Positions 1 to 64,000 of a stretch of 64,000 bases of DNA are shown piece by piece. Each line of letters starts with the position of its first letter. The stretch's first letter is position 1. Below the pieces are notes generated by a model. The model was not told the DNA's origin. It saw nothing but the letters and a program-made list of their open reading frames with translations, and made no database searches. The DNA is from Haliotis cracherodii. Its lineage: Eukaryota. The stretch lies in the NCBI RefSeq assembly GCF_022045235.1, contig NW_027266271.1, forward strand, positions 27,776,001 through 27,840,000, in the 5' to 3' direction. Both the position numbers and the translations under genes were made by a program.

Positions 1-61
1 GTTAAACCAGTGACTGAAATTATGAGTGAAGTCCCATTTTGGTAACATTTCAAATCATCAC

Positions 62-410
62 TTAAATAAATTATCACATAACCTTCAGTTATCACATGTC
101 CATCAGTTATCACATTACCCATCATTTATCACATAACCATCAGTTATCAAATGACCATCAGTTGTGACATGACCATCAGTTATCACATGACCATCAGTTG
201 TCACACGACCATCAGTTGTCACATGACCATCAGTTGTCACATGACCATGAGTTGTCACATGACCATCAGTTGTCACATGACCATCAGTTATCACATAAAC
301 TATCAGCTATCACATAAGCTATCAGTTATCACATGACCATCAGTTATCACATAAACTATCAGTTATCACATAACCATCAGTTATCACATGACCATTAGTT
401 ATCACATGAC
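62..410. repeat. Minisatellite, ~18-bp unit (CATGACCATCAGTTRTCA)
   Basis: Directly visible tandem units; produces the spurious ORF 151..336. Confidence 0.95.
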
Positions 411-1187
411 CTAGTTCTGCATAACTGGACTGTGACACTTTATGGTGGTCGTGGAGATACATCTGGCCCTCTCCGTCTGCTAGTGTTCACAGGATATTAC
501 CGGGGTTGTGGTTTAGTGACAGAAGCAATTTCATGGCACATTATTGCTACCACAATCATAAGAAAGTCATAAGAATAGTACCAGTTGTAGATAAGGTTTG
601 TTGTACCTATTACCTATTTTAACTGGTGCATGGCAAGTAGAAGGCAATGAACCCATTTTGTGGAACAGTGGAAGCTGCTTGCATGGTTAGTCGGTCAGTC
701 TGGTCAATGCATGCCAGTAGCGCAGTAAAGGAGACTCGTGCAATCTTAGGAGGAATGGGATTTTGAGGAAAATATGTTGACTGGTATGTTTGACTTTATG
801 TATTTTGTGATGTACGTCCTCTAAAACAACAGCAGGCATTCCTAGCAGTGCTAATAGGATGGTGAGCCTGAATGCGGTGTTAATTGAAAACCATTGTTCT
901 GCCATAACCACATATTTATTCAGGAAACATGTGTGTTTATGGCATATATTCATGATATGACTGGTGTGACCTAATCTGGAAGTTATCCGGATAAAGAATA
1001 CGCATCACATTTTTAGCTTTTCAAAGAATATTTACTGTATGTGAAGCTTTTGTAATTTCTATCTTTCAACATTTCTAAATTCTAATATTATCCCTTAATT
1101 CAAATGAGAGTTTATTAAATTGTTGTTGTTTTTTATATTGCCATTTGTATATAAGAAATATATGAACCTTTACATAAACTATAGCTA

Positions 1188-1435
1188 CTGTACTGCTCTA
1201 AAAGGTTTGGTGGAGGGGCGCACACATGTGGCCTCTGGCACCACAATTTGCTGTGCAGTGTTACCTCCCTTACCAATCCCAGGATCTGCTGCTAATGGGT
1301 TCAGATCACAGTAGATTTGTCCTGATTATGTAAATTGCCTAGATTATATCAGTACAATACCTGAGTTAGTGGATTGAACTCTACAACATATCCAGTTTAG
1401 AGTGGTATTTCTAGTATACACTCACTCACTCCATG
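1188..1435 (+). mobile_element. SINE-like dispersed repeat with (ACTC)n tail; inverted copy at 12923-13163
   Basis: Reverse complement matches 12923-13163 over ~240 bp; 5' part resembles 14340-14435 and 44400-44500. Confidence 0.75.
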
Positions 1436-1579
1436 AATCTGTCAGCAATATCATTTATTGAGAAGTCAGTAAGGTGGTTTAATTATTTATCTTAATTACC
1501 GTCTGCTGTCTTGTTTGAGATTGCACAGATGTAGGGCTTACTGAAGTTCTGAATAGCCAGACACACATTAAGTAGATGT

Positions 1580-2592
1580 GGCTGCTAGAGTTGAAAAGGG
1601 GACAAGTATAGGCTGCTAGAGTTGAGAAGGGGATGCCAATAGGCTACTAGAGTTGAGAAGAGTTGAGAATAGGCTACTAGAGTTGAGAAGGGGAAGCCAA
1701 TAGGCTACTAGAGTTGAGAAAGGGACAAGTATAGGCTGCAAGAGTTGAGAAGGGGATGCCAATAGGCTACTAGAGTTGAGAAGGGGATGCCAATAGGCTA
1801 CTAGAGTTGAGAAGGAGATGAGTACAGGCTGCTAGAGTTGAGAAGGAGATGAGTAAGGGCTGCTAGAGTTGAGAAGGGGATGCCAATAGGCTACTAGAGT
1901 TGAGAAGGAGATGCCAATAGGCTGTTAGAGCTGAGAAGGAGATGCCAATAGGCTGTTAGAGCTGAGAAGGAGATGAGTATAGGCTGCTAGAGTTGAGAAG
2001 GGGATGCCAATAGGCTACTAGAGCTGAGAAGGAGATGCCAATAGGCTACTAGAGTTGAGAAGGAGATGACAATAGGCTACTAGAGTTGAGAAGGAGATGC
2101 TAATAGGCTACTAGAGCTGAGAAGGGGATGCCAATAGGCTGTTAGAGTTGAGAAGGGGATGCCAGTAGGCTACTAGAGTTGAGAAGGAGATGCCAATAGG
2201 CTACTAGAGTTAAGAAGGAGATGCCAATAGGCTACTAGAGTTGAGAAGGAGATGACAATAGGCTACTAGAGTTGAGAAGGAGATGCTAATAGGCTACTAG
2301 AGCTGAGAAGGAGATGACAATAGGCTACTAGAGTTGAGAAGGAGATGCCAATAGGCTACTAGAGTTGAGAAGGGGATGCCAATAGGCTACTAGAGTTGAG
2401 AAGGGAATACCAATAGGCTACTAGAGTTGAGAAGGGAATACCAATAGGCTACTAGAGTTGAGAAGGGGATGCCAATAGGCTACTAGAGTTGAGATGGGGA
2501 TGGCAATAGGCTACTAGAGTTGAGAAGGGGTTACAGTAGGCTCATAGAGTTGAGAAGGGGGTGACAATTGGCTACTAGAGTTGAGAAGGGGA
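1580..2592. repeat. Minisatellite, 31-bp unit (ATAGGCTACTAGAGTTGAGAAGGGGATGCCA)
   Basis: ~32 tandem copies with variants. Confidence 0.95.
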
Positions 2593-3194
2593 AGAGAATC
2601 GAATGGGGTGATTGTTTTATTAAGTATATGCTCTGGGGTCTGTACGAGAGACCATGGCTGTATGTCTGACATGATGTCTGACCTCACCATCAACCTCAAG
2701 ACTGTACTTTCATCACACATCCAAAACATGGTTGGTCATGATTAATAGCTACCATGGGGACAAATTACCCAGCAGCTAACTACCAGCCCCACAAGACATC
2801 AGGCATGAATGAAGGTCATATTCAGGAGCCATTGCTTTCAGATGATGTATCACCAGCCATCTTGTTTTCCCGATCTCGGACCATGTGTTTATTGTCTCTA
2901 CCTCCCATCCCATGCTTAGAGGATTATTGGCACATTTGCTTTCCGTTATTTTCTTGATATGTGATTATTATTGTGGTATTTGTAGCATCAATATTTCATT
3001 TATCCATATGCGATTTGCTGTTGATGTCTGCACCATATTATTGTTATTTGGGGGCAAAGGTGGCCTTGGGATGGAGATGCATCTCGCTGTGGAGAGTGGC
3101 CTCCCTTAGTTGTGGGTTTCAATACCAGGTTGGCCTTGATCATTGTCCCTATATTTTCTCATTAGTTTCACAACAGTCATAAAAGTCCTTGATC

Positions 3195-3280
3195 TGTGGT
3201 GCTTTCAGATTTCCTCATACATGAAATTGACGACCATGATATAAACAAAATATTGTTTTAAAACAATATTAAAATTTTAA
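3195..3280 (+). mobile_element. Decayed SINE 3' end
   Basis: TTTCCTC...ATTGACGACCATGATATAAACAAAATATTG resembles the 3' module of the other SINEs in the window. Confidence 0.4.
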
Positions 3281-3377
3281 AATCATATTTTTATCCAATT
3301 TAACTCACTGCCTACTAGCACTACTTTTATATTGTAATAAGGCATTTAATCCACTCAAAATGTTACAGAGTTATTCA

Positions 3378-3792
3378 CTTCCCAAGGGAACAGCTACACA
3401 TGCAGTAATTCCTTACCTGCCCCCAGGGAACAGCTACACATGCAGTTGTCCTTCACCTGCCCCCAGGGAACAGCTACACATGCAGTAGTCCCTCCTGAAA
3501 GACCTGCCCCCAGGGAACAGCTACACATGCAGTTGTCCTTCACCTGCCCCCAGGGAACAGCTACACATGCAGTTGTCCTTCACCTGCCCCCAGGGAACAG
3601 CTACACATGCAGTAGTCCCTCCTGAAAGACCTGCCCCCAGGGAACAGCTACACATGCAGTTGTCCTTCACCTGCCCCCAGGGAACAGCTACACATGCAGT
3701 TGTCCTTCACCTGCCCCCAGGGAACAGCTACACATGCAGTTGTCCTTCACCTGCCCCCAGGGAACAGCTACACATGCAGTAGTCCCTCCTGA
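3378..3792. repeat. Minisatellite, 40-bp unit with a 44-bp variant
   Basis: CACCTGCCCCCAGGGAACAGCTACACATGCAGTTGTCCTT tandem, ~10 copies. Confidence 0.95.
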
Positions 3793-4035
3793 GAGCTGAC
3801 CTCGGAACAGGGAAAACCCAATACTGAATGCCTGCCAGCTGTGAACATGAGGAAACTAATCAGGAAATTGGGTGTTTAGTTGCAAGTACTAATGGTCAGC
3901 TTGTCAGGGGGTCATTTCAGGCCTTTAGACTCATGGGGAATGTTGATGATAGGAACTTTAAGAAGCAGGTGAATAACTCGATGCAGCTTTGAACCTATTT
4001 CCCCCTACCCCTCCTTTGATTGATTCACAGCTCTC

Positions 4036-6288
4036 ATCCATGCACATCTCACCCCCCCTCCCGATGTACATCTCACCCCCTTCCCCATGCACATCTCACC
4101 CCCTCTCCATGTACATCTCACCCCCTCCCCATGTACATCTCACCCCCCTCCCCATGCACATCTCACCCCCCTCCCCATGCACATCTCACCCCCCTCCCAA
4201 TGTACATCTCACCCCCCTGCCCATGTACATCTCACCCCCCTCCCCATGCACATCTCACCCCCCTCCCCATGCACATCTCACCCCCCTCCCCATGTACATC
4301 TCACCCCCCTCCCCATGCACATCTCACCCCCTCCCCATGTACATCTCACCCCCCTCCCCAGGCACATCTCACCCCCTCCCCATGTACATCTCACCCCCCT
4401 CCCCATGTACATCTCACCCCCCTCCCCATGTACATCTCACCCCCCTCCCCATGTACATCTCACACCCACACACACACACCCACACCCACATCCCCACTCC
4501 ATCCATGTACATCTCACTCCCTCCCTACCCCCTCCCCATGTACATCTCACACACCCACACCCACACCCACACCCATACTTCATCCATGTACATCTCACCC
4601 CCTCCCCATGTACATCTCACCCTGCCACACCCACATCCCCACTCCACCCATGTACATCTCACTCCTCCCTACCCCAGCCATGTACATCTCACCCCTCCCT
4701 ACACCAGCCAGGTACATCTCACCCCTCCCTACCCCAGCCATGTACATCTCACCCCTTCCTACACCAGCCAGGTACATCTCACCCCTCCCTACCCCAGCCA
4801 GGTACATCTCACACCTCTCTACCCCAGCCAGGTACATCTCACCCCTCCCTACCCCAGCCATGTACATCTCACCCCTCCCTACCCCAGCCAGGTACATCTC
4901 AACCCTCCCTACCCCAGCCAGGTACATTTCACACCTCCCTACCCCAGCCATGTACATCTCACCCCTCCCTACCCCAGCCAGGTACATCTCACCCCTCCCT
5001 TCCCCATCCAGGTACATCTCACACCTCTCTACCCCAGCCAGGTACATCTCACCCCTCCCTACCCCAGCCATGTACATCTCACCCCTATACCTACCCAAGC
5101 CAGGTACATCTCAACCCTCCCTACACCAGCCATGTACATCTCACCCCTCCCTACCCCAGCCAGGTACATCTCACCCCTCCCTACCCCAGCCAGGTACATC
5201 TCACCCCTCCCTACCTACCCTAGCCAGGTACATCTCACCCCTCCCTACCCCAGCCAGGTACATCTCACCCCTCCCTACCCCAGCCAGGTACATTTCACAC
5301 CTCCCTACTCCAGCCATGTACATTTCACACCTCCCTACCCCAGCCATGTACATTTCACACCTCCCTACCCCAGCCATGTACATCTCACCCCTCCCTACAC
5401 CAGCCAGGTACATCTCACCCCTCCCTACCCCAGCCATGTACATTTCACACCTCCCTACCCCAGCCAGGTACATCTCACCCCACCCCCCTACCACCTACCC
5501 CAGCCATGTACATTTCACACCTCCCTACCCCAGCCATGTACATCTCACCCCTCCCTACACCAGCCAGGTACATCTCACCCCTCCCTACCCCAGCCATGTA
5601 CATTTCACACCTCCCTACACCAGCCAGGTACATCTCACCCCACCCCCCTACCACCTACCCCAGCCATGTACATTTCACACCTCCCTACCCCAGCCATGTA
5701 CATCTCACCCCTCCCTACACCAGCCAGGTACATCTCACCCCTCCCTACCCCAGCCATGTACATTTCACACCTCCCTACACCAGCCAGGTACATCTCACCC
5801 CACCCCCCTACCACCTACCCCAGCCATGTACATTTCACCCCTCCCTACCCCAGCCATGTACATTTCACACCTCCCTACCCCAGCCAGGTACATCTCACCC
5901 CTCCCTACCCCAGCCATGTACATTTCACACCTACCTCCCCCAGCCATGTACATCTCACCCCTCCCTACACCAGCCAGGTACATCTCACCCCTCCCTACCC
6001 CAGCCATGTACATTTCACACCTCCCTGCACCAGCCAGGTACATCTCACCCCTCTCTACCCTAGCCAGGTACATCTCACCCCTCCCTACACCAGCCAGGTA
6101 CATCTCACCCCTCCCTACCCCAGCCATGTACATTTCACACCTCCCTACCCCAGCCATGTACATCTCACCCCTCCCTACCCCAGCCATGTACATTTCACAC
6201 CTCCCTACCCCAGCCATGTACATCTCACCCCTCCCTACCCCAGCCATGTACATCTCACCCCTATACCTACCCAAGCCAGGTACATCTC
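4036..6288. repeat. C-rich compound minisatellite: 23-24-bp unit changing to a 30-bp unit (CAGCCAKGTACATYTCACCCCTCCCTACCC)
   Basis: Shared core GTACATCTCACCCC; source of the spurious 778- and 771-aa ORFs. Confidence 0.95.
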
Positions 6289-6574
6289 GTGTCAGACAGG
6301 CAATGTGGTGTACTGCTCAACATGATCAACAGTAAAGTTTGTAAATGTTTGCTTGCCAGTGCTTCTCTGTACATACAGCCTTGCATGTCTCCCTCCCCCT
6401 CCAAACCTTTTGTTTCAGACCTTCTTGGCTCATTACTAAGCTTTCTTTAAACTTACATAATGAATCCTTACAGTATTTGAATCCATATCTTTTTTTACAT
6501 CCATTTGCTCTACAAGAGTGGACACCTGGCATTTTTGACAGGGACACCTAATTTCTTGGTCATAAATTCTTGCA

Positions 6575-6745
6575 GGGGCGGTCGGGTAGCCTAGTGGTTA
6601 AAGCATTGGCTCGACACGCCGAAGACCTAGGTTCAATTCCCGACATGGGTACAATGTGTGAAGCCAATTTCCGGTGTCCCCCGCCGTGATATTGCTGGAA
6701 TATTGCTAAAAGCGGCGTAAAACCATACTCACTCACTCACTCATT
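6575..6745 (+). mobile_element. tRNA-derived SINE family 1, full length, (ACTC)n tail
   Basis: A box TAGCCTAGTGG, B box GGTTCAATTCC, TSD AATTCTTGCA (6565-6574 / 6746-6755). Confidence 0.95.
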
Positions 6746-7324
6746 AATTCTTGCAACACATGCATTTCCGTTGTCTATCTACAGTGTGAACAGCATGACG
6801 TAAAAAGAAAACTACAAATTGGCTTGTTGTTCATGGGCTTCATAATTATCTTTTTTCAAATCATGACAGTTCATGAAATGGATGTTCCCGAGCAGGTACT
6901 GATGAGTATAAGGTAAAAAGTTACAACACCTCACCAGATGTTTTAATGGCATTAGTTTCCAAGTAAGCAATCATCTTCCCTAACACAAGCTTTTCAAATG
7001 AAAATATGGTTTATTGGCAAGCTACTGATTTCTTCCCCTACACAGATAAACACACTCCTCACGTACATGTTGTAGACTCCTGACATTTACTCATCACACT
7101 GAGCTTGATGTTCTTATCAGCTTCATCACAGAGTCCAACCCATACAAACAGGTCCTATATCATACTGAGCTGATATTGCTTGACATTTATAAATGAACAA
7201 TGAGATACTAGTGACAGTATTTTCTCGAATCTGTAAAGCATCAAGATGGTTTTCACTTGTTTTGTTCAAATCTCCAGCAATAATACACTTTCATCATGGA
7301 ATCAAACAGAACCTTTCTGTCCAT

Positions 7325-8205
7325 AAAAACAAGTCCTAAGTCCTACTTTTATTGCTTGATATTTATAAATGAATGATTAGTTTTAATGTGTATGTTTCCA
7401 ATCCACACACTAAAGCATGTTCAAAGCACTACAAAATGGATCAGTGTGCTCTCAAGTTTCATTCTCAGCTCCCTGGCAGCTTTGAGGTCATTGGTGTCAT
7501 CATAGCGCTTTCCACGAAGGTGTTCTTTCAGTTTAGGAAACAGGTGGAAATCACTTGGTGCCAGGTTTGGCAAGAATGGAGGGTGAGGAAGCCTACCAAC
7601 CCACATTGAAATACCCCTCAATTAGCTCTATCTTTTCTCTGGAAATGTCAGTTCTTTTTTTACATCTGATCAGAATTTAGAAACCCAACGAGCAGACATC
7701 TTATTCATCTGTAAATGTTCATGAGTAATAGTTTCAATGGATCCATGGCTTAGACCTGTGTCTTCCTCAAGTTTAGCAATGGTAATACGTCTCTATCTGA
7801 CAGTATAAGTTTTTCTATCTTCTTGATTGAATCTTCATTGATGGAAGTTATGGGACATCCATACCAAGGGTCATCATCAAGGCTTGCAGCCCAACGTGTA
7901 ACAGTGGATTAGCTAGGACACTTGTCCCCAAACACTTGTGACATGTGGTCATGAATTTCTTGGGGAGTACCTTTCTCTAAAGTAAACAGATGTGATGATT
8001 GCTCAGTACTCGTTCTTGTTCCATTTCTGTGTCCATTTGGGACCCTTATCATGTTCGACTGGTTGTCACTAATCTACAAACCGCCGCAACAGACCAAATA
8101 CACTTGCAATGAACTACTCGAACAATGTACTACATTGAGTGGGTCACTGTGTTATGGCCCATAGTTGAAAGTTAGTCAGGCTTAGAACTTTTTGACCAGC
8201 CCTCG
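7325..8205 (-). mobile_element. Mariner transposon remnant, internally deleted, transposase pseudogene
   Basis: Minus strand gives GTPQEIHDHMSQVFGDKCPS*STVTRW...HEHLQMNKMSARWVSK (HTH and WVP-like motif) and PHPPFLPNLAPSDFHLFPKLKEHLRG (YSPDLAPSD-like motif). Terminus TA-CGAGGGCTGGTCAAAAAGTTC at 8207; other TIR degraded. Confidence 0.9.
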
Positions 8206-8307
8206 TACATCTGCTTCAGTGTGGAGCAGGTAGGAATCCCTAGCAACACCAAGGATGATGAGTCAATTTGCCAAAAGCGGTCACCTATTCAACTACAACC
8301 AATCTTG

Positions 8308-8473
8308 GGGGCGGTTGGGTAGCCCCGTGGTTAAAGCGTTTGCTCGTCACGCCGAAGACCCAGGTTCGATTCCCGACATGGGTACAATGTGTGAAGCCCA
8401 TTTCTGGTGTCCCCCGTCGTGATATTGCTGGAATATTGTTAAAAGCGGCGTAAAACCAAACTCACTCACTCAT
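8308..8473 (+). mobile_element. tRNA-derived SINE family 1, full length
   Basis: A/B boxes, (ACTC)n tail, 14-bp TSD TACAACCAATCTTG (8294-8307 / 8474-8487). Confidence 0.95.
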
Positions 8474-9065
8474 TACAACCAATCTTGCTTTACTTAACCT
8501 GATTTGTGACCTGGACACAGGAACACATGACAATATTTTCAAAATCAGTAGAGAATCAAGATGGTTATCAATATCAAGAACTGTGTTTGGTCCAAATCTC
8601 CATGATTCATACACTCATTGTTTAGAACATTAGAATCTGAAGTGAGAATCAGTTATTACCACCGAGATCCACATCATGACTGATGGAGACATGGATGAAG
8701 CTGACACCATTGTGCAACATCTGGACATGTCAGTGCACTAGTTCCACAGATGGAGCCAGGAGGAGGGGTGATATACAGCCCATCCTGGTGAATACGGCAT
8801 GGTATTTTGTATCTAGTGATGAAATAATGTATTTATCCCAAAATATCAAATCAATATTGCACTCGAGTGAAATATCACTTTGTGTTGGAACTATTTCATC
8901 CTGCCTGAACTATGATATGGTGGCATGCACACATCTCTTGAAGGTTTGGCGACATGGGAAGCCAAGTTGTCTGACACATAGCGATACACATTCACATTTT
9001 AGAGTTACGACCCTTATCTGTGCAGGATCTGCTGAGTATGGATTTGAATACTAGACTTGACTTTA

Positions 9066-11538
9066 CAACTGCCTCTCATTGGGTGACACACCATGACTAG
9101 ACTGCCTCACATTGGGTGACAAGCCATGACTAGACTGCCTCACATTGGGTGACAGGCCATGACTAGACTGCCTCACATTGGGTGACAAGCCATGACTTGA
9201 CTGCCTCACAATGGGTGACAGGCCATGACTAGACTGCCTCACATTGGGTGACAAGCCATGACTTGACTGCCTCACATTGGGTGACAGGCCATGACTAGAC
9301 TGCCTCACATTGGGTGACAAGCCATGACTTGACTGCCTCACATTGGGTGACAGGCCATGACTTGACTGCCTCACATTGGGTGACAAGCCATGACTTGACT
9401 GCCTCACATTGGGTGACAGGCCATGACTAGACTGCCTCACATTGGGTGACAAGCCATGACTTGACTGCCTCACATTGGGTGACAGGCCATGACTAGACTG
9501 CCTCACATTGGGTGACAGGCCATGACTAGACTGCCTCACATTGGGTGACAGGCCATGACTAGACTGCCTCACATTGGGTGACAAGCCATGACTTGACTGC
9601 CTCACATTGGGTGACAAGCCATGACTTGACTGCCTCACATTGGGTGACAGGCCATGACTAGACTGCCTCACATTGGGTGACAGGCCATGACTAGACTGCC
9701 TCACACTGGGTGACAGGCCATGACTAGACTGCCTCACATTGGGTGACACACCATGACTAGACTGCCTCACATTGTGTGACAAGCCATGACTTGACTGCTT
9801 CACATTGTGTGACACACCATGACTTGACTGCCTCACATTGGGTGACACTCCATGACTTGACTGCCTCACATTGTGTGACAAGCCATGACTTGACTGCCTC
9901 ACATTGTGTGACAAGCCATGACTTGACTGCCTCACATTGGGTGACACTCCATGACTTGACTGCTTCACATTGGGTGACAAGCCATGACTTGACTGCCTCA
10001 CATTGTGTGACACACCATGACTTGACTGCCTCACATTGGGTCACAAGCCATGACTTGACTGCCTCACATTGTGTGACAAGCCATGACTTGACTGCCTCAC
10101 ATTGGGTGACACACCATGACTTGACTGCCTCACATTGGGTGACAAGCCATGACTTGACTGCCTCACATTGGGTGACAGGCCATGACTAGACTGCCTCACA
10201 TTGGGTGACAAGCCATGACTTGACTGCCTCACATTGGGTGACAGGCCATGACTAGACTGCCTCACATTGGGTGACAGGCCATGACTAGACTGCCTCACAT
10301 TGGGTGACAGGCCATGACTAGACTGCCTCACATTGGGTGACAAGCCATGACTTGACTGCCTCACATTGGGTGACAAGCCATGACTTGACTGCCTCACATT
10401 GGGTGACAGGCCATGACTAGACTGCCTCACATTGGGTGACAGGCCATGACTAGACTGCCTCACATTGGGTGACACACCATGACTAGACTGCCTCACATTG
10501 GGTGACACACCATGACTTGACTGCCTCACATTGGGTGACAGGCCATGACTAGACTGCCTCACATTGGGTCACAAGCCATGACTTGACTGCCTCACAATGG
10601 GTGACACACCATGACTTGACTGCCTCACATTGGGTGACAGGCCATGACTAGACTGCCTCACATTGGGTGACAGGCCATGACTAGACTGCCTCACATTGGG
10701 TGACAGGCCATGACTAGACTACCTCACATTGGGTGACACTCCATGACTAGACTGCCTCACATTGGGTGACAGGCCATGACTAGACTGCCTCACATTGGGT
10801 GACAGGCCATGACTAGACTGCCTCACATTGGGTGACAGGCCATGACTAGACTGCCTCACATTGGGTGACAGGCCATGACTAGACTGCCTCACATTGGGTG
10901 ACAGGCCATGACTAGACTGCCTCACATTGGGTGACAGGCCATGACTAGACTGCCTCACATTGGGGGACAGGCCATGACTTGACTGCCTCACATTGGGTGA
11001 CAGGCCATGACTAGACTGCCTCACATTGGGTGACAGGCCAAGACTTGACTGCCTCACATTGTGTGACAGGCCATGACTAGACTGCCTCACATTGTGTGAC
11101 AAGCCATGACTAGACTGCCTCACATTGGGTGACAGGCCATGACTAGACTGCCTCACATTGGGTGACACACCATGACTAGACTGCCTCACATTGGGTGACA
11201 GGCCATGACTTGACTGCCTCACATTGGGTGACAGGCCATGACTAGACTGCCTCACATTGGGTGACACACCATGACTAGACTGCCTCACATTGGGTGACAG
11301 GCCATGACTTGACTGCCTCACATTGGGTGACAGGCCATGACTAGACTGCCTCACATTGGGTGACACACCATGACTAGACTGCCTCACATTGGGTGACAGG
11401 CCATGACTTGACTGCCTCACATTGGGTGACAGGCCATGACTAGACTGCCTCACATTGGGTGACAGGCCATGACTTGACTGCCTCACAATGGGTGACACAC
11501 CATGACTTGACATTGCTCAAAGATTGCCTCACATTGGG
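9066..11538. repeat. Minisatellite, 33-bp unit (CCATGACTWGACTGCCTCACATTGGGTGACARG)
   Basis: ~74 tandem copies; source of the RQSSHGLSPNV ORFs. Confidence 0.97.
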
Positions 11539-11916
11539 AATAATTTGGCTAGTCTATGTTGTCTGCCCTAGAATTAATCAATGTTCAAGGCTCTGTTTGG
11601 ATTTTACTTTTTATTTTGTAGATATATATTTTAAAATAAGATAACTATATTTCAAGGACTAATTATTAGTTTAAGTATAGAAGCTATGCATGCTGCTGTT
11701 GTACTGACCGGTCATTTCAAATGAGGCTAAGGGATCTGACATTCTAGTTCAACACTTGCAATTGTTTTTAACTTAGAACTAAACTTTTAAGGAGGACAGA
11801 AAAAGTTTGCAAAGATCAATTTTCAAGAGCTGAGAAAACACCATACTAACCCTTGTCAGGAGTTATTTGAGTTTGTCACCTAACACCTATGAAATAAGCA
11901 GCAGCATATATGTAGC

Positions 11917-12134
11917 TGTTGAAGACTTGTTGAAGACTTGTTGAAGACTCGTTGAAGACTTGTTGAAGACGTGTTGAAGACTCATTGAAGACTTGTTGAA
12001 GACTCATTGAAGACTCATTGAAGACTTGTTGAAGACTTGTTGAAGACTCATTGAAGACTTGTTGAAGACTCGTTGAAGACTTGTTCAAGACTTGTTCAAG
12101 ACTTGCTGAAGACTCATTGAAGACTTGTTGAAGA
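11917..12134. repeat. Minisatellite, 11-bp unit (GTTGAAGACTT/ATTGAAGACTC)
   Basis: ~20 tandem copies. Confidence 0.95.
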
Positions 12135-12922
12135 ATCCTAGCGTGCTCAGAAAAGATATGCGAATATCTCTATCCATACGGTGCTGTGCCAAACCCAGAC
12201 CAGACATTATAGACCTGTAAGCACTGCTTCAGTTTCATCTACGCACACAGGAATGAGAAGGAGCCCTTGTGCTGGCTGGGAATGAGTAAGGAGATCCGAC
12301 AATGCTGGGGCAGTGGCACTTGACTCATCTAGGGCCTATAGACACATGAAAGTCAGACCTCTGTAAATATTCACACCTTAATCACCTCTTTGCTTATAGA
12401 CAGGAACAATCTGTTTATTCATGCTGGTCATAATATTTTAAGCTTTTTGATATGTTGTTGTGGTTCTTATGTGGTGCCATTCAAGATAATTAAGATGTAA
12501 TTGCTTCATGTGGTTTTCATTTTCTTTAGCGCATATCTTCATAGTTGTGTTCATTAAGAAAGTGATTACATTATCTGCATCCAACGTCATGGAAACCACA
12601 GTGAGTGCAATCGGATGTAGGCTAGCTGTGTTGGCTTTATTATGTATAGTGTTTTATGCTTCAGTTTTCTTTCAATATATGGGTCAATTCAGCCTGATTA
12701 TGCACAGTTGATCATCAGCATAGGTAGAAGTGGGACAGGCCCCTTCTTCCACACATTGTACATGCATCATATCTACAATGTAGTTTTCTTTATTTGGAGC
12801 CTTCCTTGATGGACCTGGATGCAACATTGACTGGTTTTCTGATATATTTGTTCTGTAAGCAATCAATTCTTAATTACTGCCTAGTTCTGCATACATTGAG
12901 GTTCTGTGATATGATAGTTACC

Positions 12923-13163
12923 CATGGAGTGAGTGAGTGAGTGATGCCACTCTAAACTGCATATGTTGTAGAGTTCAATCCACAAACTCAGGTATTGTAC
13001 TGATATAATCTAGGCAATTTACACAATCAGGACAAATCTACTGTGATTTGAACCCCTTAGCAGCAGATCCTGACATTGCTAAGGGAGGTAACACTGCACA
13101 GCAAATTGTGGTGCGAGAGGCCACCTATGTGCCCCCTCCACCATACCTTTTAGAGCAAAACAG
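12923..13163 (-). mobile_element. SINE-like repeat, inverted copy of 1188-1435
   Basis: Reverse-complement similarity; followed by a (GTGA)n microsatellite. Confidence 0.75.
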
Positions 13164-14099
13164 TGAGTGAGTGAGTGAGTGAGTGAGTGAGTTGATTGAC
13201 ATCCCTGAAAAGCCCAGTACACAATAGAGTTTGTTTTAGAACATGCCTTCTGTTGATGGCAAGTCTCTAGAGTCATCCACATATATGCCCTTTCTGCTTA
13301 CTGTTTATTGGACCCCAATTCTTTATGTGAATACCATGGTTATATTTCCATGGCAATGGTTCAAGTGTATGTAGAATACATTTGATATCCCTGAGGTAGC
13401 TGAAGATTGTATGTGCTGCCATTAAAATTTAGTTGGTTTAGGAACCTGTAAAATAGCTCACCTGATCATTGTAGGCTACAGAAACTAAAAACCAAAGCTA
13501 AAAAGTCAAAAGTATGCTTGATGATTTTGGCCTTACTATGAAATAACTTCTTTTAGTATTTTTTTCACAGGAATATATGTAGAATTCCTATTGTGTTACA
13601 TAAACATTTCCGAATTCATATATTCTACTGGAAAAAAGTAAATTGTCATTCCTGTCAGTGAATGACCCACTTCTGCCAAATCAGTCTGGTCATGAGATGG
13701 CCAATCGTACAAAAATCACTAATTTTCTGTTTTGTAAGCAGCTCAGTGCCTTCCTCCCCTCCAAGCCTCTTGTTTACATAGTGAGGGAAGCATTCCTGTC
13801 ATCAGGTGGAACACAGACATCTTGACTGACTGCCTCCACCTGTGCTCGAGGTTCAGGCTCTCGGTGTGTTGGTCTGCAAGGGCAGAAACACAGTGGTATA
13901 GACTGAGAGGAAGTCGATTCAAATACTTCATGTGTACCTGACACAGGCAGTTCATGCCAGGAGGACTGCATAAATAACCCACTGACCCTGGGAAAAATAT
14001 TTTGGATGCTTCATTATGACATCTTTGTTGTTTGTTGGTGTCTGAGCTGAAATGTTGCTGTTCTGTCATATGGCCTCTCAGTTTGGTTGTCTTTGTACA

Positions 14100-14333
14100 G
14101 TGATTTCTTGAAGTGGAAACTCTTGAATATTGCGGAGTTGAAAGGCTTCACTATTTCAGTTGATGATTTTTTGTAGTGGAAATTCTTAAATATTTCAGTT
14201 GGAGATTTCTTGTAGTGTAAACTTTTAAGTATTTCAGTTGGTGATTTCTTGTTGTGGAAATACTTAAATATTTCAGTTGGAGATTTCTTGTAGTGTAAAC
14301 TTTTAAGTATTTGAGTTGGTGATTTCTTGTTGT
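14100..14333. repeat. Minisatellite, 39-bp unit in alternating 78-bp dimers
   Basis: TTTCAGTTGGWGATTTCTTGTWGTG... repeated ~6x. Confidence 0.9.
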
Positions 14334-14436
14334 GCGGCCTAGTTGTCTCAGGGGCCACAATTCACTGTCCAGAGTTGTCTGCCTTAGCCCTGCCAGGAAC
14401 CTACAATCATTGGTTTGAGTCACAGATTTGCCCTGA

Positions 14437-14998
14437 TCACTGCCTCAACCTCAGGGGTATACAACTGCCTCAACCACTGGGGTACACCACTGCCTCAACT
14501 TCTGGGGTACACCATTGCCTCAACTTCTGGGGTACACCACTGCCTCAACTTCTGGGGTACACCACTGCCTCAACTTCTGGGGTACACCATTGCCTCAACC
14601 AATCGGGTTCACCTCACCACTGCCTCAACCACTGGGGTACACCATTGCCTCAACCACTGGGGTACACCATTGCCTTAACCAATCAAGTTCACTACTGCCT
14701 CAACCACTGGGGTACACCATTGCCTCAACCAATCGGGTTCACCTCACCACTGCCTCAACCACTGGGGTACACCATTGCCTCAACCAATCGAGTTCACTAC
14801 TGCCTCAACTTCTGGGGTACACCACTGCCTCAACTTCTGGGGTACACCACTGCCTCAACTTCTGGGGTACACCATTGCCTCAACTTCTGGGGTACACCAT
14901 TGCCTCAACCAATCGAGTTCACTACTGCCTCAACCACTGGGGTACACCATTGCCTCAACCAATCGAGTTCACTACTGCCTCAACCTCAAGGGTACAAC
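14437..14998. repeat. Minisatellite, 25-bp unit (TGCCTCAACTTCTGGGGTACACCAY) with variants
   Basis: ~22 copies, starting directly after a SINE-like head at ~14340-14435. Confidence 0.93.
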
Positions 14999-16911
14999 AC
15001 CGCCTGTGTTAAATGTGAGTGGTGGAGTGTGGATACTTTCTCCTTGAACAACACACAAACTCAAAACTTCACTGTAGCTGTTGTAACTCCGCTAAAGCTT
15101 GGTGCAGGTTTTTCTAGTGTATTTGCTCTGTCCTTAAAACATAATCTTTGTATAAGTTCAACAACCACACAGTTTTGGAAACTGGAAAGTCAAACATGGA
15201 AATTGGCTGGTTACAAACCTGTGGCTATATTCCAACAACTGCCCCACCCACCCACCCCCAACCCCCCAACCCCCCACTCCACCCAAAAAAATATAAATAA
15301 AGAAAGAAAGAAAGAAAGAAATAAAGAAATAAATACAAAGAAAATAGGATATTCTGATTATTAAACTAAGTCAAGTTGAATGTTCATTCAACTGAAATAG
15401 GCAGATATTTTAAAGTCAAACCACTGAATACTTTGTGGTGACTAAATACATTTCAACATTGATAGAGCTGCAAATAAATCTTGTCTGTTTGCTCAAAAAG
15501 TACAAAATCATCACAAATTAAGAATTAATTAACAATATTTGACATACTGATACAGGTTTGTTCATATAAATATTCATAGTAGATCAATGTAAATTGTAAA
15601 AATGAATTCGTCGCTTTATCTTCTATTTGTACTACTCAGACATTTCCAAATATTTGTGAAATTGCCAGGAATCTGAGGCCACTTAGGTGAAACTGTGTGA
15701 AAAAGTTCCACTAATCTGAGACTTGTGAGTACCTTGAAGACATGTTTAGGAGTCTTTCCAGCTATAATAAAATAATAAAATCTTGATATTTGTGAATCTG
15801 TCTGATCCCGTGGGACTTGCCAACAGCCGTACACGAGGTTGTGCTTAACCCTATCAAATTATGTGCTTGTAAGTGAGTATGTAACATGTTGATTTTATGT
15901 CAGTTCATTTGCACCAGACTTAAAGTTGTCTTATGATTACTTAGAAAGCATACAAAATTCAACATTTCTCAACATTTCTCAACAATTTCTACTTATACTT
16001 TAGCAAAAGGTAGGTTTATGTTTTCATTATGATGCATTTGATCATGAAGAGTAGAAATAGGGGAGACGTACATGTTAGTCTACACCTATGAAGACGAAAG
16101 GTAATTAAGATCTGAACTCAAACTGAAGTTTAAATATACAAGCTGCTAGTTTTACAAATATATTCAGGAAACTTCAATCAATTTAAATTAACCATCACAT
16201 GTGGGTAATTCCTTTTTATAACCATATTTCTTTCTTGTACATGCTGAAGCAAGCAGGCAAGAGTTGCTGTAAATATAGATCCATTAGTTGTGTTATTGTG
16301 TTACAATAATAACACAAACAAGTCAGTTAATATTTGCAAGTAGTAGTAGTAGTTGCAGAGCCTCCAATCCAGGGAAGCTACTCACCTGTCAGAATGAATA
16401 CTTTATAATGATGTAGAAAAGTGTTAGATTTCTCAGGTTAATTGTACTCAGGGAACAACCGGCTGTCATGTGCAGGTTTTTCATGTCAATTCTGTGATTA
16501 ATTCATATCTAGTTTCAGTTGGTGAGTTGGAGATAAGATAAATAATTCCTCATGGTGTTTGGATGATTACTGAACAGCACTGAACCCTCACTTGCATGAC
16601 TCCAGGTTGAACATCAGACAAGTATATTCCTTCATGGGATTCGATCTTTGGTGTTCCAGGCCATGGAGGCCAAGTGGTCTGGTATGAGCTTGTTTTAACT
16701 GTACAGAGTTGCATCCACTGTCCTGCAGATAGATGACATATAGGCATTTTGTACGGATGACAACTAGTCAAATACCCGTATCAAATACGTGGACAAACAA
16801 TACTATACACTCATGCCATAATTCCAAATGTACAACACTAGGTCTTTGAATAATAGAATCACAAAGTGTGGTGATGAAGTTCCAACCAAGTAGGCCTTTA
16901 GATTCATGTAG

Positions 16912-17256
16912 GTGAGGTGAAATGGGGTTTAACATCGCGTCCAAGATTGTTTTGCACTTATATAGCAATGTGCATGTATGTGTGTGTGTTTGTGTGGCTG
17001 CTTGTACTAGTCTGGACTGATGCCAATTTATAGTGCTAGCTCACTGAGATACCATGCCGCAGTTTAACATGAATACCCCACTCAGACACAGTATACTGAC
17101 TCCGAGCCGACCAGTCCTTGTTTTAGCCCCTTAATGCCGAGCGCCAGACAGGGTAACAACAAGTACCATCTTTTAACATCTTTTGGTATGACTCGTCGAA
17201 CCCCGGACCTTCCGCTCTCCGGGCGGATGCTCTACCACTAGACCACGGAGGCGGTC
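16912..17256 (-). mobile_element. tRNA-derived SINE family 2 (Meta/MESC-core-like), (CACCT)n tail
   Basis: Head GACCGCCTCCGTGGTCTAGTGG...GGTTCGA, core GTCATACCAAAAGATGTTAAAAGATGGTAC; 12-bp TSD AGATTCATGTAG. Confidence 0.92.
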
Positions 17257-18029
17257 AGATTCATGTAGAGATGGTCAACCAATCGTTACAAGTTTTTAAT
17301 GACATGATAAACATGTGGGAAGGTCAGGTAGAAAGCATATGTTGAATTACTTTTCTTACGCTGATACGTCGTGATAATTATATCTGAAGAACTGTTCACG
17401 ATGGTGTAACACCCAACTCACTGTTTTAGACAGCCTTAGAAAGCAGTCATCACTGTATGAGTTTGTGTCATGTAGTCCCTTGCAATTGCTCATGAATGCT
17501 TTCAGCAATTGGTTTGTGTGGTCCAGGCCTGATCAGTTACAGCAGACATGATGAAGCTGACTTGTAGGGAGGAACAGTCTCCATGGGGCAGTAGGCAGTG
17601 TCCATGTTCAGCTCTCCTTGTCATCACTTGAGTGCCTCCTTGCTGCAGGCAGTGCCATACTGGGTGTAAATATACTGGAAAAACCTATTTGGAACACCAA
17701 AATATATTTTCTCTTGGCAGATGTTAAAATTACAACAGATGCAATATAAATGTCAAGCAAAATACAATAATGTATGCTAGCTTTTTAAAACCTTATAAAA
17801 GCACAGAAAAAAAAAGATAGTGATTCATAAACAATTGCTCATGATTGGTCAGAACAGTACTATGGCTTCTGCTTGTAGCAGAGATTTCTTAAGATTATGG
17901 AAAGTGTTTTGTCCCTCTTATGTCTTAGTTTCTACATACGTTGTCACATAGTATCAGGCCAGATAGATAGTTCAGTGTCTGCAGCACAAACTACAAACAG
18001 ATGATACATCAAGAAAAAAAATGTATATA

Positions 18030-18179
18030 CATGGGCGGATACAGCTTTTTTTAAAAAGGGGGGTGCACAATTAAGATCTATTTATTGTCTTTGGTGGTAA
18101 TTTATACAGAAATAAAGATTTTTTTCGAAATAAAAAGGGGGGTGCGCACCCCGGCACACCCCCTCTGTATCTGCCCATG
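18030..18179. mobile_element. MITE, 15-bp TIR CATGGGCRGATACAG
   Basis: TIRs with 1 mismatch, AT-rich flanks; related decayed ends at ~58062-58248 around the (CA)n tract. Confidence 0.8.
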
Positions 18180-19094
18180 ATATATGTTATTGTAAGTTGA
18201 AAACCTAATTCCAGACCACTGTCTTCCCAGCCTGTATTTAGTTTTGTCCAATAAAACATAACATTCTAACATGCATTCTATCTTTTTTTGCATTGGTGTC
18301 CATTTATGTTAGGGCCTGATCTAGACCAGTTTTAGTCCTTAGTAACCATTACTAACCACAAACAAAATGAAAAGTCGGAAGCTTGTACGAAGACCAGGGG
18401 ATCAATTTGGCTCAACCTTACTTTACTAAACAGTATGGGAGGCACTGATTACAGACATCTTACTTTCCAGCTATAGCAAGGAACATAATTGAGAAGCTCC
18501 ACAAGTGTAAGACGGCTAGGACGGAATGCAAGCACCACTGATCATTCCTTCACTTGTAATTATTTCATTACTGCTGAAACGTGAATCATCGGGATGAAGA
18601 CTCCAAAGGCTCACACTTGAGAAAATGAATACCCATTTGTTTGGTTTTTATGAATTCTCATTATTTTCATGCATGAAATCAATTGATGGAAATAATTTTC
18701 TTCAAATGGTTACAAAATGTTATTGTATTATCCAGAAGTCATTTTTTGTCAGCATAATTCAACTGCTAGGTTTCTTCTGCCGATTTGTATGTGCATACAT
18801 TCAGTGTAATTGCTCGGTAATCTTTGAAGAGCTTTGGCAGTCAATATAGAACATCATCAACTTTCTGTGTTTAACACTTTTATGTTTCAGTAAATGTTTA
18901 TTGCTATCTTCCAATGAATATTTTCTTCATAAATGCAATTTTTAAAACGCATTTCGTTGATAGCATAATTCAATCAAATACCCTACCTCTATTACATCAT
19001 AGCCATAAGATCCCATGTTGGCTGTTATCACACTTTAAAATATTTTAGATTTTCAACAGATGTCATCTTCACTACAAATATCTGTGAACAAATA

Positions 19095-19632
19095 CTGAAC
19101 CACCAAAATTCCCAGTCACTCAACCATCCAGTTCCCAGCCACTCAACCATCCAGTTCCCAACCACTCAACCATCCAGTTCCCAACCACTAAAACATCCAG
19201 TTCCCAAACACTCAACCATCCAGTTCCCAACTACTCAACCATCCAGTTCCCAACTACTCAACCATCCAGTTCCCAACCTCTCAACCATTCAGTTCCCAGC
19301 CACTCAACCATCCAGTTCCCAACCACTCAACCATCCAGTTCCCAGCCACTCAACCACCTAGTTCCCAGCCACTAAAACATCCAGTTCCCAAACACTCAAC
19401 CATCCAGTTCCCAACCACTCAACCACCCAATTCCCAGCCACTCAACCACCCAGTTCCAGGCAACTCAACCATCCAGTTCCCAACCACTCAACCATCCAGT
19501 TCAGCCACTCAGCCATCCAGTTCCCAGCCACTCAACCACCCAGTTCCCAGCAACTCAACCACCCAGTTCACAGCCACTTAACCATCCAGTTCCCAGCAAC
19601 TCAACCACCCAATTCCCAGCCACTAACACCCA
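19095..19632. repeat. Minisatellite, 23-bp unit (ACTCAACCATCCAGTTCCCARCC)
   Basis: ~23 tandem copies. Confidence 0.95.
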
Positions 19633-19869
19633 TCTATTTAGGCATAATGTTACAAGCTGAACAGGAAACCAGAAACTGCTAAGGGTATACTGTTGTAAAA
19701 TGACCTCTCTTATCTGCCTGTACATCCCCTCAGCCCCTGCAGCTCTTCCACCATCTGTGCCAAGCCTGTCCCCCACAATGAGCCATAGGGTTATGTAAAC
19801 TGTTGAGCAAGGGGGCTCTCTGTCTGGTTATCCTGTGCTGAGCCTGTCCCCCACAATGAGCCATAGGGT

Positions 19870-21819
19870 CACAGGGCCACGGATAGCCATACCAAACTGA
19901 CTGTACTGATTACATTAAAAAAAGAGAAGGGAGGACAACTCCACTGATCGAAAACCGAACAATTTTCTACCCCTCTATGCTGCAACCGCTATTTCAGTCA
20001 TTTCCGTGTTAATAAATTTTTTTTTAAAAAGCTAGGTTAAAACAAAAGTGTTTTAACTTCATGTTAAATCTCAAATTATTGCTACATTTATTTTTCCTTG
20101 ACTTATAATTAATGTGGAAGTTCAATGTTGTCGTTACGAACACCGAGACGCCCGGAAGTGCTACTCGCTCCGTATGTTACTCACTAAAACATGCGAAAAC
20201 AATGGCGACACAACCAAGCGACTCAATCATAAATGCGGCTGTTTCTGGGCATAATTTCCTTATTTTAGGCCAGGCAGGGACAGGCAAAAGTCACGAGCTA
20301 AGGAAAATTGCATCTGTACTAGGAAAAAGACCGTTCAACTTTGTGCATCAACGGGTTTGGCGGCATCGCTTTTGCCGGGTGTTACAATTCATTGTTTCGC
20401 GTTATTTATCTGAATTCTTTTTTATTTTATTGTTTATAATAGTGTATTATAATTAGGCCAATGTTTTGCATGTTTATTGGTTCATGAATCTATTTTCACT
20501 ATTTGTGATGCAAGATATTATTGGATCTAGGGGTGAAATTATTATTAGGCCTATACTGACTATAGGTATAGTGTGGCTATCCATGGCCCTGTGAAGGTAT
20601 ACAAAAGTTTCAGGCATGCTATATAAATAATCTTATTGATGGATTGAAAAAGAAGAAAATTATTGAGAGTGAATATTTGTTTAATAATGGATTTCTGCAT
20701 AATTTCTTAAAGTAATAACAGTTTACTTTTAGATTGATGCTTTTGTATCTGTGATTTACATCATCCCTAATTTACATGAATTCACATTGTGTGATGTGAT
20801 ATTGATGAGTTAATTGTTTTGCAGTTAATAAAATATCTCATTTATGTATCATAAATCTGTTGTGTTGTGATATGATGATGCAAGTAATAGTCAAAATATG
20901 TGAAGCTGTCATATTTACAGTCACTGGGCCATGAATAGCTTCTTGTTATTGGCAATCTGTAGGCCTGTGTACACAGTGATCTCAATTCCATGATACAGTA
21001 ATTGGGTACAACAGATGACGAGCTACTAAATTACTAAGAGTAGAATAGTATACTAGTGCAATTCATACACATTTAACACTTCTTGATGGTTGCATTGAAC
21101 ACCAAGGTTGGAAAAATTTAACTATGCAAGTAATATTTTATCTAATTTAATGAAGTGGAATATATATATACACATATATGTATAAGTATTTTATTATGAA
21201 TCTACAATAACCCATAACCCTATAAATTGATGTATTGCTGTATTTCCCCAACCATAGATTAATCATGCTGAAAACATCATGCCATTTGTGCGCCCTTATC
21301 TAGACCAGAGTTCAATAATATTTCTCCACTTATTTGGTTCAACTGACATTTAGACATAAACATTTGGCTATAATCTAACAGTAAATAATGTTTTTACCAG
21401 CTGACAATCTTGCAGAACGGAGGATTTGCCATTTTCTCAATGTAGTGGTAAGCTTAGCAGACAAAGTTATAAAAAACGCCAACGGCGATTAGCAATTATT
21501 TTTCGACCAATCGGAGACGATCTTTGGAGAGTGGTATGTGAAGCGAGTACAACTTCCGGGCGTCTCGATGTTCGTTGTTCGCTGTTTACTTTTTGATACG
21601 AAATTGTGATTAAACTATGTACAAGGTAAATACTTTTACGGGTGCAAAATCTTGTTAAAGTTATATTTGACAAACTACTAGTCAGTTGTAAACCGAAATA
21701 CATCAGACTGTTTTGGGATGGTAACATTGTTCGGTTTTCCATCAGCGGAGGTGTCCTCTCTTCTCTTTTTTTAATGTAATCAGTACAGTCAGTATAGTAT
21801 GGCTATCCGTGGCCCTGTG
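19870..21819. mobile_element. Non-autonomous TIR DNA transposon with 8-bp TSD, carrying a PIF1-helicase fragment
   Basis: 94-bp TIRs (19870-19963 / 21726-21819, 6 mismatches), CACAG...CTGTG ends, perfect TSD CATAGGGT (19862-19869 / 21820-21827), second inverted block 20136-20169 / 21542-21575. Confidence 0.95.
20202..20402 (+). pseudogene. PIF1-family (SF1B) DNA helicase N-terminal fragment, frameshifted
   Basis: MATQPSDSIINAAVSGHNFLILGQAGTGKS (Walker A), then after a frameshift KTVQLCASTGLAASLLPGVTIHCF (motifs Ia ASTGxAA and Ib TIH). Confidence 0.85.
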
Positions 21820-23087
21820 CATAGGGTTATGTAAACTGTTGAGGAAGGGGGCCCTCTGTCCGGTTATCCTGTGCCGAGCACAGCATGTTGAAAAGGAGCA
21901 GCCATGCTGTGGCTCTTAACATATTCCAACAACAAAGAATTGGTCATGATTTGCTTATGAACTGCAGTTCAGCTAAAATACCAAATATTAATGATTTGGC
22001 TGATTAGCCTAGACAATGGCACTGATTTCTTAGTTACCTTGGTGACAGATGTAGTCATTTAGAACACTGCTGGTTTGTCAGTAATTGAGGGGAACACTGT
22101 TTGAAACAATTGAGTCCAGGAGTTCTACAGACGTAATTGAATGCTTAAGTGGGAGACAGATTGCCAGTTTAGATCGCCTTCCAGGAGGAAGATCCTCCAC
22201 AAACATATATCAAGTTTTGTGAGGAAGACTTTGATATAGGCTGGTGGACGCTCTTACCTTAGGAATATGAGCTGTATGATACGCAGTAGGAATGCATACT
22301 GGGTTTATGATATAAACTAATAAATTTGAATGCAATATTTGAAAAACAATTATTTTTTATTGGTACGTCAAGTGTTTAAACTTTGCTAGCATGCTGAAAC
22401 TACATCCAGAAAGTTTTTGTTTTAAGTTTCAGTAAAACTACAACATGTGAAAAGGTCATACTCATAGTTTTCTTAGCTGTTAATGGAGAACATTATCATG
22501 TGTCAGACACAACCTTGGGGCACAGTTTCCGTGTAGAAGCCACAATGTTTTCAGATTTTCTGTGTCATGGAAACACAGCCTATGGCACATTTATTGTGAA
22601 GAAATATGACTCTTTGTGCAGACACTTCAGACAGTTTACCTTCTCAAAGATCTTTCAGAAGAATATACTAAGTGCCAAGGGTTGGCCACATGGATATAAA
22701 TAGCACCATCTCGTTCAAAACCAGAACTGTCAATAAACAAATTCCAAGCTGTCGAAGGCCGACATGACATTATAAAGTTTATTCATGAAAACAATAGGGG
22801 AACAAGTCTAACTGATACAGAAGCTGGTAAACATGAACTATAATTCCCACAAACATGAGAAAACACCCAAACACAACCAAGTGTCATTATCTGCCTGTGA
22901 AACTTGAGATATGGACACTTTGTTGCGAACCTCATTAACAGGAGCAGATGACAATAGGCACAATCTATGCGTCAGTTTCTGAGGACCAGTATTGAACATC
23001 GTGCCTGAGCTGTTGGGATGCTCAAGACACGTTATAGTCAACATTTACGCTTTACTGGAAGTGATTGGGAGACTGGCAATGGTACAA

Positions 23088-23151
23088 GGTGAGGTGAAAA
23101 GGGGTTTAAAGTCGCGTCCAAGATTATTGCACTTATATAGCAATGTGCATT

Positions 23152-23208
<57 letters not shown>

Positions 23209-23457
23209 TTTATAGCAGATTTATAGTGCTAGCCCACTGAGATACCATGCCGCAGTTTAACATGAATACCCCACTCAGACACAGTATTCTGACTCCAAGC
23301 CAACCAGTCCTTGTTTTAGCCCCTTAATGCTGAGCACCAGACAGGGTAACAACAAGTACCATGTTTTAACATCTTTTGGTATGACACGGCCGGTTATGAA
23401 ACCCCGGACCTTCCACTCTCTGGGCAGACACTCTACCACTAGACCACGGAGGCGGTC
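23088..23457 (-). mobile_element. SINE family 2 with expanded (CA)n
   Basis: Homologous to 16912-17256; 13-bp TSD GGCAATGGTACAA. Confidence 0.93.
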
Positions 23458-24208
23458 GGCAATGGTACAAAGCTTCTAGGACTCTTGCATAGGAGGAAAG
23501 GCCTGGTCGTCCTTGGTTACATTACAGAGGCAGGAAAGGTACGTCATTAACCTTGACCTGTGTTTTTGGTGCCATTCAGATGAGCAATATAATGTCACAA
23601 ATGTTCACATCAGCAAGACTACCATAAGAAGGTGGCTGCATTCTGTGGGTCTCCATCCCCGCACCACGTCAAATACCAGCTTGTTTGCTGTGGTACCAAC
23701 ATCTTGGACTCGATGTCAGTGGTCAGCAGGACTGTTCTCAGATGGGAGCAGATTGAACCCCTCCTTCCATGATGACCGTCGGCGTGTTTACAGATGGCAC
23801 CATGATTGTTTTGAGGATGCTGCTGTAGAGGGGCACAGTCTGTTTTGTTGTGGTTCCACACTGGTCCGAGACAGGCATTACAGCCACTGCAAGGACACAG
23901 TTACAGTCTGTCGTTGGGCACCACAACACACCATCTACCGAGATGGCAGCCCATTACTGTAGCTGTGCCTGATCCTTCAGGATCATATGCTCATTCACAC
24001 CATGAAATGAGGTCAATGCCTTTTTTCAGCAACAAGGCATACGCAGGATGGATTGGCCTTCTTGCTGTCCTGACTTTCGCCCCATTGGACATCTCAAGGG
24101 AGAACCCAGCACTGTGTTTACAGAAGTCATTCTGTGCCACGTGATGTTTGGAATCTGCAAGAGCTCATTCTGGAGTGGAATGCCATACCATACCATAATG
24201 AATGCCAT

Positions 24209-24322
24209 ATTATGTATGTCTGTATATGTATAGATGAATCATAATGTCTTGTCTTTTAAAATTGCATCTGTCCCGTAATGGAACGTTTCTGCAATAAATA
24301 CTATCTTATCTATCTTATCTTA
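24209..24322 (+). mobile_element. LINE 3' end with AATAAA and (TCTTA)-type tail
   Basis: Near-identical to the reverse complement of 47018-47130. Confidence 0.8.
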
Positions 24323-25364
24323 CCTCCTGCTATGGACCTGGTGAAGTGCGTGAGGTCAAGATGCACCAGTTGTCTCAGACACAGGGTTTTTAACACCAGA
24401 TGACTACAACTCCCTAAGTGTGACAGCAGTTTGTGTGAACATGATGTGACTGGGTACACTTTGAACTTCCCCAGTTGCTGGCTCTCGCCGTCCATTGCAA
24501 TGAATTTGGAACTGAAACACGTCATTTATGTTCTGCCAATATGTCATTATTATACACTGAGTGTACTTACAGTAAACTACAGTTATTATACACTCAAAGG
24601 GATCACACATTTTAGTTTGTTCCAACCGTAGTTCGTGCCAACGTCTAGAATGCCAATCAAACAGTTACCAATACATCTATATGAAAAAAAACTACAGCCA
24701 TGGAAAATTTATACATAATGAGATTCTTCTCCAGCTGGGGGCAGACTGTATAAACATGTATATATTTCTACAGCTGAGGGCTGATTATATATACGGTATG
24801 CTTCTCTTCAGTAGAGCACAGGCAAACTTCTAAGGCCAACTTACTGTAGCTTAGACAGATTATGTTAACAGGGATACTTCTCTGGCTTTGGGCAAACTCT
24901 GAATAAATGTGTGGGAGAACAATAGTCCTGGCACAACTCAGGCTGGTTAGGCTCATCATCAGCTCAGGCACCCTTTTTCCTCTACATGCAGCCCGGATAG
25001 CAAACTGGTATTCTCCCAGGAAGCGCTAACTCGTCGAAACCACCTAGAACTTTCCTATTAGGATATGAAGACTCCCTAACACTGCAGCTTTCTGCATTAT
25101 CCACATTTTCAGAAGGGTTTTATACGCAGTGGAAAAGCCAGGCACTCTCTTGATCTGCGCCAAGAGATGATGAGCTGCCATCCAAGGGCACCGAGGACAA
25201 TGGAGAGTCAGACAACTTCATTCTTGGGGTGCAAGCTTGACATTTCATATGCCAGGTCCTCCTAGTTACCATAGTTTCCCTCAGTTGTTGGTCACATTAC
25301 TGTCAAAATGCACATATAATTCAACAATATACATAAATTCATTGAATTTAAAAAAAAAGATAAA

Positions 25365-25367
<3 letters not shown>

Positions 25368-25435
<68 letters not shown>
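25368..25435. repeat. (CT)n(AT)n microsatellite
   Basis: Directly visible. Confidence 0.95.
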
Positions 25436-25453
25436 AAACATCATCTTGTGGTC

Positions 25454-25615
25454 GGGGTGGTCGGGTAGCCTAGTGGTTAAAGCGTTCGCTCGTCATGCCG
25501 AACACCCGGGTTCGATTCCCAACATGGGTACAATGTGTGAAGCCCATTTCTGGTGTCCCCCGCTGTGATATTGCTGGAATATTGCTAAAAGCGGTGTAAA
25601 ATCAAACTCACTCAC
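25454..25615 (+). mobile_element. SINE family 1 inserted into a family-3 SINE fragment (to ~25745)
   Basis: A/B boxes, TSD TCATCTKGTGGTC; downstream ATCACTGGATTGTTTGGTCCAGACTCAATTATTTACAG recurs at ~32128-32168 and ~46345-46380. Confidence 0.92.
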
Positions 25616-25746
25616 AGTCATCTGGTGGTCAGGCTCACTGACTTGGTTAATGCATGTCATCATATCCCACTTGTGTGGATTGATGCTCATGATGTCAATC
25701 ACTGGATTGTTTGGTCCAGACTCAATTATTTACAGACTGCCGTCAA

Positions 25747-25900
25747 GGACTGTTCTACATGGACTGTTCTACAAGGACTGTTCTACATGGACTGTTCTAC
25801 ATGGACTGTTCTACAAGGACTGTTCTACATGGACTGTTCTACATGGACTGTTCTACAAGGTCTGTTCTACATGGACTGTTCTACAAGGACTGTTCTACAA
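25747..25900. repeat. Minisatellite, 14-bp unit (GGACTGTTCTACAW)
   Basis: 11 copies. Confidence 0.95.
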
Positions 25901-26329
25901 AAGTTTGTAGCTGTCATTTTTCATGACACCCTGTTCATGTTTATGGTCCCACTATGGCAGGACAATGGAGTCAAATCCACAGCAAGACGAAAATAAGATG
26001 AGTTTGAAGTGACTAGACCTGAGCAGCAGGCATATAAATCTGTTTCATTTTTTAACGCTGCCAACTTCATCGAAGCAAAGGAGTTGTAAATATTGGTGTT
26101 CTTTTTCCACTGCAAGTAAACTTTATGTACTGGATTTCGGGAAAGTCTCTCCTTCAATTACTGACTCCAGGACTGTGTGATGTGGCACTTGGCTAGGGTG
26201 ACACTCATTCCTGTACAGCAGTACAAAGCCATCAGCCACATCAACATCAACATCTTCACTGCCCAACAACATTGCACGTTTAAAGTAATTGTGGAATGCC
26301 TTGCTTTCATCATGACATCTCTCACAAAA

Positions 26330-26460
26330 GTGAGTAAGTGAGTTGGTTTTATGGCATTTTTTGCAATATTCTAGCAATATCATATCGGGAGACACCACAG
26401 AAGGTAAATATGTGCACACATGGACAGTAGAACTTTCCACATTAACCAAACCCCATCCCC
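26330..26460 (-). mobile_element. Decayed SINE family 1
   Basis: GTGAGT tail and GCAATATTCTAGCAATATCA...GACACC module on the minus strand. Confidence 0.7.
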
Positions 26461-28448
26461 CAAGTAAAAGCTTTTTTGTCTAACTAAATCTTTTTTTAGT
26501 TTAATTTGGAACAGGACACTGGATAACTTGTACTTGTAGCTTTGATTTTCCTTCAAAATTTGAGCACTGATCTCAAAATTTTCTTTCAATTGCCTTGTAT
26601 TCTGCCTGGGTTTGTTTTATTTGAAGTCATTCTGAAGATTGTCCCGAAGTTGTATTATGTCAGCCTGGCCTTCCACACGGTGTTCACCTGCTCCTTTACC
26701 AGACAGCTCAATGGAATCCACTTTCTTCTACCTTGCCTCTTTTGACATGTTACATTTGGGAAATCCCAGAGACATGGCAGTATCATTGGAAAATGACTTG
26801 ATAAGGAGAATCTGCTTTTCCAGGTTAGATATTCTTTGGGCACAGAGTTCAGGGTCATCCATGGTTTTGCTGAATCTTGTCAATCACATTAGTGTCAAAA
26901 GGGACAGAAAATTCAATGATATAATTGACTTCATTGGAATTATCAAAAAGGACATGATCAGGTTTGTTGGCATGGGTACGTCTGAGGCTGTATAATGGGC
27001 CTATTCAAAAGAAATTTGTATTTATCACTTTCCATGACGTCCTCTACATATTCTGGGTCATACCATGGATGGACCTCAGTGTCACACAAGTATGGCAAAG
27101 ACGGTCACAACAGGATCAAGCCAGGCCATCATGTCGCTTAAGATATTGTGTTATTATCAATTCAAATCAATAAAAATATAAACTCTCATATTGTTTACAA
27201 ATTAATCATGTTATCACAAGTCACATTCCTGGAGTAGCTGAAACTTAATGAGGATATATTGTACCATTTGGATTGAGATTGTTCATGGTGTGATAAGAAG
27301 GACTTTAGTTCGTTTTTCAAAAGTGAGACAGTTCTAAGTTTCTTCTTTGAAACCACACAACCAAGAGAGATGAAACTTAAGCAGTTGAAAGTGTATAAGT
27401 AATGCTTAAATTAAAAAATATAATTGAATATTCTATAAATAGTGACGAGTCTACTTCTCCGAATCCATAAGCCTCAGACAGTTGACATGTTGTGCTGATG
27501 ATCATCTTTTGTGGTAAAGTTTAAATTTTCTTTCAGACATCATTGTCAGCACTCAATCAGATGCAGCCAGAGTTCACATTTGTTACATCTCAGAAACCAC
27601 TGTACATAATGTGGTGAACCTAATGTGGGGGTTTACTTCCAGAAGATCCTTGCTTCTAATCCTCCACTTATGCCATCCTCCCTCCCTCTCAACATTACAC
27701 AGCCAATCATTATTAATTGCATTAAATGCTTAAAACCATCCCACAGCCACACTTTTGTTACTTTGATGGCTGCAAATATCACAGCATATAAAGCTTAACA
27801 CCCTTCTTAATGTACGGTTGAGCAACAGTAACTTGTGCTGGTTTGTTAATCACAATATCACCAGGATTTCCAAAGTAAGTGTATCTATACCATGTAGCTA
27901 TCAAAAAAAGAAGTGTACAAAAAACGTTCTTGGCTGTCGTGGCACTTTGAGGTGTGCAATAAAAAAGATACCCTAAAAAAGTGAACTGAAAAATCCTGAA
28001 GTTTTTTCTTGTGTATCAGCAGGGCTCCGAGATGTGTCGTTAGTGTTGAAAGCTTCCACATATTGATTCTTGTAAACTTAGCGACCATTTAGGCTTGACA
28101 TGTACACACTTTACTACTGTTTCACTGCTGAATCTTTCTTGGAGTAGCATCATGTCAATCTGACATTTTATTGAAGGCATATTTATTTTTTAAATTAGGC
28201 TAGATCATTTTCGTCTCAGAATTGTATTGATTCTTAAAGGTTGTTTGTCTTCTTTAGGTCAATTTGCCCAAATGGCTTGATGATGCAAATGGTGCTTAAA
28301 AAATGTGGTCGTTGTTGATTTTAGATCAATCAACCCCAGAGATTGTCTGACAAAACAGATTCTGTTTGGTGTAAAAGGCAAAATAGCAGTGAATATTATA
28401 TGAATGGATCACTTAAAATCAGTGATGACAGCAGGTGTTGAGTCAATT

Positions 28449-28833
28449 TAACTTTCATCTGATCTCTGACTTAGCATAGGGTAGCCTTGTGCTTGAAGCA
28501 TCTTTCCTAACTTTCATATGATCTCTGACTTGGCATAGGGTAGCCTTGTGCTTGAAGCATCTGTCCTAACTTTCATATGATCTCTGACTTGGCATAGGAT
28601 AGCCTTGTGCTTGAAGCATCTGTCCTAACTTTCATATGATCTCTGACTTGGCATAGGGTAGCCTTGTGCTTGAAGCATCTGTCCTAACTTTCATCTGATC
28701 TCTGACTTGGCATAGGATAGCCTTGTGCTTGAAGCATCTGTCCAGGGTGAGTTTGATTCCCCAAACTGGTACAATGTGTGAAGGCTGGTATATCTGGAAT
28801 ATGGCCACAAGTGGCATAAAAACATATTCACTC
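28449..28833 (+). repeat. 59-bp x5 tandem made of flank plus SINE-1 head, running into a decayed SINE-1 body
   Basis: Unit contains GGGTAGCCTTGTGCTTGAAGCATC (SINE A-box region); last unit continues to GGTACAATGTGTGAAG...CATATTCACTC. Confidence 0.88.
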
Positions 28834-28949
28834 GCCAAATTATATTTGGTACTGTTATTATATTGCCAGTTTGTTTGCAATGACGTCAATGTCCTTCATA
28901 AAATAATCATTATAAGAAATCCCTGCATAGTCCATTGTACAATTATGTC

Positions 28950-29132
28950 TACACTTAAGCACTGTCATGTTGAAGTTGAAGGAAACTTTGTAAATACTTC
29001 CAGTTATCCGAGGTTTGACACAACCGAAAAATGATAAATAATAAAAAAAGGAATATCCAGGGACCAAGCTTTTACTTCGAGACAACCATAAGTTTGACAC
29101 ATCAAAGTTTGACACAATGGTGTTTGACTGTA
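28950..29132. mobile_element. Decayed pogo/Tigger-type MITE
   Basis: Right end ...GTGTTTGACTG-TA with internal TTYGACA repeats; left end degraded. Confidence 0.5.
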
Positions 29133-29560
29133 TATCTTAAGCATGTGTTTATAAATTACTAACAAAAAAAAATGGAAGAAAAAAAATCTTGTTGATGCAT
29201 TTATAAAAATGCCCTGTATCTTGTTTTGTATATTCAGAACATTTTTGCAATACCAGCAGTTAGATTATTTTTTGTGTGTTCAACAAATTATGCCAGAATA
29301 AATGTTTGACATAATATACTTTGAAGTTAAGTTATTTGCATTTTTTAAATGGAAAAGCACATTTATGTTGCAGATAACAAAACATTGGTGAAAGTGTTTG
29401 AATATCAATACTGACACCACCAGTTTATGACATGGATTGTTGACATCATAAACTGTTGACTACATATCTAGGTCAGCTCCAGTGCCGTGGCGCTATTTCT
29501 GGAAGGTTTTGCAATATTGAAGACCAGCATGTTGCACGGCTTACTTAATTCTTTCAAAGA

Positions 29561-29739
29561 TACTGTAAACTTTGTTTATAACAAACGTGCTTATAACGAA
29601 CTGACCAATATAACAAACTTATATTTTAGTCCCAGCCATTTCTTGTATATATGCTGTATATATGCTGATAATGAACTATGGTTATTAAGAGCTAAAATTA
29701 GTGGTCCCTTTGAGTTCGTTATAACCAAAGTTTACTGTA
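29561..29739. mobile_element. pogo/Tigger-type MITE with TA TSD
   Basis: TACTGTAAACTTTGTTTATAACAAAC versus rc of GTTCGTTATAACCAAAGTTTACTGTA. Confidence 0.8.
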
Positions 29740-29789
29740 GTTGCAATTAACAGAGTTGTGTCCCCAAAAAGTTGTTTGATTCCCATTTC

Positions 29790-30263
29790 ACCCCGGTTAT
29801 GTTTTTAGGTTTGTCAGCACCATATTCATGCTTGCGGGTTTCGCCAAAGTGGTAAACCGTCTAAGACTTGCATCATTTTGGGCTTGCCTCCCACATCCTG
29901 CTAGTCTTGCCCCATGACTGTGGAATTTATATACGTATATATAGATATTTTTTTCACTAAAATCTGCGGCAAGTCTGGATCAAACTAAACCAAGTCTAGT
30001 TTCCTTGATTCCATACCATGTTTGTTAATTGAAATAAATAGAGGTTATCACATGAGTGTGCTTCGGGATGGGTAATATCCTGTATTCGGAATAAACATTC
30101 TTTTTAGTTAGCATCAGCAAAAGAGGAAAAGTTCTTTTGAAGAAAGAAATTACAGTTGTTTTAAAGAAATGTTCTTGAAGACTAAGTGTTGGGGTTACAT
30201 CAGCTGACACCATGATATTTACTAGAGTTCTGCTCAAACCGGCATAAAACCCAACTCACTCAC
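29790..30263 (+). mobile_element. SINE family 4 (V-SINE-like) split by a ~300-bp insertion
   Basis: Halves match contiguous copy 45016-45190; ACATC occurs on both sides of the insert. Confidence 0.7.
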
Positions 30264-31449
30264 GCGCACCAAGATAGGCAGTTTATGTTATTAGTTGAAA
30301 TTTTGACATAAATATTGATCTCCCTAAAAAATATTATCAATCAAAAACATAATGACAAAGACGCATATATACAAAGAGCATATTGTGACTTGAAAAATCA
30401 CCACAATAACACATGAAAGCGTTACTAACAATGTTCGAGTGATTGTACAACACTAATCTATAGTCAACCTTTAATCAAGGTTATTCAATGCATTCATCAC
30501 ATTTTTGGCTTTTTTCAACATTTTGTAATGTGACAAGGAAAAAGTTGGTCCCTGAGTTTGTGTGACATGTTTTCCTTCCTACAATGTATAACACTGTGAC
30601 TGCGTGAGCCTGGCAGAGTGTCAGTGTGTTGTATGCTAAATGTCACAGCACATCAAAGGATGCCTATTATGTCATTTATGTTCACACGACTTGCTACCAG
30701 CTGTTTTTGAATAAACCAAGGAAATTGTGCAGGAAGAATTCCACTTTTATGTCTGTTCTGACTTTTATTGCAGTACTACATTGAAGACATTTACATATGA
30801 AGTGGAACTTGATTGGTTAAATAAAAATGGTAAATTGGAACATCCTTGTTTCTGATAAATTGACGTATTTTACAACTCCCTTTAAGGCTTTTTCATCGTG
30901 GAAGCTTGATTAGATCTTGCCATTTCAAATTTCAGCTTTGGGTTGGTGAATATATGCTAGCTGTCATCAAGGATGATTGGACTGGGGCTTAAAGATGGGA
31001 TAAGAAGACACAGGATCCTGCAACACTCTGCTAGAATTTAACCCTAAGTGCCCAGCACACTGCTGAAGGGATAGTGTAGTATATCCTGACATACCCAATT
31101 TTTGAACAGTTAAGATGGCAATGCTGATATTTCAATTGAGGAGTGAATCAAAACTCAAATTCTGATTCATATTAGTAGGTGATGTCTTCAACAATAGAAT
31201 TCAGTTACATTCAGAAACACCCCCCCCAAAAAACAAACCAAAAAAACAAAAACAAAAAACAAACATAAAAGTCCTCGATGAAAGGTGTGACTTCGATTAC
31301 CTTGTCTGTAAACTTCTGCTGCACTCATGACATCACCTGTTGTTGAACACCTGATTGGTTTTGTACTTTAGCAGGGTTTTCATGAATGAAGAGACATGTT
31401 TTGGCGTACAGTTCTCAACATATCTTTGTAAGGCATTAAGAAGTGATAC

Positions 31450-31690
31450 ACATAAGGAAGAGAATTTATGGATGTCAACTTCTTTATTATGAGGAACACA
31501 ACATTTCAGGCAATATGCCTACTCCTTCATCAGGTGAATGAATGCCATGAGGCAGAGAGCATATATATGTAAATGTAAGGACAACAAAATTAATAAGATA
31601 ACAAATTGTGGAAAATATCAAAGGGTAGAAACTAACAAGGGAAGCCAACTGATGATTGGCGCTGATAGGTGATTAGCTCTCCACATAGTT
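31450..31690 (-). mobile_element. Penelope-like element terminus (pseudo-LTR) with degenerate hammerhead core
   Basis: Minus-strand order CCAAT, TATATAT, CTGATGA-stem-GAAA (31533-31504), AATAAA. Confidence 0.6.
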
Positions 31691-33191
31691 CTTGCATTAA
31701 AACTCTAAAGGTAATTGATACCTATTCACAAAATATGAATATTTGTCACATGATTGTGTTCACACAATTTTACTCTTCCTTTTCATCATGACATGGGCAC
31801 CAAAAGTCTGAATGACAACGGAATTATTTGACAGGTGTTCTGTACTTCACATAAACTCAATATTTTCAGACCGAACGCCTCCATTCTCAAGTCTGCAGCT
31901 TTACAGATGTCACACCTCTCCCTATAATGTGACAAATCAATATCAAACATGGCTGTTCAGAACAAAGTGGAAGAAAGGGTACTCGCCAATAAACCTTTGG
32001 CGATGTAGAGATTCCGGGTTAGAATGGGTCGTTGCTTGTCATGAGAGGTGACATTTTTCATCAACTTGTGACATGCTTGATGGGGTGTTAACGTACACCG
32101 ATATCGTGGATTGTTGGTCATAATATCAATCACTAGATTGTCTGGTCCATACACAATTATTTACAGGTCAACATCATATAGCCGGTATAGTGATAAGTAA
32201 GGCATTAAGCAACACATACACACAGTACTTTTTGTACTTGTAATACATTTTCCTCCAAAGAATGTGATGTTTAATAATGATATCAAAGGTTTGGGGCATT
32301 GCTCATAATATCGATCACTGGTTATTGGTCTTGCAGGGCAAAATGGTATCGCAGGAATATTGCTTACCGTGGTGTTGAACGACAACAAACAAACACTGAG
32401 ATAGGTGAGCTACAGCCCCTTGGCTTAATTTTTCAATTTCAATATTTGGTCTCATTACTTTTTCAAGCCAGTGATTGACTCTGAAATTTTGTATCATTTT
32501 CTCACAGTTCTGTGAGTAGAATTCAAATATTCACCCAGATAATGCACATTGAACAGCGTGACCTACCTACCTACTCATCAGTGACCAGCTGTTTGATGAA
32601 TGTGTGAATGCACTTGTCATTTCAAATGGTGCAACAAAGCATGTATAGAACAACCTGGTGTTAACTAGACCTATTGTTGATCATAAGTTAGAATGCTAAT
32701 ACTAAATATTTTTAATGGCAAGCTGGCAGAATTTATGGTAATTCTGTTGACAAACTAATCTTTCAACTACATACGTTTTTTCCATGAATTTGAACAGGAT
32801 GAATTCTTCATCAAAATTGGTTTATGACATAGATGTTTACAAATATCAGGAAATATTCTACTTATTATATCAGGCCCATTTATCTAAAACCCAGCAATAC
32901 ATTGTACTGAGTTGCATCCCTTAGCCTTGCCAGGATCAGCTGACTTCCTGGATGTACCCTTTTTGTTCTTCTCTTTATCTGTCAGCGCCATACTCATGCT
33001 TTTAGGTTTCACTGAAGAAAACATCTTAGACCTGTATCATTTTCAAACATGAAAGTGACAAACACACCTTGATGAGAACTGAAATCCTGTTCAAAGAGGA
33101 ATTAGTTCAGCATCACTTAGGATTGCTTACTATGTATTTCATTTGCTCTGTGTGTAGCTCAGATGGTACTTGAGACACTTTAACTGTTGAT

Positions 33192-33336
33192 GGAGTGGTC
33201 GGGTAGCCTAGTGGTTTAAGTATTCACTCATCACGCAGAGGACCTGGGTTCGATGCTCGACATGGGTGCAATGTGTGAACCCCATTTCTGGCGTCCCCCA
33301 CCATGATGTGGCTGGAGTATTGCTACTCCTCCACTC
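33192..33336 (+). mobile_element. Decayed SINE family 1
   Basis: A box, B box GGTTCGATGC, TSD-like AACTGTTGRT. Confidence 0.85.
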
Positions 33337-33489
33337 AACTGTTGGTGGTCACTGTCACTGTCAAGGACATGTCCATGTGCATATCGTCGGCTTCCTTCCT
33401 CATTAATTCTGAGACATTTTTTAATTATAAAGATAATATTCAGCATAAGGGTTTTATGCATTATTCCTCATTTTATGTTAATCTTGTCA

Positions 33490-34065
33490 GCAGACATTAT
33501 TTAGGCTTTCTTCCAAGCTGTTGTGGGCAGACATTATTTAGGCTTTCTTCCAAGCTGTTGTGGGCAGACATTATTTAGGCTTTCTTCCAAGCTGTTGTGG
33601 GCAGACATTATTTAGGCTTTCTTCCAAGCTGTTGTGGGCAGACATTATTCTGGCTTTCTTCCAACCTGTTGTGGGCAGTCATTATTTAGGCTTTCTTCCA
33701 ACCTGTTGTGGGCAGACATTATTCTGGCTTTCTTCCAACCTGTTGTGGGCAGACTTTATTCTGGCTTTCTTCCAACCTGTTGTGGGCAGACTTTATTCTG
33801 GCTTTCTTCCAACCTGTTGTCGGCAGACATTATTTAGGCTTTCTTCCAACCTGTTGTGCGCAGACATTATTCTGGCTTTCTTCCAACCTGTTGTCGGCAG
33901 ACATTATTCTGGCCTTCTACCAACCTGTTGTGGCCAGACTTTATTCTGGCTTTGTTCCAACCTGTTGTGGGCAGACATTATTCTGGCTTTCTTCCAACCT
34001 GTTGTGGGCAGACTTTATTCTGGCCTTCTTCCAACCTGTTGTGGGCAGACATTATTTAGGCTTTC
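33490..34065. repeat. Minisatellite, 37-bp unit
   Basis: GCAGACATTATTYWGGCTTTCTTCCAASCTGTTGTGG, ~15 copies. Confidence 0.95.
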
Positions 34066-35094
34066 ATTTCAATCTCCCAGCTTGGTCCTCTGTTGATATG
34101 GCATTAGGTCTTGCCATGGTTCATAAAGTTTTATCATCTTAAGATGACATCACTACCATAATTGTCAGCACAGTTTTGCATTGCTACCAAAAATTAATTA
34201 TTTGTAATGGAACTTTTTCAGAGACGAGATCAACTCATGCCACTTTGCCCACTTATTGACTGAGTGGTCCATTGGTGCCTTCTGACATTTAAATTAGATA
34301 TTTCACTTTTGTTATATTTTGAGTGCCTCCATAGAAACGATCAGATTATGCTCAAAAGATCATCAGCTTGGTTTCTGTAAGGCTTCTTCTTCGACTCAGA
34401 GACAAGACTGGTTGGTTCTTCTGGGGTTCCAGCATTTCCACTGGTCCTGTTTCACTCATGGAAATAAGGTTGTATTAACATATCCATCCAATTGAAATAC
34501 TTTTCCTTCATGTGGTTGGTCACCTGACCCAATGTCTCATGTGGCACAGGTCTTTGGTCATTCTATACAATGGCATACAATCTTCACAATTTCTGTTGTT
34601 TAAATATCAATCCAGAAGAGGGGTCTTCAAGCACTTGAATCACGCTCCAAGGAACAAGCCTCGTCCCTGGGAAATCTACCTCAGTTCACCATTGTTGTAT
34701 GTATTTATTAACTACTTATGTAAGTCTCATTTCATCTCTATTCCACAAACTAATTAACCTACTAAACTAGAAAACTAGAAATGGTCACTCTGTAAGAATA
34801 GCAATTCGTGACTCGGACATTTCTGTATATCAGTGATATGTGTTAATGGCAAGGTCTCTGGCTGATTCTGTTTTGGCTGATTACCAGGTTATGTCATTGA
34901 CATTTCAAGGGATGAGACATGACAAGCACCCTTTCTCCCCCACCCCTTTGAAGTGGTATATTTTTAAGTGACAACATTACGATGTCCACCCCCTGGTAAA
35001 AAAGAACCTTTACTATACCTTATTGGCCTCGTCTTTACTTACAGATCAGGATGACTGACTCTGCGTCTTACTTACACAGATTATTCAGGACATA

Positions 35095-36076
35095 CTGTAA
35101 ATCATGAAATTAATGTGAGAAGGAACTTAATGCAAACCCTTTGCTTGCAATTATAAAGTGACACATATTTATCTTGACATACTGTAGTTTATTGTCATTA
35201 ATATACCACACTGGAATTTCCTGCTCTTCATTTCAAGGCAGTTAGATCACATGTCAACCAGCTGAAGTTAACTTTGTGATACTATTATTCAATGGAACTG
35301 CTTTCACTGCATAATGTAGCATGGAATTCTAAGTCTACAGTCTTGGTATCATAGTTTGTTTATTTAAAGAATAAACGACTTGTGTGAGTTGTTTACCGTA
35401 CAATAAAACACAGCAGGGATGATAAACCATGAGGGGTGCAGCCCCGAGTGGTTTATTCTCCTTGCAGTGTTTTATTGTACGATAAACAATGAGCATGAGT
35501 CGTTTATTTCTGATATGAGATATCAACATTATGTACAGCCTCTCTAAGGATGATGAGGAGGAGGATGAAATGTACAAGCTTTAAAAATATTTACCCGTAT
35601 TTGTATAATGATGACTCCTTAATAGAATCTGACCTCGGTCCATTTTATGTACAGGTCACTATTTCCCGCGCATATTCTCACAATCCTCATGTCCATAACC
35701 TAAACCTTATCTCCCAATACTGACTGTCATATCTCTCCCGCTTTTGGATGAGATCATTCGGCCATTGCGTTTATCTACATTGCCCAGCTACATCTATAGG
35801 GAACAACTCACTGGACACTCCCCCTCTCAATATAACGTTGACCAATACAACGTGATCAAGTTGTGAGCACATGTTCGAATCTCTAGAAATGACCGTCACT
35901 TTAGAACAATGTTTTATTCGGAAATAAACCACAATTTGTTCTGCATTGTGCTTTGCGATTTATGTGTAGCTACTTAGTTTTTGAAGTTTAAAGTGAGGGC
36001 TACTCACTTACATTTTATGACGCTTTTTCGGCCATGGATCATCCATGTGGTGACACCTTAATTTCATGATTTACAG
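35095..36076. mobile_element. Tc1/mariner-type MITE (TIR CTGTAAATCATGAAATTAA) containing a nested palindromic element (~35358-35928)
   Basis: 19-bp perfect TIR, flanks TA/TG; inner 139-bp palindrome at 35370-35508. Confidence 0.75.
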
Positions 36077-36749
36077 TGGTCCTATGATGTTGTGTCAGAT
36101 GTATGAATGCTGATTTTGTGTATATACATGCTCAAGAGTTATTAAATCTTAAAATGGCAAAACTTTGCACATAAGACAATAGTGAGTAAGCCTGATTGTG
36201 AGCTACAATTGTGCAACTTGTGGAGGAACTTGCTGCCTCACCCTCAGCCAGACATTATACCAGTAACAAGTTGCATCTTCACTTGGCCATTCCTTGTCGT
36301 GATTTGGTAGTTAAGCAATGACTCTAGGTAAGACATGTTTAATAAATATAAAATGTCAATGCCAGTGAAATATAAGTCTCAATTATTTGCCAAAACAGAT
36401 TTTATTGGGAGTAAATAACAAATAGTGGTGGAAATTATATGAATGAAACGACAGTGATGACAAGAATTTTCCAAGATAGATTATCCATATTATGACAAAA
36501 CAGTTGTGTCTACCAGTGAAGAAATACATCTTTTATATGTTACAACAGAAAACTAATGACATATACTCCACCTGCTATTCCAATATTGCAGTATTATGTC
36601 TTTTGGGTTTAAGATTCAACTTGAATGATGATCCAATTCACTTATTAACTTTAGAGCTGCAGAGTTCACTTGGATAAATAAGGTCCTAAAACAGGTACCA
36701 CTGACAATTTGGACTCCATGTCCAAAGATTGAACACAGCATATCCACGT

Positions 36750-37045
36750 CTTTGCCCTGATCAGTACAGAAGGCAAGGTATGCTTTGCCCTGATCAGTAC
36801 AGAAGGCACGGTATGCTTTGCCCTGATCAGTACAGAAGGCAAGGTATGCTTTGCCCTGATCTGTACAGAAGGCAAGGTATGCTTTGTCCTGATCAGTACA
36901 GAAGGCAAGGTATGCTTTGCCCTGATCAGTACAGAAGGCAAGGTATGCTTTGCCCTGATCAGTACAGAAGGCAAGGTATGCTTTGCCCTGATCAGTACAG
37001 AAGGCAAGGTATGCTTTGTCCTGATCTGTACAGAAGGCAAGGTAT
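36750..37045. repeat. Minisatellite, 33-bp unit (GCTTTGCCCTGATCAGTACAGAAGGCAAGGTAT)
   Basis: 9 copies. Confidence 0.95.
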
Positions 37046-37625
37046 AGAAGCATCTCTACAAGAATGGTCCACCTTGCTGCACATCAACACATGCATGTTT
37101 AGACTGATGCATGCATGCCAGGAGTCCAGCACCCGCGGGACATCTGCAGTTTGGTGGGGAGCATGTACCAAGGTACTACTAGGTATGCATGCAGGAAGGT
37201 GATGACAGGAGCTACTACAGTCAGGTCTGGTGATGTCTTCAGCTCTGTAGCCTGACAGCTATTCATAGTGGTCAAGTGGTGATAGGAATGTCAGTGTGCA
37301 CCATTATAACATGGCTATGTGAGGTTATTAAACCAAGAATTTGGAAGTATCATATATCGTTGTGTATAAGGCGAGTTTTTCATACCTAGAATGAGGGGGG
37401 GTCATCTCATGAGAAGATCTCACGTTTGTGAGAAGATCTCACGTTTTTTTCCAGTTGTTTTACTTTCAGCTTCCACTGGCAATGTCAACCTGCATGAATA
37501 TTTTAGTTTTAGTTGTGATATGATGCACCATGACTGGATTACTGTTCAAAGTGGCTTCAAACCAGATGTGTTTCCCTGCTCTCTCATCTGAACCTAGCAC
37601 ATTGTTGATGATTCTACTGATAAAC

Positions 37626-38882
37626 CATCACTGGTCACTCCCTGCTGTCATCACTGGTCACTCCCTATTGTCATCACTGGTCACTCCCTATTGTCATCAC
37701 TGGTCACACCATGCTGTCATCACTGGTCACTCCCATCACTGATCACTCCATGCTGTCATCACTAGTCACTCCTTACTGTCATCACTGATCACTCCATGTT
37801 GTCATCACTGGTCACTCCATGCTGTCATCACTGGTCACACCATGTTGTCATCACTGATCACTCCATGCTGTCATCACTGGTCACTCCATGCTGTCATTAT
37901 TGGTCACTCCATGCTGTCATCACTGGTCACTCCATGCTGTCATCACTGGTCACTCCATGTTGTCATCACTAGTCACTCCCTACTGTCATCACTGATCACT
38001 CCATGCTGTCATCACTAGTCACTCCCTACTGTCATCACTGATCACTCCATGCTGTCATTACTGATCACTCCATGCTGTCATCACTGGTCACTCCATGCTG
38101 TCATCACTGGTCACTCCATGCTGTCATCATTGGTCACTCCATGCTGTCATCACTAATCACTCCATGCTGTCATCACTGGTCACTTCATGCTGTCATCATT
38201 GGTCACTCCATGCTATCATTACTGGTCACTCCATGCTGTCATCACTGGTCACACCCTGCTGTCATCACTGGTCACTCCATGCTGTCATCATTTGTCACTC
38301 CCTATTGTCATCACTGGTCACTCCATGCTGTCATTACTGGTCACTCCATGCTGTCATCACTGGTCTCTCCCTATTGTCATCACTGATCACTCCATGCTGT
38401 CATCACTGATCACTCCATGCTGTCATCACTGGTCACTCCCTATTGTCATCACTGGTCACTCCATGCTGACATCACTGATCACTCCATGCTGTCATCACTG
38501 GTCACACCATGCTGTCATCACTGGTCACTCCATGCTGTCATCACTGGTCACTCCATGCTGTCATCACTGGTCACTCCCTATTGTCATCACTGGTCACTCC
38601 ATGCTGTCATCACTGGTCACTCCATGCTGTCATCACTAATCACTCCATGCTGTCATCACTGATCACTCCATGCTGTCATCACTAGTCACTCCATGCTGTC
38701 ATCACTGGTCACTCCATGCTGTCATCATTGGTCACTCCATGCTGTTATCACTGATCACTCCATGCTGTCATCATTGGTCACTCCATGCTGTCATCACTGG
38801 TCACTCCATGCTGTCATCATTGGTCACTCCCTATTGTCATCACTGGTCACACCATGCTGTCATCACTGGTCACTCCATGCTA
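37626..38882. repeat. Minisatellite, 23-bp unit (CATCACTGGTCACTCCATGCTGT)
   Basis: ~55 copies. Confidence 0.96.
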
Positions 38883-39439
38883 TCCTGATTTGGTACACAC
38901 AGTGAGAGTGCACACATTGCTCCCTTCTATCAAACAATGGCTGTGTGAGTTGGAGTCATTTTATTGGGAAACTTGCATTACTAGAGTCAGGAAGATCTTA
39001 ATTTGTTCCAATTTTATTAACTCAATTCTTCATTGCCAGTCTCTGCGGGAAAACATTTCGTCTATCAAACAGAATTTTCTCAGGGCATCACTTTCAGATT
39101 TTGTTTCTAAAAAGTAGCTATATTTCGTCTTAGCGTTCATGAAAGAAAGCAATTTTGCAAGTCATGGGATTTGAACTGGTGGCTAATGTCACAGACAGTT
39201 GTCAATATTTCATGTGAGAGCTGAAATAATTTCAAGACACAAAATTACAAAGCAAAAAATGAGTTGTTTTGAGCCTATGTTTTCTGCCTGCTGGAAGGCC
39301 ACAGACATCTTCTGCCGCTCCATGCCATGTATTACATCCAAGGCTTGTGGAGTGTGTTACCTTGTTGATCCGACTCATGTGAGGTAACTAATCCGGGGCA
39401 TGCTTGGTTTAAGCTGATTCTACAGCCGTTGAACCTGTG

Positions 39440-40137
39440 ATAGGGGTCACGAAGGGGAGGGGTCAAGATAGGAAGGGGTCAAGATGGGGAGGGGTCAGGA
39501 TGGAGAGGGGTCAGGATGGGGAAGGGTCAAGATGGGGAGGGGTCAGGATGGAGAGGGGTTAGGATGGGGAGGGGTCAAGATAGGGAGGGGTCAAGATGGG
39601 GAGGGGTCAAGATAGGGAGGGGTCAGGATGGAGAGGGGTCAGGATGGGGAGGGGTCAAGATTGGGAGGGGTCATGATGGGGAGGGGTCAGGATGGGGGAG
39701 GGTCAGGATGGTGAGGGGTCAGGATAGGGAGGGATCAGGATAGAGAGGGATCAAGATTGGGAGGGGTCAAGATAGGGAGGGATCAAGATTGGGAGGGGTC
39801 AGGATAGGGAGGGATCAGGATGGGGAGGGGTCAAGATTGGGAGGGGTCATGATGGGGAGGGGTCAGGATGGGGGAGGGTCAGGATGGTGAGGGGTCAGGA
39901 TAAGGAGGGGTCAAGATAGGGAGGGATCAAGATTGGGAGGGGTCAAGATAGGGAGGGATCAAGATTGGGAGGGGTCAAGATGGGGAGGGGTCAGGATGGG
40001 GAGGGGTCAGGATAGGGAAGGGTCAGGATAAGAAGGGATCAAGATTGGGAGGGTCAGGATGGGGAGGGGTCAAGATAAGGAGGGATCAAGATTGGGAAGG
40101 GTCAGGATGGGGAGGGGTCAGGATGGAGAGGAGTCAG
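39440..40137. repeat. G-rich minisatellite, 16-bp unit (GATGGGGAGGGGTCAG)
   Basis: ~43 copies. Confidence 0.95.
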
Positions 40138-40594
40138 ATGGAACCCTGTTTACAAGTGGAATAATCTAATCAGACTTGTTTATCAATGCCTCTCCAAAAG
40201 TGACAGAAGATGTATTTGGTATAATGTCATCAGCTGTCAGTGGTTCTTCTCAGAAGGATCTTGCTGATGCTGAATGCTTTATATTTAGTTGGATTTCAGT
40301 TGGACCGAAACTGTGGTGTAAATTAATGCCTATATCTGAGAAAGAAATTAGACTATTGCAAGGTTATACATATTCTTAAAATGGGTTCTTGGTCTGTTGA
40401 GAGCAGTAAATAATATGAAAAGTCACTTTAATTTCTTTTCCCCCAATGTAATGCTGTTGATTTACCACTGTAAAAATCTCTCAACCAAGAAATGTATAAA
40501 GATAATATATCTACAAGATACTGTAAAAATAAAAATTCCAATTAAAAACAATATGATATAATATACTTCATCACGTTCAGTCAAAAGTGTAGGG

Positions 40595-40946
40595 GACTAT
40601 TTCCGTGGTCTAGTGGTAGGGCGTCCACCCGGAGAGCAGAAGGTTGGGGGTTCGATCCCCAGCTGTGTCATACAAAAACACATTAAAAGATGGTACTTGT
40701 TGTTACCCTGTCTATCGCTCGGCTTTAGGAGGCTAAAAGAAAGACTGGTCGGCTCGGAGTCAGTATACTGTGTCTCAGTGGGTATCCATGTTAAACAGTG
40801 GCATGGCATCCCAGTGGCCTAGCACTATGAAATCGGCATCAGTCGGAACTAGTACAAGCAGCCACTCACATACACACACATACATGCATGCTGCTTTATT
40901 AGTGCAATAATCTTGGACACGAGGTTAAACCCCATTTCACCTCACC
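40595..40946 (+). mobile_element. SINE family 2, full length
   Basis: A box GTGGTCTAGTGG, B box GGTTCGATCCC, (CACCT) tail, TSD TCAAAAKTGTAG. Confidence 0.92.
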
Positions 40947-40973
40947 TCAAAATTGTAGATTTTAAGAATATAG

Positions 40974-41287
40974 AGATGAGATGAGTTGAGATGGGGTTTA
41001 ATGGGGTTCAAGATAATTGCACTTACAAAGCAACGTGTACTAGTCTTGATTAATGCCCGTCATAAAATGCTAGCCCACTGAGATACCATGTGTCAGTTTA
41101 ACATGAACACCCCTCACAAACACATTATATTGACTCTCAAGTCCACCGGCCCTTGTTTTAGCCCTTGAACAGCTTTCAGGGTAACAAGTACCAAATTGTC
41201 ACGTTTTGGTAAGGTGCAGTTGTGGATCAAACCACCAACCTTCCACTCTCCAGTCAGATGCTCTTTCCACCAGACCACAGAGGCTGT
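40974..41287 (-). mobile_element. SINE family 2, older copy, tail-to-tail with the previous copy
   Basis: Homologous to 16912-17256; TSD-like TTAAGAATATAG / TTGAGAGTATAG. Confidence 0.85.
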
Positions 41288-41299
41288 TTGAGAGTATAG

Positions 41300-41426
41300 T
41301 GAGTGAGTGAGTGAGTGTGGTTTTACGCCGCTTTTAGCAATATCCCAGCAATATCAAGGCGGGGGACACCAGAAATGGGCTTTAACCACGAGCGAACGCT
41401 TTAACAAATAGGCTACCCGACCGCCC
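41300..41426 (-). mobile_element. SINE family 1 with internal deletion
   Basis: 12-bp perfect TSD TTGAGAGTATAG (41288-41299 / 41427-41438). Confidence 0.9.
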
Positions 41427-41581
41427 TTGAGAGTATAGACAAAGCAAGTGTACTTCATTTGTTTTTACTAATCCTTTAATCATGTAAGTAAAGTTTTAAT
41501 CATCAAAATAACCAAACATTTAAGAAATTATATATATTGTTGTTGCACAGCACTGACCTGTCATAGTGACAAACAGACAAA

Positions 41582-42005
41582 TGTGACCCACCAGAAGATA
41601 AGGGACCTTATGGGTGAAACATCACATTTTGGCTTCTCATTATAATTTATAACTACAGTATCTTTGGAATGCAAAAATTCAGTTCTCAAGCTTCAATTCA
41701 CATTTGTTACAGAGATACATCAGAGATAAAACATTTAGACTCATTTTCCGACTTATTACGTATCATCTAATTACTGCAGTGTTTAGACATAATGTCTGAT
41801 GAATTGAAAGAAGACATGTATGCTGAAAGGTCTTGAAATAATGTTTTTATTACATTATGAAGTAACGAGAGAAAAATAAGACATTTTTGTACAGTCCGCA
41901 CACATGGTGATTTTCACTCAAGTAAGTTGACGTCAAATGTCTGTATGACGTCATAGCACAACAGTATCCTAGCACCCATCAGGTCCCTTTCCCTGGTGCG
42001 TCACA
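41582..42005. mobile_element. MITE with TGT...ACA ends and ~33-bp imperfect TIR
   Basis: TGTGACCCACCAG..AAGGGACCTTATGGGTG versus rc of CACCCATCAGGTCCCTTTCCCTGGTGCGTCACA. Confidence 0.75.
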
Positions 42006-44394
42006 GATATTATACCTAATATTGTTTCAAGGTAATATATAAACTTAACGCCAGAACGTCAGTCTCCATGATCTGCCGAAACAGTGTCTGTAAAAGGCAA
42101 AATAGCTGTGAAAGTTATAGGAATGCATGAAAAACGCTAACATTAAGACTATAATATTTAATGTTTAAAAATTGTTTGGGCTAAATTGTCTATTAAGATA
42201 AGATATAGCATGAGCTCAGAGAAATTCATCATTTCCAGAAATTGAAAAAAATGAAGTATCATATTTTTCAGAGGGTCTGTATGAGAGATAGGCACTGCAT
42301 CGACATGTTGCTCTTGTTGCAGCAATTAGTCCCCCATTAAAAACAGCTTGCAGGATGCCCCTCCCTGCCTCATCCTCAGATCATTCCTTGGTAATATGAC
42401 TGTGATCATTACCTATCCCTCCACATCAGAGGAACTGCTCCATCTGGTAGAGCCAGCTTCCCACTGAGCGTGGCCGGAGTACCCAGCTGGCCGGCCCACT
42501 AATGGCAGGACTCAGGCTCACAGGGAGGCTATGTAGTGATTCCCTGAACTACCACCAGTGTTGCATTGCCTGAATATTGAGGTAGAGTAAGTCTTGTCAG
42601 TTGCCTCATCCATGCTTGTGTGAGATTAGTCTCCATATTACAATATTGTATGTATGGAACTGTACTCAGTTCCTGGAATATATCTTAAAGTTGCATTTAG
42701 AAGCTCTTGTTTCAATGTCCGGGGATGGATTAACTGCTTGCTTGATACAGGTATGATCAATTGTTTTAACATGCCTTTGAAATGAAAAAGTCATCTGTCA
42801 ATCTTTGCTTTTCCTAAAACATCTGTTATTATCTAAGCCGTAAAGGTGTGCAATTTATATTTTATGTTCTCTTGAAATTGGTAAAATTGAATTTTAAAGG
42901 GTTTCTTTAACTTTGATATTACACTGTATGTACAACCATTCTCAACAACCGGAGATGTAATAGGTTGAAATGTGGTTCATGTGTTGCTACAGTTATTGAT
43001 ATTTCCATGTAACCTCGCTGTCCAGCTGAATGTGGACTTGCCAGTTCATGTGAATAATATGTTGTGATATGATCCCCCTTGAGGAAACACTTCCATAACA
43101 TGCACAGTGCAGGTTTGTCTGTAAACATATTGCAACATATTACTTATTTTTAGAATTTTGTTTTATTATTTTTTATAAGGAGTATAATGAAAAATATCTT
43201 ATTACTGCTATATTGCATCTTACAATCGCCCAAAACAGGTGGATAAACTTCCTTCAACATTGTTTTTTTTTATGGTGTTCCTAGATTGAATTAATAAATC
43301 TTTAGATGTAGGAACTTTTCAATATCCTGTCATCAAAGTAATATTTCTTTCTTTCAAATGCAGTGAACTTAGCAACCATTAATCAATTGCTGCCATGTCT
43401 TCAAAGTCAGGGGGATTTCAAATGCTTTAGAAGTTAACTTAATAGTTTTAAACTCCATAAACTTCATCTTTGCATCAACATAATCAGATGTATGAATATG
43501 ATAATAATTTTGGGAACTCATTGACATTCTGTTTCTTCTATTGTAAAATGGAGCCAGCTTTTAGCAAAGATTTCTTGTGATCATGGAAATGTTTTTTGTC
43601 ACTTTTATTCTCAAATTGCATTGAAATTTACATCGTCTTTTTTCTTGGAATAAGAGGAAAAATATATCTGTTTTAATCTGATCACTTTGTTGAACATTGA
43701 TCCAACAAATTATGTCTTTAGGAAATGGCATATTTTCTCACGAAAAGAAATGAGAACCACACTCTTCCTTGACAGTCGGACTGAACCCTCCGACTTGAGG
43801 GTGAATGGGTCTGTTCAATATACAAGAGAAATTGCCTCCTAGATATTAGAACACATTTGCCACTTCTGGAGGCAGGAAAACCTTATGCAGTATCCATCAT
43901 TGTTCACAGCGTTAATCAATGCATCTCATTGAGGCTGAAAATACAGACTTCTTTCTTAATTGAATTTCTTCCTCACCTCGCTCAATGTCACACACAACAT
44001 TAAGCAATGGTTCCAAAGGCATTCATACATGCACTGATTGTTCAATTAAATATTTTTATCTGTGCCATTGATTTTTAGTTTTATTCAATTTGAATTTTTC
44101 TGAAATCTTGGAAAAATTGTTCATTTGTGATCCATGTCAAGTGAGTATTTGAGAATGTAATGAATATTTTCTGATCAAGCTATTTTGAATTAGACTTTTC
44201 TGATTCATTAAGGAGATAGCGGATACTGGTTTTATTTGATACTATTGAATCTTCTAAATAATGACAATCATTCAGTGTGCTCAAGGAGTTACAGCTGAAT
44301 ATCACTCCACTGGCCAGATAATAGGATCTGGCATATGGTGTTCTCATGCATGGTTTTACACAGAAACCTTTGTGTTATAAAGTCATTTTGTATT

Positions 44395-44710
44395 GGTAGT
44401 CCAGTCTTTAATGGCCTGACAGTCAGCTGTGCAGAGTTCCCTCCCTTAGTCAGGCCAGGAACCTATGATCATGGGTTCAAATCGTCGTTTGCTCTGATTA
44501 TGGTCTAGGTTTGTCAGCATCATAGCTATGCTCATGGGTTTTAACAAAGTGGTAAACGTCTCAGACCTGCATCACTTCAGGCTTTCCTCCCACACCAAGC
44601 TGATAGGCTGTGATATAACTGGAGTACTGATAGGCTGTGATATAACTGGAGTACTGATAGGCTGTGATATAACTGGAATACTCTTCCAGGCAGTGTTAGA
44701 CCGAAGTCAT
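44395..44710 (+). mobile_element. SINE family 4 with an internal 27-bp triplication (44600-44680)
   Basis: Matches 45016-45190 and rc of 57418-57660. Confidence 0.8.
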
Positions 44711-45015
44711 GTGGTGTCATCACTGCCATCAGACATGTTGGAGTGTGATGGGCAGGTATTGCTTGCATCCTATTGCTGTGATGTATCATTTGCCCCACCC
44801 CTAAACTGAGTGAGTGAGTGACTTGAGTTTAGCTCTGCTTTTCCAGTTGTATCACAGTGTCCGCTTGACAGGGGAAGAAAGCCAAAAGATGCAGATGAAA
44901 GACATCAACCACTTTGAACAATAAGATTAACAAGGGTTCTATGTTGCCAACTGTTACCATTCTCTAGAGTTTTCCTTAATTTCGTATGTAGTTATAAAGT
45001 CTACTGTATAAAACC

Positions 45016-45190
45016 GCCCTGGTTATGTTTCTAGGTTTGTCAGCACCATACCTGTGCTCGTGGGTTTCACCGAAGTGTTAAATGTCTGAGACCTGCATCA
45101 CTTCGGGCTTTCTTCCCACATCAAGCTGACACGCCCCGATATAACTGGAATACTGTTAAAAGCAGCGTTAAACCCAACTCACTCACTCAC
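45016..45190 (+). mobile_element. SINE family 4, 5'-truncated, (ACTC)n tail
   Basis: GGCTTTCTTCCCACA...GATATAACTGGAATACTG...; TSD-like TACTGTATA on both sides. Confidence 0.85.
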
Positions 45191-45339
45191 TTACTACTGT
45201 ATACAACCTTGTATGATGGGTTTTCAGACACTTTAGAAACATTCATAGTTTTCTCGTAACTTTATCTTGAAAGCAAGCACCAAATTTTGGAACTACAGGT
45301 ATGCTCATAGCACTGTATCTGGAGTATTACGCTAGGTAA

Positions 45340-45500
45340 TGGCTCAGTGTTCTCTCAAATGTCATTCTCAGCTCCCTGGGGAGTATTCAACCCAAGTTCG
45401 CTGAGAGGCCCGAGAAGGTTAACAGCCACATTACCATCTCATCATACCTAGAAACTCTCAGGAATCCTTCTTGCACCCGGTCACCCATCCACCTACTCAC
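45340..45500 (-). mobile_element. Possible Deu/Nin-domain SINE remnant
   Basis: CTCCCTGGGGAGTATTCAACC...CCGGTCACCCAT resembles the reverse of the Nin core; from memory, not aligned. Confidence 0.35.
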
Positions 45501-45921
45501 TACCATGTGCCACCATTCAACAGGTCAAGTGTCTGTTGCACCCTGACACATGACCACAGATTCTAAACGTCAGAATTAATGGAAAGTTGGCACACTGCAG
45601 AGGATGCAAGTATTTCCAGAGAAGATTGTCCACCAGGGATGCGCGAACCATTGGCCCAGTTGGCTGCACTTGTGGCAGGATCTGCTGATTGTGGTTTGAC
45701 TCTCAGATAAACCCTGATCATGACCCTGGGTTTGTCAGCACCCTCCTACAGATGCCTGTTGGTTTACCACAGTTGTAAGCACCTTGGACTTGTGGGCTAT
45801 CCTTGTGGTTGAAGCGTCTACTCATCTGGTCAAAGACCTGGGTTCGAATCCCCTCAGCACCACATGATACAGATAACTTCAGGTTGATATTTCTACTTTG
45901 CAGTCTGTCATACAGATCAAT

Positions 45922-46082
45922 GGGAGTTGGGGTAGCCCAGTGGTTAAAGTGTTCACTCGTCACGCCCAAGGCCTGTGTTCGATTCCCCACAAAAGTACAA
46001 TGTGTGAAGCACATTTCTGGTGTCCCCCAAGATGATATTGCTGGAATATTGCTAAAAACAGCATAAAAGCCATACTCACTCA
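45922..46082 (+). mobile_element. SINE family 1
   Basis: A/B boxes, family body, ACTC tail. Confidence 0.9.
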
Positions 46083-47017
46083 TTTCCTCTTTCCTGCTAC
46101 ATTTAAACTGACACACTGTGATGCTGAAACAGCTGAATATTGTTCAAAGTAGCGTTAAATTCCATCCTGTCTCACTCACTCACTCACTCACTCACTGACT
46201 CGTATTCTTGTGGAGTTTCCGGGTAAGAATAGTCCCCTACTATCTACATTTCTCATCACAAAATTGTTTTTGTGGTCCACCTCGATGACTTGGTTGTGCA
46301 TCATCATTCCTAAACAATGTTGAACGTTGCTTGTAATATCAATCTCAGGATGAATTGGACCAGACACAAATATTTACAGGCCCCCATCATATTGCTGGTA
46401 ACTGAGGTGCAGCAGTAAACAGCAAACAAACAAACAAACAAACAAACAAACACTGAACCCAGAGCTTACATCACACGTCACTTTTAATGCTGGACAGCAG
46501 GACAAATTACAGGGCAAGTGTTCATCATAACTGAAACAGGTTTATTTTACAAATTGCCTCATGACTGTAGGATTGGACAGAGAAACAAACTGCCATATCA
46601 GCTATTTCCAATTTCACTCACTGTTGGTGTGGATGGGACACCAAAACAATGCCTTATCTACATTGTTGCAGACTGTTGTGAGCTGACTTGAAGAAGATGG
46701 ATTGGTGTAGCTGACAGCCCCATACCTCACCAGGGAAACCAGCCTGGGCAAACACTCCATTCTTGCCTTCCTTTACACTTGAAATGTTTCATGAAGTTTG
46801 ACTTGCTGCATACTGTCTGTGTTTAGCCAAGGGAATTTGCTCTGTTTTAACCCTTCCTCAAAGACTGAATGGACAACATAGCATGTGAGATACCTCACCT
46901 TGTAGCTGTGACATTCCTCTCTTGTGGATGTAATATCTGGTGTTCATGAACAGTCAGTGCAGAAATGTCTTATCTCATGGCTTGGCCAAGATATTGGTGG
47001 GGAGGGAATCTCAGAGC

Positions 47018-47405
47018 AAATAAGATAATAAGATAATATTTATTGCAGAATTGTTCCATTACGGGACAGATGCAATTTTAAAAGACAAGACATTATGATC
47101 CATATAAACATATATACAGACATACATAATTTACATTCCTGTAGACACAAACAAAATAATCAATATTATATATGTGATGATATTCTTATTTATACATAAA
47201 ATTGTCAACGGTTGATTATGGAGGAGTATTTATTGTTTGAAATTATAGATGTGGAAACAAATGCAGTTGATATTGACTGCTTCATTATTTGACAGGATGT
47301 ATTGAAATAATTTATCTTCATGACTGTGGACATTTACATTTACATTTTGTCTAGATAATTTTTCAAAGAGTATATTTCTTTCTCGAGTGTGTTTAAATAT
47401 GTATG
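47018..47405 (-). mobile_element. LINE 3' fragment (ORF2 C-terminus plus 3' UTR and tail)
   Basis: ...HTRERNILFEKL...KLFQYILSN... followed by a UTR that matches 24209-24322. Confidence 0.7.
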
Positions 47406-47758
47406 GTTGATGGTTGGTGGTTGGGTTACCGGCAATTAAAAACAGCTCGTCATAGCTGTCACTATCGTTTGTAAAACGAGATGAATACAAGTTAGATCGT
47501 GCCGGTTTTAAACTCTTTCAGTGCCGTGGTGCTGCTCCACAACTTCTGCCCATAACATTAATGCATTGGTATGAACATTTTTGTGTTTCTTTTTGAAAAT
47601 CTCTTTGAACATTTTCACAGTTATATTTTGGGTGTTAATTCAGTCTTTATCAGACATGAAACTTTGAACTTCACTCTTACTGAAATACTGTTCAATGCAG
47701 TGTCAAACCCAAGTCACTCACTCACTCACAAGATAAGAATAGCAGTCTAGGTTTTCAT

Positions 47759-48256
47759 ACCACCTCCTTGGTCCTGTGGATAGAGTGTCAGTCCGGAGAA
47801 AGGAAGGTGAGTGATTCGCTCTCCACAGCTCGAGTCATACCAACACATATTAAAAGATGGCTCTTGTTGGTACCCTGTGTGGCACATGAATTAAGGGGAC
47901 CAAACAAGGACTGGTCGGCTCGGAGTCAGTATACTGTGTCAGAGTGGGGTATCAATGTAAATCTGCGGCATTGTATCTCAGTGGGCTAAAACAAGGACAG
48001 GTCGGCTCGGAGTCAGGATACTGTGTCTGAGTGGGGTATCCATGTTAATCTGCGGCATGGTATCTCAGTGGGCTAAAACAAGGACAGGTCGGCTCGGAGT
48101 CAGGATACTGTGTCTGAGTGGGGTATCCATGTTAATCTGCGGCATGGTATCTCAGTGGGCTAAAACAAGGACAGGTCGGCTCGAAGTCAGGATACTGTGT
48201 CTGAGTGGGGTATCCATGTTAATCTGTGGCATGGTATCTCAGTGGTATCTCAGTGG
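47759..48256 (+). mobile_element. SINE family 2 with an 87-bp body segment amplified x4
   Basis: Head plus core, then an 87-bp period (47981, 48068, 48155). Confidence 0.9.
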
Positions 48257-49129
48257 TCTGGCATTACCCTATTATAGCCAGAACATGGATGGCATGTTTA
48301 AGAATACCAGTAAAGTGTGAAAGCACAAATAAAATAGGGGTTTGATTTTCTGCAGTTTCTTACCTACATTACTTTCAGAACAATGTACAGCATCATCCAC
48401 AGTTCAAGCATAAGTGTATTCATGTATCGTGTGTGTGGCTCCATAGCTTGGAGCAAAGGATTGGAAGCATGCTACCAGATTCACTGACACCAAGCAAGTG
48501 TGTCTTCATCATGATGAGTGTTGGCAGGATGGGGGATGTGCTCAAGTATTTTTAATGTTTGGCACTTTTAGGAGGCTGGGCACTTATTAGATTGAACTTG
48601 GCGTATTGTTTATGAATGTTAAAAAATGACACACAGTAACATCAAAGTATAAGCCAAACACTGATTATGTAAATTGTAAAATATGGCATCCTTTAAGGGG
48701 GATTGGAGCAGATCAAAAATAGACCTCCAGAGATTTGTGATCATACTCACACACAAACTTGCCGATAAAACTGTCTGGAACAGGATATCAGATGATTGCT
48801 CCACAACCTTAATTCATAAAAAACATCCTATTCCTCCAACTGTGATTGGCGTAATTTGAATAATTGACGTTTACAGCAAGAAGTGGAACACTCAGCTAAT
48901 CACACGTTGGCTGAAGAATTGTAATAGCGAGAAGAGAACATGATTAAATCTGCCAATTACCTGATGTTGTAACAAATGAACATATTGTCATGCATCGGGA
49001 GTAAGGGATGCTGACAAATGAACAGTCATCCTGTCTTGGGTGGTGATGCTTTTATCACATGGACATAAACACATCATGAAATACACGAGGCTTCCCACAG
49101 GACAGGACCTGCCCTGGCCACTTGTCCAA

Positions 49130-49945
49130 TACGGGATGGGAGGGGGAAGTGGGGTCATTGTGTGGGGAGAATGGGTGGGGGAGTGGGGTCAGTGCATGTG
49201 TAGAGTGGGATTTTATTATTTTTTTTTTGGCGGAGGGGTAGCAGGGGCTGAGGGAGTCTGGTCAATGTGTAGAGTGGGATGGGGGGGTAGCGGCGGCTGG
49301 GTGGGGGAGTGAGGGGAGCGGGGGATGGCTGGGAAATAGGATCAGTGTGTGGAGTGGGAACAGGGGACTGGGGTCAGTGTGTGGAGTGGGGACAGTGTGT
49401 GGAGTTGGGGTGGGGGGGAATGGGGTCAGTGTGTGGAGCAGGGATGGGGGGGTCTGTGAATGGAGATGGGGTGGGATCAGTGTGTGGAGCAGGTGGGGGG
49501 AGTTGAGTCAGTTTGTGGAGTGGAGCGGGGTTGGGAGGTCTGTGGAATAGGGTTTGTGAGTGGAGAGGGGTGGGATCAGTGTGTGGAGCAGGGGGGTGGG
49601 AGTGGAGTCAGTTTGTGGGGGGGAGTGGGGTCAGTGAGTAGAGTGGGGTTTGGAGGTCTGTGGAATAGGGTTTGTGAGTGGAGAGGGGTGGGATCAGTGT
49701 GTGGAGCAGGGGGGAGGGGGGAGGAGTGGAGTCAGTTTGTGGAGTGGAATAGGGGTGGGGGGGAGTGGTGTCAGTTAGTGGATTGGGGTTTGGAGGTCTG
49801 TGGAATAGGTTCTGTGAGTGGAGAGGGGTGGGATCAGTGTGTAGAGCAGGGCGGATGGAGTTGGGTCATTGTGTGGAGTTGGGTGGAGGTTGTTTTGAGT
49901 GGGGTCAGTGAGTGGAGCGGGGTTGGGGGGTAGTGTGTGGAGCGG
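49130..49945. repeat. G-rich degenerate repeat with a ~60-bp block recurring at 49534, 49652 and 49792
   Basis: GGAGGTCTGTGGAATAGG...GGGATCAGTGTGT three times. Confidence 0.85.
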
Positions 49946-50906
49946 CATCCAACACATCATCAACAACAGAGATTGCATATTTATGGATACTTGTGTCAGA
50001 AAATAGTTTCTTCAATTTCATTAAATATCAGATGTATAGAAATAATGGTATTTGTGTAAATTCAACCCAATTTCCAAAATATCAGGCAATATTTAGAACT
50101 GCTAAAAGATACCGCTCACAGTCATATTGTAAATGGCAGAGTTTCATACACTGTAGCCTTTCATTATATGTGGGATGCCGTGACGTTGCTAGGGATTAAC
50201 TTGACACAATATGGCTGGAAGCCAAAACCGAGCCTTAATTGCAATTTGAGGTAGCCTTTGTGACGACACCAAGATCTGTTGCTCAGTCATCTTTGGGTGT
50301 GTTCTCTTCAGAGGTAGGAACATGGTCCTTGTCTTGTTAATTTGGATTTTTTAAAAACTTTACTTCCGACTTCGAAATGTTTTGACAGGAAAGGATTATT
50401 GAGCTGAAAAATCTTGTTCACTGTAAGAAGATACTTGAGTTTCTAACAAGACTATTTAGATAATTACTGACAAAACCACATGTGTGAGATGTTATTTTAA
50501 CTTCCTCTTTCCTTTTATTAATCTGCAATTTCGATATGAGTAGATTAGACTTTTTAGTCCCAGGTAGAGCGATGGAGGTATTTTATTTCTAAAAATATTC
50601 TAGCAGATTCTTCCAGTTGTCAGTGTTAGCCAATAACAGAGGCTAGATTATGTGTGAGGAGAATATAACAGGTGGCACTAACATGACGTTGTGTATAGTG
50701 TTGCTTTATTAAGTCAGATGCCACTACTTCCTGATGTATGTACTGTTAGAAACAAAATGTAGGACCAATAACATTGATTCAAGTCAAGAAAACTTTGAAT
50801 CCATTGGCATTTGAAGGAAACATTGATCTGGTTCAAGGGAAGTATCCTGTTCAATCTTGTGACTGATGAGTTTTGATATTAAACATAAAATAATATGTAC
50901 ATTATA

Positions 50907-51333
50907 TAGGGCTGCAACGAATACACTATGAGGCGAATACAATTTGTATCACGAATATAGGGTAACGAATGGGAATATTAATTCACGAATACAATAACAA
51001 GTCAGCAGTTGATGTATTGTTTGTTATATTCAATGAAACAAAAGCAACACAAATTATTTGAGTTAATTAGTTAATTATTAACTTATATTACATTTATACA
51101 CTGCACTTATCCAGGTACTAGTATCTGCTCAAATGCGACAATGACTAGTGACCACATTACTGTCAAATTAAATATTATAAGAGTGTTGTCTTTGAAGAAA
51201 TCTATACATATAATATGTTCTTATGGATATTTTTAAATAAATATTTGATTCTTTTGGTCACGAATAATGAATTCAATTCATGAATGGATACGGTTCGATT
51301 CACCGAATACGTGAGTGAATCGTAACAGCCCTG
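50907..51333. mobile_element. hAT-like MITE
   Basis: TAGGGCTGCAACGA ... TCGTAACAGCCCTG, subterminal CGAATA repeats, ATGTACAT near both ends. Confidence 0.75.
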
Positions 51334-51669
51334 ATGTACATACACATAACTGAATACATATTATAGGTCATTTCTATAACAATATATATACAGTGACTAC
51401 TATACTAAGATAATCTCTCTCTATCAATATTTAAACATCAAGCAATAGACTCTGCTATATATTTTCGTATAAAATGGTATGTTTTTAAAATTGTATTGCT
51501 TGTATTACATGATACACATTTTTTCTGTTCACAATGTCAATAACGAAAACCAAGATTATCTTCGAAGATGTAAGTGTTCCATGGCATTGGTCATTTGTAT
51601 GGGTGCATCCTCTGCTCTCTATATCATGACTCTGGTGGATAAAGCATGACTGCCCACAGTGTCGTACCA

Positions 51670-51978
51670 AGAGAGGAAGGTCCGGGGTTCTATCCCCGGC
51701 TGCGTCATACCTAAAGGCATTAAAAGATGGCTCTTGTTGTTACCCTGCCTGACACTCGGCATTAATGGTCTAAAACAAGGACTGATTGGCTTGGAGTCAC
51801 AATACTGTGTCTGAATGGGGTATTCATGATAAACTGCAGCATGGTATCTCTGTGGGCTAGCACTATAAAACCAGCATTAATCCACACTAGCACAAACAGC
51901 CACACAAAAACATGTGCATGTACGTTACTATATGAGTGTAAACATCTTGAATGTGACATTAGATTCCATTTCACTTCT
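51670..51978 (+). mobile_element. SINE family 2, 5'-truncated
   Basis: B box, core and tail homologous to 40595-40946. Confidence 0.88.
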
Positions 51979-52804
51979 CTTCTTATATCATATGCTGTAA
52001 ACCAGAACTTGTGTTCATCTGGAAGAACATTCAGCATTCTTTAACCAATTTTTTTTATCAAGTTTCAGTGGTATCTTTGACATTTATTGATATCATGTCA
52101 GCAGCATATGTAAGTGTTTCCAAAACTTACATGGAAGGTGAAGGTCTGTGAACGTGCAGAGCGTGTGGTGCTTGTTTCCTGGTGTGAACAGCGATCAGCC
52201 ATGTTATAACGTGTGTTACCCACTGGTAGCCATGTTGCTGGGCGATACGGCTGTTGTTGAGCTCATTGCTCCATGGGAGGTTTTCACTATTGGCTGTTAA
52301 CAGTCTATTGACAGACGAGTTAGTTAGCACTTTTGGTCTCATACCCCGGAGTATTTAAAGGAAATTGGTATCTTGCCTGTACAGAATTTTTGGATATCTG
52401 AACAAAAACATTTCTATAAATTGTTTGTTTAGCATCACGCAACTTCCTCATTCACTTTCATCATCTTCAAACAGGTTGTGATGTCATCTGTCTAACTTGC
52501 AGCACAACGTCTCACACGACTCCCATTGCCATGCTACTTTGTTCATTGGAGAAATATATTTTACATGTTATTAACATCAGAACACAAATTTGTATTAACT
52601 TTAAATTGATAATTATGGTATTGAGTCCTTTAGGGTATGTGTTTTATTATCTCCAACCCTCAGCTCTTTGCAAACTCCTGATATGACTATTTGACACTAA
52701 TTCATAAACCATGGTCATGACACAGTTGGAATTTCAAAATCAACTCTGGTCACTTTTATTTACACCCTCTTCACATTTACACAATTCATCTGCTCAGCTT
52801 GAGA

Positions 52805-52994
52805 GTGAGTGAGTGAGTTGGGTTTAATACCGCTTTTGACAGTATTCCAGTTATATCACGGTGTGTCAGTTTATTGTGGGAGGAAAGTCCAAAGTGATGC
52901 AGGTCTCAGACGTTTACCACTTCGGTGAAACCCACGAGTCAAACTCTGCTCAGTGAAACGAGGTGCCTTGGACGACTGGGCCATCTGCGCCCCC
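52805..52994 (-). mobile_element. SINE family 4 with tRNA-like head
   Basis: Head GGGGGCGCAGATGGCCCAGTCG; TSD GCTCAGCTTGAGA / GCTCAGCACGAGA. Confidence 0.85.
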
Positions 52995-53418
52995 GCTCAG
53001 CACGAGAATAACTTTATGTTTTATTATGAACTACACACGATCTTTGTGGTTGTCTGATGTGATGATATCTAAGACAATATAATGTTTGTATTTATGTAAA
53101 TAAATGATACACAATCCTTTCACTAACCATAAGAAATCCCTGACAAAAGCAGAGTTCCTCGTACAGTTCTAACCATATTGTAAGTCTGTGTCCATGAGTC
53201 CTATCAAATGGTTAGACAATAATATTTATATAAAAACAATAAACAATAATGAAAAAATATGTCATACATAATGGGAGTGCAATGGACTGAAGTAACATTT
53301 CCAGATCATGTGACAATGTGGCCATGCTGGAGGTGAAGGTGTGACCTGATGTTGAGTTTAACACTTGGTAGACAGTTGTGTTAGTGTAAAGTGGGAGGAA
53401 GGTCAAGGATGCATGTCA

Positions 53419-54331
53419 AGAATCAAGAATTTTTATTGTACAGAACACCCTCGTAGGGTAGGGTACAAACTATCTACATGTAGACCATCTTACCGAGGCC
53501 AGGGAGTTAACTAACTTTAAAAGTCCAGTTTGCCGAACTAGGCTGGAATTCCTGGGCTCGATCGTAGCGCCACCAGTGGCTATTATGAGCCATGTCCCTT
53601 CTATGCCTTTCCTGTGGACCAATCAGATTCCACCTCTCGCATCACTTGCATTTGTTTCAAACAAAACGGTGGCTCCCTGTCAAGACGATCTGATCGATGA
53701 TCAAGATCTATATTGTGATAACACGAGTCTTACATCGCAAAGTGCATCAAATCACGTGAGCACCTTGATTAAAAACATGAAAAGATTTTGAAAATATCTG
53801 TTGTCAACGAGCTAGTGGTGCACATGCTTTGCAAATCCTGCGGTCGACCGAAATCTACATGACACTTTACGAACCAGATTTCGATTTAGGTGCGAGATTT
53901 TGATTGGACTATGCATAGACTCGTTAGCCCAGCCAAAATCTAACTCCATAATGCCAGCCTAGTTCAGCAAGGGTGGAAACTGGACTTTTATAGTCAGTTA
54001 ACTCACTTGCCTCGGGAAGATGCATATGGGCATGTATATAATTATAGACATGAAAGGTAGATATACATGATGTACATTATACATAGAGGTATTACATGTT
54101 ATTTCATCACTTTATGTATATCATGAGGTGGATGGCAGCGTACACTTAGTGTTGATACTGCGTTGATGGACTAGGAGAGAATTTCTCATGGCCTCAGCTT
54201 AAACATGTGGAATACAGTCCTGGCAACAAGACTGGACCATTCTTTTGGTGGGTTCATAAATTGTTTTAGGAGGTTGGTTTTATCAGTCTGGCAAGGGTCG
54301 CCTATTACTATCAGTGTGATGAGATTTCTCC
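53419..54331 (-). mobile_element. LINE 3' fragment flanked by a 46-bp direct repeat
   Basis: Minus strand: ...LLKQFMNPPKEWSSLVARTVFHMFKLRP*, AATAAA and ATTCTTG tail; repeats at 53373-53418 / 54332-54377. Confidence 0.7.
53486..54022. mobile_element. TIR element (possibly Mutator-like) nested in the LINE fragment
   Basis: ~65-bp imperfect TIR CATCTTMCCGAGGC...AACTAGGCTGG; decayed 9-bp flanks CATGTAGAC / CATATGGGC. Confidence 0.8.
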
Positions 54332-55152
54332 CAGTTGTGTTAATGTAAAGTTGGAGGAAGGTCAAGGATGCAGGTCAGGTTTCAGACATTTAAAACTTAA
54401 ACTAAGAACCATGATGTGGGTACGGTGCTGACAAACATCAGGAAGCATCCAACCCACCACCAGCAGATCCTGTTGGCTAAGGGACACAACTCTGCATGGA
54501 CAACGTTAGACTAACTGAGCCTCTTGTCCCCTCTGCTTGACAACGTGAGGATATATTCAAAACTGTAATTTGTCATCTTGCAAATGCATATTCATATGTT
54601 TATGAAGTCTAATAATTCATATTTTTGTCATATGAATAAGAGTTATAAGTGGTTTGATTTGTTCAAAAGCAACATGAATTATTTAATCTATTTCTATCAT
54701 TTACAACATCTTTATTTTATTGTCAGAAGAATAAATAGCGTTCAACTGTTATATTTCATATTTGATTAAAGTTAAGATAAACCAGAAATGTATCTACGAA
54801 CGAAATCACTAGGTTCCAGCTTCTCTCAGCACTCTCTTAGTTTGAGTGCAGATGGAGCATTAATGGACAACCCACGTTGGGATTCCATGTTGGCGTAGAT
54901 TCCGGGTAACCCGTTCATGTCCTACTAACTGCATCAGGTGATACAGATGATTTCCAGGCCACCATCATATGGCTAGAATATGATGAGCGAGCTTAACAAC
55001 AAGCAACAGATGGACAAAAAGATATTGCTTGCAAATAAACTTTGAACCTCTGTGAATCATGTTGCGTACCTAGTCTGTAAATAAATGTGACAACACTATA
55101 TCCATAATCATAAGAAATCTAAACTAGAAGCAGAGTCCGTTGTGATTCTGAC

Positions 55153-55923
55153 TACCATATTTTCTTGAGTATAGTGCGCACTTTTTTCCCAAAAAACAGC
55201 TCTGTTGAAGGGGGTGTGCATTATACACGCCAAACTGTTTTTTTAAGTTTATTTTCCCCCGACGCAAATACATTACTGAGAGCACATAAGACCGGAATTA
55301 CCATGTCAACAAATCTGTACTGAAATACGCAAATTAATCATGTAATTACACTGCCTGGTTATAAAAAAGTGTTCTGGACTTATTTCATTGATTTTATTAA
55401 AAAAATTCCTTTAATATTGTTTTAATTAATCTTGGCAAGATTGAGTGTGAAGTAATCTGAAGATCGCACAGCTCAAGATTATTAACAGCAACCACGGTCA
55501 GATTACCGCTATTGATGCCTTGAAACAAACTTTAGTTGACAGAGAATGGATACATACATATATCATAAATGCAATACTTTGACTTGTTAAAGGTCATATT
55601 TGATGTAGTTTGGCGATTCTATGTCAACATGTAGTTCTTGCGATCATGTGCGCAGGAGCTTCGCCAGGGTCTGGTCAAATTGTTCCACGTGAAAAAATGA
55701 ACGGCAATCGCAATCAGCTGCACCGAAGGGTTGTTATCATTGAAAATATAACGTTTGAAATATATTTAATTAAAGCTGCAACTTAGATAACATGATATTG
55801 GAATATATTATTCATGATACCAAATGGTTTTAGATACAATTTTTCCTGATCCTTGCATTAAAATACTTTTAAGTAATATCAGTTTTAACCAAATCACCGG
55901 TAGATTCCAAGAAAATGTGTGTA
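55153..55923. mobile_element. pogo/Tc1-type non-autonomous element
   Basis: TACCATATTTTCTTG ... CAAGAAAATGTGTGTA imperfect TIR; CpG-richer interior. Confidence 0.55.
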
Positions 55924-56289
55924 CGGCTGATTGCTGTTTCCGGTACATGTTTGCATGTGTTTATGAATCACCATCACTTAGTTCATGAAAAGGTGAGCCT
56001 ATCCTGCCCAGATGGTGGCACTTGACACAAACACATGCAAAGGCAAGTGAAATGTTCACCTGCAGAAACATTGCAACATCTGGTACAAGCCAAAATAGGT
56101 AATTGCATCAGACATCAAAAGACTCCTGGAAAGTAATTGTGTGAAAGTTTTTATGAAAAAGTCTTTCACATATGTTCTTCAAGTATAAGCAGATGTGTTG
56201 TAGAAATACTGTGGAATCTGTTTCAAAGAATCGGGACTATCGAATATATATACCACTTTATCAGACTTGATCATGTTCAATCATGATGT

Positions 56290-56451
56290 GGGGCGGTCGG
56301 GTATCCAAGTGGTTAAAGCGTTCGCTCGTCACGCCGACAACGCCGATTCCCGCCATGGGTACAATGTGTGAAGTCCATTTCCGGTGTCCCCCGCCGTGAT
56401 ATTGCTGGAATATTGCTAAAAGCTGCATAAAACCATACTCACTCACTCACT
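56290..56451 (+). mobile_element. SINE family 1
   Basis: 11-bp TSD AATCATGATGT, ACTC tail, B box partly deleted. Confidence 0.92.
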
Positions 56452-56522
56452 AAATCATGATGTTGATACAATTGATATGTAAGTCAATGAAGCAAACAAC
56501 TACTTAAAACCATTAGAAATTC

Positions 56523-56962
56523 CCTATCCTACTGCTAGACTATTCTGGTCTTATCCTACTGACAAACTATTCTGGTCTTATCCTACTGACAGTCTATTCT
56601 GGTCTTATCCTACTGACAGACTATTCTGGTCTTATCCTACTGACAGACTATTCTGGTCTTATCCTACTGACAGTCTATTCTGGTCTTATCCTATTGACAG
56701 ACTATTCTGGTCTTATCCTATTGACAGTCTATTCTGGTCTTATCTTACTGACAGACTATTCTGGTCTTATCCTATTGACAGTCTATTCTGGTCTTATCCT
56801 ACTGACAGACTATTCTGGTCTTATCCTGCTGCTAGACTATTCTGGTCTGATCCTATTGATAGACTATTCTGGTCTTATCCTATTGACAGACTATTCTGGT
56901 CTTATCCTACTGACAGACTATTCTGGTCTTATCCTATTGACAGACTATTCTGGTCTTATCCT
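56523..56962. repeat. Minisatellite, 27-bp unit (GACTATTCTGGTCTTATCCTACTGACA)
   Basis: ~16 copies. Confidence 0.95.
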
Positions 56963-57417
56963 TGTATGTGTTTCACAATACCTGGTACCAAGGTATCCCC
57001 TGGGTGTGAGTGGAGGTGTAATCTGGAACTGTGTATGTTGCCAGAAACCCTCAGTCATAATTTGTCCCATGTGTATTCGGGGAGGTTGTCATGGCTGGTT
57101 GCCTCGTCACTCATCCCAAACCTTGTCACTCTCCTTCAGCTCGGCAGTAACTACGGAGAGTTACCAGTTGGTGCTGTTGTAATACAAACATGTGGTTATC
57201 TCTTTGGCTTCTGTGCAAAATCTTGATGTGTTGGTATGGCTAAAACTGGGAGGAGGGAACACAGGCCCAGTAGACAGAGTCTGTTGATCACAGGTGTGAA
57301 TCCCAATTTAATCACGTCGCCATTGCATACCAGTTAACAAGGTGGTGAATATGTGGGACCTATGTCATCTTCCTCCCATGTACCCAGATTTGCTGTGTTC
57401 GGACTGAAATGGAGGCG

Positions 57418-57662
57418 GAGTGAGTAAGTTGGTTTTAATGCTGCTTTGAACAGTATTCCAGTTATATCACGGCATGTCTGCTTAATGTGGGAGGAAAGCC
57501 CAAAGTGAGGCAGTTCACAGACGTTTACCATTTTGGTGAAACCCAGGAGCACGGGTATCGTGCTGACAAACCTAGAAACATAATCGTGATGAACCAGGAT
57601 TCAAAACCATATACAGGTTTCTGGAGCAACTCTGCACAGTGCCTTAGATGACTAGGTTACCC
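57418..57662 (-). mobile_element. SINE family 4
   Basis: rc of the 44395-44710 / 45016-45190 family. Confidence 0.85.
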
Positions 57663-58145
57663 ATGACCCCTAAATACAGTTGGAACCTACTAACTCATCA
57701 CTGTAAGACTGAAACAAGATGTTAATACTTCCCACCTCAAAGAAATCAAAGATATACCTACTGTGACCTCTATGAAAGAGGAGGTGGTTGTATTGATAGA
57801 TTTGTCTCATTTCGTTAAATGCAGAAAAATATCGATGAACTCTCAAGAGAGACATCTGTCTTGTATTGTTGCGGACAATGTTTCCCTTGCTTCTTGCCAG
57901 AGCCATCCAGTTACTTCCCTTGGGAGGTTCGAGTGAGGTAAAAATCCCTCCGAGATATTTTCTGTAGCACATATGTCATTGTCTAGGAGTGCCTGGGTTC
58001 CCACTCTGAATTTGGAACAGATTATCAAGACACTGTATATAATATACTGCTGATGACAGTCAATGGAAGCGGATCCAGGATTTTGAAAAGTGTTAGTCCT
58101 TGTTTAATGACTAAGTCATCAAGGGACTTAGGGTGCAGTTATCAT

Positions 58146-58148
<3 letters not shown>

Positions 58149-58223
<75 letters not shown>
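58149..58223. repeat. (CA)n microsatellite
   Basis: ~37 units. Confidence 0.97.
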
Positions 58224-58228
<5 letters not shown>

Positions 58229-59005
58229 TCACTATGGATCTGCCAGTGGTCATTCAGGCTCATTTGACTCAGTTTATACTGTAATAACAAAGTCCATCAC
58301 TGAGCGGGTATCCGTGGCAAAATTGGACCCAAGTGCTCTGGCATGACACTTGCACTTGTTGAAGGAGCCACGTAGATAGGACTTGGTGACTACAGTGTGT
58401 GATCTGACTGATTAGGCCTTATCTCTCTCCGATGATGTGGATGACGACCGTTCATAACCTGAAATAATGCTCATTCAGGCGTAAAACAACACTAACTCAC
58501 ACACTGCTGTTTGCCTAATATGGTAAATTCTCTGTCCAAATACCCCAAATGTATTTTGCATCTCTTGAACTCGCCGACACAGAAAGTCAGCATGGGCTGT
58601 AGATTAGGACATGGTTCACCTTAAAGTGCTGTGATCCATGAAATGACAACATGAGTCCTGAAAGAAAGTTAATGGGTTGTGGTGAAGTTTTGTTGACTTT
58701 CCTGTGATAACATGAAACATTCATCCACCTGATGAGGCAAGGAGTTGCCTTGACACAGGATCCACTGTAAAGTTCCTCACAAAGTTTCATGTCTTTATGT
58801 ATCCTGTGCTACAAGCTTCTAACACTTCATCAAACACTTCACTTCCTGTGATCCATGCTGCACATGTGATCGTTTATACATCCCGAGACTTCCCGTATTT
58901 AGGCTCACGCAGAATTACTCTCATGGGCTTAAAAATGGAAAATATTTCCATATTTAGGCCCATTGGCTTAAATTTGGATATTAATTTTGGAGTGATGTTT
59001 CTTAA

Positions 59006-60231
59006 CTCTTTCAACACCGTGGGCCAGTACATAGGTCAAGAAGGCTCGAGTCCCCAGACACCTTGGATGGTAGACCCGCCAAGTTGTCGTCACATCAAAA
59101 TAGTATATAATTTTATTAACCTACCTGTCGTATCATTCATTTATCAAATTTATCCACTTTTCACAATATCTGAAATACGTATTCTTTTTCAATTCATCAT
59201 TTTTTTTCGATAGATTACAAAAGTATTCACTATTTCCCGCAATGTTATTGAAAATAAAATTCTTGGAAACACACTTTGACAACGGGTCCACATCAACATG
59301 TCAAAGAGCAAAATAAAGATGTTTAAAGCCAATCATTAAATATATTATACAAAGTAAATAAAATCGACAAAAATATATCTAAAAGTTGTCAAACTTACAT
59401 CTAAGTTATTATTTCCATCTTTTCATGAAATCGCGTGTAATGTAAGTCAAATGACATCTCGGCTTTTGTCGCCTTGATTTCTCAGCTTGGACACGATGTT
59501 TAAGGGCCAAATATATTCATGAAATATCTTTGTCACAGCTCATAATCTAGCATGAGACATATGTTTAATATAAATCGCGATTGCCTACTTATAAACGTTA
59601 GAAATAACACGATTTAACAAAGTTCTCTCATCAAAATGTGAAATTCATCATACAGGACAGTACCATAGCTGTAATTTGATTGGCTGCCTTAGGTCGCATG
59701 CTCAAATTAGACGAATCACAAACCTTGTAGCAGATTTTGGCAAGAAAATGTCATTAGAAACCAATTTTTATCTTATTCATACGAAGCTTGGAAAACGGAG
59801 GTATTTCTTCATGTATTTCTTCAGCAGACAGCCGCTGTTATAATTCTTTTTAAAATAAATTTCCAATTACGTAAACAATGAAAATAAAAAAGAAATAAGT
59901 CAGTGGATTTTATGAAATCTTATATTTGCCGAAAATTGTCGCTTCCTTGGTCCTTAATCTGGATGTTATGAATGTTTGAGCTTACATTTTTCTTTACAAT
60001 GAACTTAATTAAGTTGTAAAAGCATTATTTAAATAATGTGATAAACATAACTTTCATATTTATAAACAATAGGATTAGTCCTTTCACATGGCACATAACA
60101 TGTACAGTACCTAAGATGTTTTACAAGCAGATATTTTCTTTGATAAATGTTGGCTTCATGTATCACTCAAAAGTCTCTGGGAACTTGGTGTCACAGCAGT
60201 AAACGCTTCTGGTTGTCTGGTATTGAAAGAG
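59006..60231. mobile_element. piggyBac-like non-autonomous element with TTAA TSD
   Basis: TTAA-CTCTTTCAACACC ... GGTATTGAAAGAG-TTAA (13-bp TIR, 1 mismatch); may contain a nested element ending CC-TTAA at 59957. Confidence 0.65.
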
Positions 60232-61456
60232 TTAAATTGATACCTTACCTCCTTTGAAAGTGAATACTTGGCAATGCATTATGCAAGGCAATCTTATGTA
60301 CTGGTACTTTCAACAAGAAGTGCAAGTTTATCAGTCTATGAAGTTACTTCCTGTCCAAATGTAAAATCCTTGTACTATATTTTCTCAGTTAAAACAACTT
60401 GTTTTCTGCAAAGATTGCCCACTATATTTAGGTAAGAAAGCGTAAGCTTCCGAAATTGAGAACTGTGCTTTTTTTCGGATAATGAAAATAGTTTAAATGA
60501 GAAAGTGCTATTTTCCGTAATTAGCCCCAGGGCTTAAATATGGAAAATCCCTGTAATCACTTCAGAAAGACTTAGAAACTCAAGCAAAACATGGAGGGAG
60601 TTTTATTGTCTGTCATCTATATATCTGAAATATGTTATTAATAATAACAGCCAAAATAGCTTTCATTACCTTTTGGTTGAGAAAACTTGAACCGGGTCTG
60701 TTTATACCAACCACAATGTAATCTGTCTAGACTGGACTAGTCAAGCTCATATTTCTATCAATACTAGACTGAAGTTGTATGGTGTACCTGAGTTGGATTA
60801 AAAAACATCCTGAAAGTGCTGATGTCGCTGAATTGAATAAAAAGGGATGACATTTATGAAATTATATGCATGGACAGACACAAACATCCATTGCAGTCGT
60901 CAGTGTGACCTTAAACAGTACTTATGAAAGTCATATGATTGTAACATTCACAGTTTCCTTTGTCAAGTAGATAGCTCTGAACTGCTAGGAGAGCAAATTT
61001 GTTAAATTTACTGTGAACCACAACTGTGAACCCAGAGGGTTTAAATTGCAGCAACTCACTCACACACAACCAATACCATCATCATCATTTGTGGGAGATA
61101 TCATTTCTTGCTTCAAGAAATGAAAATATTTGCAGACAAAAATCTTATATCATCCCTTGAGACCAACAATGGCTCAAAATTGTTCAGCATCTGAAAAATT
61201 TGAGCATGACAGTATTTTTGAAATTGTCTGAGGAGACAATAAACTGCCTTTTGATGCTTCTATTGCAAACCAGATTTCCTTGGGGAGTTATTGGTTACTG
61301 TATTTATTTAATTTTTGTGTGCAATTGCCAGTGCCCAATTGCCATGTATAGACACATGAGTTAAAGCATTCTATTCTTTTTACAGATCAAGAATTCAATG
61401 GTAGATGTAGCGCCAGTAGCATGAGTGTGGATACTGGATACTAAAGTTCGCAGGAA

Positions 61457-61562
61457 ATGGAATACGGGATAATCAGCGGCCATTTTGGATTCTCCCTTGT
61501 GTTCCTACTGCTGCTCAGATGTAACGACATCACAGGTCAAGGGGGACATCACTGGGCCACAG
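61457..61562 (+). CDS. Putative first coding exon (exon 61386-61562) of a secreted or cell-surface protein; signal peptide
   Basis: Acceptor TTCTTTTTACAG|, donor CAG|GTAGGT, in-frame upstream stop, GAAATGG start context, MEYGIISGHFGFSLVFLLLLRCNDITGQGGHHWAT plus a phase-1 intron. Confidence 0.65.
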
Positions 61563-61595
61563 GTAGGTGATGTGATGCATCCGCTTTACACGTGC

Positions 61596-62100
61596 AGATG
61601 TATGGAGACTTGCAGAAGTTGACTGTATTCTGCTATTGATGTTGAATACAGATGTATTGAGACTTGCAGTAGTTGACTGTATTCTGCTATTGATGTGGAG
61701 TGCAGATGTATGGAAATTTGCAGTAATTGACTGTATTCTGCTATTGATGTCGAGTAGAGATGTATGGAAACTTGCAGTAGTTGACTGTATTCTGCTATTG
61801 ATGTCGAGTAGAGATGTATGGAAACTTGCAGTAGTTGACTGTATTCTGCTATTGATGTCGAGTAGAGATGTATGGAAACTTGCAGTAATTGACTGTATTC
61901 TGCTATTGATGTCGAGTACAGATGTATGGAAACTTGCAGTAGTTGACTGTATTCTTCTATTGATGTCGAGTACAGATGTATGGAAACTTTCAGTAATTGA
62001 CTGTATTCTGCTATTGATGTCGAGTACAGATGTATGGAAACTTGCAGTAATTGACTATTCTGCTATTGATGTTGAATACAGATACATGGATGTCTTCCCT
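61596..62100. repeat. Minisatellite, 54-bp unit
   Basis: ~9 copies; source of ORF 61636..62256. Confidence 0.95.
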
Positions 62101-62639
62101 ATTGATGTATTCCCATTGAAATCTTCATTCCATGTATTTTGTTGTGAGTATATTGGAGGAGAATCATTGTTCAGGTCATTTAGGATTTCACAAATAATTT
62201 ATAACACTAATGATTACAAGAAACATTTTGATATACATATTCATGAAATGAAATAGTTCTAGAATCCATATCTATATCCTACAGCTGTTCAAAATCAGCT
62301 GATGAAGCAATGGAACAGAACATGACAGGGATGTACAGTGACTGAATCAGTTTGCTGGTGAATAGTTTAATCACATGTTTTATTGATCAGTCACGACCTC
62401 GATTAACCAGCATGTAACGTGCAATTAACATCCTCGGAGATCCCACAGCAGTCAGAGGTGTGTAGTTCAGTAAAGAGGTGTATATTCAGTGTCTGAAAAG
62501 AATATGTCCACACAACTGATCTTCTTTGGGGAATTGAAGACATATGTGGCAATATTTTATTGTGACATAAAGAAGACATAAATTTGGACAGGTCAGACAG
62601 TTGAGAAATGTCAGAGGTCATAAAGTATCACATACATGT

Positions 62640-63450
62640 TCCCACCAATGATGGCACCCCAATTTGTTCAAGAAGTTTAAATCTGATTTTCTACATAGTT
62701 GCCACGACAACCATTTTGAAAAACAGGTTTATGGCCATTACTCAGTAGTTTATTTTTCAAATTGAAATGACATTTGGTAAATATGTAGTTTGTATTTGGG
62801 TTCAACATATATATTCTGTTATTTGAAATATTTACCTTGATTTGACCTTTGTCCTTTGACCATACTGAAAGATGAAACTTCTTATGGCCTGTACTCATCC
62901 ATTTTCGTTCAACGTGTAATGAAACTTGGTATGTGTCCAGTTAGTAGTGGGGCTCAACACAGATGTTCCCTTGATCTTTATTTGACCAATACACTTTGAC
63001 CATGGCCCTAGATCCTCTCAAAATGCATTTCCTCGCTCAGTTAACAATATCTCCTCACAAACAATTTGACCAGTGCAGCTAAGACTTCACTTATTTGTTC
63101 TTCCCAATGATGTCACCTGTATTGTTCAAGAGGTTCAAATGAACTGCCAGGGCAGCCATGTTGAAAAATCTGTTTTTGTCCATGCTTGTACAAAAAGTAT
63201 TGAAAATTGATATTTGTTTAGTTGAGTATGGGATTTAACACGAATCTTCCATTTTTTGCACTAGCTTAAGATTTTGACCTTTCATTAACATCCTCTTGTA
63301 TTCTCTTAAAATGCATATTTTGCTGTGTAAACTTCTTTTCTAAAATAGGGGAGCTGAACATTGGTATGTGTGTTTCTCCTTAAGATAACATTGTGTTTAA
63401 ATCATTAGAATTTGCTATACAAAACACTTTGACATCAATGCTGACTGCAA
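62640..63450. mobile_element. Decayed modular dispersed repeat (possibly Helentron-associated type)
   Basis: Recurrent GAAACTTGGTATGTG, TTGACCTT and GCCATG/TTTTGAAA modules; family assignment from memory. Confidence 0.35.
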
Positions 63451-64000
63451 CTTTTGTTAAGTGGCGATCCTTGTTGAAATTGTAACTGTAGACTACATAA
63501 ACAGGTGAGCTACAGTGCCATTGCAATATTCTTTTTGGTAAGTTCCCGTATAAAATGGTTGGTTCCTGATTTGCCTGTGATGGCTGTTTATTGTGATGTA
63601 CTGATGATCAGGACATTGTCCGGATACAGTTTAAAACTCAGGCAACAGCACCAGACACCAGTTTGAGCTTAAATAAGGATAATGCAGTGCTTGCAAATAG
63701 TTTGGAGATTCAGATTCAACAACTGAACTTGACAACATGCAAACTTGTTCCAGTGAACCAATCTCGTCCAATCTGTTGTTTTCCCGAGAGAAAGAAATAG
63801 GCTGTTCAAGTTGACAAGCATTGTTAATTAATTTGCAGTCTTGGGTAAAATGGCAGTTATTGCAGTGTTGAGTTGCATGTACAAGAACACATGCATCGAC
63901 AACAGGTTATAAAATGTTTCGTGTGCATGATTTTCTGCTGTCAGTATCAATGTCTTACAATTCATTCATGTCTTACATTACGTTTGGTCTTACTTTACGT

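Follow-up and report, generated by a model that had tools for sequence, protein, structure and literature searches.

At positions 19870–21819 of the DNA analysed here, a 64,000-nt window from Haliotis cracherodii, lies a short element bounded by two inverted arms of 97 nt each that are 93% complementary to one another (Table 1). The left terminus reads CACAGGG..., the right one ...CCCTGTG, and a perfect 8-bp duplication, CATAGGGT, flanks the whole. The host site of the insertion is a tandem unit of ~78 bp; the adjoining unbroken unit reads GAGCCATAGGGTTATG and serves as a paralogous empty site, by which the duplication is established as real. Between the arms are found a 53-nt subterminal inverted repeat (I2) that contains the CCCGGAAGTG motif, the first ~65 codons of a helicase including its Walker A motif (GQAGTGKS), and the first, very short exon of a transposase gene on the opposite strand. 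The helicase frame undergoes a one-base shift after ...SVLGK, continues as TVQLCASTGLAASLLPGVTIH, and is cut off at the deletion junction. The observed/expected ratio of CpG is 0.76 inside the element versus 0.26–0.34 in its flanks. A preliminary description of this stretch had reported CACAG/CTGTG ends, a perfect 8-bp target-site duplication and a helicase N-terminus broken by one frameshift, all of which are borne out; the terminal inverted repeats are likewise present, at a length slightly different from the 94 bp given there.

Table 1. Features of the element and its borders, with positions in the window; the promoter roles are putative.
Feature	Position	Strand	Remark
Left target-site duplication CATAGGGT	19862–19869	.	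uninterrupted site in neighbouring tandem unit
Left terminal inverted repeat, begins CACAGGGCC	19870–19966	+	repeat pair I1
CCCGGAAGTG, ETS-like, putative promoter motif 5′ of helicase ATG	20151–20160	+	within I2
Helicase exon A remnant (ATG 20202, Walker A 20268–20291, one frameshift, truncated by deletion near 20401)	20202–20401	+	
Segment aligning with 6758–7142 of full-length copy, non-coding there (transposase intron 1)	20403–20788	+	96.9% identity
Third, internal copy of 28-nt terminus (...GGCCCTGTG)	20566–20593	-	repeats D4, I3
Right subterminal ‘tail’, aligning with 8007–8208 and 8616–9331 of full-length copy	20786–21722	+	
Transposase mini exon 1 (ATGGCAAATCC...CAGCTG)	21398–21432	-	followed by GTAAAA donor, 21392–21397
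Inverted copy of CCGGAAGT motif 5′ of transposase exon 1, putative promoter	21552–21561	-	I2
Right terminal inverted repeat, ends ...CCCTGTG	21723–21819	-	repeat pair I1
Right target-site duplication CATAGGGT	21820–21827	.	

Genome-wide, the end sequence of the element is matched 50 times or more, and in 11 family copies the 8-bp flanks agree (perfectly in 10, at 7/8 in one), which argues that the inverted ends did not arise by chance. A 9.4-kb copy on the same chromosome, L031, encodes a P-element-type transposase, an intact PIF1-family helicase in three exons and a PHD-finger protein; it is the sole full-length copy in the assembly, and its transposase frame is shifted just before the motif of the third catalytic residue. 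All derivatives of the family map onto L031, with microhomology of 0–9 nt at their breakpoints, and some of these breakpoints are common to several copies, so deleted forms went on transposing. Given that each of its parts maps onto L031, the element at 19870–21819 is an internal-deletion copy of it, in keeping with the earlier notion of a deletion derivative from a family that encodes a PIF1 helicase. It retains only both ends, both presumed promoter regions, the 5′ end of the helicase gene and transposase exon 1, and is non-autonomous, i.e. mobile only with proteins supplied in trans. The recent date proposed earlier for the insertion also holds, because the copy differs from L031 by only 3.2% substitutions and is CpG-rich within a CpG-poor genome. 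The transposase and helicase genes of this lineage are interleaved, each lying inside an intron of the other, and transposase mini exon 1 with its donor is kept in 11 of the 12 copies checked. One copy, C78, has inverted repeats of 117 bp without a clean duplication.

By its motifs and profile matches, the helicase of these elements is a member of the PIF1 family of SF1B helicases. In Pfam searches, run like the other protein searches exon by exon, the window fragment alone matched PIF1 at E 0.045 and the corresponding exon of L031 at 2.6e-27, with an additional match of the L031 helicase to Pif1_2B at 6.9e-8. The motifs GQAGTGKS, ASTGLAAS, DEISM...GDFNQLKPV, HRQ, TVHKSQG and GVAIGRA can all be read, the splice sites of the three exons are canonical throughout and consistent in phase, and the predicted product is a compact core of ~405 aa without targeting domains. 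Among solved structures, PIF1 of yeast and human comes nearest, PIF1 structures being matched at E 1e-24 to 1e-35 and Helraiser at 1e-4 to 1e-6. On the side of the transposase, Pfam TNP-like_RNaseH_N (PF21787) was found above cutoff, at 3e-7 to 8e-14, and a transposase profile matched 6P5A at E 7.6e-8, the D, D and E motifs falling in register (FDEM/hDEt, SDxG/qDGg and DIVEhFF/DivEnvF); a phmmer search of the PDB with one transposase gave no match, so that it was the profile alone that matched. Foldseek returned 6PE2 at E 4e-16, and VIA-align superposed 334 residues on chain residues 200–558 of that structure with a Z of 28.4 and an rmsd of 3.4, at a sequence identity to the P transposase of only ~16–18%; Transib came next, at a Z of 10. 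The structural alignment passes through the part of 6PE2 that holds the insertion (GTP-binding) domain, between the second D and the E, and the D-to-E spacing of ~230 aa is as in P. The 8-bp duplications are those of the P superfamily, and so are the CANRG-type termini, CACAGGG for the window family and CACAGGC for a second family, C18. The family thus belongs to the P-superfamily cut-and-paste transposons by Pfam, profile and fold. Residues 1–72 of the transposase match the fold of the RFX DNA-binding domain (1DP7, Z 9.5, rmsd 2.4 by VIA-align; the profile match to RFX5 is weak, E 0.039), and Pfam found no THAP domain in the protein.

Could the association of such a helicase with such ends nevertheless be spurious? 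A PIF1-family helicase in mobile DNA is a textbook sign of a rolling-circle Helitron, and this genome does hold many frames of 2,600–3,200 aa that include a PIF1-like domain and are presumably of Helitron type, so that the fragment might be imagined to derive from the host PIF1 gene, or from a Helitron or Helentron nested here, and to be lodged between unrelated inverted repeats. The chance of this is negligible: those large frames are merely 31–38% identical to the element helicase, which matches Helraiser far less well than cellular PIF1; Pfam found no Rep domain anywhere in the elements, which do have inverted repeats and 8-bp duplications; and the 93% identity of the fragment to the L031 exon, together with a distance to the same inverted repeat that is constant across all copies, speaks against a host fragment as well. 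The superfamily itself had been left between P, for its 8-bp duplication and CANRG ends, and Mutator, for its long inverted repeats, and only the former stands. MULE/MuDR elements make duplications of 9–11 bp, not of 8 bp as here, though inverted repeats as long as 97–338 bp do recall Mutator or Foldback elements; a length of 8 bp would suit hAT too. Membership in hAT or Mutator is nonetheless extremely improbable, being rejected by the 6P5A profile, Foldseek and VIA-align alike: Pfam and the PDB profile match the P type alone, no MULE domain, hAT dimerisation domain or other hAT domain was detected by Pfam in the elements, and the fold match to Hermes reaches a Z of 7.8 versus 28.4 for the P transposase. 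Nor does the length of the inverted repeats argue for Mutator, since Galileo combines long inverted repeats with membership in the P superfamily (PMC3573991).

The product of the third gene measures 550–625 aa and carries a PHD finger at its end. An Atlas look-up of this protein yielded only a weak PHD cluster (score 0.76) and a sequence search four distant matches; a SAP-like stretch noticed in it by eye is without Pfam support. Among contigs of probable (guessed) RNA origin, the transposase exon is the sole part of the element covered, at an identity of at least 99% and with its AG acceptor in use, and it is therefore probably expressed and spliced. In the same contigs neither helicase nor PHD transcripts were clearly evident, and transposase exon 2 was seen joined only to foreign upstream exons, not natively to exon 1.

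The C18 element, 7.9 kb long, has 338-bp ends that are 99.4% identical and an 8-bp duplication, GTCTCAGT. It contains the same three genes as the window family and shares with it the split TGG codon at transposase exon 1, at a transposase identity of only ~33%. Seven of the eight loci in the genome with a helicase of this type have a transposase of the clade at most 10 kb away, and 12 unrelated metagenome contigs, none of which has a complete pair of ends, carry the transposase together with the helicase gene, the PHD gene or both. Bivalve and sea-cucumber homologues were also found.

Capture of genes by DNA transposons is common, and the helicase is nearer to cellular PIF1 than to Helitron helicases; one might hence regard it as mere cargo, a copy of a host PIF1 gene that was picked up by one family and plays no part in transposition. 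We consider this very unlikely. Three or more diverged transposase groups, with two gene orders between them, share one helicase lineage, which occurs both in H. cracherodii and on 11 unrelated metagenome contigs, and the helicase tree mirrors the transposase tree, both resolving the same three groups with SH-aLRT values of 93–100 in trees built without host PIF1 and without the Helitron helicases of this genome. In young copies, moreover, frames, motifs and splice sites are intact at ~40% amino-acid identity between families, and in both the window and C18 families the helicase starts directly behind the inverted repeat, as a core gene would. This co-divergence, which spans several families and both gene orders, marks the helicase as an old and integral gene of the transposon lineage, ancestral rather than acquired as one-time cargo. 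Taken together, the window very probably holds a deleted P-superfamily copy whose relatives carry a transposase, an ancestral PIF1 helicase and a PHD protein.

What, then, might a cut-and-paste transposon gain from a helicase of its own? Of the near-identical promoter-like sequences at the two ends, one would drive the helicase and the other, at the opposite end, the transposase, whose transcript would begin with mini exon 1, directly inward of the inverted repeat. The transposase would excise and reinsert the element in the manner of the P element, and the PHD protein would probably tether the machinery to chromatin. The donor gap left by excision may subsequently be refilled by homology-directed repair with help from the helicase, restoring elements of 8–9 kb, given that PIF1 powers the migration of D-loops during break-induced or synthesis-dependent repair; we put forward this role of the helicase tentatively. 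Alternatively, the helicase could act in transposition itself, at the ends or on the transpososome, by unpairing the ends for staggered cuts or by ridding ends or targets of DNA structures or proteins. PIF1 helicases can open duplexes as well as G-quadruplexes and remove proteins from DNA, abilities that would suit such a task; long staggered cuts are typical of P transposases, and a bare core without targeting domains is in keeping with a factor that the transposase or the PHD protein recruits. To our knowledge, however, the Drosophila P transposase works in vitro without any helicase, and the numerous copies with internal deletions, whose junctions show microhomology, point to gap repair instead, namely to repair across long elements as the limiting, error-prone step. 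A direct role is therefore rather unlikely, and the refilling of donor gaps is the reading that we favour. In cut-and-paste DDE transposons this step is thought to be left to host repair, and it decides whether copies are gained; a helicase acting here would give direct access to the way in which a transposon can influence the repair of double-strand breaks.

Comparison with known systems helps to define what is new. With the Drosophila P element and THAP9 the family has in common the catalytic fold, the alignable D, D and E motifs, 8-bp duplications, CANRG-type termini (here CACAG) and many internal-deletion derivatives. It differs from them in its RFX-type winged helix in place of the THAP zinc finger, in two extra conserved genes, in its length of 8–9 kb versus 2.9 kb for the P element, and in inverted repeats of 97–338 bp with promoter-like motifs. 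The THAP zinc finger, present in P and THAP9, is not universal in the P superfamily, and the replacement by RFX shows the DNA-binding domain of P transposases to be modular. Galileo/1360 elements share the P-type transposase and long terminal inverted repeats; Galileo makes 7-bp duplications, and we know of no helicase or PHD gene reported for it. Helitrons and Helentrons likewise encode a PIF1-family (SF1B) helicase, but theirs is fused to a Rep HUH nuclease in a rolling-circle element without inverted repeats or target duplications, whereas here a small gene of its own within a DDE transposon encodes the helicase, which is much nearer to cellular PIF1 than to that of Helraiser. A precedent for a DDE cut-and-paste transposon with a helicase gene beside the transposase is AcademH, compared here by description only, which has a transposase of another superfamily, a helicase of another family and shorter target duplications. 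Transib and ProtoRAG with its RAG2-like partner resemble the present elements, by analogy only, in combining a DDE transposase with a second, PHD-finger protein and CACAG-like termini; the fold match of the transposase is much weaker (Z 8–10), Transib duplications are 5 bp long, and the PHD protein here lacks a kelch propeller and is unrelated in sequence.

Full-text literature searches turned up no account in which a P-type element bears a PIF1 helicase, a PHD gene or an RFX domain. That a P-type lineage has retained both a PIF1 helicase and a PHD-finger protein of its own across deep divergence would represent a second, independent recruitment of a PIF1-family helicase by transposons. It is conceivable, though as a whole doubtful, that all these features belong to one undescribed, old clade of P elements in marine invertebrates that uses RFX for THAP, carries its own PIF1 and PHD chromatin reader, copies itself in effect through helicase-driven long-tract gap synthesis, includes one sub-clade with mutually nested antisense genes, and is still mobile in this species. 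For annotation, it follows that PIF1-like fragments near inverted repeats in the genomes of molluscs and other invertebrates should not be taken for Helitrons or host PIF1 paralogues. Two genes interleaved in antisense, as here, form an unusual arrangement that merits study at the transcript level. Another peculiarity of the window family is the internal copy of the 28-nt terminus, which occurs in every long copy (in L031 at 2683–2710) and is in each case followed by AAGGTATA.

The window element lies between inverted arms that start with CACAGGG and finish with CCCTGTG on direct reading of the sequence, and CATAGGGT flanks it on either side. It was inserted within a short array of ~78-bp units and, since the intact adjoining unit reads ...GAGCCATAGGGTTATG..., the 8-bp flank is a genuine duplication. 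The helicase frame opens at ATG 20202 (MATQPSDSIINAAVSGHNFLILGQAGTGKSHELRKIASVLGK) and, after a one-base slip, goes on as TVQLCASTGLAASLLPGVTIH; taken alone, this fragment matches PIF1 weakly (Pfam E 0.045), and its assignment comes from the longer copies. Compared with the full-length copy at locus L031, the element shows 3.2% substitutions and retains 42 of 51 CpGs, its CpG observed/expected ratio being 0.76 against 0.26-0.34 in the flanks, and it is thus an insertion of fairly recent date into a CpG-depleted genome. The preliminary description had proposed CACAG/CTGTG ends of 94 bp, a perfect 8-bp target site duplication, a frameshifted helicase N-terminus and, from the retained CpGs, a recent insertion; all of this is upheld save the length of the ends, which is 97 nt.

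The end sequence of this family has at least 50 matches in the 1.18-Gb assembly, where the window spans C8:27776001-27840000, and these matches pair into elements that range from ~160-bp miniatures up to the single full-length copy. The 8-bp flanks agree in 11 copies, perfectly in 10 of them, with no obvious target motif among the 11. All deleted copies align colinearly with L031, overlaps of 0-9 nt occur at their deletion junctions, and the window element itself corresponds to L031 positions 1-529, 6758-7142, 8007-8208 and 8616-9428 (helicase orientation). Because two of the junctions each recur in two copies at different loci, deleted forms must have kept transposing. The genome-wide search for the ends, with gene prediction in the longest copy, thus supports the initial reading of a deletion derivative from a helicase-encoding family, for L031 carries a helicase, a transposase and a third gene whose product ends in a PHD finger. 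A third copy of the terminus lies inside every long copy, with AAGGTATA always coming directly after it. Perhaps an ancestor had ~28-bp inverted repeats and this was its right end, an inverted copy of the left end having been appended afterwards; it could also function as an alternative end. An 864-bp segment of L031 containing a palindrome is missing from all deletion derivatives at the same point and is probably a private nested insertion, a foldback-like miniature element within transposase intron 1.

Coordinates of the elements, their genes and neighbouring features
Feature	Location	Strand	Details
Window element, inverted arms	window 19870-19966 and 21723-21819		97 nt, 93% complementary (repeat scan)
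Internal copy of terminus	window 20566-20593; L031:2683-2710		28 nt (repeat scan)
Transposase exon 1, window	window 21398-21432	minus	
~78-bp units	window 19755-19869 and 21820-21879		two to three, around window element
Tandem array, 23-bp unit	window 19040-19681		~28 units, just upstream of window element
Full-length copy	C8:23969845-23979272 (L031:201-9628)		9.4 kb
Helicase exons	L031:8744-9306, 8359-8534, 5168-5640	one strand	canonical GT/AG, matching phases
PHD protein	L031, directly downstream of helicase		625 aa, C-terminal PHD finger (Pfam 7e-7)
Transposase	L031	opposite helicase	721-aa open frame (Pfam TNP-like_RNaseH_N 3.3e-7)
Transposase exon 1	L031:588-622		
864-bp segment	L031:1623-2486		palindrome 1625-1795, 68-nt perfect stem
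Second element	C18:7004049-7011904 (L037:5050 to L038:3004)		7,856 bp
Exons on contig C34	L047:1470-1530 (C34:31443800-31443860); L048:1501-1533 (C34:31423179-31423211)		probable RNA contigs, two samples
Unlinked helicase locus	C2:33687918-33700147		two element-type matches, up to 41% identity, one in 391-aa open frame
Isolated N-terminal transposase matches	C78:50493258-50493908; C14:9623578-9624147; C4:38372091-38372651; C1:12203104-12203740		N-terminal ~220 residues only
Large PIF1-like frames, examples	C2:17198252-17199508; C9:22248169-22249422; C1:78133972-78135228		2,600-3,200 aa

To which superfamily does such an element belong? A profile of 17 transposase sequences matches the Drosophila P transposase 6P5A (E 7.6e-8), three colinear segments bringing the D, D and E motifs into register, and an AlphaFold model (pLDDT 74) retrieves 6PE2/6P5A in Foldseek (E 4e-16), superposing on P transposase in VIA-align with Z 28.4 and rmsd 3.4 A over 334 residues (chain residues 200-558), as against Z 10 for Transib and 7.8 for Hermes. 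Against the DNA-binding domain of RFX5 the same profile scores weakly (E 0.039), and model residues 1-72 superpose on the RFX domain 1DP7 (Z 9.5, rmsd 2.4). On these profile and fold matches the transposase is P-type in its catalytic part and carries an RFX-type winged helix N-terminally. The element belongs to the P superfamily by catalytic fold, duplication length and termini, in line with the P signature first read from its ends; however, the test for a THAP domain was negative, and the modelled winged helix would stand in place of the THAP finger of P/THAP9. Named homologues come from bivalves and a sea cucumber. Of 1.84 billion cluster representatives, only 71 are related (E up to 0.001) to the clade-specific N-terminal half of the protein; the clade is real, though its sampling is sparse.

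Helitron, Mutator and hAT identities were each rejected on testing for membership, hAT in view of the Hermes score. As to Helitrons, the predicted helicase of L031 is a bare PIF1-family core of ~405 aa (Pfam PIF1 2.6e-27; Pif1 2B domain 6.9e-8); in searches run exon by exon, as for the transposase, yeast PIF1 and human PIF1 rank first among solved structures (E 1e-24 to 1e-35), whereas the Helitron helicase Helraiser reaches only 2.5e-6 and 2e-4. That a DDE transposon should carry a helicase has a precedent in AcademH. The full-text literature searched contained no P-type element with a helicase, PHD gene or RFX domain, and Heringer and Kuhn (PMC8788227) regard PIF1-like helicases in transposons as characteristic of Helitrons. 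The element may be a new variant, with real doubt as to whether it has already been catalogued. The genome also contains dozens of uninterrupted frames that include a PIF1-like helicase domain and share 31-38% identity with the element helicase; several seem intact, and they are presumably Helitron/Helentron RepHel genes.

A second element, on contig C18, has the same gene set as L031 between 338-bp inverted repeats (99.4% identical) with CACAGGC termini and the duplication GTCTCAGT. Its transposase (Pfam TNP-like_RNaseH_N 8.2e-14) is 32-35%, its helicase ~41% and its PHD protein 23% identical to those of L031, the PHD proteins being homologous end to end (E 7e-22). A clade transposase lies within 10 kb at seven of the eight genome loci with an element-type helicase, the sole locus where none was found within that distance being on contig C2, and no helicase was found near the genome's P-like transposases that are less closely related (28-30% identity, frames of 864-898 aa). 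Searching metagenomes with the transposase profile gave 26 contigs, of which 12 also bear the helicase and/or PHD gene and most of the remainder contain little DNA outside the transposase gene. Two gene orders occur: in type 1 (C18) the transposase runs rightwards, followed by the PHD gene and helicase leftwards, and in type 2 (L031) the PHD gene and last helicase exon precede transposase exon 2 and helicase exons B and A. Type-2 elements form a single clade in both the transposase (SH-aLRT 100) and the helicase tree (97), and the two type-1 groups of the transposase tree reappear in the helicase tree, L050/L055/L065 with 95 and C18/C67 with 93; since both trees give the same groups, transposase and helicase diverged together. 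On these sequence comparisons, the helicase is no one-off capture. Isolated matches to the transposase N-terminus, spanning the RFX-like and the next, beta-rich domain and in some cases open, may be deletion derivatives or free-standing transposase-derived DNA-binding proteins.

The genes of L031 are interleaved. Transposase intron 1 (5.3 kb) encloses the internal terminus copy and, on the opposite strand, both the PHD gene and the final exon of the helicase, and transposase exon 2 sits inside the last helicase intron (2.7 kb). In C18, a 26-nt coding mini exon (ATGACAGAATCAAAATTATTTTCTTG) just inside the inverted repeat, with donor GTAAGT, is predicted to join L037:5853, splitting a TGG codon; exon 1 of L031 reads ATGGCAAATCAT...CAGCTG, then GTAAAA, and its acceptor at 5879/5880 splits TGG likewise. 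Exon 1 and its donor are retained in 11 of the 12 copies checked. Inverted copies of an ETS-like motif, CCGGAAGT, stand at both ends, each upstream of the respective first exon, as putative inward-facing promoters.

What might such an element gain from a helicase? Its P-type transposase has conserved catalytic motifs, its CACAG termini are flanked by 8-bp duplications, its deletion derivatives were mobilised repeatedly, and its helicase and PHD gene are conserved and co-diverging. When a P element excises, synthesis-dependent strand annealing fills the resulting double-strand gap with the sister or homologue as template, and internal deletions arise where synthesis aborts; PIF1, for its part, helps Pol-delta to drive D-loop migration when repair synthesis runs over long tracts. 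It is conceivable, and the reading we prefer, that the element's own PIF1 would raise the odds of recopying all 8-9 kb into the donor gap, which would turn excision into a net gain. The many internally deleted copies with microhomology fit the gap-repair route, without demonstrating a part for the helicase in it; the main functional rival has the helicase act directly at the transposon ends. The PHD finger hints at a part in tethering to chromatin or in choosing targets.

Sequencing runs X1-X3 share one organism and one study; that they are RNA is only a guess, favoured by their patchy cover of L031: beyond position 3429, over which the comparison was made, contigs at least 99% identical span just L031:5877-8606 (exon 2 of the transposase plus its 3' region), leaving the PHD gene, and the helicase for the most part, uncovered. 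At the acceptor (L031:5877-5880) these contigs run on into sequence that L031 lacks; its unique mapping positions are C34:31443831-31443860 and C34:31423179-31423211, and a GT donor follows each stretch. Joined to such GT-bounded stretches, the exon-2 acceptor is in use, and in the sampled animals the transposase exon appears to be spliced to leading exons of a gene on C34. No transposase copy lies near those exons in this assembly; the simplest reading would be an insertion polymorphism with exon trapping, a full-length copy in an intron of the C34 gene being absent from the assembly. An in-frame TAA occurs just upstream of the joint. The assembly's transposase frame stops at L031:8013, and the motif RFNSDIIENHFCQARG, which aligns with the third catalytic residue, falls in the next frame; because the three probable RNA sets and the one DNA set all show an extra G after L031:8004, the assembly's sole full-length copy is frame-shifted or mis-called at that base. 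The DNA run X5, under another organism code, yields a 4.3-kb contig, ~97% identical, with the type-2 gene order.
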